Source: Chitinophaga pinensis | Lineage (GTDB): Bacteria; Bacteroidota; Bacteroidia; 2-12-FULL-35-15 | Direction: 5' to 3' | Length of the DNA: 64,000 nt | Assembly: GCA_945865315.1 (NCBI GenBank) | Contig: CAMBDK010000001.1 | Span: 4,378 to 68,377, forward strand | Shown: positions 1-64,000 of the stretch, one piece after another | How positions within the stretch are numbered: the stretch's first letter is position 1 | How the letters are laid out: the number at the start of each line of letters is the position of its first letter | Notes under the pieces: generated by a model | What the model was told of the DNA's origin: nothing | The model's database searches: none | The model's input: the letters and a program-made list of their open reading frames with translations, nothing else | Made by a program: the position numbers and the translations under genes

Positions 1-2493
1 ATACGTATAAGGCTGCAGACCACCAGTTGCATTAACCAATAAATTCACCGGCCCCACTGTACAATTTAAAATAGTATCATTACTGATATAAGTTAATAAT
101 ATTGGAGATAATTCAGAGATGTAAAGTTCCGCATTTGCATTTAAAGTGCAGGCTCCTGTTAGGTTAATTGAAAGAAGAATAGTTTCCATAGCTTCCCCGG
201 CACCATCAACTAATCCATTTATACAATAGGATAAAGAATCCTGCCCGGCAGTAAAATTAAGCTGTGTAGGCAAAGCCGGACTATAATCAACCCCATTAGT
301 AGCGGTGCCGCCAATAGTTAAGGTATAGCTTGCAGCTTCAGATATATTAATCATTCGTACAAAATAAATACAAGCTTGGCCGCAGCCTTCATAAAAGGTA
401 GAATCATTTGCAGCACCAATAATCACTGAGGCGGTGATTACAGGAATAGGAAAAAGTGAAACAGTTACGCTATCAATAACGGCAGGTGTTGGGTCGGTCG
501 GAGAACCATTACAAGCATCATTAACCGTTACCATGTATGTTGTATTTGATGTAGTATTCACTGTTGGGTTTGAAGTTGTTCCTGCCCCATTTGTCCATAA
601 ATAAGTATATGGCTGAACTCCTCCTGATACATTTGCTAATAAAGTTACAGGAGCAAGCATATTACATAGCGTTGTATCGTTGCTGATTGAAGTAATTAAT
701 ATTGGAGATAGTTCAGAGATATAAAGTGCAGCATTTGCATTTAAAGCACATACTCCTGAAAGATTGAATGAAAGGAGAATAGTTTCCATAATTTCTCCAG
801 CACCATCAACTAATCCATTTATACAATAGGACACGGAATCCTGTCCGGCTGCAAAAGAAATCGTTGTTGGCAACGCCGGACTATAATCAACCCCATTAGT
901 AGCGGTGCCGCCGATAGTTAATGTATAGGTTTCAGCTTGTGAAATATTAATCATTCGAACAAAATATATACAAGCCTGTCCACAGCCTTCATAGAATGTA
1001 GAGTCATTTGAACTACCATAACTTACTAAGGCTGTGATTGAAGGAATAGGAGAAATGGAAACAGTTACGCTATCAATAACGGCAGGTGTTGGGTCGGTCG
1101 GAGAACCATTACAAGCATCATTAACCGTTACGATGTATGTTGTATTTGTTGTTGGGTTCACTGTTGGATTTGCTATTGCTCCTGCCCCATTTGTCCATGA
1201 ATAAGTATATGGCTGAACTCCTCCTGTCACATTTGCTAATAAAGTTACAGGAGCAAGAATATTACATAGTGTTGTATCGTTGCTGGTATTCAGCAGCATG
1301 GGTGTGTATTCATTTAAATAAACTGTTACGGAACTAGATGGCGGAATACAAAGGCCTGTTCCTTGCGCAGCTATTGTTAAAATAATTGACTCGAATCCTT
1401 CAACATTTCCATCCAAAAGTGCATTAAAACAGATCGAAATAGAATCTTGCCCGGCAGCAAAGATAAATTGGGTAGGGAGAGGCGTTCCAATGCCTGCATT
1501 AACTTCATAATAATCAGTACCATTAACAGCTGTTCCGGTTATTCCAACATTAATAGTATCGGTACTTGTAATGTTTGCAGCCCTTATAAAATAAAGGCAA
1601 GCCGTACCACAGCCTTCATAAAGAATAGTATCGTTAGATCCACCATAACTAATTTCTGAAATGATAGCTACACCAGAACTAGCAAAACTTCCCGCCTCTA
1701 AAAAAACTCCTGAATCAAGCACATCATCGCCACCATCGCCAATGGCTATTTTGATATGATATGTTTGCCCGCATTGCACAGCCGAAATAGCTGTTAATGG
1801 AACCGTAAAGCCATCATACTGGATAGTTGACCCATCAGCAGCTGTGCCCGATCCCCATCCATCACCATTATCAAAATAATATGCACTATTGGTGTTTAAA
1901 TTTAAATTAAACATGGTAACAGGAAGTGAAGTCCCAGGAATTATTGCAATATTTTCTGAATTATTGCTATATGGCCCTGTAATTCCGGGCCCACTAATAA
2001 AAAAACCAAAACCATCGTTAATCCCTCCGGGCAAAGAACTGACAAACTCCATATACTCTTCCGATCCAAAAACATAGCGAAATTTTACCGTATCGGAAGT
2101 TGGAACAAAATCAAATTCCAATATAGTAGCATCAAAACTTGTTGTAGGTGACATTATCAAGTCCAAGTCAGGGTCACCAGGTAAAGCATTTCCTAGGGAT
2201 GAGCTTCCGTTATTATTAGGGCCAACAGCATTGGCAAGGTCTCCGCAAGTTAAAAGGACACCTGATGTAAAACCAATATTGGAACTTGATCCATTAAATG
2301 AGCCACTGGAAATTAAATTGCCATTGTATGTGATATTACTTGCCGTTACACCCGAACCTAATAATACATTTTGCACCAATTGGCTTGGCGTCATACTGCC
2401 ATTAACTGTTAATTGCGCACTTGCTGTACAAATTAAAAAAAACGAAATTAAACTTAGATAGATTTTTTTAAAAATATTTTTGTTTAAAATCAT
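1..2493 (-). CDS. T9SS cargo protein, N-terminal part (gene runs off window start): signal peptide + choice-of-anchor L domain + SprB-repeat/Calx-beta-like tandem modules
   Basis: Reverse-complement ATG at 2491-2493 gives MILNKNIFKKIYLSLISFFLICTASAQ (signal peptide). It continues into DPDLDL..ILEFDFVPTSDTVKFRYVFGSEEY..GFFISG..DGFTVPLTA, which aligns along its length with the N-terminus of the 5199..7337 protein. Downstream modules contain GGVQPYTYSW (SprB-repeat motif) and GTATNGVDYS..FAAGQDS (Calx-beta-like). It is absent from the ORF track only because no stop codon lies inside the window. Frame was checked by hand at several points in 1200-2493. Confidence 0.6.
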   Translation of the reverse strand, partial: MILNKNIFKKIYLSLISFFLICTASAQLTVNGSMTPSQLVQNVLLGSGVTASNITYNGNLISSGSFNGSSSNIGFTSGVLLTCGDLANAVGPNNNGSSSLGNALPGDPDLDLIMSPTTSFDATILEFDFVPTSDTVKFRYVFGSEEYMEFVSSLPGGINDGFGFFISGPGITGPYSNNSENIAIIPGTSLPVTMFNLNLNTNSAYYFDNGDGWGSGTAADGSTIQYDGFTVPLTAISAVQCGQTYHIKIAIGDGGDDVLDSGVFLEAGSFASSGVAIISEISYGGSNDTILYEGCGTACLYFIRAANITSTDTINVGITGTAVNGTDYYEVNAGIGTPLPTQFIFAAGQDSISICFNALLDGNVEGFESIILTIAAQGTGLCIPPSSSVTVYLNEYTPMLLNTSNDTTLCNILAPVTLLANVTGGVQPYTYSWTNGAGAIANPTVNPTTNTTYIVTVNDACNGSPTDPTPAVIDSVTVSISPIPSITALVSYGSSNDSTFYEGCGQACIYFVRMINISQAETYTLTIGGTATNGVDYSPALPTTISFAAGQDSVSYCINGLVDGAGEIMETILLSFNLSGVCALNANAALYISELSPILITSISNDTTLCNMLAPVTLLANVSGGVQPYTYLWTNGAGTTSNPTVNTTSNTTYMVTVNDACNGSPTDPTPAVIDSVTVSLFPIPVITASVIIGAANDSTFYEGCGQACIYFVRMINISEAASYTLTIGGTATNGVDYSPALPTQLNFTAGQDSLSYCINGLVDGAGEAMETILLSINLTGACTLNANAELYISELSPILLTYISNDTILNCTVGPVNLLVNATGGLQPYTY

Positions 2494-2569
2494 ACAAATA
2501 ATATTAAGATAGTTTCTAAAAATTGATTTTTTTAGTCATGTTCATAATTTTTCGAACTCCTCTATATTT

Positions 2570-5065
2570 TTATCTCAATAAATGAATAAAACCTTTGGTT
2601 GTGGATTCTACGCCATCAAAAGCTTTTGAGGCAAGCACATAATAATAAACACCTACTTTGCATAATAAACCACTAGTAGTTCTACCGTTCCAGCCTTCAT
2701 TTAACTTTGTTTGTTCATAAATTAAAATACCCCAACGGTCATAAATTTTGCAATTTAATGTCGTCATATTTTTTGTTGAAATTTTAAATACATCATTTAC
2801 TCCATCTTCATTTGGAGAAAACACTGTTGGCACTATAATTTCAGAAAGCAATGGAGGTGCCATCGTAAGTCGAAATACTGCAATTACAGTATCTTCTTGC
2901 GTAAAAGATACAGAAACAGAATCTACCAAAGTGGAAGGTAAAAGCGTGTGGTTTTGAATCTCCCAATGATCAAATACATAACCGGTATTAGCGATGGCTC
3001 TAAAAACAGTTTCCATACCTCCAAAATATGGTGCTTGATACATATAAGTAGATGGAGTCATGCTATTTATTTTTATTTTCCCAGCCCCTGCTGGCTGCAC
3101 ATCTGCTGCAATAGTATAAGGCCCTGATAATGTATAACAATCAATAAGCCCTTGCGTCATTGCGTTACATCTGGCGCTGATATCGGATCTAAAAGAAGCT
3201 GCATTCGCTTGCCAATCGCTGAATAAACCGCCCCATTTATTGCAATGTTCTTGCATTTCGGGTTGAATAACAGCTATCATACTATCATATAATGGAAGCG
3301 TGAAATCGCAGTTCAGAGTACTATTCATTAAATCAATATACCTGGCTTGGTAATATTGTTTGAACTCTGGATTTGCCAATAGTGAATTTAATATTGTTGT
3401 ATGCCCTTGTCCACCAGGGTCTGGTAAAGTTTCAACATCACAAGGATCTGCAGTTGGTGAAGGATTTGGAATTCCTGTATAATTAATATAATGACCCATG
3501 ATTGCATCTAAATCCCAAAGCGTATAACGCCATTTTTTTTTATCTCCCGCGGCACTTAATCCCCTCCACCAGGCTGTATTCCAATCCAACCAATCGGAGG
3601 TTACTAACCATGAATTAAAAACGAAATAATCAACAAAGCTTTTCACATTAAAAAGAGAATCTACATAATTATAATTTGTTTGCACAGCCATATTGTTCGC
3701 AATAATATAGTTTTTTAATGCATCCCAATCAATTTGAGCCTGTGCTCCACCATAGGCACTCCAGGTGCCACCCCAAGTTTGCAAATATTGAAGGTCTTCC
3801 TCTGGTTGATTATAATAGAAGTTGGTAAAATCGGAGTCGTCTACTTTTTCACGTACATCGTAAACTCCCCAATACTGGCCATTCATATAAACAATAGCAG
3901 GTGCCCATGATCGTTCATCCAGGTTTAGGTTTCCTCTTTGTGATAATGTATGCGCATAGGCATCACGGATATGCGCTCCCCCTGTTTGAGAAGGGAAATT
4001 GTCGTTTGCTGCTGCTTTAAAAATAATTCTTTGAAAAGAATTGCGACTTTTATTGCTAAAAATATTGTAGTTGACAGCATTATTATATCCAAATTCATCT
4101 TTTGAAATATAATCGAATCCTCTTTGATTATAAGCCCAAGAATCGTTGCCATGTTCATTTGTTTCACCATTTGTTTCAGCAACTTGAATTTTAGCTTCAT
4201 TAAAATATTCCAAACCAGTTTCAGACGTAACTACGTTTATATCATTTAATAAGTCATCTATGAGGTCACCATATACAGATATAACTGCTACTGTATGGTT
4301 GCTATTTATAAAATAGGTATTGCTTTCAACAAAACTTTCAGGCACCAATGCATTTGAACTAAATACTTTTGCTCTTAAAACAGAGGTGGCAGGAATTAAG
4401 ATAGGTGCAGCATAAATTGCGGATGCTAAAGTTGGAATAGAACCATCGGTAGTATAATAGATTGAAAGTCCGCTACCAATTGCTGAAATTGAAACTGTTT
4501 GCGCTGTAGTATAAAATCCAGCAGCAATATCCATTATAGGTCGACTGGCATATTCTAAATTCGCCCCTGTATTAGCGGCTCCAGGTGATGGGCTAGTGAA
4601 TAAGCCCCAGGTTACATTTCCGTCAGTTGTCCGGCCTCTTGAGTGGTTACTTTGAGTTGGATTTAATGTCATAGAATCGATAATAGTACCTGAAGCATCC
4701 GAAAAAACAAGTGCTTCGGGCTTAGTTTGCGTAAGTTTAATTCCCGCATGAACATCTGGCCCCAAAACGGTATCTTTACCTGAAGCCCAAATTATTAAAT
4801 ACCCATTTGCAGGAATAGAAACCCCTGTTGGGATTTTCCACTTTGTAGGATTACTAATTTTATCGCTTAAATAATATCCACTTAAAGAAATGGCCCCCCC
4901 ACCTGAATTAAATAACTCTACCCAATCCGGTGAATCACCGTAATTATCATAAATAGTACTGACATTAGAACAGGAAAATTCATTTATCATTACCTGGCTA
5001 CTTCCTTGATTGAGAAAACCAAAAAATACAATAACTAGTAATATTATATGTTGTTGTTTTTTCAA
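2570..5065 (-). CDS. Secreted CotH-family protein with N-terminal lamin-tail domain (LTD) and T9SS type-B C-terminal sorting domain
   Basis: Signal peptide MKKQQHIILLVIVFFGF. LTD-like motif MINEFSCSN..DWVELFNSGGGAISLSGYYLSD. Central region matches CotH (spore-coat protein H / atypical kinase family). C-terminus ..VFSPNEDGVNDVFKI..KIYDRWGILIYE..GWNG is the gliding-motility type-B T9SS domain. Confidence 0.65.
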   Translation of the reverse strand: MKKQQHIILLVIVFFGFLNQGSSQVMINEFSCSNVSTIYDNYGDSPDWVELFNSGGGAISLSGYYLSDKISNPTKWKIPTGVSIPANGYLIIWASGKDTVLGPDVHAGIKLTQTKPEALVFSDASGTIIDSMTLNPTQSNHSRGRTTDGNVTWGLFTSPSPGAANTGANLEYASRPIMDIAAGFYTTAQTVSISAIGSGLSIYYTTDGSIPTLASAIYAAPILIPATSVLRAKVFSSNALVPESFVESNTYFINSNHTVAVISVYGDLIDDLLNDINVVTSETGLEYFNEAKIQVAETNGETNEHGNDSWAYNQRGFDYISKDEFGYNNAVNYNIFSNKSRNSFQRIIFKAAANDNFPSQTGGAHIRDAYAHTLSQRGNLNLDERSWAPAIVYMNGQYWGVYDVREKVDDSDFTNFYYNQPEEDLQYLQTWGGTWSAYGGAQAQIDWDALKNYIIANNMAVQTNYNYVDSLFNVKSFVDYFVFNSWLVTSDWLDWNTAWWRGLSAAGDKKKWRYTLWDLDAIMGHYINYTGIPNPSPTADPCDVETLPDPGGQGHTTILNSLLANPEFKQYYQARYIDLMNSTLNCDFTLPLYDSMIAVIQPEMQEHCNKWGGLFSDWQANAASFRSDISARCNAMTQGLIDCYTLSGPYTIAADVQPAGAGKIKINSMTPSTYMYQAPYFGGMETVFRAIANTGYVFDHWEIQNHTLLPSTLVDSVSVSFTQEDTVIAVFRLTMAPPLLSEIIVPTVFSPNEDGVNDVFKISTKNMTTLNCKIYDRWGILIYEQTKLNEGWNGRTTSGLLCKVGVYYYVLASKAFDGVESTTKGFIHLLR

Positions 5066-5198
5066 AATAAAACCTTGTTTTTTTTATTAGTAGAATTTTC
5101 AAAATAAAAACTTAGTTCCAACATAAAATACTTAATCTATTTACAAGGAGGTCTAAATTTTCAGTTAAACTAATTATCAAATTACACACTTAACATCT

Positions 5199-7337
5199 TT
5201 AACGAACTAAAGTAACACTTCCTGTCCGCGTAATTTTTTTACCACTTGCGCTCTCCAAATCAAATGTGCAAATATAAACAGCGGCTTGCCCTGTCTCCCC
5301 TTTATATGTACCATCCCAGCCGTTACGTATATCAAATGTTTCAAAAACTAGTTGGCCCCATCGGTTAAATATTCGCATTCGATATGATTTTATACCTGCC
5401 CCATAACCACTGAAGAAATCATTTTTTTCATTTTTATTTGGGGAGAATGCATTAGGGTAATAGAAATAGAAATCAGGCAAAACAATAATTGTTTGGGATG
5501 TAGTATCCGAGCAATCATTTTGATTTGTTGAAATGAGCTTAACAACATAGGTTCCTTCATTTATATAAAAATGTTGGGGGTTTTTATCTGTAGAAATAGA
5601 ATCTTCCGAGTTGTCGCCAAAATTCCAATAATAAGAAACAGCTCCTGAAGAACTATTGTCAAATGCCAGGGTTTGGTTAGTTGTAAATGTATATTGAAAA
5701 TTTGCATTTATGGGGTAAACAGTAATATTTACACTATCTGTAATTATAAAGCCACAATTATCTTCAACTGTTAATATATAAATTGCCGAATTTTGGGGTT
5801 GAATACTAAAAGAATCAAGGGAAGTAATATTTGGTGACCACAAATACTTATAATTTGGTAAGCCCCCAGTAACTTCGGCATCAATGAATAAATTCCTTCC
5901 CCCACAAATTGTTGTATCATTGTTAAGTTTTAATTCCATAGGGATATAAGGAACAAAATTCACAGTGCAGCTATCAATTGCAATATTTCCACAACTATCG
6001 GTAACTGTAACTATATAGGTTGTAGTTATTGAAGGATTGATGTGAATAGTATCCTTGGTGCCTGATGAATTTGTCCAGCTATAAGAATAGGAACCAATTG
6101 CTACACCTCCAAATGTAGTGGCTGTCAAAAATAAATTTTCTGGAGGACACATAAGGGATGTGTCATCATTTAAACTTACTTTTAATGGAGGGGTATCTAT
6201 GATGTATATTGTTTTGTAGAGGGTATCACTGCCTCCGCAAGTGCTTGTTGCAAACAGTGAAAGCAAAACCGTTTCTGTTCCTTCAATTAATAAGTCGGGC
6301 AAGGAGATAATTTTTACAGAGGCTGTATCCTGACCGATAGCAAAATTAATGCTATCAACTATAGAGGAATAATCCAAACCATTATCGGCAGTGCCACTTA
6401 ATGAAAAGTGAAAAGTCTCTGCAGTTGAAGTATGCGCCAATCCTCTATCAACTAATAAATATGCAAAACCACAACCTTCATAAACTGTGCTATCATTATC
6501 TAAAAGACCACCACCAAAATTTGAGCCTGTTGTTAAGTTTGGAGGCCCAGCACTAGCAAAACTCCCAGCCTCTAAAAAAACACCTGAATCCCAGCTGCCA
6601 TCACCGGCATCAGCAATTGCTAACTTAATATGATAGCTGGTGCCACATTGCACTGGGGAAATAGCCGTGAGAGGAATAGTAAAGCCATCATATTGCACCG
6701 TTAAGCCTGCCGGAATTTCGTTGTCAAAATAGTAAGAAGGATTTGATGTAGCATTTACATTGTTTATAGATACAGGGGTAGAGGTTCCCGGAATTAATGC
6801 AATGTTTTGGCTGGTGTAATTTCCTCCAGCTGGGTTAATACCAGTAATAAAAAAACCAAATACATCATTAAAAGAGGAATTTGCAAATTCCATGTATTCT
6901 TCTGAACCAAAAACATATTTAAATTTAATGGTATCTGACGTGGGTATAAAATCAAATTCCAATATGGTAGCATCATGCAAAGTGTTCGTTGCAATACCAA
7001 CCAAATCAGGATCAGTAGAAGTAAGTCCTGAGCCACCATTGCTTAAACTACCGCTATTGTTTGCCCCATCCGCTACACTAACACTGCCGCTTGCTAATAT
7101 TACACCTGCAGCTAAGCCGATATTTGATGTCGCACCAATAAAGGAACCAATAGCAGTTGCGCCTCCATTATAGGTGATGTTAGAAGCTGTTATACCACCT
7201 CCAAGTAAAATGTTCTGCACCAATTGAGTGGGAGTTAATGCTGTACTTGTTGTTAATTGAGCTTTTATAGATGAAGGCAGGTCAATTATAAGTATTATAA
7301 CAAAACAAAAACAGCGTAGTACATTAAATTTCATCAT
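5199..7337 (-). CDS. T9SS cargo protein: choice-of-anchor L domain + Calx-beta-like + SprB repeats + type-B C-terminal domain
   Basis: Signal peptide. N-terminal region (TDPDLVGIA..ILEFDFIPTSDTIKFKYVFGSEEYMEF..GFFITG..YDGFTIPLTA..SGVFLEAGSF) is typical of the choice-of-anchor L domain. SprB-repeat motifs SYSYSWTNSSG and NYKYLWSPN are present. C-terminus YYPNAFSPNKNEKNDFF..RIFNRWGQLVFE..NGWDG is the type-B T9SS sorting domain. It is a paralog of the partial gene at 1..2493. Confidence 0.7.
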   Translation of the reverse strand: MMKFNVLRCFCFVIILIIDLPSSIKAQLTTSTALTPTQLVQNILLGGGITASNITYNGGATAIGSFIGATSNIGLAAGVILASGSVSVADGANNSGSLSNGGSGLTSTDPDLVGIATNTLHDATILEFDFIPTSDTIKFKYVFGSEEYMEFANSSFNDVFGFFITGINPAGGNYTSQNIALIPGTSTPVSINNVNATSNPSYYFDNEIPAGLTVQYDGFTIPLTAISPVQCGTSYHIKLAIADAGDGSWDSGVFLEAGSFASAGPPNLTTGSNFGGGLLDNDSTVYEGCGFAYLLVDRGLAHTSTAETFHFSLSGTADNGLDYSSIVDSINFAIGQDTASVKIISLPDLLIEGTETVLLSLFATSTCGGSDTLYKTIYIIDTPPLKVSLNDDTSLMCPPENLFLTATTFGGVAIGSYSYSWTNSSGTKDTIHINPSITTTYIVTVTDSCGNIAIDSCTVNFVPYIPMELKLNNDTTICGGRNLFIDAEVTGGLPNYKYLWSPNITSLDSFSIQPQNSAIYILTVEDNCGFIITDSVNITVYPINANFQYTFTTNQTLAFDNSSSGAVSYYWNFGDNSEDSISTDKNPQHFYINEGTYVVKLISTNQNDCSDTTSQTIIVLPDFYFYYPNAFSPNKNEKNDFFSGYGAGIKSYRMRIFNRWGQLVFETFDIRNGWDGTYKGETGQAAVYICTFDLESASGKKITRTGSVTLVR

Positions 7338-7548
7338 TATAAATTAATCTTTATGTTAAGATTGACAAACAAATATAGGAAAATAAATTAAGAATAATAC
7401 TTCCAATTTTAAAAAAAATCAGACAAAAATCAGACATTAAACACTCATTTTAAGTCATTGATATCACTAGGATGTTAATTTCAATAAAATAGTTGCATTG
7501 TTTTTTAAAAAATAGTTCAGCCCCAAAATAATATAAACACACTTTTTG

Positions 7549-7893
7549 TTATAAATTAAGATCCATTCTTTTATAAAACAACAGCATAATAACTATAAAT
7601 ATAATGGAAGCGCTTATTCCAAAATAATTTAAATCATTAATTAAAACTTGTAGTATTTCCTTTGTAAAAAAGGAAATTACAAATAAATGCACCCCCCATC
7701 GTTTCATATGCCATACACCAATTAGGGATATGAAATTGGCTGCAACAATCAAACCTAATATTGCGGGATACCAGCTGCCTAATTTTTTCATGGAAGGAGA
7801 AAAAACAGCAGGGAAACTAAATACAATCCAGATAAATCCTAAAACACATACAATTGAAAGTAATTTAGGCCTTTTGTTGATAATATATTCCAT
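7549..7893 (-). CDS. Small hypothetical integral membrane protein
   Basis: 114-aa ORF with 3-4 hydrophobic helices and no recognisable family. Confidence 0.3.
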   Translation of the reverse strand: MEYIINKRPKLLSIVCVLGFIWIVFSFPAVFSPSMKKLGSWYPAILGLIVAANFISLIGVWHMKRWGVHLFVISFFTKEILQVLINDLNYFGISASIIFIVIMLLFYKRMDLNL

Positions 7894-7947
7894 TAAAAAA
7901 TTGTCAATTAATTAATATGTATGTTTTTTAATAAAAATGTTTTAAAA

Positions 7948-9192
7948 CTAATTTGATCGAATAGCCTCTACAGGATCTAGTTGTGAAGCACTGTAGGATG
8001 GAATAAATCCGGAAATTATCCCAATTAAAACAGAAATTGTAAATCCTAAAATAATATTGGATTTGCTTAATTCAATCTCCATTCCAAATGAATCTCCAGC
8101 AAGTTTTGTTATTGCAAAAACAATTAATAGACCAATTATGCCACCAATCAATGATAAAAATATTGACTCAAATAAAAATTGCAATAAAATAAAATAATTT
8201 TTTGCACCCAAAGATTTTTGAATACCAATGATATTCGTTCGCTCCTTTACAGAAACAAACATTATATTGGCAATACCAAATCCACCAACAAGTATTGAAA
8301 AACCACCTATTATCCAACCAGCAATGCCTACTATATCAAATAAACTATCAAATTCTTTAGAAATTAGACTAGTTTGATTTAATGAAAAGTCGGCTTCTGC
8401 TAAAGGCTTTAACTTGTGTATGGAGCGAATTAATCCAGTTAATTCATCTATCAAATCTTGATTACTTACTCCTGATTTTGATCTTACCATTATCTGTGGA
8501 TCAAGATTTTCGTTGCGTATGTCAATTATACTTCGAGCGTAATTTACTGGAACGAGAACTTGCGTATCCGGACTACCCCCCAAAATGCTTTCTCCTTCTT
8601 TTTTAAATACCCCTATAACAGTAACTTTGGCCCCGTTTAATTTTATAGCTTTCCCTAAAGGGCTTTGATTAATAAATAAAGCTTTTGCCAATACATCACC
8701 AATGATAGCCACGGAGCGCCCTGCAGAGGACTCCATTTCAGTGAAATAACGACCTGACGAAATTTCGAAATTTTTTACTTTTTCGTATTGATGTGAGGCG
8801 CATATTGCGGTTACGTTTTCAATGCTATTGCTTTTATGCCTAATGGTTATCTCGGCGCTGATTAGGAATGCCGCAGATTGCGCACTCTTGCATTTGCGGG
8901 TAATTACATCTAACTCATTATAATCAGGTAAAGGGCGTTTCATGTATTTCCACCACGGATAATTTTCTTCAAACGCCCAGGGCCATTTTTGGATAAAAAC
9001 TACATCATCTCCCAAACTCTGAACACTCTTACGAAGATTAAGTTCCAACGAATCTACAACAGTAAATACAGTGATAATTGCAAAAATGCCAATTGTTATC
9101 CCTAACAAGGAAAGAAATGTTCTTAACTTATTAATAGTTAAAGCTTTTATCGCAAAAATAATACTCTCCTTAAATAAACTAATGAAAATCAT
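7948..9192 (-). CDS. ABC transporter permease, FtsX/MacB-like (single N-terminal TM, periplasmic domain, C-terminal 3-TM FtsX domain)
   Basis: 414 aa. Topology and C-terminal motif region (IGIQKSLGAKNYFILLQFLFESIFLSLIGGIIG) are typical of MacB/LolE-type FtsX permeases. Confidence 0.7.
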   Translation of the reverse strand: MIFISLFKESIIFAIKALTINKLRTFLSLLGITIGIFAIITVFTVVDSLELNLRKSVQSLGDDVVFIQKWPWAFEENYPWWKYMKRPLPDYNELDVITRKCKSAQSAAFLISAEITIRHKSNSIENVTAICASHQYEKVKNFEISSGRYFTEMESSAGRSVAIIGDVLAKALFINQSPLGKAIKLNGAKVTVIGVFKKEGESILGGSPDTQVLVPVNYARSIIDIRNENLDPQIMVRSKSGVSNQDLIDELTGLIRSIHKLKPLAEADFSLNQTSLISKEFDSLFDIVGIAGWIIGGFSILVGGFGIANIMFVSVKERTNIIGIQKSLGAKNYFILLQFLFESIFLSLIGGIIGLLIVFAITKLAGDSFGMEIELSKSNIILGFTISVLIGIISGFIPSYSASQLDPVEAIRSN

Positions 9193-9318
9193 AAAGTATG
9201 AAGGTGTCTAAATTAAACAAATGTAATAATAAATTATTTTACGATTTTTAAGAATAATATTGGCAATATTATAAAACGATAAACCAAAATAATTTAAAAA
9301 CCAATAAAAGTTTTATCT

Positions 9319-9825
9319 TTGCAAAAAATGAATATAGTATACCTCATATTGGGTGGAAATGAAGGCAATGTGTTACAAACCCTTCAAAAAACAGAACAGT
9401 TAATATCCGAAAATGTAGGGGAAATTGTTAATAAATCTCACGTTTTTGTTACAAGCGCATGGGGTAATACCAATCAGCCAGATTTTTTGAATCAAGTGTT
9501 TTGTGTAAATACCAAATTGTCTGCAACCATATTATTACAAAAATTAATATCTATAGAACTAAAATTGGGTAGGGTTCGTAAAGATATTAAGTGGACAGAA
9601 AGAACAATTGATATTGATATTTTATTTTATAATAATGATATAATTGAAACAGAGGTATTGAAAATACCACACCCATTGTTAATAGAACGTAAATTTGTTT
9701 TGGTGCCATTGGCAGAATTGGCGCCTAAATTTATTCACCCAATATATAATAAAAATATTGAAACTTTGCTAGTAGAATGCAATGATAAACTTGAAGTAAT
9801 GAAACTCCTTGTAACGAATGGATAA
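9319..9825 (+). CDS. folK: 2-amino-4-hydroxy-6-hydroxymethyldihydropteridine pyrophosphokinase (HPPK)
   Basis: VYLILGGNEGN..SHVFVTSAWGNTNQPDFLNQV..RTIDIDILFY..PHPLLIERKFVLVPLAEL matches HPPK signatures. The real start is probably the Met at 9328. The stop overlaps the next gene. Confidence 0.8.
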   Translation: MQKMNIVYLILGGNEGNVLQTLQKTEQLISENVGEIVNKSHVFVTSAWGNTNQPDFLNQVFCVNTKLSATILLQKLISIELKLGRVRKDIKWTERTIDIDILFYNNDIIETEVLKIPHPLLIERKFVLVPLAELAPKFIHPIYNKNIETLLVECNDKLEVMKLLVTNG

Positions 9826-10465
9826 AAAAGAATTGCTTTATAACTTTATTGCGATTGAAGGGAATATAGGTGCAGGCAAAACTACCCTCTCAAAAAAGCT
9901 CGCTAATGATTTTAATGCCCGTTTAATTTTGGAGCAATTTGCAGAAAATCCTTTTTTACCAAAATTTTATACCACACCAGAAAAATATGCTTTTCCGCTC
10001 GAGCTGTCCTTTTTGGCAGAACGTTACCAGCAGTTAAAAAACGAACTGGGCAAGCAAGATATGTTTAGTCCTGGAATCGTTTCAGATTATTTTTTTTTAA
10101 AGTCATTAATTTTCGCAAAGGCTAACCTGGCGCATGACGAATTCGGCCTTTATTCTAAGCTCTTTCACATCATAAATGATTCCTTGCCTAAGCCTGATTT
10201 ATTTGTATACCTTTATCATGATGTAGATCGATTGCAAGAAAACATCAAAAAGCGCGGAAGAGTTTACGAACAAAATATCTCCACTGAATACCTTTTGAAG
10301 ATTCAAACTACCTATTTCGACTTTATTAAACAACTAAAGGATTTCCGTATTTTGGTTATAGACGTTAATTTAATAGATTTTGCTAATGACAATGCACATT
10401 ACAAACAAATGATTGAAATTATAAATAAACCATATAAAGTAGGTATAACAAGGATAAGGGCATAA
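9818..10465 (+). CDS. Deoxynucleoside kinase (dAK/dGK/dCK family)
   Basis: IAIEGNIGAGKTTLSKKLA P-loop, LEQF..NPFL, and ERY motifs are typical of the deoxynucleoside kinase family. An 8-nt overlap with folK suggests translational coupling. Confidence 0.75.
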   Translation: MDKKELLYNFIAIEGNIGAGKTTLSKKLANDFNARLILEQFAENPFLPKFYTTPEKYAFPLELSFLAERYQQLKNELGKQDMFSPGIVSDYFFLKSLIFAKANLAHDEFGLYSKLFHIINDSLPKPDLFVYLYHDVDRLQENIKKRGRVYEQNISTEYLLKIQTTYFDFIKQLKDFRILVIDVNLIDFANDNAHYKQMIEIINKPYKVGITRIRA

Positions 10466-10592
10466 AGAATTGCCAGGTAATAAAATAAAATAAAATTAAT
10501 TACATAAAAAGACAGATTGTTTGAAATTTTAATTATTTTTGCGCAACTTATTGAGAAAAGTAAAATATATATCTAAGAACTAAAAAAATAAA

Positions 10593-12326
10593 ATGAAAAA
10601 TCTATCTTTACAAACTATTGGTTTAGCGTTTATCACAACTGTTAGTTTAACTTCTTGTGATGGACTTGCTAAATTAGTTAAAAATGCAGGCAAAATAAGC
10701 TATAAAGTAACTCCAGATCCAATAGAAATGCATGGTGATAGCATTTCACTTAGTGTAAGTGGAACTTTTCCTATAAAAATATTTCCTAAAAAAGCTACTG
10801 TTACAACTACCCCTGTTATAAAATATGATGGTGGAGAAAAAGCTTTGAAACCGATAATACTAATTGGAGAAAAATTAGAAGGTAATGGACAAAAAATAAA
10901 AAAAGCAGAAGGAGGAAGCTATACTTATACTTCTGAAAAATTCGCATACACACCTGAAATGAAAAAGGCTGTTTTAGAATTAAGAGTTGAAGGCCAAGTT
11001 AAGAAAAAAGTAAAAAGCCTACCATCAGTAAAAATTGCTGACGGAACGGTAGTTACGCCATTGTTAGTAAAAAGTGATGGAAAAGGAATAATGGCAAAAG
11101 ACAAACTTGTTAGAACAATTCAAAGATCTCAATCGGCAAATATTTTCTTCACAATAAATCAATCTCAAGTTCGACCAGCAGAAATGAAAAGTGATGATTT
11201 AAAAGCTTTTAAGGAATTTATAACAGCTGGCATTGCAAAATCTTTCGTTTTTAAAAATATAAATTTATCAGCATATGCTTCTCCTGACGGAGAACTAACT
11301 TTAAATAGCAGCCTTGCAGAAAACCGTGCAGTAGAAGCTGCTAAAGCTATGATAGCGATGTTTAAAGACGAGAAAACGAAGTTAGATGTGGCAACAGCAG
11401 ATGCTTTTTATAATAAAGTTACTACAGCCGAAGATTGGGATGGTTTCAAAAAAGCAATAGAAAACTCTTCTATTCCTGATAAAGATTTAATATTAAGAGT
11501 ATTAACAATGTATCCAAATGGGGAGACACGTGAAAAAGAAATCAAAAATTTATCGAAAACATATGTTGAAGTTGCAGATAAAATTTTACCTCAATTACGT
11601 AGAGCAGTTCTAACATTGAATGCAGAAGAAAAAGGAAGAACGGATGAAGAAATAAAAGCTTTAGCTACAACCACTGCTGAAGGATTATCAATTGAAGAAC
11701 TTCTTTTTGCAGGAACTCTAACGAATGATTTAAATACTAAATTAGAGATCTACAAAAAAGCAGAATTAAAATATTCAAGCGATTGGAGAGCATTTAATAA
11801 TTTGGGTAATGTTTATTTATTGCAAAATAAATTGAACGAAGCTGAAACTCATTTTAAAAAAGCTATCGAACTTTCTCCTAAAAATGAAATTATTAATAAT
11901 AACTTAGGAATTGTTGCACATTCGAAAGGTGACCGTAAAGCTGCTATGGAATTATACAAGTCAGCTTTAAGTGCAGGTCCGGAAGTAAATTACAATATTG
12001 GTATTATTGAAATTCAGAATGGTAATTATGCTTCGGCAATTTCTAATTTTGGTAATTTCAATACTTTTAACTTAGCGCTAGCTAAATTATTAAATAAGAA
12101 TGCGGATGGCGCAATTTCAACAATTGATGGCTCAACGGAAAAAGATGCTGCAATTTCTTTTTATTTAAAGGCAATATGTGGTGCTCGTCAAAACAAAGCT
12201 GATTATATAACAAGCAACTTGAAAACTGCGATACAAAAAGATGCTTCGTTTAAAGCTTTAGCTAAAGATGATGCTGAATTTATTAAGTTTCGTGAAAATG
12301 AAGAATTCAAAGCGATTGTAAACTAA
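10593..12326 (+). CDS. TPR-repeat lipoprotein (hypothetical)
   Basis: Signal peptide with lipobox LTSCDG. C-terminal half has several TPR-like repeats (NLGNVYLLQNKLNEAETHFKKAIELSPKN..NLGIVAHSKGDRKAAMELYKSAL). Confidence 0.5.
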   Translation: MKNLSLQTIGLAFITTVSLTSCDGLAKLVKNAGKISYKVTPDPIEMHGDSISLSVSGTFPIKIFPKKATVTTTPVIKYDGGEKALKPIILIGEKLEGNGQKIKKAEGGSYTYTSEKFAYTPEMKKAVLELRVEGQVKKKVKSLPSVKIADGTVVTPLLVKSDGKGIMAKDKLVRTIQRSQSANIFFTINQSQVRPAEMKSDDLKAFKEFITAGIAKSFVFKNINLSAYASPDGELTLNSSLAENRAVEAAKAMIAMFKDEKTKLDVATADAFYNKVTTAEDWDGFKKAIENSSIPDKDLILRVLTMYPNGETREKEIKNLSKTYVEVADKILPQLRRAVLTLNAEEKGRTDEEIKALATTTAEGLSIEELLFAGTLTNDLNTKLEIYKKAELKYSSDWRAFNNLGNVYLLQNKLNEAETHFKKAIELSPKNEIINNNLGIVAHSKGDRKAAMELYKSALSAGPEVNYNIGIIEIQNGNYASAISNFGNFNTFNLALAKLLNKNADGAISTIDGSTEKDAAISFYLKAICGARQNKADYITSNLKTAIQKDASFKALAKDDAEFIKFRENEEFKAIVN

Positions 12327-12389
12327 AAAACAATGGGTTGTTTTCCCTGCTAAATTATTTAAAGAAATAATATTTATTTTGAAGAATAA

Positions 12390-12425
12390 AAGACCTCGAT
12401 GATATATTATCGCCGAGGTCTTTTA
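12390..12425 (+). terminator. Rho-independent terminator after the TPR lipoprotein gene
   Basis: GACCTCGAT..ATCGCCGAGGTC hairpin followed by TTTTAAATT. Confidence 0.5.
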
Positions 12426-12785
12426 AATTATTTGAACGCTATTTTATAAATAGTTTTATTTTATAAAAAAAAGAATTTATAAAGTTTTCTTAGTTTATTG
12501 AAAGATTTTTAATATCAATAAATGAAAAATTTTAAATAAAAATGAGTCATTATTTTTCTAAATATTGGTTCCTGTAAATAAATTATCTAATTTAGATAAA
12601 ACTTTACTAGCTATAAAAAGAGGTATATCTAAAAAATATTTATATTTGTAATAAAGTAAAAAATACTTTGGCACAAGTTTTGAAGTGTAGTTATAGTTAA
12701 ATATTTTTCTTATTTTTGACATAAAGAAAATAAGTATTTTAATAAAGTATATAATTTAATTGGAAATAATAAAAACACTAATCTT

Positions 12786-13436
12786 ATGAAAAAAGCTATT
12801 TTAAAAATTGTACCAGCAGTTTTGATGTTAACTATGTTATCACTAACAGCTGTATCGCAATCATTCGAAGGGATTATCGAATTCAAAAAAGGATCGTCTA
12901 CTGATACAATTAGTTATGTGTATTATATTAATAGTACTAATTTGGTGCGGATTGACGAAATTGGAAGTAAGTCAAAAAAAGTAGAAGGCTCTTTCTTAGT
13001 AAATCTAGTAGCAAAAAACATGAAGTCGGTAAATCATGACCGTAAACTTTATATGGATCAGCCGACCCCTGCAGCGCCTATTATTAAAGGTGTATGTACA
13101 GTTACAAAGGGACAAGGGGTGAAAAACATTCAAGGGTACAAATGTGTTGAGTATATTGTTACAAATAATACAGAAAACACAATAATTACTTATTGGCTTG
13201 GAGATGGTAAATTTGCATTCTTTGAAAAATTATTGCGTCAATTGAATCGTAAAGACAAAGCTTCTGTTTATTTTTTGCAAATACCCGACGTAAAAAATTT
13301 ATTCCCTATGCTTTCTATTCAAACTAACCTAGCTGGTAAGGAAGTAGGTCGTTTAGAAGTTACTAAAATTACAAAAAAAGTTGTTGAACCATCCTTATAT
13401 GAAATACCAAAAGGATATAATAAATTTGAGAAATAA
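12786..13436 (+). CDS. Hypothetical secreted protein (possibly DUF4412-like)
   Basis: 216 aa with signal peptide MKKAILKIVPAVLMLTMLSLTAVSQS. No confident family assignment. Confidence 0.35.
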   Translation: MKKAILKIVPAVLMLTMLSLTAVSQSFEGIIEFKKGSSTDTISYVYYINSTNLVRIDEIGSKSKKVEGSFLVNLVAKNMKSVNHDRKLYMDQPTPAAPIIKGVCTVTKGQGVKNIQGYKCVEYIVTNNTENTIITYWLGDGKFAFFEKLLRQLNRKDKASVYFLQIPDVKNLFPMLSIQTNLAGKEVGRLEVTKITKKVVEPSLYEIPKGYNKFEK

Positions 13437-13460
13437 TAGCAGCATTTATACCATCATTAA

Positions 13461-13496
13461 AAAAGCCCTTCAAACTTATTTGAAGGGCTTTTTTAA
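13461..13496. terminator. Bidirectional Rho-independent terminator between convergent genes
   Basis: AAAAAGCCCTTCAAA-CTTA-TTTGAAGGGCTTTTTT: perfect 12-bp stem with a 4-nt loop, flanked by an A-run and a T-run. Confidence 0.7.
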
Positions 13497-13550
13497 TGAT
13501 GGTATATTATTGAAAAGAAGTATAACTATATTTTAATGCCATATAAATAA

Positions 13551-15461
13551 TTAAACTCCCTCACTTAATTCTAACCAGCGTAATGATTTTTCATCGAGCT
13601 GAGAAATTATTATTCCAATACGGGCGGTCCATTTTATAATATCTTCGTGATTGTTTGTAGCTGAATTTAAGTCTTCAGTAATTTTTAATTTTTCAGCCTC
13701 TAATTTAGCTATTTCTTTTTCTAGCTCTTCAAATTCAAACTTTTCTTTAAAGCTTAACTTTTTAGTAGAAACTAAATTGTTTAATTTATCGAAGGGCTTA
13801 GCATCTATGAAACTGGCTGAAGTATTAATTTGTTCTTTAATAGATTTGTCGTTTATTTTATCTTCTCGTTCCTTTTTCTCTCTATATTCAGTATAATTTC
13901 CAGGGAAATCACGAACAATACCTTCTCCTTCAAAAACAAACAAATGGTCAACCATTTTATCCATAAAATAACGATCATGCGTAACAACTAGCAAGCACCC
14001 TGGAAAGCTTGTTAAGAAATCTTCTAAAACACTTAGCGTTACAATATCTAAATCATTTGTTGGTTCATCAAGGATCAAAAAATTTGGATTTGTAATCAAA
14101 ATTGTCATTAGGTATAATCTTCGTCTTTCACCACCACTAAGTTTGGACACAAAACCAAACTGTACTGACGGTGGAAATAAAAACTTAGTAAGCAATCCAG
14201 ATGCGGAAAGTTTGGAGCCATCTGCCAAAGGAATAAATTCTGCGATATCTTTAACAACATCTATCACACGTTTGTCTTCATTCTGCTTTAAGCCTTCTTG
14301 AGAATAATAGCCAAAAACAATAGTTTCACCAGTAGAAATATTACCAGAATCGGGGACATCCAAATTCATTACCATATTCAAAAAAGTAGATTTCCCTACT
14401 CCATTTTTACCAATTACACCAATTTTTTCACCCTTTTTAAATATATATGAAAAGTCATTTACAATTTTTGTGTCGCCAAATGATTTCTTAATGTTATCAA
14501 ATTCCAATATTTTCCCACCGATACGAGCCATTTTAACACCCAACTCTAATTTCTCTTCGGTTTGCTTGCTAAAGGCTTTGTCTTTCACTTCATAAAAAGA
14601 GTCGACTCTGTATTTTGCTTTTGTCCCTCTTGCTCGCGGCATTTTCCGAACCCACTCTAATTCTCTTTTATATAAATTTTTTGCTTTATCAATTTCACTA
14701 TTTTCCATCGTTTCTCTTTCGGCTTTTTTCTCAACAAAATATTGGAAATTGCCTCTATAATGAAAAAGCTTAGCTGCATCAATCTCAACAATTTCAGTAC
14801 AAACGCTATCTAAAAAATAACGATCGTGTGTTACAAGCAATAGCGTAAGATCTTTAGATACAAGATAATTTTCTAACCATTCAATCATTTCAACATCCAG
14901 ATGGTTGGTAGGCTCGTCAAGGATCAATAAATGAGGTTCATCAATAAGAACTTTTGCTAAAGCCACTCTTTTTTTTTGTCCACCAGAAAGTGTTGAAATT
15001 TTTTTATCGAGGAAAGCAATTTTTAAACGTTGTAAAATTTCATGAACTTTCGCTTCAAAATCCCAAGCTTCTAGTTTATCCATTTGTGCACTGCATAATT
15101 CAAGCTGCAAAGATGTTTTGTCATTATACTCTTTTTCAAATTCAGTTAATGCAGCTTCGTAATCACGAACAGCATTAAGCATAGGATTATCAGAATTATA
15201 AATTGCTTCAACCACTGTACTGTTGGGATCAAAAGTTGGGTTTTGATCTAAATATGTAACAACAATATCCTTGCGAAATGTTACAGTGCCAAAATCTGCA
15301 ATTTCTTTTCCTGTGATAATTTTAAGAAGAGTTGATTTTCCGGCACCATTTTTAGCTATTAAAGCCAAGCGATTACCTTGATTTAAGCCAAAACTAATTT
15401 TATCAAATAATACTTTTGATCCGTAGGATTTTGAGACGGATTCTATAGATAGATAGTTCAA
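13551..15461 (-). CDS. ABC-F family ATPase (two tandem ABC ATP-binding domains, no TM domain)
   Basis: Two Walker A motifs (GKNGAGKST, GKNGVGKST), two LSGG signature motifs, and a C-terminal coiled-coil extension (EELEKEIAKLEAEKLK). Architecture is typical of Uup/YbiT-like ABC-F proteins. Confidence 0.8.
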   Translation of the reverse strand: MNYLSIESVSKSYGSKVLFDKISFGLNQGNRLALIAKNGAGKSTLLKIITGKEIADFGTVTFRKDIVVTYLDQNPTFDPNSTVVEAIYNSDNPMLNAVRDYEAALTEFEKEYNDKTSLQLELCSAQMDKLEAWDFEAKVHEILQRLKIAFLDKKISTLSGGQKKRVALAKVLIDEPHLLILDEPTNHLDVEMIEWLENYLVSKDLTLLLVTHDRYFLDSVCTEIVEIDAAKLFHYRGNFQYFVEKKAERETMENSEIDKAKNLYKRELEWVRKMPRARGTKAKYRVDSFYEVKDKAFSKQTEEKLELGVKMARIGGKILEFDNIKKSFGDTKIVNDFSYIFKKGEKIGVIGKNGVGKSTFLNMVMNLDVPDSGNISTGETIVFGYYSQEGLKQNEDKRVIDVVKDIAEFIPLADGSKLSASGLLTKFLFPPSVQFGFVSKLSGGERRRLYLMTILITNPNFLILDEPTNDLDIVTLSVLEDFLTSFPGCLLVVTHDRYFMDKMVDHLFVFEGEGIVRDFPGNYTEYREKKEREDKINDKSIKEQINTSASFIDAKPFDKLNNLVSTKKLSFKEKFEFEELEKEIAKLEAEKLKITEDLNSATNNHEDIIKWTARIGIIISQLDEKSLRWLELSEGV

Positions 15462-15730
15462 TATATTGGATATTTAGTTATTTGAATAGAGGATATTTAC
15501 AAAAAATAATTATAAGTAAAATTGATTTTATAAATGATATGTTAAATTAACACAGCTAATTAAATTGGAAATGGAATTATTTTAAAAATTATTTTTTCAA
15601 TTTACAAAAATTCCGTTCTAAAATTTAAACTAGTAATCGTAATAAAAGTTTGTAAGGTAGTAAAAAGGACTTAATTATAGGGTTTTTCATTTATATTTTG
15701 AATTTACGTTTACGTTTACGTTACGAGAAA

Positions 15731-16696
15731 TTAATAATAATTGTTTTCTGCCAAATAGTTTTTAACATAATCTTTTACTCCCTCTTCCAATGTATGGAAT
15801 GGTTGTGAAAAGCCTATCGATTTCAATTTGCTCATATTGGATTCTGTAAAATATTGGTATTTATTACGAATATCAGCAGGTGTATCAATAAATTTAATTG
15901 CAGGTTTTTCATTTAATGTTAAAAAAACATTTCTTACCAAGTCAAGGAAGCTGCGAGCTTTGCCAGAACCTAAATTATAAATGCCAGAATCTTTGCGATG
16001 GTGCAATAAAAAATAACAAACATCAAGTACATCCTTTACATATACAAAATCACGCAATTGTTCACCATCCTTATAATCATGACGATGGGATCGGAATAAA
16101 TTAGCATATCCATCTTTCTTAATTTGATTAAATGAGTGAAGAATTACGGATGCCATCCTTCCCTTGTGATATTCATTTGGGCCATAAACATTGAAAAATT
16201 TTAATCCTACCCAAAAATATGGTTTTGTAGTTTGCGCTAATGCCCACTTGTCAAATTCATTTTTTGAATCCCCATAAGGATTTAATGGTTTTAATTTTTC
16301 GATAATATCCTCATCATCATTATAACCATACTCTCCCATTCCATAAGTTGCGGCAGACGATGCATATACCAAAGGCAAACCAAATTCAACACATAAGTTC
16401 CAGATATTTTTAGAGTAATTCAGATTGAGGCTATCAAAAATTTCTTTATTAAACTCTGTAGTATCAGTTCTTGCACCAAGATGAAACACAAATTGAACCA
16501 GTCGTTGATTTTCTCTCAACCAATGAATAAAATCATCACGATGTATTTTTTGTGAATACTTTTTTCGATCCAAATTTTTTAATTTTTCAGGATTAGAAAA
16601 GTCATCCACTAGGATAAGATCAGTAAAGCCTTCCTTAGCTAATTTGCTTATCAAACAACTTCCAATAAAGCCTGCGGCGCCCGTTACAATAATCAT
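15731..16696 (-). CDS. hldD: ADP-L-glycero-D-manno-heptose 6-epimerase
   Basis: MIIVTGAAGFIGS..ASSAATYG..FNVYGPNEYHKGRMASV..FVYVKDV is collinear with E. coli HldD/RfaD along the full length. Confidence 0.8.
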   Translation of the reverse strand: MIIVTGAAGFIGSCLISKLAKEGFTDLILVDDFSNPEKLKNLDRKKYSQKIHRDDFIHWLRENQRLVQFVFHLGARTDTTEFNKEIFDSLNLNYSKNIWNLCVEFGLPLVYASSAATYGMGEYGYNDDEDIIEKLKPLNPYGDSKNEFDKWALAQTTKPYFWVGLKFFNVYGPNEYHKGRMASVILHSFNQIKKDGYANLFRSHRHDYKDGEQLRDFVYVKDVLDVCYFLLHHRKDSGIYNLGSGKARSFLDLVRNVFLTLNEKPAIKFIDTPADIRNKYQYFTESNMSKLKSIGFSQPFHTLEEGVKDYVKNYLAENNYY

Positions 16697-16750
16697 AATA
16701 AATATTTTGAGGTATTAGAATTATTAAATTTTTATTTCGTATTAAAATAT

Positions 16751-17638
16751 TTATAAAAATATATTTTCTTGTATTCTTTTAATCAATCCTTTTTCTTGGG
16801 CTTTGTCATATAATAATTTCAATGCTTGTTTACCATCGACTCCCAAGTCTAAAGAATAATTATTTACATATAATTCAATGTGCTTAAAAATTACATCATC
16901 ACTCAATGATTGTGCATTTGCCTTCACAAAGTTACGACTAGAAATAGGGTTAGCAAAGGCGAATGCAATGCTATTGCGTAATATGCGATTAAATTTGTGT
17001 TTCAAATCATCAGGGAAATTACGCTTTATTACAATTCCGCCCAATGGAATGGGAGTATTTGTTAATTTCTCCCAATATTCACCAAGGTCAATAATTTTTT
17101 TCAATCCCTTTTGTTCGAAAGTAAAACGATTTTCATGAATTATTAAACCAAGTTGAACTTTTCCCGATATCAAAGCATCTTCGATATCAGAAAAAAGCAT
17201 TTCCACTTTATTTTTTGCTTCGGGATACGCCAATGATAAAAGTAGATTAGCTGTTGTGTATTTTCCAGGAATTGCAATTTGCAATTTAGAAAATGGAGAT
17301 TTTAAATAAGTGTCGTCTTTTGCAATAAGCAATGGCCCACAATTTTTTCCAAGAGCACTTCCTGAATTTAATAGCTGATATGGTTTTGTGAGGTAAGCGT
17401 ATGCGTTAAAACTTAATTTGGTAATATCTAATTCAGCATTAAATGCTTTTTGGTTTAGTGATTCCACATCTTCCATAAACACTTCGAATTCGAGTCCCTC
17501 TGTGTCAATTTTATTGTGAATAATCGCATCAAAAATGAAACAATCATTAGGGCAAGGACTAATACCTAAAGTTAGTTTAAGTGGTTTTTTGGCATTTTTA
17601 AAAAGTTGTTGAGAACCGGAGTTGGAATTAAAATTCAT
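16751..17638 (-). CDS. mqnD: 1,4-dihydroxy-6-naphthoate synthase (futalosine pathway, MqnA/MqnD family)
   Basis: LGISPCPNDCFIFDAIIH..LDITKLSFNAY carries the MqnD-type PCPND motif, and the size fits the family. Confidence 0.6.
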   Translation of the reverse strand: MNFNSNSGSQQLFKNAKKPLKLTLGISPCPNDCFIFDAIIHNKIDTEGLEFEVFMEDVESLNQKAFNAELDITKLSFNAYAYLTKPYQLLNSGSALGKNCGPLLIAKDDTYLKSPFSKLQIAIPGKYTTANLLLSLAYPEAKNKVEMLFSDIEDALISGKVQLGLIIHENRFTFEQKGLKKIIDLGEYWEKLTNTPIPLGGIVIKRNFPDDLKHKFNRILRNSIAFAFANPISSRNFVKANAQSLSDDVIFKHIELYVNNYSLDLGVDGKQALKLLYDKAQEKGLIKRIQENIFL

Positions 17639-17947
17639 TTTTATTGAATGTGCAATTCTAAATTATTTAATTTATTTTTTTATCTTTTAGATGTAGGTTA
17701 TCTAATTGTTTTTATTAATAAAAAAACAATTAACACATACGAATTTCTGTTAAATAGTTTCGACACATTTCATACCATTTAAAATAAATTACGATTATTT
17801 GATTAACTATCAGGTAACAAAATGATAATTATTATACTTTAAATTACTTTATTGTAAAAGTAGGATTTCTTTTGATTCGACTGTTTTATTTAGTTAACTA
17901 GAAAAATTATTTACTATATTTACATTCATTTTTAACTTTTAGACACA

Positions 17948-19003
17948 ATGTTATTTCAAAACAGAGTTAACAAAAAGGAGCTTAAAAAAAAGATTCAAGA
18001 AGATACTACTAAACGGTGTACCATATCGTTTTACCGCTATGTTATAATTGAAAATCCAGAGGAACTGCGTAACAATTTGTTTGTTTCTTGGAACGAGCTT
18101 AGCGTTTTTGGCCGTATTTATATTGCGCATGAAGGCATAAACGCTCAAATGTCAATACCAGAAGAACATTTCGAACTTTTCAAAAAACAACTTAATGCTG
18201 ACCTGCGTTTCGAAAAAATGGTATTTAAGATTGCCGTAGAAGATAATGGTAAATCTTTTTATAAATTAACTGTTAAAGTGAGGCATAAAATTGTGGCAGA
18301 CGGCTTAAAGGAAGGTGATTTTGATGTTACGAATGTTGGGAATCATTTAACTGCAAAAGAATTTAATAAGGCAATGGATGATGCTTCTACCATTGTTGTG
18401 GACATGCGTAATCATTACGAAAGTGAAGTTGGTCGATTTGTGGGTGCTATTTGTCCGGATGCGGATACTTTTCGTGAAGAATTACCCATTGTGATAAATG
18501 AATTGAAAGATAAGAAAGATAGGAAAATAATAATGTATTGTACTGGAGGTGTTCGTTGTGAAAAAGCAAGCGCATATTTAAAACATCATGGATTTAAAGA
18601 TGTGAGTCAACTGCAGGGTGGCATTATAGATTATGTTCGACAAATAAAAGCTGAAAACTTACCTTCAAAATTTATCGGAAAGAATTTCGTTTTTGATGAA
18701 CGTGTAGGAGAGCGTATTACCGATGATATAATTGCCCAATGTCATCAATGTGGTGCAGTTTGTGATACACATGTAAATTGCGCTAATGATGATTGTCATT
18801 TGCTATTTATTCAATGTGAAAGTTGTTTTAAAAATACAAAAGGTTGTTGTACTGCAGAATGTATGCATATTGCTGACCTACCAATTGAAGAGCAGCGTTC
18901 CCTCCGTAAGGGCCGGAAAAAGACAGATTGCCTCTCTGTATACAAAAGCAGATTGCGTCCAAATTTAAAAGAGATTTTAGACAATAAGAGTTTGAAAGGA
19001 TAA
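17948..19003 (+). CDS. trhO: tRNA uridine(34) hydroxylase TrhO (rhodanese-domain protein, YceA/UPF0176)
   Basis: N-terminal ACT-like region, central rhodanese with active-site CTGGVRCEKA, and a C-terminal Cys-rich tail. Collinear with YceA/TrhO. Confidence 0.7.
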   Translation: MLFQNRVNKKELKKKIQEDTTKRCTISFYRYVIIENPEELRNNLFVSWNELSVFGRIYIAHEGINAQMSIPEEHFELFKKQLNADLRFEKMVFKIAVEDNGKSFYKLTVKVRHKIVADGLKEGDFDVTNVGNHLTAKEFNKAMDDASTIVVDMRNHYESEVGRFVGAICPDADTFREELPIVINELKDKKDRKIIMYCTGGVRCEKASAYLKHHGFKDVSQLQGGIIDYVRQIKAENLPSKFIGKNFVFDERVGERITDDIIAQCHQCGAVCDTHVNCANDDCHLLFIQCESCFKNTKGCCTAECMHIADLPIEEQRSLRKGRKKTDCLSVYKSRLRPNLKEILDNKSLKG

Positions 19004-19102
19004 ATTAAACAAATTAGTAATGTATAAAATTTATTAACTGTTGAAGAAGAAGAAATTCGTTAATAATATTGATATTAAATTTGTTGTTTCTTTTTTTATT
19101 TA

Positions 19103-19300
19103 AGGCATTGTTAAAAAATAACTAATACATTCTGGCTTGTTCTTTTGCCCTTTTTCTACTTTATAAAATCGTTAAATCGCTAAGGCTATTCGCGCATGTA
19201 CGCTGTCTCGGTTATATCCAGCCTCTGGCTGCCTGTCGCGCCTTGAAAAAGAACAAAATTACTTTGCCAATTCTTTACCATTTATTTCTTAACAATGCCT
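19103..19300 (-). repeat. TIR-bounded ~198-bp intergenic element, copy 1 (MITE-like or structured ncRNA)
   Basis: Left end AGGCATTGTTAAAAAATAA and right end TTATTTCTTAACAATGCCT form an 18/19-nt terminal inverted repeat. The element aligns end to end with 43250..43441. It is locally GC-richer than surrounding intergenic DNA and contains a CAGCC-TCT-GGCTG hairpin. Confidence 0.6.
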
Positions 19301-19314
19301 AAGCCGTTATATAA

Positions 19315-29085: not shown

Positions 29086-30042
29086 TTGTTATTTATGAAC
29101 AATAAAGTTACGCAGCTATTTGATATAAAGTACCCCATTATTCAGGCTGGTATGATATGGTGTAGTGGTTGGAAGTTGGCTTCAGCTGTTAGTAATTCAG
29201 GAGGACTTGGCCTTATAGGCAGCGGCAGTATGTATCCAGAAGTGCTGAAAGAACATATTCAAAAATGTAAAAAAGCTACTAATAAACCGTTTGGAGTTAA
29301 TATTCCATTGCTTTATCCAGATATTGATAAACATATCGAAATTATTATTTCGGAAGGTATTAAAATTGTTTTTGTATCCGCAGGAAATCCTAAAACTTGG
29401 ACTAAGAAATTGAAAGATAATGGAATTATTGTGGTGCATGTAGTTTCTAATGCGAAGTTTGCTAAAAAAGCCGAAGATGCTGGTGTTGATGCTATAGTTG
29501 CAGAAGGCTTTGAAGCGGGAGGACATAATGGGCGCGAAGAAACTACAACACTTTGTTTAATACCTTTGATAAAACAAGCCGTTAATATACCTTTAATAGC
29601 TGCTGGTGGTATTGGTACTGGTTGCGCAATGCATGCTGTTATGGCTTTAGGAGCTGATGGTGTTCAGATAGGTAGCCGATTTGTGGCTTCCAATGAAGCT
29701 TCGGCAAATATAAATTTTAAGAAACTAATAGTTGATTCTATTGAAGGCGATACTAAATTAATGTTAAAGCAGTTAACTCCTGTACGATTATTGAAAAATA
29801 AATTTTTTTATGCTCTACAAGAGGCTGAAAATAAATGTGCTTCAACGGAAGATCTAACGCAATTGCTTGGACGTGGTAGAGCAAAAAAAGGTATGTTCGA
29901 GGGTGATTTGGATGAAGGGGAACTCGAAATTGGTCAAGTAGCAGCATTAATACGTGATATACAGCCAGCATCTTCCATTATCACAGAAATTGTGGCCGAA
30001 TACCAACAATCAATAAAAAAATTAATTAATACGCATTGGTAA
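29086..30042 (+). CDS. NAD(P)H-dependent flavin oxidoreductase, nitronate monooxygenase / FabK-like enoyl-ACP reductase family
   Basis: IIQAGMIWCSGWKLASAVSNSGGLGLIG and GGIGTG motifs of the NMO/FabK TIM-barrel family. Confidence 0.7.
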   Translation: MLFMNNKVTQLFDIKYPIIQAGMIWCSGWKLASAVSNSGGLGLIGSGSMYPEVLKEHIQKCKKATNKPFGVNIPLLYPDIDKHIEIIISEGIKIVFVSAGNPKTWTKKLKDNGIIVVHVVSNAKFAKKAEDAGVDAIVAEGFEAGGHNGREETTTLCLIPLIKQAVNIPLIAAGGIGTGCAMHAVMALGADGVQIGSRFVASNEASANINFKKLIVDSIEGDTKLMLKQLTPVRLLKNKFFYALQEAENKCASTEDLTQLLGRGRAKKGMFEGDLDEGELEIGQVAALIRDIQPASSIITEIVAEYQQSIKKLINTHW

Positions 30043-30132
30043 AAAATCTTAAAACAAGGATAAGCATTTATAAGTTAAATTATTACCATTCCTTTTTATA
30101 ATTTTATTGAGGATGGAAAAACAATATACCAG

Positions 30133-31428
30133 ATGATAAAATTTGATAAATTTCAATTAGAAAATGGCTTAAAGGTAATTGTGCATCAGGATAAATCAAC
30201 TCCTTTGGCATGCATAAATATTTTATATGACGTAGGCTCTCGTGATGAAAACCCAAATCAAACAGGTTTTGCGCACCTTTTTGAACACCTTATGTTTGGC
30301 GGCTCAATTAATATTCCAAATTATGACGAACCACTACAACGCGTAGGGGGAGAAAATAACGCATTTACTACAAATGATATAACCAACTATCATTTAACAC
30401 TTCCTTCAGAAAATATCGAGACCGGTTTTTGGCTTGAATCAGATAGAATGCTGAGTTTAGCATTTTCCGAAAAAAGTTTAGAAGTACAGCGCAATGTAGT
30501 TATTGAAGAGTTTAAACAACGGTATTTAAATCAGCCTTATGGTGATGTATGGCTATTGTTGCGCCCGATGGCTTATAAAGTTCACCCTTATTCTTGGGAT
30601 ACCATTGGCAAAGAAATTTCACATATTGAAAATGCAAACATGGAGGATGTGAAAACATTTTTCAATAATTTTTATAGCCCTAATAATGCCACAATGGTAG
30701 TTGCAGGAAATGTAGAATTCGAAAATATAAAACTATTGTCAGAAAAATGGTTTGGCCCTATAAAAAAAGGACCGGATAACAAGCGGAACCTGGCTCAGGA
30801 GCCCGAACAAAAAGAAGCACGAAGTTTAACTGTTGAAAGAGATGTTCCCGTTGATGCTATCTATAAGGTTTACCACATCTGCTCACGTTACGATAAAGAA
30901 TATTATGCAATCGATTTAATTTCAGATGTATTGTCTCAGGGTAATTCATCCCGCTTGCACAATACGTTAATAAAAGATAAAAAATTATTTAGTGATATTC
31001 ATGCCTATGTAATGAGTGATTTTGATAAAGGATTGTTTGTAATTTCTGGTAAGCTTGCTGATGGTATTAGCATGGAACAAGCTGATAATGCTATAAATGA
31101 GGAACTTCAGAAATTAAAATCTGAGTTTATAACTTTGGATGAGCTAACGAAAGTGAAAAATAAAATGGAAGCATCACATGTTTTTGGTGAGGTTGATGTT
31201 TTGAATAAAGCTACTAACCTTGCTGTTTCTGAGCTATTGGGCGATGCAGGAATGATAAATAAGGAGGTTGAAAAATATCTTTCGGTAACAGCAGAAGAAA
31301 TTAATGAGCAGTCAAATATTATTTTTAAAAACGAAAATTGTTCTACACTATATTATAAATCTAATAAAAAGTCACAAGACTTGGAAAATATAACAATGCA
31401 AGAAGAAACACCCAGTAGCCAAAGTTAA
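30133..31428 (+). CDS. M16 (pitrilysin/insulinase) family zinc peptidase
   Basis: GFAHLFEHLMFGGS (inverted HxxEH zinc motif) plus the downstream E/N region. Confidence 0.7.
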   Translation: MIKFDKFQLENGLKVIVHQDKSTPLACINILYDVGSRDENPNQTGFAHLFEHLMFGGSINIPNYDEPLQRVGGENNAFTTNDITNYHLTLPSENIETGFWLESDRMLSLAFSEKSLEVQRNVVIEEFKQRYLNQPYGDVWLLLRPMAYKVHPYSWDTIGKEISHIENANMEDVKTFFNNFYSPNNATMVVAGNVEFENIKLLSEKWFGPIKKGPDNKRNLAQEPEQKEARSLTVERDVPVDAIYKVYHICSRYDKEYYAIDLISDVLSQGNSSRLHNTLIKDKKLFSDIHAYVMSDFDKGLFVISGKLADGISMEQADNAINEELQKLKSEFITLDELTKVKNKMEASHVFGEVDVLNKATNLAVSELLGDAGMINKEVEKYLSVTAEEINEQSNIIFKNENCSTLYYKSNKKSQDLENITMQEETPSSQS

Positions 31429-31739
31429 AATTAATCATTAAACATAAAATGCAATATTTGTTTAAAAAACAAGGGATGCCGATTTAAAATTTGACTTGTT
31501 TTTCTCAATTTAATATTTTTTTCATTAAAAATTTAAAACACCAGTTCTCTTAATCAATAAGCAACCTTTTCATTTTTTTTGCGTCTAAGAATTAATAAAT
31601 TTATGTACCAGTTAATTTTTAAATTAATTAGGCTAAAAATATTTGTTATAATTATTTTCATAAATTTTCAATTAAAATAGAATTAGTTATTAATTCAATA
31701 ATATTATTTGTATTTTTACAGTAAAGAAATTTTCAAAAC

Positions 31740-32186
31740 ATGAATAAAATGAAATATCTGTTCATTTACATTTTTATTTTTGCTTTTTTTATATTACAAA
31801 AAGCAAACTCTCAAAACAATACCTCCTGGCAACCTATTTATTTACTTGTAACTGGCGGGAATGTTATGGATGGTGTTGAAGCGTCCTTCCAAGTAAATAA
31901 ATGCAATGGAAAGGATATTGTTAATATTAAATTTATTAATCATACTTCCAGCCAATTATCATTAGAATGGTTTGATGCTGTTTTTACAAAAGAACTAAAA
32001 TGGATTAACAAAGATAAAAAGGAGGATAAAAAATACATATCACTTTCTCCAAATGCTGAAATAGTAGGCAATTGTTTAAATGGCAAGTACCCAGAACTTA
32101 CAATTAATATGAAAGATTTTATAGAGGATAAAAACAATTTTAACAGATACTCTTCCTCTCAATTGAAAATTATTAAAGTAAAATAA
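31740..32186 (+). CDS. Small secreted hypothetical protein, translationally coupled to the downstream giant gene
   Basis: 148 aa with signal peptide MNKMKYLFIYIFIFAFFILQKANSQ. Its stop TAA 32184-32186 overlaps the ATG 32186-32188 (TAATG). Confidence 0.4.
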   Translation: MNKMKYLFIYIFIFAFFILQKANSQNNTSWQPIYLLVTGGNVMDGVEASFQVNKCNGKDIVNIKFINHTSSQLSLEWFDAVFTKELKWINKDKKEDKKYISLSPNAEIVGNCLNGKYPELTINMKDFIEDKNNFNRYSSSQLKIIKVK

Positions 32187-35100
32187 TGATAAAATTAATA
32201 GAATTGAAAAAAATAATTTCCATATACCTTTTATTTCTAATAATATCCGTCCCTTCGGTATTTTCACAAACCGTTAATGTAACTATTATTTATAATGGAG
32301 CGCAATCACAGGGGTGTTGTAATGTTTGCGGTGTTGATTATTGGTGTATAAATAATACAGGAGGTTGCGGTACCACAGCCGCTTGCGATAACAGAACTTT
32401 TTCCGACCCTGTACCTGCCGGTAATATTATTACTGGGATTTCAGTAAATTATTTTGGAGCGGGTTGTGATGCACAATCTGAGCCTACCTTTATTAATGGC
32501 GTTTTTATAGGGGCTGCTCCCAGTGACGGGGCTTGCAGTTGTTATAACCCACCGACTTGCTCTTCATATCCTACAAGCAATACATTCCCTTGTCCAACAG
32601 GATTGCCTAGCTATAATTATGGTGGAAACAATGTTTTTCAATGTTGCCCTACCGATGCATTTTGTCCTCAAAGGGCAATAATTACTATTACCTATACCCC
32701 TGTATCGATAACGCCAACAGCTGCAACAGCTAGTCCCAATCCATCTTGTGGAGGAGCCATTACGCTTTCAAAAGTAGGGGGGGCATTAGGGGTAGGTGCT
32801 GTTTGGAAATGGTATTCTGGCTCCTGTGGTGGAACTCTTGTTGGTACAGGAGCTACTATTACGGTAACACCAACTGCCACTACCACATATTTTATTCGTG
32901 CAGAAGGTTCTGGCTGCGGCACTAGTGGATGTGCTCAAGTAACTGTTACAGTTAATAGTCTATCAGTTGACCCTACAGCTGCAACAGCAAGTCCTAGCAC
33001 TACCTGTGGAGGCGCTACTACACTTAATGTTACAGGAGGGTCTTTAGGTTCGGGAGCTTCATGGAAATGGTATTCATCATCATGTGGTGGAGCAGCCGAA
33101 GGAACAGGTGCATCTATTACCGTAAATCCTACTGCTACAACCACTTATTTCGTTAGAGCGGAAGGGCCCTGCAATAATACCAGTTGCGTTCAGGTGCTTG
33201 TTACCGTTAATCCTGTTCCATTTGCTATCGCAACACCTGCTGCTCAAACATTTTGCTCTGGAAATACTACGTCCATTAGTTTAACTAGCCTTACCCCAGG
33301 TACAACTTTTGCATGGACTGTTGTTCAAACTGGAGTTTCCGGAGCTACAAATAACTCAGGAACCTTAATTGCTGAAACATTAACTTCATTAAGCGGGGTG
33401 CAAGGTACAGCAGTTTATACAATTACACCAACAGCAAATTCCTGTGCTGGTAATCCTATAACTGTAACAATTACAGTAGATCCGGTACCAGTAATAACAG
33501 CAACACCTTTAAACCAAACAATATGTGCTGGTACAATTTTACCGACTTTTTTAACAAGTAATGTTTCTGGTTTAGTGTTTACATGGACTGTTGTTGAAAC
33601 AGGTGTTTCAGGAGGAACAAATTCTTCAGGAACAACTATTTCTGATTCATTGATTGCAACAGGAGGAGTTGCAGGTACCGCAGTTTATACAATTTCTACA
33701 ACTTCTAGTGGCTGTCCTGCCGCCTCTATTACTAATACCATTACCTTATTACCTGACCCAGGAACTTCAGCTACTGCAAGCCCTGCAATATCTACAATTT
33801 GCTCTGGAACATCTACTGCAATAACCTTATCTAGTGTTGCTATTGGTACTGTTTTTACCTGGACAGTATCAGAAGTAGGCGTAACTGGAGGTTCGGGTGG
33901 TACAGGTGCTACTATTTCTCAATTGTTAAATTGTGGATTAATACCAGGAACTGCAACTTATTCTGTAGCTTCTGATGCGAATGGCTGCATTGGAAATCCT
34001 ATTAATGTTGTAGTTACAGTTAATCCAACACCTATAGGAACAGCAACTCCATTAACAGAAACATTTTGTTCAGGCGACAGCACCTCTATTGTATTAACAA
34101 GCAATAATTCGGCAACTACATTTTCATGGACAGTTTTTCAATCAGGGGGAGTTACAGGAGCAACTTTTGGGACAGACACCATTATTCAACAAACCTTAAC
34201 AAATTCAGGAACAGCATCAGGTACAGCTGTTTATACCATTATACCAATTATAAATGCCTGTGCGGGTGCTCCTTTAATTGCAACCATTACTGTGAATCCC
34301 CTGGATGGCGCATCTTTTGTTTATTCATCCGCCACTTATTGTCAATCGGGCATTAATCCAACTCCTGTAATAACAGGTTTGTCGGGCGGAACATTTTCTA
34401 CTAATACACCGGGTTTATCTGTTGACCCATCAACAGGTACAATTACATTGGCCACAAGTGTTGTGGGGGCCTATAATCTGTGTTATTCAACTACAGGGAT
34501 TTGTCCCGATTCAAGTTGTATCCTAATGACAATTGAAAACTCTACACCATTTGCAGATTTCTCCTACTCAGGTTCTCCTTTTTGTCAAAATGGACTTAAT
34601 CCATTTCCTGTTTTTGTTCCTGGAGCCAGTGCTGGTGCTTTTTCCGCATCTCCAATTGGTTTGCAATTCATTAGTATCAATACCGGTGAAATTGACCTGG
34701 CAAATACTGTTCCAGGGTCTTATATCATAACAAATTTTATCCCCCAAAGCGGTTTTTGTGATCCTGTAACGGCTACTAGTGCAGTTGTTATTATTTCTTC
34801 AGATGATGCATCCTTCGTATATACTTCAGCAACTTATTGTACTACAGGAAGTCCACAAACACCCGTAGTTACTGGCTTATCAGGAGGTGTTTTCAGTTCT
34901 TCTCCTACAGGCTTGTCGTTAAACCCTTCAACAGGTACTATTACTTTATCAGCTAGCGCCTATGGTTCATACACACTTGTATATTCTACAAATGGTGTTT
35001 GTCCGAGCGCAGATTCAATTACCATGACAATTGATACCATTACTCCTTCTGCAACTTTTTCATACATCGGCTCGCCATTCTGTCAAAATGCGATTGATCC

Positions 35101-37351
35101 ATTTCCATTTTTTAGCCCCAATGCTAGTGCAGGAATATTTTCTGCCACCCCTTCTGGACTATCCTTTGCAAATGTTAATACAGGAGAAATTGATTTACTT
35201 AATTCAACACCAGGAAGTTATATAGTAACTAATACAATACCTGCAAGCGGCATTTGCTTGCCTATTAGCGATACCTATGCAGTTATCATAAGTGCTTCTG
35301 ATGATGCATCGTTTACCTATCCGTCAGCTACGTATTGCACCACTGGTCCTCCACAAACACCTTCTATTACAGGTTTGCTTGGTGGAGTCTTTTCCTCTCT
35401 GCCTCCTGGTTTATCAATTAACGCTTCAACTGGATTAATTAATTTAGCAAACAGCGCTCTTGGTATTTATACCCTTACCTATTCAACAAATAGTTCTTGT
35501 CCTAATTCTAGTTTTATTATTATGACAATAGCTGACAGCACACCTTTTGCGAACTTTTCTTATTCCGCCACAACTTTTTGTCAGAATGCAGCAAACCAAA
35601 ATCCAACATTTACGCCAGGTTCTAGTGCAGGAACATTTTCAGCAACACCTGCCGGTTTAGTTATAGTAAATGCCAATACAGGGGAAATAGATATAGAAAA
35701 TAGTATACCAGGAACCTATCTTATTACCAATACGATTCCACAAAGTGGAATATGCCTATCCGTTAATGCAAATACAACCCTTATGATTATAGAGGCAGAC
35801 GACGCTTCTTTTTCATACTCATCTGCCACCTATTGCACTACAGGAACACCTCAAGTGCCATCTATTACAGGTTTGCAAGGGGGCACCTTTTCTTCTTTGC
35901 CTAGCGGTTTATCACTTGATCCAGCAACTGGAACCATTACTTTATCTACTAGTATTATTGGAGCTTATACGCTTACTTATACAACATTTGGCAATTGCCC
36001 AAATTCAAGTTCAATTACAATGACAATTAATGATACCGTTTCCTCTGCTACCTTTAGTTATGTAGGCTCCCCATACTGTCAATCCTCTGGGACTAACATA
36101 TTTCCTACCTTTGGAATAGGCGCAAGTGCTGGAGTTTTTTCCGCAAGTCCTTCAGGGTTGATAATTACCCATGTAAATACAGGAGAAATTGATCTGTCGG
36201 AGAGCGCACCAGGGACATACAATGTCACAAATACCATACCTGTTAGTGGTTCCTGCCTTTTTGTAAATGCCTCCTTTGTTATAACAATTATTGGAGCTCC
36301 TGTAGTTACAGCAATACCTAATGCACTTGCTTTTTGTGAGGCAGGTATCGCTGCCGTTTCCATAGCTTTATCAAGTTCTGTTTCACCAACTACATTTGTT
36401 TGGACAGTTTCGCAATCTGGGCTTACAGGAGCTTCTCCAGGAACAGGAGCTGTTATAAATCAAACATTAACAAACCAAGGAACAGGATCAGCTACAGCTG
36501 TTTATACTATTACACCAAACGCAAATGGCTGCAGTGGCGATCCTATAAATATAACTATTATTGTTAGTCCAACAGTTTTTGATAGTACAGCAATGGTAAT
36601 AACACCAGGCAACTGTGGAATAACATTAGGTTCCATCGCTGGAATAACCGTTAGCTCAGGTCAATCACCATTTACATATCAATGGAAAGATTCCATAAAT
36701 GTTATAGTACCAGGTGCGGGCACTGCAAATTTGAATAATGTAGAACCCGGGAACTATTCCTTAATAATTACGGATGCTAATGGTTGCTCAGTTACTTGTG
36801 GTCCAATAATGGTTAATAATAATCCTCCTGTTATAGCGGCATTTACTGCAAATCCATTAACAGGTGAAACGCCACTAACAGTTGATTTTACAAATAATAG
36901 TTTAGGTGCTTCAACTTATATTTGGCAATTTGGTACAGGAGATTCATCAACAGTTGCAAATCCAACTTATGTATATATTCCATTAGGGAAATTTACAGTA
37001 TGTTTAACAGCAATAAGTGCTTTTAATTGTATTGACACTGCTTGTTCTATAATAGAAGTTAATATAAATTCAATATTCATAATTCCCAATGTTTTTACAC
37101 CCAATGGTGATGAAGTAAATGATATGTTTACTATTAAAGGAAGAGGGATAAAAACTATGAACGCAGAAATATATACCCGATGGGGACAAAAAATTTATGA
37201 ATGGCATACACCCTATGGTGGATGGGATGGGCATATGGCTAGTGGGGAATTAGCTAGCGAAGGCACTTATTATTTTATCATTTCAGCATCAGGAATTGAT
37301 GGGGAAAAATATTTTGAAAAAGGGTTTTTTAACTTAATTCAAAGTAAATAG
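32186..37351 (+). CDS. Very large repeat-rich T9SS (type-B C-terminal domain) surface protein
   Basis: 1721 aa. Signal peptide. N-terminal Cys-rich segment. At least two CGG..(W/Y)KWYSGSCGG.. repeats. At least five PKD/Ig-like TFxWTV..TGVSG..TAVYTITP repeats. At least four ~160-aa repeats (DDASFxYxSATYC..TGL(S/Q)GGxFS..STPFAxFSYSGSPFCQN..SAGxFSA.P.GL..N.NTGEIDL). C-terminus FIIPNVFTPNGDEVNDMF..IYTRWGQKIYEW..GWDG is the type-B T9SS domain. Confidence 0.7.
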   Translation: MIKLIELKKIISIYLLFLIISVPSVFSQTVNVTIIYNGAQSQGCCNVCGVDYWCINNTGGCGTTAACDNRTFSDPVPAGNIITGISVNYFGAGCDAQSEPTFINGVFIGAAPSDGACSCYNPPTCSSYPTSNTFPCPTGLPSYNYGGNNVFQCCPTDAFCPQRAIITITYTPVSITPTAATASPNPSCGGAITLSKVGGALGVGAVWKWYSGSCGGTLVGTGATITVTPTATTTYFIRAEGSGCGTSGCAQVTVTVNSLSVDPTAATASPSTTCGGATTLNVTGGSLGSGASWKWYSSSCGGAAEGTGASITVNPTATTTYFVRAEGPCNNTSCVQVLVTVNPVPFAIATPAAQTFCSGNTTSISLTSLTPGTTFAWTVVQTGVSGATNNSGTLIAETLTSLSGVQGTAVYTITPTANSCAGNPITVTITVDPVPVITATPLNQTICAGTILPTFLTSNVSGLVFTWTVVETGVSGGTNSSGTTISDSLIATGGVAGTAVYTISTTSSGCPAASITNTITLLPDPGTSATASPAISTICSGTSTAITLSSVAIGTVFTWTVSEVGVTGGSGGTGATISQLLNCGLIPGTATYSVASDANGCIGNPINVVVTVNPTPIGTATPLTETFCSGDSTSIVLTSNNSATTFSWTVFQSGGVTGATFGTDTIIQQTLTNSGTASGTAVYTIIPIINACAGAPLIATITVNPLDGASFVYSSATYCQSGINPTPVITGLSGGTFSTNTPGLSVDPSTGTITLATSVVGAYNLCYSTTGICPDSSCILMTIENSTPFADFSYSGSPFCQNGLNPFPVFVPGASAGAFSASPIGLQFISINTGEIDLANTVPGSYIITNFIPQSGFCDPVTATSAVVIISSDDASFVYTSATYCTTGSPQTPVVTGLSGGVFSSSPTGLSLNPSTGTITLSASAYGSYTLVYSTNGVCPSADSITMTIDTITPSATFSYIGSPFCQNAIDPFPFFSPNASAGIFSATPSGLSFANVNTGEIDLLNSTPGSYIVTNTIPASGICLPISDTYAVIISASDDASFTYPSATYCTTGPPQTPSITGLLGGVFSSLPPGLSINASTGLINLANSALGIYTLTYSTNSSCPNSSFIIMTIADSTPFANFSYSATTFCQNAANQNPTFTPGSSAGTFSATPAGLVIVNANTGEIDIENSIPGTYLITNTIPQSGICLSVNANTTLMIIEADDASFSYSSATYCTTGTPQVPSITGLQGGTFSSLPSGLSLDPATGTITLSTSIIGAYTLTYTTFGNCPNSSSITMTINDTVSSATFSYVGSPYCQSSGTNIFPTFGIGASAGVFSASPSGLIITHVNTGEIDLSESAPGTYNVTNTIPVSGSCLFVNASFVITIIGAPVVTAIPNALAFCEAGIAAVSIALSSSVSPTTFVWTVSQSGLTGASPGTGAVINQTLTNQGTGSATAVYTITPNANGCSGDPINITIIVSPTVFDSTAMVITPGNCGITLGSIAGITVSSGQSPFTYQWKDSINVIVPGAGTANLNNVEPGNYSLIITDANGCSVTCGPIMVNNNPPVIAAFTANPLTGETPLTVDFTNNSLGASTYIWQFGTGDSSTVANPTYVYIPLGKFTVCLTAISAFNCIDTACSIIEVNINSIFIIPNVFTPNGDEVNDMFTIKGRGIKTMNAEIYTRWGQKIYEWHTPYGGWDGHMASGELASEGTYYFIISASGIDGEKYFEKGFFNLIQSK

Positions 37352-37377
37352 AGAACAATCCTGTTCAATTTAAGAAA

Positions 37378-39861
37378 ATGAATCATAGCATTCAATCAAT
37401 TTCGGATGTAATTAATGCAAGCATTAGTGGCAACGGCAATAGGGATTCTAAAATAAAAAGTTTACTAATTGACAGTCGCAAACTGAGTAATCCAGATACT
37501 TCATTGTTTTTTGCTATAACCGGAGAACGCCATGATGGACACAGTTATCTGTTAGATTTATATAAATTGGGTGTTCGTCATTTTGTAGTTTCTATACTTC
37601 CAACAAATATTAATTATTTTGAAAATTCAATTTTTTTCTTAGTAAAGGATACTTTACGCGCCTTGCAAGATTTAAGTGCCTTCCATCGTTTACAGTTTAA
37701 TATTCCAATCATAGGTATTACAGGTAGCAATGGGAAAACTGTTGTAAAAGAGTGGCTTTTTCAATTAATGCGGGAAGAAAAAAACATTGTACGAAGCCCT
37801 AAAAGTTTTAATTCACAAGTTGGTGTTCCCCTTTCTGTTTGGCAAATAGCTGAAGAAAACAATTTAGGTGTTTTTGAAGCAGGCATTTCAAAAGCACAAG
37901 AAATGAATTATCTTGAGCATATCATTAAGCCAACAATTGGCCTTATAACTAACATTGGGCAAGCGCATGATGAAAACTTTGAAAGTCAAGAAAAAAAAGT
38001 TAATGAGAAGCTGAAATTATTTATTAATTCAGAAGTTTTAATCTATTGCAAGGATTATTTGAAAGTGCAAAATGAAATAACATCTAACAAAGCCCTTTTA
38101 AAATTAAAAGTATTTTCCTGGTCGCGAAAATATAGAGCAGATTTAATAATTGGCCGTATTAATAAAAGTATTGTAGATACAGAGATTCAAGGTATTTACA
38201 AAAATGATTTCATACATGTTTCTATCCCTTTTACAGATGAGGCAAGCATAGAAAATGCTATACACTGTTGGGCAACCTTGCTTTACTTAGGTTACGAAAA
38301 CTCTTTGATAGCATTACGCATGAGATATTTGAGCCCAATAGCCATGAGGTTAGAGTTAAAAGAAGGAATTAATAATTGCTCTGTTATAAATGATAGTTAT
38401 AACTCAGATTTAGGTTCTTTGTCCATCGCTCTCGATTTTTTAAACCAGCAAAAGCAACACCCCAAAAAAACATTAATACTCTCCGATATATTGCAAAGTG
38501 GCCGTAATGAGGAGGCGCTTTATAAAGAGGTAGCGGAGTTAATACATAAAAAAGGGGTGTCGCGTTTAATAGGAATAGGTAAAGGGATTTCCAGTCAAAT
38601 GAATCAATTTGATATAGAAAAATATTTTTACAAATCGACTGAAGATTTTTTGGGAGAGTTCAACAACTCACTTTTTCGTGATGAAACTATTTTATTGAAA
38701 GGGGCTAGAGCCTTTGGATTTGAAGCCATTAGTAAAATAATTCAGCAAAAAGCACATGAAACTATTTTAGAAATTAATTTAAATGCCATTGTCCATAATC
38801 TAAATTATTTTCGTTCAAAATTAAATGCCAATACTAAGATTATGGCAATGGTAAAAGCCTTTTCTTATGGTAGTGGAAGTTTTGAAATTGCTAATATTTT
38901 ACAATTTCATCGTATCAATTATTTAGCTGTTGCATATGCTGATGAAGGAATTGAATTGCGTAAAGCAGGTATTACCATGCCTATAATGGTTATGAATCCT
39001 GAAGAACAAAGTTATAATTCAATGATTCAATATAATTTAGAGCCAGAAATATATAGTTTTCGTGTATTAAGTTTATTCGAAGAAACACTAAAACGAAGCG
39101 AGCATAATAATATAGAACCTATTCCAATACATATAAAGCTAGATACTGGAATGCACCGTTTAGGATTTGACGAGTCTGAAATAAATGAGTTAATTGTACG
39201 TATTAAAAACAATAAAAATCTTGTCATCAGTTCTGTTTTTTCACATTTAGTGGCAAGTGATGAAGCAGAGCATGACGATTTTACGCGACTACAAATAAAT
39301 AAACTAAATGAGATAAGTCAAAAAATAAAAACTCATTTTGCCTACCCAATTATGAAACATATTCTAAACTCAGCGGGTATTAGTCGTTTTTCTGATGCAC
39401 AATTCGACATGGTAAGGCTGGGAATTGGATTATATGGCATAGGAACAAGCCCATTGGAACAATCGCAGTTACAAAATGTAAGTACATTAAAAACAAGTAT
39501 CTCGCAGATAAAAAATGTTCCTGCTAATGAAACAATAGGTTATAGCAGAAAGGGCCTCGCTACTCGCGATATGCAAATTGCCACTATTCCCATAGGTTAT
39601 GCTGATGGGTTAAGCCGAAAACTAAGTAATGGGAAAGGCAAAATGATGGTTAAAGGCAAGTATGCTCCGGTGATTGGTAACGTATGTATGGATATGTGTA
39701 TGATTGACATTACCGATATAAATGCAAATGAAAATGATGAGGTAATAGTTTTTGGGGAGGCTTATCCTATTGCCGAAATAGCTAAGGATGTCGGAACAAT
39801 ACCTTATGAAATATTGACCAGTATCTCGCGAAGAGTAAAAAGATTATATTTTCAGGAATAG
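37378..39861 (+). CDS. murF-alr: Bifunctional UDP-N-acetylmuramoyl-tripeptide--D-alanyl-D-alanine ligase / alanine racemase (MurF-Alr fusion)
   Basis: N-terminal half GITGSNGKTVVKEW plus Mur ligase domains. C-terminal half AMVKAFSYGSGS (PLP-lysine motif of alanine racemase) and ..GNVCMDMCMIDIT.. This fusion is typical of Bacteroidota. Confidence 0.8.
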   Translation: MNHSIQSISDVINASISGNGNRDSKIKSLLIDSRKLSNPDTSLFFAITGERHDGHSYLLDLYKLGVRHFVVSILPTNINYFENSIFFLVKDTLRALQDLSAFHRLQFNIPIIGITGSNGKTVVKEWLFQLMREEKNIVRSPKSFNSQVGVPLSVWQIAEENNLGVFEAGISKAQEMNYLEHIIKPTIGLITNIGQAHDENFESQEKKVNEKLKLFINSEVLIYCKDYLKVQNEITSNKALLKLKVFSWSRKYRADLIIGRINKSIVDTEIQGIYKNDFIHVSIPFTDEASIENAIHCWATLLYLGYENSLIALRMRYLSPIAMRLELKEGINNCSVINDSYNSDLGSLSIALDFLNQQKQHPKKTLILSDILQSGRNEEALYKEVAELIHKKGVSRLIGIGKGISSQMNQFDIEKYFYKSTEDFLGEFNNSLFRDETILLKGARAFGFEAISKIIQQKAHETILEINLNAIVHNLNYFRSKLNANTKIMAMVKAFSYGSGSFEIANILQFHRINYLAVAYADEGIELRKAGITMPIMVMNPEEQSYNSMIQYNLEPEIYSFRVLSLFEETLKRSEHNNIEPIPIHIKLDTGMHRLGFDESEINELIVRIKNNKNLVISSVFSHLVASDEAEHDDFTRLQINKLNEISQKIKTHFAYPIMKHILNSAGISRFSDAQFDMVRLGIGLYGIGTSPLEQSQLQNVSTLKTSISQIKNVPANETIGYSRKGLATRDMQIATIPIGYADGLSRKLSNGKGKMMVKGKYAPVIGNVCMDMCMIDITDINANENDEVIVFGEAYPIAEIAKDVGTIPYEILTSISRRVKRLYFQE

Positions 39862-39950
39862 ATTTGGTCGCTTAAAATCTTCCAGCTGTTTTTGGTAAGA
39901 TTATATTAATAAAATATTTTAATTATTTTTTATTAATATAATTTGTATTT

Positions 39951-40163
39951 TTGAATCATAATTTAAAAAGTATAATTATGAATATGACGGATGTTTTTAA
40001 TGGAATTGGAAATTGTTTTCAATGGGGATTTACTTTTATGAAAAGTATAGGAAATGGCCCAAATTTATTTTTTTGGTTAATAATAGTCGTTTTACTTATT
40101 ATTTGGTTGCGCATGCAAACTAAATTTAATGCTGAAGCCAAGGAAAAAAACACATTACAATAA
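39951..40163 (+). CDS. Small hypothetical membrane protein (doubtful)
   Basis: 70-aa ORF with one hydrophobic helix, isolated in an intergenic gap. No other support. Confidence 0.2.
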   Translation: MNHNLKSIIMNMTDVFNGIGNCFQWGFTFMKSIGNGPNLFFWLIIVVLLIIWLRMQTKFNAEAKEKNTLQ

Positions 40164-40371
40164 ATCTACTTTTAATTATCCTATGCTCTTATCGTAGATT
40201 TTTTTAAAAAAACAATACGATTAAGGCTCGCAATTAAAACCCTTGTTGCACTTTATTCTTTGATGATGATAACAGCTTGATGTAAGTTTTTTTTAATCGT
40301 TCACAAATTCTTATACCACTATTATATTAATGGATTTCTGCCTATACTTTTTGGCACATACCTCTCTCTTT

Positions 40372-41256
40372 CTATAAATTAATTACTTCAATAGTAGTAT
40401 TTATTTTCTTAACTAAGCCTTGCAATACTTTTCCTGGACCCAATTCCGTGAAGGAGGAAGCGCCATCAGAAATCATTTGTTGAATAGTTTGTGTCCATTT
40501 AACCGGAGCCGTAAGTTGTGCTATCAAGTTTTTCTTTATTTCTGAAGGCATAGAGACAGCATTTGCCGTAACATTTTGATAGATAGGGCAAATAGGTTGG
40601 TAGAAGTTGGTGCTATTAATTGCAGCCTCTAATTCAATGCTGGCAGGTTCCATTAATGGAGAATGGAAGGCTCCTCCTACAGGTAATATTAAGGTTCGTT
40701 TTGCACCAGCAGATTTTAATTTTTCACAGGCGATGTTTATTCCATTAATAGTTCCAGAAATTACTAATTGCCCCTGACAATTATAATTTGCAGGAACTAC
40801 GATATCACCTAATTGAGTGATTTCTGAACAAATAGTTTCAATAATATTATCCTCGAGATTTGTAATGGCTGCCATGGTTGATGGAATAATTTCGCAAGCT
40901 TTTTGCATTGCCATTGCACGTTTCGACACCAATATCAAGGCGTCTTCAAATAATAAAGATTTATTTACCACCAATGCCGAGAACTCACCTAAGCTATGAC
41001 CTGCAACCATTTCTGGGTTTATTTTATCCCCCATCGTAATTGCTGAAATTACAGAATGTAAAAAAATTGCCGGCTGTGTAACTTTAGTTTGTTTTAGCTC
41101 ATCTTCTGTTCCAGTGAACATAATATCTGTTATTCTGAACCCTAGAATAGCGTTGGCTTTTTCAAATAATTCTTTTGCAATTGAAGATGTTTCGTATAGG
41201 TCTTTACCCATACCAACAAACTGTGAGCCTTGCCCTGGAAAAATGTATGCTTTCAT
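40372..41256 (-). CDS. fabD: Malonyl CoA-acyl carrier protein transacylase
   Basis: FPGQGSQFVGMGKDL and GHSLGEFSALV (active-site Ser) motifs, about 294 aa. Confidence 0.85.
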   Translation of the reverse strand: MKAYIFPGQGSQFVGMGKDLYETSSIAKELFEKANAILGFRITDIMFTGTEDELKQTKVTQPAIFLHSVISAITMGDKINPEMVAGHSLGEFSALVVNKSLLFEDALILVSKRAMAMQKACEIIPSTMAAITNLEDNIIETICSEITQLGDIVVPANYNCQGQLVISGTINGINIACEKLKSAGAKRTLILPVGGAFHSPLMEPASIELEAAINSTNFYQPICPIYQNVTANAVSMPSEIKKNLIAQLTAPVKWTQTIQQMISDGASSFTELGPGKVLQGLVKKINTTIEVINL

Positions 41257-41407
41257 TTATAATGATTTAAATTTTACGAAGCTTTTAAAGCCTTGTTAAG
41301 ATTGGTTTTTATATTTATCAATTATTAATGCTGTTTTGTAAATCTCTGATTATTTATATGATTTTTAGGCGAATCTTTTTTTATTTCTCAGTTGAAATTA
41401 ATTTAAT

Positions 41408-41442
41408 AAAAAAGAGTTCTGATGTTTACCAGAACTCTTTAA
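41408..41442 (-). terminator. Rho-independent terminator downstream of the BI-1 family gene
   Basis: On the minus strand AAAGAGTTCTGGTAAACATCAGAACTCTTTTTTATT: 9-bp stem followed by a T-run. Confidence 0.6.
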
Positions 41443-41462
41443 TCAATTTAAATATATTTTAA

Positions 41463-42185
41463 TTATTTTTTGTCGCCAAACAAACGAAGTAACATTATAA
41501 ATAAGTTAATGAAATCCATATATAAATTTAAGGCACCCATAATTACTAATTTACTAGTTGCGGCTGTTCCAAATTCTACACCAGCACCTATGTTTTTTAA
41601 TTTTTGAACGTCATAGGCCGTTAGTCCAGTAAATACAAGTACTCCTACGAAACTAATTATATATTCCATGGTGCCACTATGCATAAACATGTTAATTAAA
41701 CTTGCAATAACAATACCTACTAGTCCCATCATCATGATGGAACCAAATTTTGTTAAATCGGTGTTAGTAGTGTAGCCAACAACAGACATTACGCCAAACA
41801 TTGCAGAAGCTGCAATGAATGTTGAGAATATTGAACCTGCGGTATAAGTAAGAAAAATAAAGCTTAAGCTCATCCCCATGACGGCAGCAAACAATAAAAA
41901 CAAAAATAATAACACAGGATATGAAATGCGGTTCATCCCGAAAGTCATTATTAGCACGAAGGCAAATGGAGAAAAAATTACACCATAACCTAATGCTGTT
42001 AAACCACCCACTTCTGGATTAATTAAATAGGATATTAATTCAGAACTATTGCCAAAATAAAATGCAACTATTGAAGTAATCGCTAATGCTGCAAACATCC
42101 AAGAGAATACACTCGACATAAATGTTTTCGATAATGTATTTGCCTCTTCTTTGGATTGAACGTAATTGAAGTTTTTAATTTCCAT
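41463..42185 (-). CDS. Bax inhibitor-1/YccA family membrane protein
   Basis: 240 aa with 7 TM helices. N-terminal ..TFMSSVFSWMFAALAIT.. and C-terminal charged tail are typical of the BI-1/YccA family. Confidence 0.65.
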   Translation of the reverse strand: MEIKNFNYVQSKEEANTLSKTFMSSVFSWMFAALAITSIVAFYFGNSSELISYLINPEVGGLTALGYGVIFSPFAFVLIMTFGMNRISYPVLLFLFLLFAAVMGMSLSFIFLTYTAGSIFSTFIAASAMFGVMSVVGYTTNTDLTKFGSIMMMGLVGIVIASLINMFMHSGTMEYIISFVGVLVFTGLTAYDVQKLKNIGAGVEFGTAATSKLVIMGALNLYMDFINLFIMLLRLFGDKK

Positions 42186-42534
42186 GATTTTTTTTTTATG
42201 TTTGGTATTTAAAGCTACAAATATAATACCAATTATGCTTAATTGGCAATAAATTTATTTATGGGACATTTTGGCAATAAAAATACGAATAAAAATTAAT
42301 GTTTGAATTTACAGGTCATAAAAAAATATTATTAAACTTTGTAATATTTTGTTTTTTTTGAAATATTTTCCGACGAAAAAAACACTATGTTTATTAATTG
42401 CTGATTTTAAAATGTGGTAAAGACAAATTACTGAAAAATAAGTTTTTTGATTTGTGGATTAAAAAAGAAATAAAGAATGGTTTATAAAAAGTGAAAAAAT
42501 AGCAGCCTATAAAATTATTTTCATAAAAGTAATA

Positions 42535-43158
42535 TTAATGAAGCTTCGTTCCAATTAAGCTAATAAATTCCGCTCGAGTAGTCTCTTTTAAAAATTCACC
42601 CGTAAATGCAGATGTGGTAGTTACCGAATTCTGTTTTTGGATACCTCTCATTTGCATGCATAAATGCGAACATTCAATTACAACGGCAACGCCAAGTGGT
42701 TTTAAGGTATCTTCAATACAATCCCTTATTTCTGTTGTTAATCTTTCTTGAACTTGGAGCCTTCTTGCAAAAGCATCTATAACTCTAGGGATTTTACTTA
42801 AGCCAACAATGTATCCATTTGGTATATATGCTACATGGGCCTTACCAAAAAACGGGAGTAAATGGTGTTCGCACATGGAATAAATTTCAATGTTTTTTAC
42901 TAGTACCATTTGTTTATAATCTTCTTTGAACCGGGCTGATTTTAATATTTCTGTTGGATTGAGCTTGTATCCATGAGTAAGAAATTTCATTGCTTTTGCA
43001 ACACGTTCAGGGGTTTTTAAAAGTCCTTCTCTATGAGGGTCTTCACCAATTTCACTTAAAATACTTTTATATTTAGAAGCTAAACCTCCAATTGATTGTT
43101 CATTGTAAATATCAATTTTATTATAGCCTGTTAAATCGTCAAATTCGTCGTGGGACAT
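42535..43158 (-). CDS. folE: GTP cyclohydrolase I
   Basis: [40 protein letters not shown] motifs are diagnostic for FolE type I. Confidence 0.85.
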
Positions 43159-43249
43159 TTCGTTTTATTTATTTTTAATAGTAACAAGTTATATTCCTAT
43201 TATTATTAAACCAACTTATTATTAAAAAGATTATCTAAAAATCAATATT

Positions 43250-43441
43250 AGTCATTGTTACAAAATAACTAATAAATTTCGGCTTGTTTTTTTGCTTTCT
43301 TTCGTCTTGTAAAATCGTTTAATAGGTAAGGGTAATCGCCTGTAAACTCTGTTGCTCATCTAGCCACTGGCTGGCTGCTGTGACTTGAAAAGAATAAAAT
43401 TACTTCACCAATTCTGTGATATTTATTTCTTAACAATGCCT
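43250..43441 (-). repeat. TIR-bounded ~192-bp intergenic element, copy 2 (MITE-like or structured ncRNA)
   Basis: Aligns end to end with 19103..19300 (GTCATTGTTACAAAATAACTAATAAATTTCGGCTTGT.. to ..CTTGAAAAGAATAAAATTACTTCACCAATTC..ATTTATTTCTTAACAATGCCT). Imperfect TIR, and an internal AGCCA-C-TGGCT hairpin at the position equivalent to copy 1. It lies between queD and folE. Confidence 0.6.
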
Positions 43442-43450
43442 CAGATGTGG

Positions 43451-43864
43451 TTATTCTCCAAAATATTCCACATAATTGTTTTCAGTTTCACATAGTTTAA
43501 TGCAATGCAGTTCGCAATTTAATAATTTAAGATGAGGTGTTAATTCTTTCCAAATAGCAATCGCAACATTTTCAGTAGACGGCATCAGGTCTTTTAAAAA
43601 ATCGACATCCATGTTCAAATTTTTATGATCTAATTTATCCGTGATAAAAGTTCTTATAATACTACTTAGTTCTTTTAAATTAACAGAAAATCCTGTATCC
43701 GGATTTACTTTTCCTTTAACAGTAACAAACAAATTATAATTATGTCCATGCCAATTAGGATTGGCACATTTACCAAACACTTCATTGTTTTGGTCCTCCG
43801 TCCAATTTGGATTATACAATTTATGGGCGGCATTAAAATGTTCTCTTCGGGTAATGTGAATCAT
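43451..43864 (-). CDS. queD: 6-carboxy-5,6,7,8-tetrahydropterin synthase / 6-pyruvoyl-tetrahydropterin synthase family
   Basis: HFNAAHKL..CANPNWHGHNY (C-x5-HGH zinc motif), about 137 aa, directly upstream of folE on the same strand. Confidence 0.75.
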   Translation of the reverse strand: MIHITRREHFNAAHKLYNPNWTEDQNNEVFGKCANPNWHGHNYNLFVTVKGKVNPDTGFSVNLKELSSIIRTFITDKLDHKNLNMDVDFLKDLMPSTENVAIAIWKELTPHLKLLNCELHCIKLCETENNYVEYFGE

Positions 43865-44123
43865 GTTGCAAATATACTAGGAATTATGATACTTTTTAAT
43901 CAAGATTTCAGCTATTTTTCTTTCAATTTTAATATTGTAATAAAAACATTTAATTGATTTTTGTATTTTTAGTACCTCAATAAGTATATTTGTTAAATTT
44001 ACCTTGTCATCTTTGCATCTCAAACTAGGCGTTAAAAAATTATTGGTTTTTTAACGCATTATTTTAATTTTATAAAATAATGTTTAGAATAATAAAAGGT
44101 TTGAAAAATATTTTTCTATTTAA

Positions 44124-45632
44124 TTGAATTTAATTTATTTTTTTATGAAAAAAATATTAGTTGCAAATCGAGGAGAAATAGCATTGCGTATCATGCGTTC
44201 TTGTCGAGAAATGGGTATAAAAACTGTTGCAATTTATTCTGAAGCTGACAGGAATGCGCCCTTTGTAAAATATGCTGATGAAGCTATTTGTATTGGTCCT
44301 CCGCCATCCAGTCAGTCCTATTTGTTGGGAAATAAAATTATAGAAATTGCAAAAGGATTGGGAGTTGACGGCATTCATCCTGGCTATGGTTTTTTATCGG
44401 AAAATGCAGCATTCGCAGCAGCTGTAAAGGTTGCTGGCATTATATTTATAGGGCCTTCACCAGAAGCCATGAATATTATGGGAGATAAGTTGTCGGCGAA
44501 AGCAGCAGCTAAAAAGTATAACATCCCTATGGTTCCTGGTTCTGATGGCGCCATAGTTAACATAGAAGAAGGAAAGAAAACGGCGATATTAACAGGTTTC
44601 CCACTTTTAATAAAGGCTAGTGCAGGAGGAGGGGGTAAGGGGATGCGTGTTGTAGAGCATATTGGTGAATTTGAAGAGCAAATGAAACTGGCTGTTAGCG
44701 AGGCTATTTCGTCATTTGGAAATGGAGCAGTATTTATAGAACGTTACGTTGCCAGTCCTCGCCATATTGAAATTCAAATTTTGGGTGATTCGCATGGTAA
44801 TATTGTTTATTTGTTTGAAAGAGAATGTTCCATTCAAAGAAGACATCAAAAGGTTATTGAGGAAGCGCCATCATCGGTATTAAGCCCTGAAATTAGGAAA
44901 GCAATGGGGGAGTGCGCTGTTAACGTAGGCAAAGCAGTTAATTATGAGGGGGCAGGAACAGTTGAGTTTTTATTTGACGAAAATAATAATTTTTATTTTC
45001 TGGAAATGAACACGCGTTTGCAGGTAGAGCATCCGGTAACTGAAATGATTACAGGCATTGATTTGGTGAAAGAACAAATAAAAGTGGCACGTGGCGAAAA
45101 GCTTTCTTTTTCGCAGCAAGATTTAAAAATTCAAGGTCATAGCTTAGAGGTGCGTATTTATGCTGAAGACCCCTGCAATAATTTTTTACCTGATATTGGT
45201 AAATTAATTTCTTATAAACGTCCTCAAGGATTTGGGGTTCGAGTAGATGATGGTTTTGAGGAAGGGATGGAAATCCCCATTTATTATGACCCTATGATTT
45301 CCAAACTTATAACTTTTGGAAAGGATAGAGAGGAAGCAATAACTCGTATGTTACGTGCTATTGATGATTATCAGATTGTGGGAGTAAAAACTACCTTGAG
45401 TTTTTGCAAGTTTGTTTTGAAATCAGAGGCCTTTACCTCTGGTAAATTCGACACCCATTTTATAAAAAATCATTTTTCACCTGAAATGTTACTTAATGAA
45501 AAAGAGGATGAAGCAATAGTTGCGGCATTATTTGGTGCTAAATTAATGAACGAAAAAGAAGCTACTTCAAAAATTAAAAACACTGAATCGGAAGTTTTAT
45601 TGTCGAAATGGAAGCAAAATCGTAATAATTAA
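44124..45632 (+). CDS. accC: Acetyl-CoA carboxylase biotin carboxylase subunit
   Basis: MKKILVANRGEIALRI..ATP-grasp motifs..EMNTRLQVEHPVTE. The real start is probably the ATG at 44145 (MKKILVANRG). Confidence 0.85.
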   Translation: MNLIYFFMKKILVANRGEIALRIMRSCREMGIKTVAIYSEADRNAPFVKYADEAICIGPPPSSQSYLLGNKIIEIAKGLGVDGIHPGYGFLSENAAFAAAVKVAGIIFIGPSPEAMNIMGDKLSAKAAAKKYNIPMVPGSDGAIVNIEEGKKTAILTGFPLLIKASAGGGGKGMRVVEHIGEFEEQMKLAVSEAISSFGNGAVFIERYVASPRHIEIQILGDSHGNIVYLFERECSIQRRHQKVIEEAPSSVLSPEIRKAMGECAVNVGKAVNYEGAGTVEFLFDENNNFYFLEMNTRLQVEHPVTEMITGIDLVKEQIKVARGEKLSFSQQDLKIQGHSLEVRIYAEDPCNNFLPDIGKLISYKRPQGFGVRVDDGFEEGMEIPIYYDPMISKLITFGKDREEAITRMLRAIDDYQIVGVKTTLSFCKFVLKSEAFTSGKFDTHFIKNHFSPEMLLNEKEDEAIVAALFGAKLMNEKEATSKIKNTESEVLLSKWKQNRNN

Positions 45633-45676
45633 TACAACTATTTTTATTTTTAGCAATCTATTTCCTTGAAAATGTT

Positions 45677-46372
45677 GTGCAAATATTTTTTTCTTATTGT
45701 AGTTTAATAATTCGGTACAGGATTTGTTTTAGCAGCCTTATGGCAAAAATAAAAATATTGTTTTCTTTTTTTTTACCCATATTTTGTTTGGCACAAAATA
45801 ATGTTTCTCCTGTTAAAGCACCATTGGGTAATAATTATAAAGGACTTCAATTGCCTGAAAAAGCAATTGAGGTTCAAGCTACTATTTATAATGGGGACAC
45901 AATACCTTATGTAATATTGCCAAGCATTGAATTTTATGTCCCTCGTTTTTTCAAAAACAAAAAAGATGCTGAAAAATGGAACAGATTGAAATTTAATGTC
46001 AGAAAAGTATATCCATATGCTATTTTAGCTGCCGCTAGGCTTAAAGAATACGAAAAAGTGATGTCAAAAATATCAAATGAAAATGAGAAAAAAAAATACA
46101 TGAAGCTTGCTGAAAAAAAATTAAAAGATGAATTTGGCAATGAATTGAAAAATTTGACCATGACGCAGGGCCGTATTTTAATAAAACTTATTGACCGAGA
46201 AACAGGTAAAACTGCGTTTAAAATTGTAAAAGAAATGCGTGGGACCTTTTCCGCCTTTATGTGGCAAAGTTTAGCTGTTTTGTTTAGCTCAAACCTTAAA
46301 GATCAGTACGATCCAAATTCTGAGGACAAAGCCATTGAGCAGGCAATAAAATTAATAGAAGATTTACAATAA
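45677..46372 (+). CDS. DUF4294-like secreted hypothetical protein
   Basis: Signal peptide (start probably the Met at 45740, MAKIKILFSFFLPIFCLAQ). Pattern ..IPYVILPSIEFYVPR..NVRKVYPYA.. is typical of the Bacteroidota DUF4294 family. Confidence 0.45.
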   Translation: MQIFFSYCSLIIRYRICFSSLMAKIKILFSFFLPIFCLAQNNVSPVKAPLGNNYKGLQLPEKAIEVQATIYNGDTIPYVILPSIEFYVPRFFKNKKDAEKWNRLKFNVRKVYPYAILAAARLKEYEKVMSKISNENEKKKYMKLAEKKLKDEFGNELKNLTMTQGRILIKLIDRETGKTAFKIVKEMRGTFSAFMWQSLAVLFSSNLKDQYDPNSEDKAIEQAIKLIEDLQ

Positions 46373-46496
46373 AATAAGCGGCATAAATTTTTATTGCCAG
46401 GTTATTAAAATTAATTGCAAACAATTTTTAAAGACTCTTGTAAATGATGGCATTTTAAATATAATTGTAAGTACATTTGTAAGCTAATCTAATAGC

Positions 46497-46538
46497 TAAT
46501 TATTAATTATTAATTATTAATTATTAATTATTAATTTA
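46497..46538. repeat. Heptanucleotide microsatellite (TAATTAT)x5 plus one degenerate unit (TAATTTA)
   Basis: Read directly from sequence: TAATTAT TAATTAT TAATTAT TAATTAT TAATTAT TAATTTA. It lies 65-106 bp upstream of the likely start (46603) of the first of two paralogous genes. Confidence 0.9.
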
Positions 46539-46602
46539 TGTTTAATTAAAGCTATCCTTGGTATTTGATGTTATATTTATTTTAAGAGTAAATTATCGAA
46601 AA

Positions 46603-47469
46603 ATGAAATTTAAAAAAATAAATTTAAAAGTATATTTTGCAATAACAGTTGGTTTTTTTCTGTTTACTTCCTTTAGTTATAAATACCAAAGTTTAGAAAA
46701 TAACTCTCGGGAAATATTGCTTGGTGTTTTGGAGTCTATTTCAAAAATTAAAACGATGCGTTACCATCTTCTTTGTAATGAAAGAATAAATGGTAAAATA
46801 CAGCAAACAGAGTCAAAGGTAAAGTTGCAAATATCGCCCAGGAAATTATATTTATCTTTAAAAGGCCCTGAGTTATTGTGGTTAGAAGGTCAAAATGATG
46901 GAGATGCCTTGATAAATCCGGGAGCTTTTCCATATATTAATCTTAACCTAGATCCATTTGGTTCATTTATGCGAAAGGGGCAGCACCATACAATTCATGA
47001 AATGGGTTTGAAATATCTTTCTCTTATTTTGAATGCAGCCATTAAACGAGCAGGCGATAGTTTTGAGAAGAATTTTGTTGTTGTTGGGGAAGAAAAATAC
47101 TATGGACGAGATTGTTATAAACTTTCTATTGCTTTTCCCGATTTTGTATGGAAATCATATACAGTAAAGAAAGGTGAAGACCTTATATCAATTGCTAGAA
47201 AGCTATTTGTAAGCGAATACATGATATTGGAAAGAAACCCCAAACTAAGCTGGTACGATGATGTAAAAGAAGGGCAAATTATACAAGTGCCAGATGCATA
47301 TGCAAAACTAACTGTGCTCTTAATAGATAAGAAAATTTTATTGCCTGTTAAAAATGAAATATTTGATGATAAGGGACTTTTCGAAGCTTACGAATTTTAT
47401 GATTTAGATGTAAATTTGCCAATAGCAGCCGAAGAATTTACTGAAAATTATAAAGATTATAATTTTTGA
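46603..47469 (+). CDS. Hypothetical secreted protein with LysM-like motif, paralog A
   Basis: Signal peptide MKFKKINLKVYFAITVGFFLF. Shares ..SPRKLY(L/I)S(L/M)K..LW(L/I)EG(Q/K)N.G.ALINP..FPYINLNLDP.G..MRK.QHHTIHE.G..Y..CYKLS..FPDF.W..YTVKK.E..ISIA.K..VSE.MILE..VKEG....VP..YAKL..IDK...LP...EIFDDKGLFE.YEFY.L.VN....AEEFTE.YKDY.F with the next gene. YTVKKGEDLISIARKLFVSEYMILERNP resembles a LysM fold. The ORF track starts at 46558. Confidence 0.45.
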   Translation: MKFKKINLKVYFAITVGFFLFTSFSYKYQSLENNSREILLGVLESISKIKTMRYHLLCNERINGKIQQTESKVKLQISPRKLYLSLKGPELLWLEGQNDGDALINPGAFPYINLNLDPFGSFMRKGQHHTIHEMGLKYLSLILNAAIKRAGDSFEKNFVVVGEEKYYGRDCYKLSIAFPDFVWKSYTVKKGEDLISIARKLFVSEYMILERNPKLSWYDDVKEGQIIQVPDAYAKLTVLLIDKKILLPVKNEIFDDKGLFEAYEFYDLDVNLPIAAEEFTENYKDYNF

Positions 47470-47514
47470 TAAGCCTAAAGTGCATTATTCAAAAGTAACA
47501 AGCATTTTATATAT

Positions 47515-48384
47515 ATGATGAAATTAAAATTATACTTTTTGGTTAGAGGTGTTATATTGTTGATCGTTTGTTTGTTAATGGGCTCCTTTGGTAGCAAACA
47601 ACCGATAATAAAATATGATAGTCCCTCCATGTTAAATGAGATTATAAAATCAATAGCCAATGTAAAAACCCTTCGTTATGATTTAACACGCAACGAGCGA
47701 GTAAATGATAAAATACTCCTCTCAGAATCCAAGATTAAACTCAATGTTTCGCCACGTAAATTATATATTTCTATGAAAACTCAGGAAGTATTATGGATAG
47801 AAGGTAAAAACAATGGTAACGCCTTGATTAATCCTTTCACTTTTCCATACATTAACCTGAATTTGGATCCGATGGGAGCATTAATGCGCAAAAACCAGCA
47901 CCACACTATTCATGAGTTAGGAATGGAATACATTGCCGAAATTATAAAAAATGGAATGAAACATTATGGTGCTATGCTTTACAAACATTTTGTTATAATG
48001 GGGGAAGAAAAACATTTTGGAAGAAATTGCTATAAACTTTCGGCCACCTTTCCTGATTTTAAATGGTTGCCTTATACAGTTAAAAAGAACGAAACAATAA
48101 TTAGCATTGCCAATAAATTTAGTGTGAGCGAATTTATGATTTTAGAAAAAAAACAAGGAGCAACAGATTATAAGGACGTTAAAGAAGGAGAAGTCATACT
48201 TGTGCCGAATGTATATGCCAAATTGTTTTTTGTAATGATAGATAAGGAAAAGATGTTGCCGATAAGCGTGGAGATATTTGATGATAAAGGATTATTTGAA
48301 TCCTACGAATTTTATAATTTACAAGTAAATTCAACCATTTTGGCAGAGGAATTTACTGAAGATTACAAGGATTACCATTTTTAA
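47515..48384 (+). CDS. Hypothetical secreted protein with LysM-like motif, paralog B
   Basis: Tandem paralog of 46603..47469, collinear along its full length. Signal peptide MMKLKLYFLVRGVILLIVCLLMGSFG. Confidence 0.45.
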   Translation: MMKLKLYFLVRGVILLIVCLLMGSFGSKQPIIKYDSPSMLNEIIKSIANVKTLRYDLTRNERVNDKILLSESKIKLNVSPRKLYISMKTQEVLWIEGKNNGNALINPFTFPYINLNLDPMGALMRKNQHHTIHELGMEYIAEIIKNGMKHYGAMLYKHFVIMGEEKHFGRNCYKLSATFPDFKWLPYTVKKNETIISIANKFSVSEFMILEKKQGATDYKDVKEGEVILVPNVYAKLFFVMIDKEKMLPISVEIFDDKGLFESYEFYNLQVNSTILAEEFTEDYKDYHF

Positions 48385-48475
48385 GGATAAAGATCCTATT
48401 TTTTAAAATAAAGAATAAATTTCGATAAAAAAATAATTAAATTATATACACAAATCATGAAAACATTTTCAATAT

Positions 48476-49975
48476 TTGTGTTATATTTGTAATAGAATAA
48501 TTTTAACATATACACTTATGTTAAGGCAGATACAATCACAAAAATTACTTCAAAAACTTTCGCCCCAGCAAATTCAATTAATGAAATTGTTGCAGTTGCC
48601 AACTATTGCCCTTGAGCAACGAATAAAAGAGGAGATGGAAATTAACCCAGCTTTAGAGGAGGGATCAGAAGAGGAAGATGAAATTAATACTGATTTTGAG
48701 GAAGAAAATTATGATGATTTATCCAAAAATGATGAAAATCAGCGCAATGATTTTAGTATAAGTGATTACATGGATGAAGACGAAGGCGTTTCCTATAAGC
48801 TAAAAGTGAATAATACAAGCGCTGAAGAAGAACGAAAAGAAATTCCTTTTTCTGTAGGTGTTACATTTCAGGATATGCTTGATAGTCAGCTTGGTTTAAA
48901 AGAGCTTAACGACCATCAATATCAAATAGCTAATTATTTAATTGGTAACTTAGATGATGATGGATATTTGCGCAGAGAGTTAAATTCCATCATTGACGAT
49001 ATAGCATTTTCACAAAATATAATAACAACTGAAAAAGAATTAAATGATTTACTAAAGGTAATTCAAGAGTTTGACCCTGCCGGTGTTGGTGCCCGTGATT
49101 TACGTGAATGTTTGCTGATACAATTACAGCGCAAAAAACCTTATACTAAAATTATTGAGCTAGCTATTAAAGTTGTAAACGAACAAATGGAGGAGTTCTC
49201 AAAAAAACATTTTGATAAAATTTTAAAAAATCTTGACATAGACGATGATTTGCTTAAGGAGGTAATTCAAGAAATTTTGAAACTGAATCCTCGCCCTGGA
49301 AATTCTATGTCCGATGGTCAAAAAAGCCATCAGCAAATAATAGCAGATTTTACTATTACCAATGAAGATGGTGAACTTTTGCTAGTTTTAAACTCACGCA
49401 ACGCTCCCGATTTGAGGGTTAACAAGCAATACAGTCAAATGTTGGGTGAGTATTCAAAAGAAAAAAACAAAAATACCAAAGAAGCCTCTGTTTTCGTAAA
49501 ACAAAAATTAGATGGTGCGAAATGGTTTATAGATGCAATACAGCAAAGGAGCCAAACATTGCTATATACGATGAATGCCATAATGGAATACCAGCGCAAT
49601 TATTTTTTAGAAGGAGATGAAACATTATTAAAACCAATGATATTAAAGGACATTGCTGAAAGGGTAGGGCTAGATATTTCTACTGTTTCGCGGGTGGCGA
49701 ACAGTAAATATGTTCAAACTTCTTTTGGTACATTTTTATTGAAATCATTTTTTAGTGAATCCCTTTCTACTGATAGCGGTGAGGAAGTATCCACCAGGGA
49801 AGTAAAAAAAATATTAAAAGATTGCATTGATGCCGAAGGAAAAAAGAAACCATTGACAGATGATAAGCTCACCAAAATATTAAAGGAGAAAGGTTATAAC
49901 ATTGCCCGCAGAACAATAGCAAAATATCGTGAACAGCTAGATATACCAGTAGCCCGTTTAAGAAAAGAGTTGTAA
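48476..49975 (+). CDS. rpoN: RNA polymerase sigma-54 factor
   Basis: N-terminal region I (LRQIQSQKLLQKLSPQQIQLMKLLQLP), acidic region II, core-binding region, and C-terminal HTH plus RpoN box (ARRTIAKYREQLDIP). The real start is probably the Met at 48518. Confidence 0.85.
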   Translation: MCYICNRIILTYTLMLRQIQSQKLLQKLSPQQIQLMKLLQLPTIALEQRIKEEMEINPALEEGSEEEDEINTDFEEENYDDLSKNDENQRNDFSISDYMDEDEGVSYKLKVNNTSAEEERKEIPFSVGVTFQDMLDSQLGLKELNDHQYQIANYLIGNLDDDGYLRRELNSIIDDIAFSQNIITTEKELNDLLKVIQEFDPAGVGARDLRECLLIQLQRKKPYTKIIELAIKVVNEQMEEFSKKHFDKILKNLDIDDDLLKEVIQEILKLNPRPGNSMSDGQKSHQQIIADFTITNEDGELLLVLNSRNAPDLRVNKQYSQMLGEYSKEKNKNTKEASVFVKQKLDGAKWFIDAIQQRSQTLLYTMNAIMEYQRNYFLEGDETLLKPMILKDIAERVGLDISTVSRVANSKYVQTSFGTFLLKSFFSESLSTDSGEEVSTREVKKILKDCIDAEGKKKPLTDDKLTKILKEKGYNIARRTIAKYREQLDIPVARLRKEL

Positions 49976-50042
49976 TTATTAGCTTTAAGCTATGTGATAT
50001 TTTATAAAAAAATCAATAAATTTCCTAACAATAAAATAAAGT

Positions 50043-50672
50043 TTACCAATGGGTGCCCTCAAATAAATGTGGGTAATGCGCTTTTAATTCACTAATAAAT
50101 AATTCGTAGGGAACATCATCGAAATTACCATAATCGTGGAGATATTCCATATACTGATTCCCTTCCTGATTGAAGGATTGAAAAATAGAATCTTCTAAAC
50201 CATTAAATTCAAGAGGCTCAACATTTAATTTTACGCAGAGTTCTTTATTGAATGCCGGAGTAGCTTTAACCCATTTATCGTTCAGGAAAAACTCTGTATA
50301 GCCATGAAAAACAAGAACATTGGTTTTTAAAATTTGTTCTAATTTATCAGTTCCAATATGATTACGAACCTTAGCAAATCCCAAACGGCTTGGTATGCCA
50401 GCCGCCCTTGCACAAGCTCCAAGTAAACAAGCTTTCTCAACACAGTAACCATGATTTCGTTTAAGCAATGAACTTGCTTTTAGTGCCTCCCGATTTAAAT
50501 TAATGTCGAATGGGTTATAGATAAATTCATCCCTAACAGCATAATAAAGTTTTACAGCTTTTTCTATAGGAGTAGTAGCATTTCCTATTTTATTTTGAGT
50601 AAAACGCATTACTTCTACCGAATCACTATTAATGAATTCTGCTGGCCGAAGATAAATTTCATTCATAATCAT
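50043..50672 (-). CDS. Transglutaminase-like cysteine peptidase superfamily protein (stand-alone core domain)
   Basis: GYCVEKACLLGACARAAGIPSRL (catalytic Cys in the G-x-C motif followed by ..R..GIP(A/S)R) and downstream VLVFHGYTEF (His). Cys-His-Asp core of PF01841-type domains. 209 aa. Confidence 0.6.
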   Translation of the reverse strand: MIMNEIYLRPAEFINSDSVEVMRFTQNKIGNATTPIEKAVKLYYAVRDEFIYNPFDINLNREALKASSLLKRNHGYCVEKACLLGACARAAGIPSRLGFAKVRNHIGTDKLEQILKTNVLVFHGYTEFFLNDKWVKATPAFNKELCVKLNVEPLEFNGLEDSIFQSFNQEGNQYMEYLHDYGNFDDVPYELFISELKAHYPHLFEGTHW

Positions 50673-50794
50673 TTTTTTTTGTCCTATTTGATAGGTTTGT
50701 GAGATTATAATATATGTTTACTAGGTTTTATTTTACTAATAGATTTTGCGCTTAATTTTATTTTAATATTGTACTAAATAATTAAAAACAATAT

Positions 50795-51409
50795 TTATCT
50801 TAATGGTTTAGTAACTCTTTTCCTTGGGAAATGGAGGTGTTTGTTTACAACAATTCTGCAATCTAGAATTTGGTGGAGGTTACCATATTCTGATTTTATT
50901 TTTCTTTCTATCTTTTCTATCCCCCTGCTGTCAAATCTGTCTTGTTGCAATGCATCTAATACAAGCAGTTCGAAAGCTGTTGCTATCATCCAGTCTACTT
51001 CCTGTTTATAGCCAATGGCTGCAATGGCGTTGGTTTTTTTAAGAAAAGACTGAATGGTTCTTCCTGCTGCATTTAATGTTTCGCAGGAAGCAAAAAATAT
51101 AACTTTTCCTTTTGCAGAATCTTCAAGAATCAAGGCTAAATCATTCAGAGAGTAGGTATTTTTATGTGTGATGTATATTTGTCCTTTTTTACCATGGAAT
51201 GCTAAATAAAGAATTGGATATTTTGTGATGATTGATTTTTGTTTCCATTTTTTTAAAAAAAACTCTAATTCTTCCTTTGTAGCGCAGGTTTGATAAATAT
51301 AATTGCAGATACTACCTTTGTGCAATAATTCAAGAATTGGTAGCACAGTAGATTTGTTATTAAGATTTTGATCCCATAATCCTTCTAAGCAATAAATGCC
51401 TTTTTTCAT
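50795..51409 (-). CDS. Hypothetical protein with caspase/CHAT-like His...Cys dyad signature (tentative)
   Basis: ..YPILYLAFHGKKGQ..(39 aa)..GKVIFFASCETLNAAG. This is a beta-strand-HG ... hydrophobic-strand-(A/S)C arrangement with caspase-fold spacing. No family recognised with confidence. 204 aa. Same strand as, and 122 bp upstream of, the transglutaminase-like gene. Confidence 0.3.
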   Translation of the reverse strand: MKKGIYCLEGLWDQNLNNKSTVLPILELLHKGSICNYIYQTCATKEELEFFLKKWKQKSIITKYPILYLAFHGKKGQIYITHKNTYSLNDLALILEDSAKGKVIFFASCETLNAAGRTIQSFLKKTNAIAAIGYKQEVDWMIATAFELLVLDALQQDRFDSRGIEKIERKIKSEYGNLHQILDCRIVVNKHLHFPRKRVTKPLR

Positions 51410-51800
51410 TATATTATTAATTTGTATTCATTTGTGCATACGAATTTACAAATAAGCATTTCGATAAATAGCAGGAATAATTTATATTTGTTTAAATTTG
51501 TTGTAGTTTTTTGTACCTTGCTGAAATTCAGGGCAATACATTCCAATTGAAAAAAAAGGCTAGATTATAATTAAAATTTGGATTTTATTAATTAAAACCC
51601 CAAATAAGTAATTTCAAGTATTTGAAAGTGAGTACCTTATGATTTATCTGTAATTGTTTAGGTTAGCACATTAATTTATAAATTTGTAGGATGTGCTTTG
51701 CTCGTGTATTTTTAATTTCGAGTAATTATTTAGATTTTTTTATTGTATTTGTTTGAATATCATCATTTTGTTTTTTTTAAAATAATTTTAATATTTTTTT

Positions 51801-53519
51801 ATGAAACTAAACACCTACTTTTTTTTTCGAATTACAATACTAATATTTCTGTTTGTAAAAACTAGTTCAGCGCAATGGTCTGGTTCTACGGCTTTAAATA
51901 CACTTGTTTGTAACGATTTAGGCAAACAAATTGATTTAAGGATGAGTGAGGATGGTAAAGGAGGAGCTTTTGTAGTCTGGGAGGATTATAGAAGCAGCGG
52001 CGGGTTTGGGTTGCCTGATATTTACATTCAATATTTGGATTCAGCAGGTTATCCTCAGTGGGAGGCTAATGGCATAGGTCTGTGCAAGGAATCATCCGAA
52101 CAAAATACCCCTGCTATTGTAACAGATATGTCGGGTGGGGTAATTGTTGCTTGGTCCGATTGGCGATCAGGTATTGAACGTGATATTTATGCGCAGCGAA
52201 TTAATGCGCAAGGTATAGTAATGTGGACGATTGACGGTGTGGGCGTAGCCAATAAACTAGAGCGAGAGAATAACGCAAAAATAATTAGTGATGGGGCTGG
52301 CGGTGCAATAATTGTTTGGGAACAGTTAGGTAATAGTGGTCTTTGGGATTTATTTGCCCAAAGGATAGATTCCTTGGGGGCTCCAGTATGGCAGCTTGGT
52401 GGATTGCCTATTTGCACGGTTAATGCTCAAAAGGTAAATCCAAAAATACAAAAAGATGGTAAAGGAGGCGCTATAATTACATGGCAAGATTATAGAAATT
52501 TAACCGACTATGATATTTATGCGCAACGATTAAGCCCTACTGGTGCATTACTTTGGGGTGTAGGTGCTAAGGCTATTTGTTCTGCCCAAGGTGCGCAAGT
52601 AGATCCTAAAATTGATCCGGATTCTATTACAGGAGGTGCTTATATTGTTTGGATAGATAAAAGAAATTTAACGGATTATGATATTTATGCGCAAAAGTTA
52701 GATGAAAATGGAAATATTTTATGGGCAATTGACGGGCTTAATGTTACAAATGCAATAGGCAATCAAAGTGCTCATGATATTTTAAGCAATGGAAGTATAA
52801 CCAATGGTTTAATTGTAACATGGAAAGATAATCGCTCCGGAGAGCTTGATATATATGCTCAGAAATTAAGTCCTGTGGGTATTAAACAATGGGGAAATAG
52901 TGATACACCTATCTGTAATTCAACATCAGATCAGTTAAATCCTAATATCGTAGATGATGCTGCCGGAGGAGCTATAATTGTATGGGAGGATTATTCTTCT
53001 TTTATTGAAAAGGATATAAAAAGCCAACGAATAAATAGTAATGGAATAATTCAATGGGATTTAAATGGTGTATTTGTTTCTAATGCTATAGCCAATCAGT
53101 CGAGCCCCAAAAATATTACTGATAATAAAGGAGGTGCTATTTTTGCTTGGCAAGATAAACGCAATGACGCTAATACAGAAAATGATATTTATGCACATCA
53201 CTTATATGCGGATGGTTCTTTTAATATGAGTATTAATGAAAAGATAGGGCTACCCGAAATAATTGTATTTCCAAATCCGTTTATTGACGACTTAAATATT
53301 TTAATAAATTTAAAGAGCGAGGAATCTATTTTAGTTCACTTGCATGATATCCTTGGTCGTCAATTATCCATTGGTATTTCAAAAAAATATAGTTCTTCAA
53401 ATGAAAGCCTGGTAATGAAAATAGAAACAGAAAAAACAAATTTGCCGGCTGGCATTTATTTTTTAAAGGTAAATGGAGCTAACTGGACAAAAACAATAAA
53501 AGTTATAAAAGGAAAATAG
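51801..53519 (+). CDS. Secreted repeat (beta-propeller-like) protein with T9SS type-A C-terminal domain
   Basis: Signal peptide. At least 7 repeats of ~45-55 aa ending in DIYAQR(I/L)..G...W (DIYAQRINAQGIVMW, DLFAQRIDSLGAPVW, DIYAQRLSPTGALLW, DIYAQKLDENGNILW, DIYAQKLSPVGIKQW, DIKSQRINSNGIIQW, DIYAHHLYADGSF). C-terminus FPNPFIDDLNILI..GIYFLKV.. is a Por_Secre_tail domain. Confidence 0.55.
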   Translation: MKLNTYFFFRITILIFLFVKTSSAQWSGSTALNTLVCNDLGKQIDLRMSEDGKGGAFVVWEDYRSSGGFGLPDIYIQYLDSAGYPQWEANGIGLCKESSEQNTPAIVTDMSGGVIVAWSDWRSGIERDIYAQRINAQGIVMWTIDGVGVANKLERENNAKIISDGAGGAIIVWEQLGNSGLWDLFAQRIDSLGAPVWQLGGLPICTVNAQKVNPKIQKDGKGGAIITWQDYRNLTDYDIYAQRLSPTGALLWGVGAKAICSAQGAQVDPKIDPDSITGGAYIVWIDKRNLTDYDIYAQKLDENGNILWAIDGLNVTNAIGNQSAHDILSNGSITNGLIVTWKDNRSGELDIYAQKLSPVGIKQWGNSDTPICNSTSDQLNPNIVDDAAGGAIIVWEDYSSFIEKDIKSQRINSNGIIQWDLNGVFVSNAIANQSSPKNITDNKGGAIFAWQDKRNDANTENDIYAHHLYADGSFNMSINEKIGLPEIIVFPNPFIDDLNILINLKSEESILVHLHDILGRQLSIGISKKYSSSNESLVMKIETEKTNLPAGIYFLKVNGANWTKTIKVIKGK

Positions 53520-53601
53520 CATGTTAAATAACATTTTTTTATTAGATTTTTTGTTGATGTTCAATATAAAAAAGCAATATTAAAATAAAAAAGAGCTTAT
53601 T

Positions 53602-56157
53602 TTAACCACATTTATTATTACCACAATTTTTGCATTTGATGCATCCCTCTTCAAATATTAAGCCGTCGGTGCTAGTGCATTCAGCACATTTATTTTCTAC
53701 AGATTTAGTACCATCGGGTATGAATTTTTTTAGGGCACGCACCACACCTGTTTTCCAAGTGTTGATATTTTCGGTATATAAATTTAAGTTGCTAATTAAT
53801 CCAACTACATGCGGTAAAGGCATTCCATGGCGCAATACTCCAGAAATAAATTTCGCATAATTCCAGTATTCTTTATTAAATGTTTTGGAGAGACCTTCAA
53901 TGTTAACTTTTACGCCATCTTTATTCATGAATTGAAAGTCATATCGTTTTTTGGAATCGGCACCTAAATTTTTAATTATCCAGCCTCTTTCAACCCATTT
54001 AGGTATATCCAATGAATGGTCCGTTTGTCCTGTAAATACTTCGTATGGTCTACCATTAAGAATACCCACAAAGGCAATCCATTTTTCATCCTGATTCATA
54101 AAACGAACAATTTCCGCCTCTAATATTTTTGGTCGTTTGGGAGAATTGATATCATTGATAACATTAAGTTCTGTAATATTTTCTGAAGAAATTAATACCC
54201 CGGTTCTTGAGCCCTCACGATAAACAGTAATTCCCTTGAGGCCTTTTATCCAAGCTTCTTGATAAATTTGCCCAACTTTATTTACAGAAACATCATTTGG
54301 TAAATTAATGGTTGAACTGATAGAGTGTGTTGTATATTTTTGCACGATAGCTTGTAATTCAATTCGTTTTAACCAATTGATTTCTTTTGCCGTTGAACCC
54401 AGATAAGGACTTTTATTTATGTCGGTTTGCCCTGTAATTTCCATCCATAATTTTAATTTATGATGATAAACAGTAAATTCCTGCCAATGGTCGCCCAAAG
54501 GATCTATAAAATCTACTTTTATATTTTTATCAAGAGGGTTTAATTTTCTTCTGCGGATATAGGATAGCATATAAACAGGTTCAATGCCTGAGGATGATTG
54601 CGCTAGCAAACTTGTTGTACCAGTTGGAGCAACAGTACTTATTGAAATATTTCTTCTGCCATGCTTAAGCATGCGGGAATAAACATGAGGCAATTCATTT
54701 TTTAGCATTTGAACGAATTCTGATTTTGTATCAATTTCAGGGTCAAAATCAGCAAACTTTCCACGTTGAATAGCCATGTCTATGGAGCTATCAAATTCAG
54801 CTTCGCATTTTATTTTCATTATTTTCTCCACTTCCACCATCGCCTCATCAGAGTCGAATTTAAATCCGAGGCCTGCTAACATATCGCCAAGAGCAGTAAA
54901 TCCTAATCCTGTTCTTCTTCCTTTTTCTCCTGCATTGTATAATAGTTTCCAGGTATTTACTTCCACTTCTTTAATATAGTCTGGCTCGGCATCACTTTGT
55001 ATTTTAGCCAATATTTTTTCTATAGCTTCGAGTTCCAAGTCAACCAAATCATCCATCAAACGCTGTGCTTCATAAGTAATGGTATAAAATTTTGTATAAT
55101 TAAATTTTGCCGATGGAGTGAATGGCTGATCAATAAAGTTGAATAAATTAAGGGCAATTAGTCTACAGCTGTCTCCTCCCTGCATGGCAATTTCAGAGCA
55201 TGGGTTAGTAGAAACATTTTTAAACCCAGGATATATAGAAGATGTGGAATAGAAATGTTGCCGGTCCCAAAATATTAAACCCGGCTCTGCCGATTTATGA
55301 GCGCTATTAATGATTGAATTCCAAAGTGTTTTCGCTTTAATTACTTTTGAATATTTTGGTTTGTCGGTATTAATGGGCCAATGTAATGTGAAATTATCAT
55401 CTTGCAATACGGCTTGCATAAATTTATCAGAAAGACGAATTGAAATATTAGCACCTGTAATTTTTGTTAGGTCTTGTTTTATAGTAACAAATTGTTCAAT
55501 ATCAGGATGAGCAATATCAATGGTAATCATTAATGCACCTCTTCTTCCATTTTGAGCAACTTCTCTTGTGGTATTAGAAAATCGTTCCATAAAGGAGACA
55601 GCACCTGTAGTTGTGCCAGCAGCGTTTGAAACATTCATGCCAGCGGGCCTTAAGGTGGAAATGTCTATTCCTACCCCGCATCTTCTTTTGAAGAGTTGCA
55701 CCAGCTGTTGGTCGGTATAGGATATTCCACCGTAGGAGTCATATATTTCAGGCAAAACGACGCAATTGGATAAAGAAGCAATAATATTTGCATTACCCAA
55801 AGTTGACATTACACTTCCTTGTGGAATAATATATTTGAAATCTTTAAAATAATTAAATATTTCCTTTTCATCTAATAATTTTCTTTTCTTACCGTAGGCT
55901 GAAAGATTTGCATTGTTTACATTAAGATTTTGTATTGTTGCATATTCTTTTTCTTTTCTGGCGAATTCTTTCGCCATGCGCAGGTGCATGTCATCTGGAG
56001 AAAGTTCAATAAAATTTTTGTTTTTATCTTTTAAAGCATATTTTGAGATCCACGTAGTAGCAGCGAGTTCATCTCCGTGAAAATAGGCAATGCATTTTTC
56101 AAGAACCGAGTCGTAGGAATAAATTTCGACAATATTTTTTTCTGCTTTTTTTGTCAT
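53602..56157 (-). CDS. nrdJ: Adenosylcobalamin-dependent ribonucleoside-diphosphate reductase (class II RNR)
   Basis: About 851 aa. RNR active-site block STNPCSEIAMQ (NPC(G/S)EI). C-terminal Cys cluster CAEC..CIKCKNCGNNKCG is typical of monomeric/dimeric class II NrdJ. No NrdA-type ATP cone or tyrosyl radical partner is visible in the window. Confidence 0.7.
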   Translation of the reverse strand: MTKKAEKNIVEIYSYDSVLEKCIAYFHGDELAATTWISKYALKDKNKNFIELSPDDMHLRMAKEFARKEKEYATIQNLNVNNANLSAYGKKRKLLDEKEIFNYFKDFKYIIPQGSVMSTLGNANIIASLSNCVVLPEIYDSYGGISYTDQQLVQLFKRRCGVGIDISTLRPAGMNVSNAAGTTTGAVSFMERFSNTTREVAQNGRRGALMITIDIAHPDIEQFVTIKQDLTKITGANISIRLSDKFMQAVLQDDNFTLHWPINTDKPKYSKVIKAKTLWNSIINSAHKSAEPGLIFWDRQHFYSTSSIYPGFKNVSTNPCSEIAMQGGDSCRLIALNLFNFIDQPFTPSAKFNYTKFYTITYEAQRLMDDLVDLELEAIEKILAKIQSDAEPDYIKEVEVNTWKLLYNAGEKGRRTGLGFTALGDMLAGLGFKFDSDEAMVEVEKIMKIKCEAEFDSSIDMAIQRGKFADFDPEIDTKSEFVQMLKNELPHVYSRMLKHGRRNISISTVAPTGTTSLLAQSSSGIEPVYMLSYIRRRKLNPLDKNIKVDFIDPLGDHWQEFTVYHHKLKLWMEITGQTDINKSPYLGSTAKEINWLKRIELQAIVQKYTTHSISSTINLPNDVSVNKVGQIYQEAWIKGLKGITVYREGSRTGVLISSENITELNVINDINSPKRPKILEAEIVRFMNQDEKWIAFVGILNGRPYEVFTGQTDHSLDIPKWVERGWIIKNLGADSKKRYDFQFMNKDGVKVNIEGLSKTFNKEYWNYAKFISGVLRHGMPLPHVVGLISNLNLYTENINTWKTGVVRALKKFIPDGTKSVENKCAECTSTDGLIFEEGCIKCKNCGNNKCG

Positions 56158-56528
56158 TTAGCATTTCTCATTATTAAATAATTGTAATTTTTAATTTCTT
56201 CTCATTTAAATTTGTAATGCAATTTAAGTTTTAATTTGAGTTTTTTATTTGTTTTTTATCAACATCTCAATCATTTTTTTACACTCATATTTAGTTTTAT
56301 TCCTATTGTTTTGAAATTTAATTGATTGTTTTATGACTCATCGGCATATTTTTAGATCATTTTTTTAAAAATAGGCGATGGTATTTGGTTTAAATACTAA
56401 GGATTTATTAAAAAAATTAGACAGGCTTATATTAATTGATTATGTTTATTCATTAAATATTTAGTAAAATATGATTTGTCTAAATTAGATTTTTACAATA
56501 TATTTTTTCATGTTAGTTATATCATATT

Positions 56529-57713
56529 ATGATTTCTGTAGAAGAAGCTCTGAAATTAATTAAAGACAATACAAGAACAATTGCTTCATCACAAGTTGCT
56601 ATTGCTAATTCCTTAGGAGGCATCCTTCAGCGAGATATGTTATCTTCTGTAAATTTACCTCTTTTTGATCAATCTTCCATGGATGGATATGCAATACGAT
56701 ATTCAGATTTTATTAATAATAATGTAATAAAAATTAAAGGGGAGGTTGCTGCGGGTAGTTTTTATAAAAAAAAACTAAATAGCGGCGATGCGATAAGAAT
56801 TTATACAGGAGCAGCGCTTCCGGAAGGCTTGGACACTGTGGTTGTGCAGGAAAAAGTGAGGACTGAAAATGGTTGTCTAATTATTTGTGATCCTTCACTT
56901 AAAAAAGGTGCAAATATTCGTATTGCTGGTTCACAAATAAAAAAAGGAGAAATTGCACTATCCAAAGGGACCTTTATTAGACCAGGCACAATAGGGTATA
57001 TGGCAGCAATGGGTAAAACCAAAGTGAAAATTATTTCTAAACCTGTAATTTCAATTATTGTTACTGGAAGTGAATTAATAAAGCCGGGAGATAAATTAAG
57101 TAGGGGGCAGATATATGAATCAAATTCATATTTACTAGTTGCCGTTTTGGAATCAATTGGATTGAAAGCTCAAAATATTTTAACAGTAAAAGATGATGAA
57201 AAAGAAATTTACATGGCATTGAAAAATGCGGTACATAATTCAGATTTAGTTATAGTTACTGGTGGTATTTCAGTAGGAGATTATGATTTTACAGAAATGT
57301 CATTAAAGAAAATTGGTGTCAAAAATATTTTTTACAAAGTAAAACAAAGGCCAGGAAAACCTTTATTTTTTGGTAAATATAGAAGCACTTTAATTTTTGG
57401 ATTACCCGGTAATCCGGCAGCAGTACTTAGTTGTTTTTATGAATATGTATTTCCAGCGCTAAAAATTATGCAGGGGTTTAAAGAACCATTTTTATCAAAA
57501 AGAATGATTCCAATAGGTAGTAGTTATGATAAAAAAAATGGTCTTGCATTTTTTTTGAAAGGTAAAATTTTTGAAAACATTGTTTATCCTTTGGATGGGC
57601 AGGAATCATTCAACTTAAGCTCGTTTGCCATCGCCGATTGTCTTATTTATTTGCCAGAAGTATCTGAAAATATTGAAAAGGGACAGCTGGTAGAGGTGCA
57701 TATTTTGCCTTAA
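56529..57713 (+). CDS. moeA: Molybdopterin molybdotransferase
   Basis: MISVEEAL..LPLFDQSSMDGYAIR..GAALPEG.DTVV..GGISVGDYD.. is collinear with MoeA. Confidence 0.8.
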   Translation: MISVEEALKLIKDNTRTIASSQVAIANSLGGILQRDMLSSVNLPLFDQSSMDGYAIRYSDFINNNVIKIKGEVAAGSFYKKKLNSGDAIRIYTGAALPEGLDTVVVQEKVRTENGCLIICDPSLKKGANIRIAGSQIKKGEIALSKGTFIRPGTIGYMAAMGKTKVKIISKPVISIIVTGSELIKPGDKLSRGQIYESNSYLLVAVLESIGLKAQNILTVKDDEKEIYMALKNAVHNSDLVIVTGGISVGDYDFTEMSLKKIGVKNIFYKVKQRPGKPLFFGKYRSTLIFGLPGNPAAVLSCFYEYVFPALKIMQGFKEPFLSKRMIPIGSSYDKKNGLAFFLKGKIFENIVYPLDGQESFNLSSFAIADCLIYLPEVSENIEKGQLVEVHILP

Positions 57714-57931
57714 AAGAATTAATAATTGTTTTATTATATAATTATTTAATAATTTTTATTTTTATAAGATTTTCTTCAAAAAACAATTTGAGGTTTTATC
57801 TCCCCCTCCAATGCCTGAGATAGCTGCCAACAGGATTAAAAGAACAGAAAAATATAGTGGTAAAAAACGTTTGTTGTAAATAAAATTATAATTTCACAGG
57901 ATACTGTTATCCAAAAAGGTCCTTGTAAACA

Positions 57932-58948
57932 ATGAAAAACAGAACATTTTATATTTTTATATTATTGATATTATCTGCAAAAATGAATGCGCAGGTATTC
58001 GATACTGTATTTGAATACGATAAAGTTATAGTTTATGATACCATAAAAGTTTATGATACCGTAAAAGTAGAAGATAAAATATTGAAAAAATTACAAGGTT
58101 TTGAAAATAATTTTGAAAATAATTTTAATGCTGAAAGCGCTGTGTTAGCAATTGATACAGCCAGTAAAAAAGCAGAATTAGTACTCTTTAATAAAAATGA
58201 TACTGCAACCATTTCAATTAATAGCATCATACTAAGTGAACCAAATAAAAACTTAGAAAAAATGAAAAAAGAAATCTTATTATTGGCTGCTGCAGCAATG
58301 CTGAATCAGTCAGGTTTTGCTCAGGAAGGCAAAACAAATACCGCTACAAGCGAAGAAACTCTTCCCGGATTTACAATTGGTGTGGGGGCTGTTTTGGCTG
58401 CCACTATGGATGGATATGTCCAAGGGATACATTTGAAAGCAAACAAATTTGTTAATTCAAAATTAGGGTTTGGCATTAGCAGTGATATTGGAAGAATGCA
58501 TGAGAAAGGCTTTAATGGGGGAAGTGAAGTTGGAAATTTAGTAATAGGAAATACTAGTGGTCTCTATGCCAATTTTTTTGCTACCGCAAGCTATTACTTA
58601 TTGGGCAAAACAACAAGTAAAGCGGGCATGTATACTAAGTTAGGGATTGGAGTTCTTGGATACAGGACAGAACAAACTCAATCGGCAGTTGGCTATAGTA
58701 ATGTGTCTAAATCTAAATTATCAGCATCAAGTTTTTCTTCACAACTTTGTTTGGGCGTGGATTTCAAGCTTGGTAATGGAAGAGTGTTTACAGAAATTGA
58801 TGCCCTTCCGAGTTTTGTTGGACAGCGATCTCTTGTTATACTAAATTCCGATCCACCAGACCCAGCCTATAAAACAGTATTTCCTGATTGGAATTTTAAA
58901 AAACCATTGCAATCTAGTTTTCGCATTGGTTATGTAATCAATTTTTAA
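57932..58948 (+). CDS. Hypothetical outer-membrane (beta-barrel-like) protein; ORF contains two in-frame signal peptides
   Basis: N-terminal MKNRTFYIFILLILSAKMNAQ, and a second textbook signal peptide at codon 111 (MKKEILLLAAAAMLNQSGFAQ, ATG at 58262). C-terminal alternating hydrophobic strands ending in ..RIGYVINF (terminal Phe) suggest an OM beta-barrel. Confidence 0.4.
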   Translation: MKNRTFYIFILLILSAKMNAQVFDTVFEYDKVIVYDTIKVYDTVKVEDKILKKLQGFENNFENNFNAESAVLAIDTASKKAELVLFNKNDTATISINSIILSEPNKNLEKMKKEILLLAAAAMLNQSGFAQEGKTNTATSEETLPGFTIGVGAVLAATMDGYVQGIHLKANKFVNSKLGFGISSDIGRMHEKGFNGGSEVGNLVIGNTSGLYANFFATASYYLLGKTTSKAGMYTKLGIGVLGYRTEQTQSAVGYSNVSKSKLSASSFSSQLCLGVDFKLGNGRVFTEIDALPSFVGQRSLVILNSDPPDPAYKTVFPDWNFKKPLQSSFRIGYVINF

Positions 58949-59227
58949 ATTATTTGAGAGACTGCTTGTGAAAAAATTAAAGATGGTACAAAAAAAGCTG
59001 TTAGAAATAACAGTTTTTTTTGTATAAAGCAATATCATTTAAGAAATTTTTGTAAATATTCTTCTAATTTATTATTAACAATACAGATATTAACAATTGA
59101 AATATGGTCTGTCCGAATTATATTTAATAGGGAATTATATTAAATAGTATATTTAATTAGTGAAGTATTTACTAATGCGATATAAATATAATTTTTATGT
59201 TATAGTTTTTAATTTGAATTTTAAATC

Positions 59228-59971
59228 ATGCCTGAACATAATTTAATTTGGTTATTTATTCCTTCCTTATTTGTTATTGCATTTCTTTATAGTTCAGTTG
59301 GACATGGAGGAGCTAGTGGTTACCTGGCATTAATGGCCATATTTAGTTTTCATCCTTCCATAATGAAATCTTCTGCACTTATTCTGAATATTTTTGTTTC
59401 TTTTTTATCCTTTTATCAATATTATACTGGCGGTTATTTTAAATGGCGACTGCTTATCCCATTTTTAATTACTTCCATTCCCGCTTCATTTATTGGTTCA
59501 TCCATTACATTAGACGTCCTAGCGTATAAAAAAATTCTTGGTATACTACTTATTTTCCCAATACTTCGGATTGTTGGTATAATTGGTAAAGATGTGGATA
59601 CAATTAAAGAAGTTAACTTTTTTTGGGCATTAATAATCGGTGGCATTATTGGTTTAGTCTCAGGTTTGATAGGGATTGGTGGTGGTATTATTTTAAGCCC
59701 TATTATATTATTGATGCATTGGGGAAATATGAAAGAAACAGCAGCAGTATCCGCCTTGTTTATATTTTTAAACTCTATTGCCGGTTTAATTGGACTTTTT
59801 ATAAAAGATGCAGTAATTTACAATCCTATTTATTTTTGGATAATTGTTGTATTAGCAGGTGGATCCTTAGGCGCTTATTTGGGCCGAAGTAAATTTGAAA
59901 GTAAAACCTTAAAAAGAATTCTTGCATTTGTTTTAATTATAGCAAGTTTTAAGCTATTAACTGTGAACTAA
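59228..59971 (+). CDS. TauE/SafE (DUF81) family sulfite/anion exporter-like membrane protein
   Basis: 247 aa, two 4-TM halves with GGxxxG-type glycine motifs (GHGGASGY.., GIGGGIILSP). Confidence 0.7.
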   Translation: MPEHNLIWLFIPSLFVIAFLYSSVGHGGASGYLALMAIFSFHPSIMKSSALILNIFVSFLSFYQYYTGGYFKWRLLIPFLITSIPASFIGSSITLDVLAYKKILGILLIFPILRIVGIIGKDVDTIKEVNFFWALIIGGIIGLVSGLIGIGGGIILSPIILLMHWGNMKETAAVSALFIFLNSIAGLIGLFIKDAVIYNPIYFWIIVVLAGGSLGAYLGRSKFESKTLKRILAFVLIIASFKLLTVN

Positions 59972-60215
59972 TAATTATATATAAATTATGATAGACTTGT
60001 ATGTATATTTCAGTTTTATTTAATTTTTTTTATTTAAAATAATAGATCCATTTGAATATTTAAATCTTATTATTTATGCGGTTTGTTTATTTTAGGGGAA
60101 TTTAATTTTCATTTAGTAGCTCATCTTAATTTATGTGGAATAATATTTTGAGATAAATATTTTATAAAAAACGATAAATTGATTATTTATTTTTTAAAAA
60201 ACAACATAAGGTCTT

Positions 60216-60449
60216 ATGGATATGGAAGTGAAATTATTTGGTTCTTTGTCAGAAATGTTTGGTAAATCTATATTAAAAGTAAATGATTGTTATGATATTA
60301 AAACACTTAAAGAAAATTTGTTCATGGAATATCCAGAATTAAAGAATTGTGTATTTTTAATTTCCGTGGATAAAAAAGTAGTATTAAATAATCAGAAGCT
60401 TGAAGCAGAGAATGAAATTGCTTTTTTGCCACCATTTGCTGGTGGTTGA
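60216..60449 (+). CDS. moaD: Molybdopterin synthase sulfur-carrier subunit
   Basis: 77 aa, ubiquitin-like size, ends in ..PPFAGG (C-terminal Gly-Gly). Located directly upstream of moeB. Confidence 0.65.
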   Translation: MDMEVKLFGSLSEMFGKSILKVNDCYDIKTLKENLFMEYPELKNCVFLISVDKKVVLNNQKLEAENEIAFLPPFAGG

Positions 60450-60492
60450 TATAAAAGTATTGATTTTTTAAAATATAAAATTATTAAATTAT

Positions 60493-64000: not shown

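Follow-up and report, generated by a model that had tools for sequence, protein, structure and literature searches.

Two short elements 3' of the PuuD-like gene and queD are very probably MITE copies with ISAzo13-type ends

Introduction

In the 64-kb stretch of DNA analysed here (the window), the spacer on the 3' side of a PuuD-like gene and the spacer on the 3' side of queD both contain a sequence of somewhat less than 200 bp bounded by inverted repeats. A reading made from the letters alone (the sequence-only reading) left two identities open for this pair, namely a non-autonomous transposable element (MITE) or a structured small RNA or terminator-like module closed by a long terminal stem. 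Which of the two is it, and does its position directly behind stop codons point to a function for the host? We addressed these questions with the boundaries and flanks of the two copies, their relatives in other genomes, the transposase genes that adjoin identical ends, and the folding of the family.

Results

Two homologous non-coding elements are flanked by three-nucleotide direct repeats

Pairwise alignment showed that the two sequences, designated copy A and copy B (Table 1), are homologous from end to end with 79% global identity over the elements proper, as the sequence-only reading had claimed by eye. The ~19-bp terminal inverted repeats assigned to them were borne out in that the ends are complementary at 18 of 19 nt in copy A and 16 of 19 nt in copy B (the left repeat of copy B has three mismatches), but the outermost A and T belong to a target-site duplication and not to the element. 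Inspection of the flanks for TA or TAA duplications, a check proposed with the first description, revealed 3-bp repeats of TTA or TAA, one of which is imperfect in the window. In four of the six population contigs with the same insertion (L068, L071, L073 and L074) the copy B duplication is perfect, TAA...TAA in gene orientation being TTA...TTA on the + strand, so that the TCA found on the right side of copy B in the window represents a later point mutation.

Allowing up to 3 mismatches, the end motif TTATTTCTTAACAATGCCT occurs at four sites in the 64-kb window, and these are the four element ends; the chance expectation is ~0.11 matches per window and none of 100 shuffles gave four. A search with the whole-family profile (nhmmer) likewise returned two copies. 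The interior had been described as GC-richer than its surroundings, and this is correct, with a GC content of 38% for copy A and 34% for copy B against ~15% for the adjacent spacers. No ORF of at least 40 aa was found inside either copy, both are non-coding and lie under the size of ~300 bp that goes with MITEs, and their interiors have no similarity to transposase genes (tblastn, no match in the window). No ISAzo13 transposase gene was detected in the window by tblastn either. The element is without coding capacity and is built of two ~75-nt arms with extensive mutual complementarity, both of which end in the 18-nt sequence GGCATTGTTAA(A/G)AAATAA.

Table 1. Positions of the two elements, their parts and the neighbouring genes in the window
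Feature	Position	Strand	Basis and remarks
TrhO/UPF0176 rhodanese-family gene	17948-19003	+	ORF; Pfam UPF0176_N, Rhodanese, Rhodanese_C; stop 100 nt left of copy A
Copy A, left target-site duplication, TAA	19101-19103	.	read from sequence; equals 19300-19302
Copy A, probable MITE, GGCATTG...CAATGCC	19104-19299, 196 bp	+	alignment; nhmmer E=5.5e-37; better preserved copy
Copy A, left terminal inverted repeat, GGCATTGTTAAAAAATAA	19104-19121	+	motif scan, end pairing
Copy A, central insertion of ~37 nt	19195-19233	+	family alignment; contains AGCC-TCT-GGCT hairpin 19220-19230
Copy A, right terminal inverted repeat, TTATTTCTTAACAATGCC	19282-19299	+	motif scan, end pairing
Copy A, right target-site duplication, TAA	19300-19302	.	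read from sequence
PuuD-like gene (Urate_ox_N)	19315-20883	-	ORF, Pfam; stop 15 nt right of copy A
folE, GTP cyclohydrolase I	42535-43158	-	start codon 92 nt left of copy B
Copy B, left target-site duplication, TTA	43248-43250	.	read from sequence
Copy B, probable MITE	43251-43440, 190 bp	+	alignment; nhmmer E=3.2e-29; decayed
Copy B, right target-site duplication, TCA (point-mutated TTA)	43441-43443	.	population variants intact
queD, PTPS family	43451-43864	-	stop codon 10 nt right of copy B

Relatives in other genomes share the ends, the duplications and a 158-bp core

The 19-mer end was searched for exact matches in 185,579 species genomes, which gave 67 loci. Pairing of left with right ends defined 17 short elements in other genomes, with size classes of 158-159 bp and 190-199 bp in Bacteroidota and of 105 bp in an Acidobacteriota MAG. 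Perfect 3-bp direct repeats, TTA or TAA, flank 15 of these 17 elements; since the 3-bp flank is repeated directly and not in inverted orientation, it cannot be an outward continuation of the inverted repeat and represents a duplication. The freshwater Bacteroidota MAG CAIUZK01 'MJ-time_bin-5616' contributes at least 10 loci, among them four complete copies of 190-199 bp that are 93-98% identical to one another, and this close similarity indicates recent bursts of amplification. Several bin-5616 loci lie at contig ends, as expected of an assembly-breaking repeat. The contig of locus L082 ends 47 nt past the TrhO stop codon (~window 19050), ~50 nt before copy A, and together with the many bin-5616 copies at contig ends it makes the family appear to fragment short-read assemblies.

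Copies were also present in at least 8 further Bacteroidota assemblies. When metagenomes were scanned with the 21-nt right end, five loci were recovered, of which three are real copies, one is an IS end and one a chance match; the real copies are L085, which is the orthologue of copy A, L083 (flanked by TAA/TAA) and L084 (TTA/TTG). A plasmid collection held no match to the element.

Alignment of 16 family members revealed a core of 158 bp, into which insertions of 32-39 nt have entered three times independently at different central positions, in the window lineage (copy A, copy B and L085), in the 190-bp subfamily of bin-5616 and in L083. The insertion of ~37 nt seen in the window lineage is confined to copies A and B and L085, the members of the 158-bp class being without it, and the centre is the least conserved part of the element. 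The family is spread over many Bacteroidota, with the window copies as part of a sub-lineage marked by the ~37-nt central insertion.

The sequence-only reading had picked out a small hairpin at the same relative position in both copies, with stems differing in a way that looked like covariation. This did not survive closer inspection, because the stem AGCC-NCT-GGCT is the same in both copies (19220-19230 and 43362-43372) and only one loop base differs; the version with a 1-nt loop proposed for one copy is sterically impossible. As a covarying structure the central hairpin is ruled out, since it has one and the same stem and sits within a lineage-private insertion.

In the genome of a Dysgonomonadaceae MAG, a 42-bp element consisting of two terminal repeats placed back to back (GGCATTGTCAAAAAATAGTACTGTTTATTTTTTAACAATGCC) was observed at ~6722-6763 of locus L038, and this may be a minimal derivative.

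The same ends bound transposase-encoding ISAzo13 elements

In loci from Acidobacteriota, Bryobacterales, Terriglobia and Bdellovibrionales, tblastn showed the 19-mer end to adjoin ISAzo13 transposase genes. The transposase of locus L044 matched Pfam PF07592 (DDE_Tnp_ISAZ013) with E=7e-138 and NCBIfam NF033519 ('ISAzo13 family transposase') with 590.8 bits against a cutoff of 200, and that of L030 matched NF033519 with 370 bits; similarity of the ISAzo13 transposase to that of IS630 was weak (NF033545, E about 1e-9). A complete IS of 1395 bp occupies positions 4-1398 of L030; its ends read GGCATTGTTAAAAAATAAGTTGACG... and it is flanked by a duplicated TAA. The left 18 nt of copy A are those of the left end of this IS and of the end beside an ISAzo13 transposase remnant in L034, and the right end of copy A recurs unchanged directly beside the 3' ends of ISAzo13 transposase genes in L044, L039, L042 and L058. 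Between the transposases compared, identity is ~41-50%, and from phylum to phylum the terminal 17-19 nt hardly vary.

Among the loci found, full-length elements with the shared end belong to other phyla only (Acidobacteriota and Bdellovibrionota); tblastn detected no ISAzo13 transposase gene in any Bacteroidota locus fetched, and comparison of the plasmid collection with the IS gave only a weak Streptomyces match. To our knowledge the ISAzo13 family is poorly characterised. We found no description of ISAzo13-derived MITEs or of the terminal sequence in the searchable literature, ISfinder being outside this scope. Target-site duplications of 3 bp are described for ISAzo13 as well as for Zator, its relative in eukaryotes (PMC10045372), and Zator has been paired with ISAzo13-like elements (PMC5718144).

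The Acidobacteriota MAG JBDTUN01 has the complete 1395-bp ISAzo13 element together with at least four MITEs of 105 bp (L029 795-899, L033 6771-6875, L040 6353-6457 and L052 2732-2836), each with a TTA or TAA duplication and with its first and last ~25 nt in common with the IS, whose transposase gene in L030 is divided between two frames (99-434 and 449-1363). By their shared ends the IS and the 105-bp MITEs form an explicit parent-and-derivative pair. In a Bryobacterales MAG (L044 4239-5538), an ISAzo13 copy follows directly after another transposase-like ORF, and its right end is tandemly duplicated (TTATTTCTTAACAATGCCT ATTTCTTAACAATGCCT).

Termini identical to those of an IS could also be expected if copies A and B were independent remnants of full-length ISs that had been deleted internally. 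We regard this as hardly credible, because independent deletions would not yield the same junctions: both copies have the same non-IS interior down to the private insertion of ~37 nt, the 158-bp core is common to copies in many other genomes, and the interiors have no similarity to transposase genes (tblastn, no match in the window).

Insertion contexts and state of the two copies in the population

Both window copies were reported to begin just 3' of a minus-strand stop codon (19315-19317 and 43451-43453) and to have a common orientation relative to the gene concerned, and both statements hold for this pair. As a rule for the family they do not: adjacency to stop codons is a loose tendency and orientation is mixed. 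None of 15 elements examined interrupts a gene, all lying between ORFs; about half of them are within 25 nt of a stop codon, and two overlap the 3' end of an ORF by 8-22 nt. The stop codon in L022 is formed by the TAA duplication, and the final codons of the ORF in L045 come from the element. Several copies lie within apparent operons, 10-24 nt before the gene that follows, and in co-directional contexts the two orientations relative to the upstream gene occur 6:3 among the 15 elements, which is no bias. The stop-codon pattern can be explained by purifying selection together with a TWA target and the AT-richness of gene ends, with no need of a dedicated function; given the same target, and given that the 3' ends of genes tolerate insertions, the common orientation of the two window copies fits chance.

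Copy A was found in all eight population contigs read that span its site, and copy B in six of the seven contigs compared that encode the identical QueD. The strain in which L085 preserves the copy A orthologue is ~98% identical to the window and is the closest relative read. The window copies are old insertions, as they are only 79% identical to each other and occur in every population contig read, and they are probably no longer mobile in the source genome. Copy B is decayed, with a mutated repeat, a mutated duplication and a lost fold.

Empty sites were looked for, as had also been proposed with the first description. Copy B is absent from L072, a relative of ~96% identity, but the whole queD-folE spacer there is unrelated DNA, and neither window copy has a clean empty site in the contigs and relatives compared. 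An exact junction scan of JGI metagenomes for the empty copy A site returned 0 matches. TrhO homologues of 81-83% identity (P0008, P0014 and P0015) have different downstream genes, and therefore offer no orthologous copy A site for comparison. In bin-5616 (L049), the queD-folE spacer measures only 25 nt and contains no element.

The DNA that takes the place of the spacer in L072 (3415-4628, corresponding to window 43159-43450) is 1.2 kb long and contains a 334-aa ORF without a Pfam match. With this replacement, the queD-folE spacer stands out as a small hypervariable site flanked by conserved genes.

A compensated whole-length stem and its possible meaning

Copy A, on the strand that would be co-transcribed with the PuuD-like gene, is predicted to fold into a long rod of -64.4 kcal/mol (z=-7.6), as compared with -47.3 on the other strand. 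For copy B, neither strand (z about -1 each) folds better than shuffled sequence. In most family members the strand favoured in copy A is again the better one, by 10-25 kcal/mol, and the consensus fold is -31.7 on the better strand versus -22.8 on the other. For eight diverse 158-bp members, RNAalifold predicted 47 pairs, in which 92% of cells are paired, versus 40-53% when partners were slid by 1-3 columns, and 15 pairs have double changes versus 4-6 in the slid controls; the covariation score was not equalled in any of 500 shuffles. Across the family, covariation is a property of the whole-length stem and not of the small central hairpin. Subfamilies that keep the compensatory hairpin are only about 60-70% identical, and the compensatory changes reach the centre of the element, far beyond any plausible transposase-binding site.

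The strand asymmetry in folding is modest, is shared by descent and was obtained with a structure optimised for that strand. Counts of G·U versus A·C appositions, compared between strands as an indicator of RNA-level selection, differ modestly, being 3-9 versus 3-9 per element and 34 versus 14 in cells, the latter for a structure optimised on that strand; since shared descent confounds them, the counts are not decisive.

A covariation-supported stem over the whole length, in an interior that is GC-richer than the spacer, is what a structured small RNA gene or a cis-regulatory RNA family with a long terminal stem, as opposed to mobile DNA, might present. As the primary identity of the element an RNA gene is nevertheless refuted by the duplications and the IS-type ends, and we accord this reading practically no probability: 3-bp TTA/TAA direct repeats attend almost every copy, ISAzo13 elements with a transposase gene have the same ends, near-identical copies occupy unrelated loci of one genome, conservation is lowest at the centre, where lineages differ in their insertions, and orientation is mixed. 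A search of Rfam, suggested as a check by the sequence-only reading, gave nothing relevant on either element even at E<=10, and no Rfam 15 family, whether tRNA, riboswitch or small RNA, attains the gathering score in any part of the 64-kb window. A weak match to rnk_leader at 43457-43533, inside queD and below threshold, was treated as chance. The terminator-like module fared no better, since hairpin-plus-T-tract sites numbered 0 in 18950-19350 and 43100-43500, copy B folds no better than shuffled sequence and orientation is mixed.

A MITE might still have been co-opted by the host at the RNA level, where it would stabilise the 3' ends of PuuD-like and queD transcripts, be a target of RNase III or terminate transcription. 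The better-folding strand faces the upstream gene in both window copies, and the low energy of copy A on its co-transcribed strand, the strand preference of most members and of the consensus, and the high proportion of paired cells with their 15 doubly changed pairs all agree with such a role. However, copy B, in which a function should have persisted longest, folds on neither strand better than shuffled sequence, the 6:3 distribution of orientations shows no bias, neither element has a hairpin followed by a T-tract, and the strand asymmetry both goes back to common descent and comes from a structure that had been optimised on the favoured strand. In addition, the copies that lie within apparent operons, 10-24 nt ahead of the following gene, are probably read through, as is also suggested for the queD-folE element by the arrangement in bin-5616, where only 25 nt separate the two genes. 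We therefore consider co-option very unlikely; the decay of copy B, the mixed orientation and the copies inside apparent operons speak against a host-level RNA function.

A simple MITE model does not by itself predict compensatory changes out to the centre of the element. The covariation most likely reflects, in the main, selection on the element itself, for matching arms or for a snap-back intermediate in mobilisation. That the whole-length compensatory hairpin marks a folded strand selected as such, either as a snap-back DNA intermediate required when short elements transpose in the ISAzo13 manner or as an RNA hairpin co-opted repeatedly by hosts at gene 3' ends, is a reading we rate as improbable.

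Other repeats in the window and its relatives

A second, unrelated MITE family was noticed between accC and queD in L072 (2619-2881). Its 263-bp element has terminal repeats GTRAAGYYTTCRAAATAAYTTC and a TTA/TTA duplication; the window has the precise empty site, a single TTA at 43981-43983, and a copy of 90% identity resides at another locus (L084 6746-7008). The filled site in L072 and the empty one in the window were the sole clean pair of this kind observed; together with the further copy in L084 they show that MITEs that duplicate TTA have been recently active in the species complex.

At 13447-13506 the window has an inverted repeat (TATACCATCATTAAAAAAGCCCTTCAAA / TTTGAAGGGCTTTTTTAATGATGGTATA) whose 28-nt arms match perfectly around a loop of 4 nt; it is conserved in the strain of L085 and looks like a bidirectional terminator. 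Diverged direct repeats with 63-80% identity and periods of ~168-600 nt are present in long coding regions at 1-1650, 32700-36600, 47260-48400 and 51950-53220; they probably correspond to domain repeats in large proteins that are secreted or lie at the cell surface.

Discussion

Of the two identities first proposed, the MITE is the one that the results sustain. Because of their 3-bp TWA duplications, their ISAzo13-type ends and the multiple copies at unrelated loci elsewhere, copies A and B are very probably MITE copies dependent on ISAzo13-family transposases. Under this model, an ISAzo13 transposase supplied in trans would bind both ends, excise or copy the element and then integrate it at TWA. 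AT-rich TWA targets, TAA stop codons included, combined with the tolerance of gene 3' ends, would bring insertions to positions 10-15 nt after stop codons. If only copies with two matching arms were mobilised, the hairpin would be kept by compensatory changes between subfamilies, and the window copies would need no dedicated host function.

The family is previously undescribed as far as the searchable literature goes, but it is an ordinary genomic parasite and not a new RNA gene, and the spacers concerned should be annotated as MITE insertions instead of candidate small RNAs or terminators. For freshwater Bacteroidota MAGs, whose assemblies the family breaks, the 18-nt end together with the TWA duplication provides a masking signature. 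The ISAzo13 family for its part gains a terminal sequence conserved across phyla and a TTA/TAA target preference, and short non-autonomous derivatives of it are documented at 105, 158 and 190-199 bp, with a possible 42-bp element made of terminal repeats only. The finding opens no new biological question, and the whole-length hairpin maintained by covariation is the sole feature that goes beyond the textbook picture.

Compared with ISAzo13 ISs, the window elements have the identical terminal 18-19 nt (GGCATTGTTAA[A/G]AAATAA) and the same 3-bp TTA/TAA duplication, but they are only 190-196 bp long, encode no transposase and have an interior unrelated to the IS. The Correia/NEMIS elements of Neisseria and the RUP elements of Streptococcus pneumoniae are MITEs derived from IS630/Tc1-mariner-like elements; elements of this type are short and non-coding, have inverted-repeat ends, lie in intergenic positions often at gene ends, and are presumed to be mobilised in trans. 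The window family resembles them in being short, non-coding and intergenic, with terminal inverted repeats, a T(W)A-type target and a long hairpin, but the transposase family and the terminal sequence are others, and 3 bp (TWA) are duplicated here as opposed to 2 bp (TA) there. Promoter, IHF-site and RNase III functions are known for Correia elements, whereas we have no evidence of them for the window family. RNA-level roles at 3' ends exist for Correia and ERIC elements in other bacteria. The ERIC/IRU elements of enterobacteria are imperfect palindromes of ~130-200 bp in transcribed intergenic regions, in which internal insertions create size classes, and we know of no established transposase partner of the ISAzo13 family for them. 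A whole-length palindrome and lineage-specific internal insertions are common to ERIC/IRU and the window family, but the latter has explicit IS-type ends and duplications. Zator elements, compared here by description, are reported to be related to ISAzo13 and also to make 3-bp duplications (PMC10045372, PMC5718144), but unlike the window elements they are eukaryotic and autonomous.

Follow-up and report, generated by a model that had tools for sequence, protein, structure and literature searches.

A length-polymorphic heptanucleotide microsatellite upstream of a tandem DUF1571-LysM gene pair in a freshwater member of the Bacteroidota

Results

Genes at the locus

The repeat array described here lies in a stretch of DNA of 64,000 nt that was analysed as a whole (hereafter, the window), within the 230-nt spacer between a gene of the DUF4294 family (45740..46372, + strand; Pfam, 5.9e-53) and the first gene of a tandem pair. 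The two genes of the pair, paralog A (46603..47469, + strand) and paralog B (47515..48384, + strand), which starts 45 nt past paralog A, encode proteins that are 55% identical (E 2e-116), and they are probably co-transcribed. Both proteins have Pfam matches to DUF1571 (about 1e-17 and 1e-16) and to LysM, and each has an N-terminal hydrophobic helix, confirming the tandem paralog pair that a preliminary description of this DNA had noted downstream of the repeat. The AlphaFold model of paralog A (pLDDT 73) has a hydrophobic helix at its N terminus, and in Foldseek it matched LolA3, RseB, MucB, LprG and LolA with E values of 2e-7 to 1e-4. Based on the Pfam matches, the hydrophobic helix and the Foldseek matches, the paralogs are thus predicted to be envelope proteins of the LolA superfamily (DUF1571) with an inserted LysM domain. 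We found no literature on DUF1571, nor on the GROS21 sample series that supplied some of the scaffolds compared below. The start codon of paralog A is the ATG at 46603 and not the TTG at 46558, because the former aligns with the MKFK start of the relatives' proteins. Further downstream lies rpoN, which encodes sigma-54 (48518..49975, + strand; Pfam) and is preceded by a perfect TATATTTG box 36 nt upstream.

Tandem arrays of two to three DUF1571-LysM paralogs are found in dozens of metagenome-assembled genomes (MAGs) of uncultured Bacteroidota from freshwater, soil and groundwater and in most of the related MAGs compared here (loci L008-L069), and in the closest relatives the paralog array lies directly upstream of rpoN. 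The DUF1571-LysM fold resembles RseB and MucB, which are anti-sigma partners, as well as LolA, and rpoN is adjacent. Elsewhere in the window, positions 19315-26462 hold a co-directional cluster for purine/urate catabolism, in which the Pfam names on matching contigs are Urate_ox_N, amidohydrolase, allantoicase, OHCU decarboxylase, transthyretin-like HIU hydrolase and DUF6986. A search for tRNA genes found none.

A heptanucleotide array beyond chance expectation

The array, (TAATTAT)x5 followed by TAATT, occupies 46497..46536 (+ strand), and the sequence of 46491-46540 reads AATAGC (TAATTAT)x5 TAATT TATG. In TRF it is the top of 66 rows for the window, with a period of 7, 5.7 copies, 100% matches and a score of 80 at 46497-46536. 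With TAATTTA at 46532-38 counted as a sixth, degenerate unit, the array lies 65-106 nt upstream of the ATG at 46603, and the five perfect units plus one degenerate unit of the preliminary description are borne out by both TRF and the sequence itself. Each unit contains a TAATTA palindrome, and the array is quasi-palindromic, with 89% self-complementarity.

Two comparisons address the rarity of such a tract, which had been surmised earlier and which holds for this window. First, among perfect tandem arrays of period 4-9, none in the window exceeds the 40 nt of this one, while in Markov-simulated windows (n=120; orders 1, 3 and 5) the longest reach 20-22 nt. Second, a three-unit 21-mer allowing ≤3 mismatches matches at the array only (11 overlapping matches), against 0.18 matches expected in the window; a second (TAATTAT)2 was found neither in the rest of the window nor in 398 kb of the relatives' loci. 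The excess length and the single 21-mer site exclude chance as the origin of the array, and the proper null for it is that of a microsatellite arisen through slippage. A 6-bp inverted repeat, ATAGCT...AGCTAT (46492-46497 and 46550-46555), flanks the array together with the conserved element described below; it forms the outer stem of the minimum free energy (MFE) RNA folds of both the 5-unit and the 2-unit allele and may well be due to chance.

The array lies between candidate promoters

In Flavobacterium psychrophilum, the sigma-A box lies at -12 to -5, and 5'-UTRs have a median length of 24 nt and a mean length of 65 nt (PMC9723704). Exact TAnnTTTG boxes, often extended to TAnnTTTGta, lie 25-60 nt upstream of many start codons in the window. 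The only perfect box in the spacer is the candidate promoter P1, a Bacteroidota sigma-A -7 box TACATTTG followed by TA (TACATTTGta; 46472..46479, + strand), which ends 17 nt upstream of the array and is kept in a lineage that is 2% diverged from that of the window. Its predicted transcription start site at ~46484 would place the array at +14 to +53 of a 119-nt leader. Two imperfect boxes are found on the other side of the array. The putative P2a (TATCCTTG; 46553..46560, + strand) has one mismatch to TAnnTTTG and, in a MAFFT alignment with 10 relatives, is the positional orthologue of their conserved TATCTTTA box; from a predicted start at ~46565, the 3' end of the array would be at ~-29. The putative P2b (TATATTTA; 46572..46579, + strand), a 7/8 match to the -7 box with a predicted start at ~46584, lies 31 nt before the ATG at 46603, a distance typical for promoters in the window and for flavobacterial 5'-UTRs. 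P2a and P2b lie 17 and 36 nt downstream of the 3' end of the array, and this distance is fixed.

This geometry bears on how the tract might act. The preliminary description had suggested that the repeat lies between or over promoter elements and alters their spacing, and that the unit itself resembles a -7 box, so that copy number could create or destroy a promoter. Because P1 lies upstream of the entire array, and P2a and P2b keep a constant distance from its 3' end, unit changes leave the -33/-7 spacing of every candidate promoter unaltered. Moreover, an exact-match scan found no TAnnTTTG inside the array, be it within units or at junctions, and TAATTATT and TAATTTAT both lack the conserved TTTG. 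Thus, with spacing unaltered and no box in the array, both mechanistic suggestions fail. The geometry leaves three effects possible, i.e., an effect of length or composition on the leader made from P1, a shift of the upstream DNA relative to P2 in distance and helical phase (~240 degrees per unit), and an altered number of TAATTA half-sites beside TTAATT-N7-AATTAA. Visual inspection of the intergenic region, prompted by the nearby rpoN, showed no sigma-54 promoter (GG-N10-GC), and a scan for sigma-70-type promoters, the consensus of which is not that of Bacteroidota, gave no more matches than shuffled sequence.

Possible transcription across the array

A contig of 3210 nt (L099, IMG 3300013295) from a co-assembly of 24 Quebec lake metatranscriptomes (preprint 10.1101/324970) runs unbroken from the end of accC through the DUF4294 gene, the spacer with a 2-unit array and both paralogs to rpoN, five co-directional genes in all. 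It suggests a long read-through transcript or overlapping transcripts. A terminator scan found no terminator-like site between the DUF4294 gene and the array; together with the contig, this favours the presence of RNA over the array, originating from P1 or from read-through, with carry-over of genomic DNA as the alternative. Against the switch that it proposed, the preliminary description had set the case of an array of invariant copy number that is merely 5'-UTR. The metatranscriptome contig fits 5'-UTR or read-through RNA, but copy number varies, as described below. A further contig with the locus, L100 (IMG 3300012776), was noted beside L099.

The putative leader RNA folds no better than shuffled sequences, with an MFE of -17.6 kcal/mol and z = -0.6 for 5 units and z = +0.3 for 2 units, and the same holds for the DNA fold of the array. 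The leader contains no sequence complementary to the array. Rfam gave no match in the whole window at gathering thresholds, nor in 46300-46700 at E ≤ 10. A structured riboregulator or a hairpin like that of the hmw genes of Haemophilus influenzae was rejected because the folds of leader and array match those of shuffles.

Copy number differs between populations

The locus was gathered from metagenome assemblies by exact-protein look-ups, with each sample counted once, giving 26 metagenome or metatranscriptome contigs with near-identical flanks and, including the window, 27 complete arrays. Samples with the locus include those of assemblies ERZ27280286, ERZ27280251, ERZ19401228 and ERZ19567720. 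The comparison of copy number across strains that had been proposed earlier shows it to be variable: two units in 16 of the contigs, three in five, four in four and five in one, as in the window. None of the 27 complete arrays has more than five units. The 2-unit arrays comprise those of 10 samples of the main lineage and those of all six contigs of a ~2%-diverged lineage, where TACTTTA stands in place of an intact third unit. When JGI metagenome contigs were scanned twice for exact patterns of the array and its flanks, no match was obtained; the JGI contigs with the locus all belong to the diverged lineage, and their flank reads TACTTTATG.

The variation is specific to the array. Across 7.1 kb aligned in 12 sequences, no indel other than the array is present, against 41 SNP columns. 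A 21.3-kb control region compared in seven sequences has 117 SNP columns and five bi-allelic indels, namely four 1-nt homopolymer changes and one 9-nt in-frame change. Taken together, the two comparisons make the array the only multi-allelic length polymorphism in ~28 kb, and the tract is a genuine hot spot of slippage-type length change. The homopolymer indels lie at window positions 20937, 24956, 31522 and 31619, in intergenic A- or T-tracts that are 1 nt longer or shorter between strains. The 9-nt indel (32545-32553) lies in a locally diverged segment of the gene for a 1721-aa Ig/PKD/CHU_C (T9SS-type) surface protein and divides the strains into two allele classes of 1721 and 1718 aa. For the protein at 57932-58948, considered as a second control region, the look-up gave no record. 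Gene calls differ between contigs at the beginning of paralog B, which suggested another variable site there; this was rejected because the alignment shows only scaffold N-gaps and differences between gene callers.

Short-read assemblers can collapse or expand repeats, and copy-number differences might arise in that way. In Logan assemblies (k=31), contigs indeed break in the array in three samples (contigs L006, L007, L079 and L084 end exactly inside it); runs with such breaks are ERR3761223, ERR12084958 and ERR11452331. However, Logan crosses 3-unit arrays (26 nt, <31) and breaks only where the repeat is ≥30 nt, as expected; the breaks are normal behaviour of a de Bruijn graph and not a sign of heterogeneity. 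Moreover, the arrays span 19-40 nt, far below read length and k=141, and k141 contigs, GROS21 scaffolds and Logan contigs repeatedly give the same allele classes, linked to SNPs. An assembly artefact is therefore scarcely credible as the source of the variation. The tract nevertheless fragments assemblies of this species at k=31, since these end in the array once the repeat reaches 30 nt.

Copy number mostly follows strain haplotype

Over 1.73 kb, copy number mostly tracks the SNP haplotype. At an A/T SNP at 46482 (+ strand), at -2 of the predicted P1 start, 12 of the 13 contigs with T, the state of the diverged lineage, have 2-unit arrays, with L002 as the main-lineage exception. A clade with A at 46198 has five, five and four units. 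Identical 1.7-kb haplotypes from different samples have equal counts, as in L004 and L077 (two units) and in L072 and L078 (three units). The match is imperfect, in that L089 and L091 have three units on the haplotype of L004 (two units), and L003 (five units) and L004 are one SNP apart. At an A/G SNP at 46587 (+ strand), near the predicted P2b start, A is found in the window and L075 only.

The mismatches between haplotype and count imply at least four length changes (seven if changes occur in single steps), against ~15 SNP sites in the main lineage. Roughly, the array would thus change at ~500-800 times the per-site substitution density (order 10^2.5-10^3), a crude estimate that uses consensus contigs and ignores recombination and selection. 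With ordinary bacterial per-site rates, this would correspond to ~1e-7 to 1e-6 changes per generation. For contingency loci, ~1e-3 changes per division are reported (PMC11475388). The tracking of haplotypes and the estimated rate therefore argue for a rate far below that of contingency loci. We conclude that the array is a moderately hypermutable microsatellite, with changes on the timescale over which strains diverge. Because the outgroup and the modal state both have two units, the ancestral state is probably two units, and the 5-unit tract of the window, the longest allele seen, would be a recent expansion. Assemblies report only the majority allele of each population, so that minority length variants within a sample, by which fast switching would be recognised, would be invisible.

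The array abuts a conserved promoter-proximal element

Among the loci of 62 related species, none has a TAATTAT array or a perfect simple-sequence repeat (SSR) at the equivalent position; only degenerate 7-8-bp repeats are present, at other positions. No protein relatives at 72%-99% identity were found with which the array could be traced into sister species. Given the absence from the 62 species and this gap in identity, the tract appears confined to one species-level lineage, and the absence from relatives leaves no sign of selection keeping a repeat at this position. In two of the other species, degenerate 8-bp tandem repeats (GGTTATTG- or GGTTAATT-like, ~5 copies, 76-77% matches) begin exactly where a DUF1571-LysM paralog has its stop codon (L043 2830-2874; L044 3864-3902). 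Two MAGs have ~ten 21-bp units (AGCATCGAAAGGTTAGCAAAA; TTCTCCCCTCGTAAAAATCAC) in intergenic or ORF-poor DNA near the paralogs (L042 3967-4174; L054 99-314).

What is conserved is the DNA next to the array. Relatives with 60-70% protein identity share a strongly conserved block, GATTAATTTTATTTTGAATAAAATGcAAGTATCTTTAC, 20-35 nt before the ATG. In L008-L013, L026, L028, L029 and L038, it falls ~20-70 nt ahead of the first DUF1571-LysM gene (e.g., L008 2930-2975). In the MAFFT alignment with 10 relatives, the box of GATTAATTTTATTTTGAATAAAATGcAAGTATCTTTAC pairs with P2a, and its AT-rich element pairs with the last partial unit of the array plus TTTATGTTTAATTAAAGC; the stretch from the last partial unit into the flank (TAATTTATGTTTAATTAAAGC; 46532..46552, + strand) aligns with the relatives' conserved promoter-proximal element GATTAATTTTATTTTGAATAAAATGC. 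Because this element pairs with the last partial unit, the array abuts it. The alignment suggests that the array probably grew out of the element by duplication at its 5' edge. The block also holds a perfect 8-bp inverted repeat, ATTTTATT-TTG-AATAAAAT, directly 5' of the -7-like box, and looks like a putative operator overlapping the promoter.

These features raise the alternative that the array is a protein-binding array, in which the TAATTA palindromes would be iterated half-sites for a regulator or nucleoid protein, or in which the tract would be an AT-rich UP-like element, with the number of units setting occupancy. The last unit forms the left arm of TTAATT-N7-AATTAA, which aligns with the strongly conserved inverted repeat of the relatives just 5' of the -7 box, and, relative to the proximal promoters, the array would span about -29 to -90. 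However, a 7-bp period puts successive sites on different faces of the helix, there is no candidate regulator, the relatives manage with a single element, and most strains have only two units. As for the UP-like version, sigma-A promoters of Bacteroidota are not known to rely on UP elements, which counts against it. On balance, we regard a protein-binding array as improbable.

Discussion

Here, we describe a perfect heptanucleotide tract in the spacer upstream of a DUF1571-LysM gene pair that exists in two to five units among closely related freshwater strains. The preliminary description had proposed a slipped-strand switch for phase variation. The slippage part of this proposal stands in that tract length varies from two to five units between populations, while the proposed switch mechanism is unsupported. 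We consider it probable that the tract is a microsatellite of recent origin, polymorphic and specific to one species, which lies in a leader or upstream region and at most modestly tunes expression at the level of strains. In this scenario, replication slippage would have acted on a proto-repeat of 2.7 units bordering the conserved AT-rich promoter-proximal element on its 5' side, and stepwise growth would have led to three, four and five units within a single, very shallow lineage of this uncultured freshwater species of Bacteroidota. The array would then lie between the distal, perfect P1 box and the proximal, imperfect P2a and P2b, so that it would serve as leader for transcripts from P1 or from read-through and as far-upstream or -33-flanking DNA for P2. 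Changes in unit number would only lengthen an AU-rich leader or displace P1, along with the DNA upstream, in steps of 7 bp. Most likely, expression of the DUF1571-LysM pair is unaffected or differs modestly from strain to strain, and rapid, reversible ON/OFF switching is unlikely.

The array belongs to a known class of heptanucleotide simple-sequence repeats. According to the survey of long prokaryotic SSRs with units of 5-11 nt by Mrazek et al. 2007, as related in PMC4679880, heptanucleotides are the commonest class, and such repeats are often intergenic, occur sporadically across lineages and are ascribed to polymerase slippage. The array fits this heptanucleotide class at its short end, the class being, as related there, purely statistical and implying no function. 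In line with a polymorphic microsatellite of this kind, the array exceeds chance expectation, has stepwise alleles, is restricted to one lineage and is not conserved in sister taxa. Heptamer direct repeats with the unit TAACTGA are known from Beggiatoaceae, Cyanobacteria and a few Bacteroidetes, in which two to six intergenic copies lie upstream of start codons, at many sites per genome and mostly 1-43 nt from the start codon (PMC4679880). The array described here differs from these in its unit, in being the single array in 64 kb and in lying 65 nt upstream of the start codon.

Several arguments speak against reading the tract as an ordinary microsatellite. First, no site found is more variable in length, and the tract occupies the regulatory zone of envelope-protein genes, which is the classical setting of a contingency locus. 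Second, the arrays in the three Logan samples in which contigs break could exceed five units. Third, the rotation by 240 degrees per 7-bp step could matter if there is an upstream activator site or an interplay between P1 and P2. In an alternative reading, the tract would be an expression-tuning SSR of the contingency type, its length giving graded or phase-variable expression of the DUF1571-LysM genes. Tuning would act either post-transcriptionally in the leader made from P1, on the model of hmw, or through a shift of upstream elements against the proximal promoter, on the model of nadA. Taking both routes together, we see this alternative as possible but not likely.

Like contingency loci, the array is a perfect tract in a 5' region and differs in length among close strains. 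Four alleles exist among near-identical strains in what is the only multi-allelic indel in ~28 kb; the array sits between candidate promoters, 5' of genes whose products have a signal-like N terminus, a LysM domain and a LolA-like fold; its 7-bp unit is a multiple of neither 3 nor the helical repeat; and its quasi-palindromic units favour hairpin-mediated slippage. A close precedent is that of the (ATCTTTC)n tracts of hmw1A and hmw2A in H. influenzae, which share with the array a 7-bp unit upstream of two paralogous genes for envelope or surface proteins. The hmw tracts lie downstream of the promoter, are transcribed in the 5'-UTR and vary in copy number among strains; they have 11-63 units, change within patients and form a long RNase III hairpin between ~10 repeats and a complementary, G-rich partner downstream (PMC12721329; PMC11475388). 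Because the hmw heptamer acts from the 5'-UTR, a position of the array merely in the 5'-UTR leaves a function possible. By contrast with hmw, the array has only 2-5 units, lacks a partner sequence and a stable fold in the leader and has a count that follows haplotype and stays constant between samples sharing one; a hairpin of the hmw type is thus not found. Also, a single tract precedes the tandem pair in the window, whereas the hmw paralogs lie at separate loci with their own tract each.

Another precedent is the (TAAA)n tract of nadA in Neisseria meningitidis, an AT-rich SSR upstream of the core promoter. There, a change in unit number alters the spacing of upstream regulatory elements rather than that between -35 and -10 (PMC11475388). 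From the positions of the candidate boxes, a mechanism of the nadA type is the only spacing mechanism that would be geometrically possible at the array, and it would concern P2. In nadA, the regulators are IHF and NadR, and switching has been measured. The nadA unit has 4 bp as compared to 7 bp here.

Further observations weigh against expression tuning. The modal and probably ancestral state is the minimal one of two units, the array is not conserved, and no analogous SSR exists at this position in the 62 related species. Typically, SSR contingency loci belong to pathogens that have small genomes and are adapted to a host (PMC11475388), while this organism is free-living in lakes. We therefore prefer the polymorphic microsatellite, and we find it unlikely that a free-living freshwater member of the Bacteroidota, a phylum otherwise noted for its invertible promoters, uses a short heptanucleotide tract upstream of a LolA-like/LysM pair for heritable grades of expression at the level of strains or populations, which would be an SSR contingency system beyond host-adapted pathogens.

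The two outcomes would differ in what they mean. Should the tract do no more than mark strains, it would be an ordinary microsatellite and still a high-resolution strain marker for a lake bacterium. If it tunes the DUF1571-LysM genes, regulation by SSR contingency loci would extend to free-living members of the Bacteroidota in the plankton, as well as to LolA-like envelope proteins of an uncharacterised family with frequent linkage to rpoN. Because 2-, 3-, 4- and 5-unit alleles on almost identical backgrounds exist in public samples, the question is cheaply testable. The array also serves as a warning that assemblies with k=31 break there.
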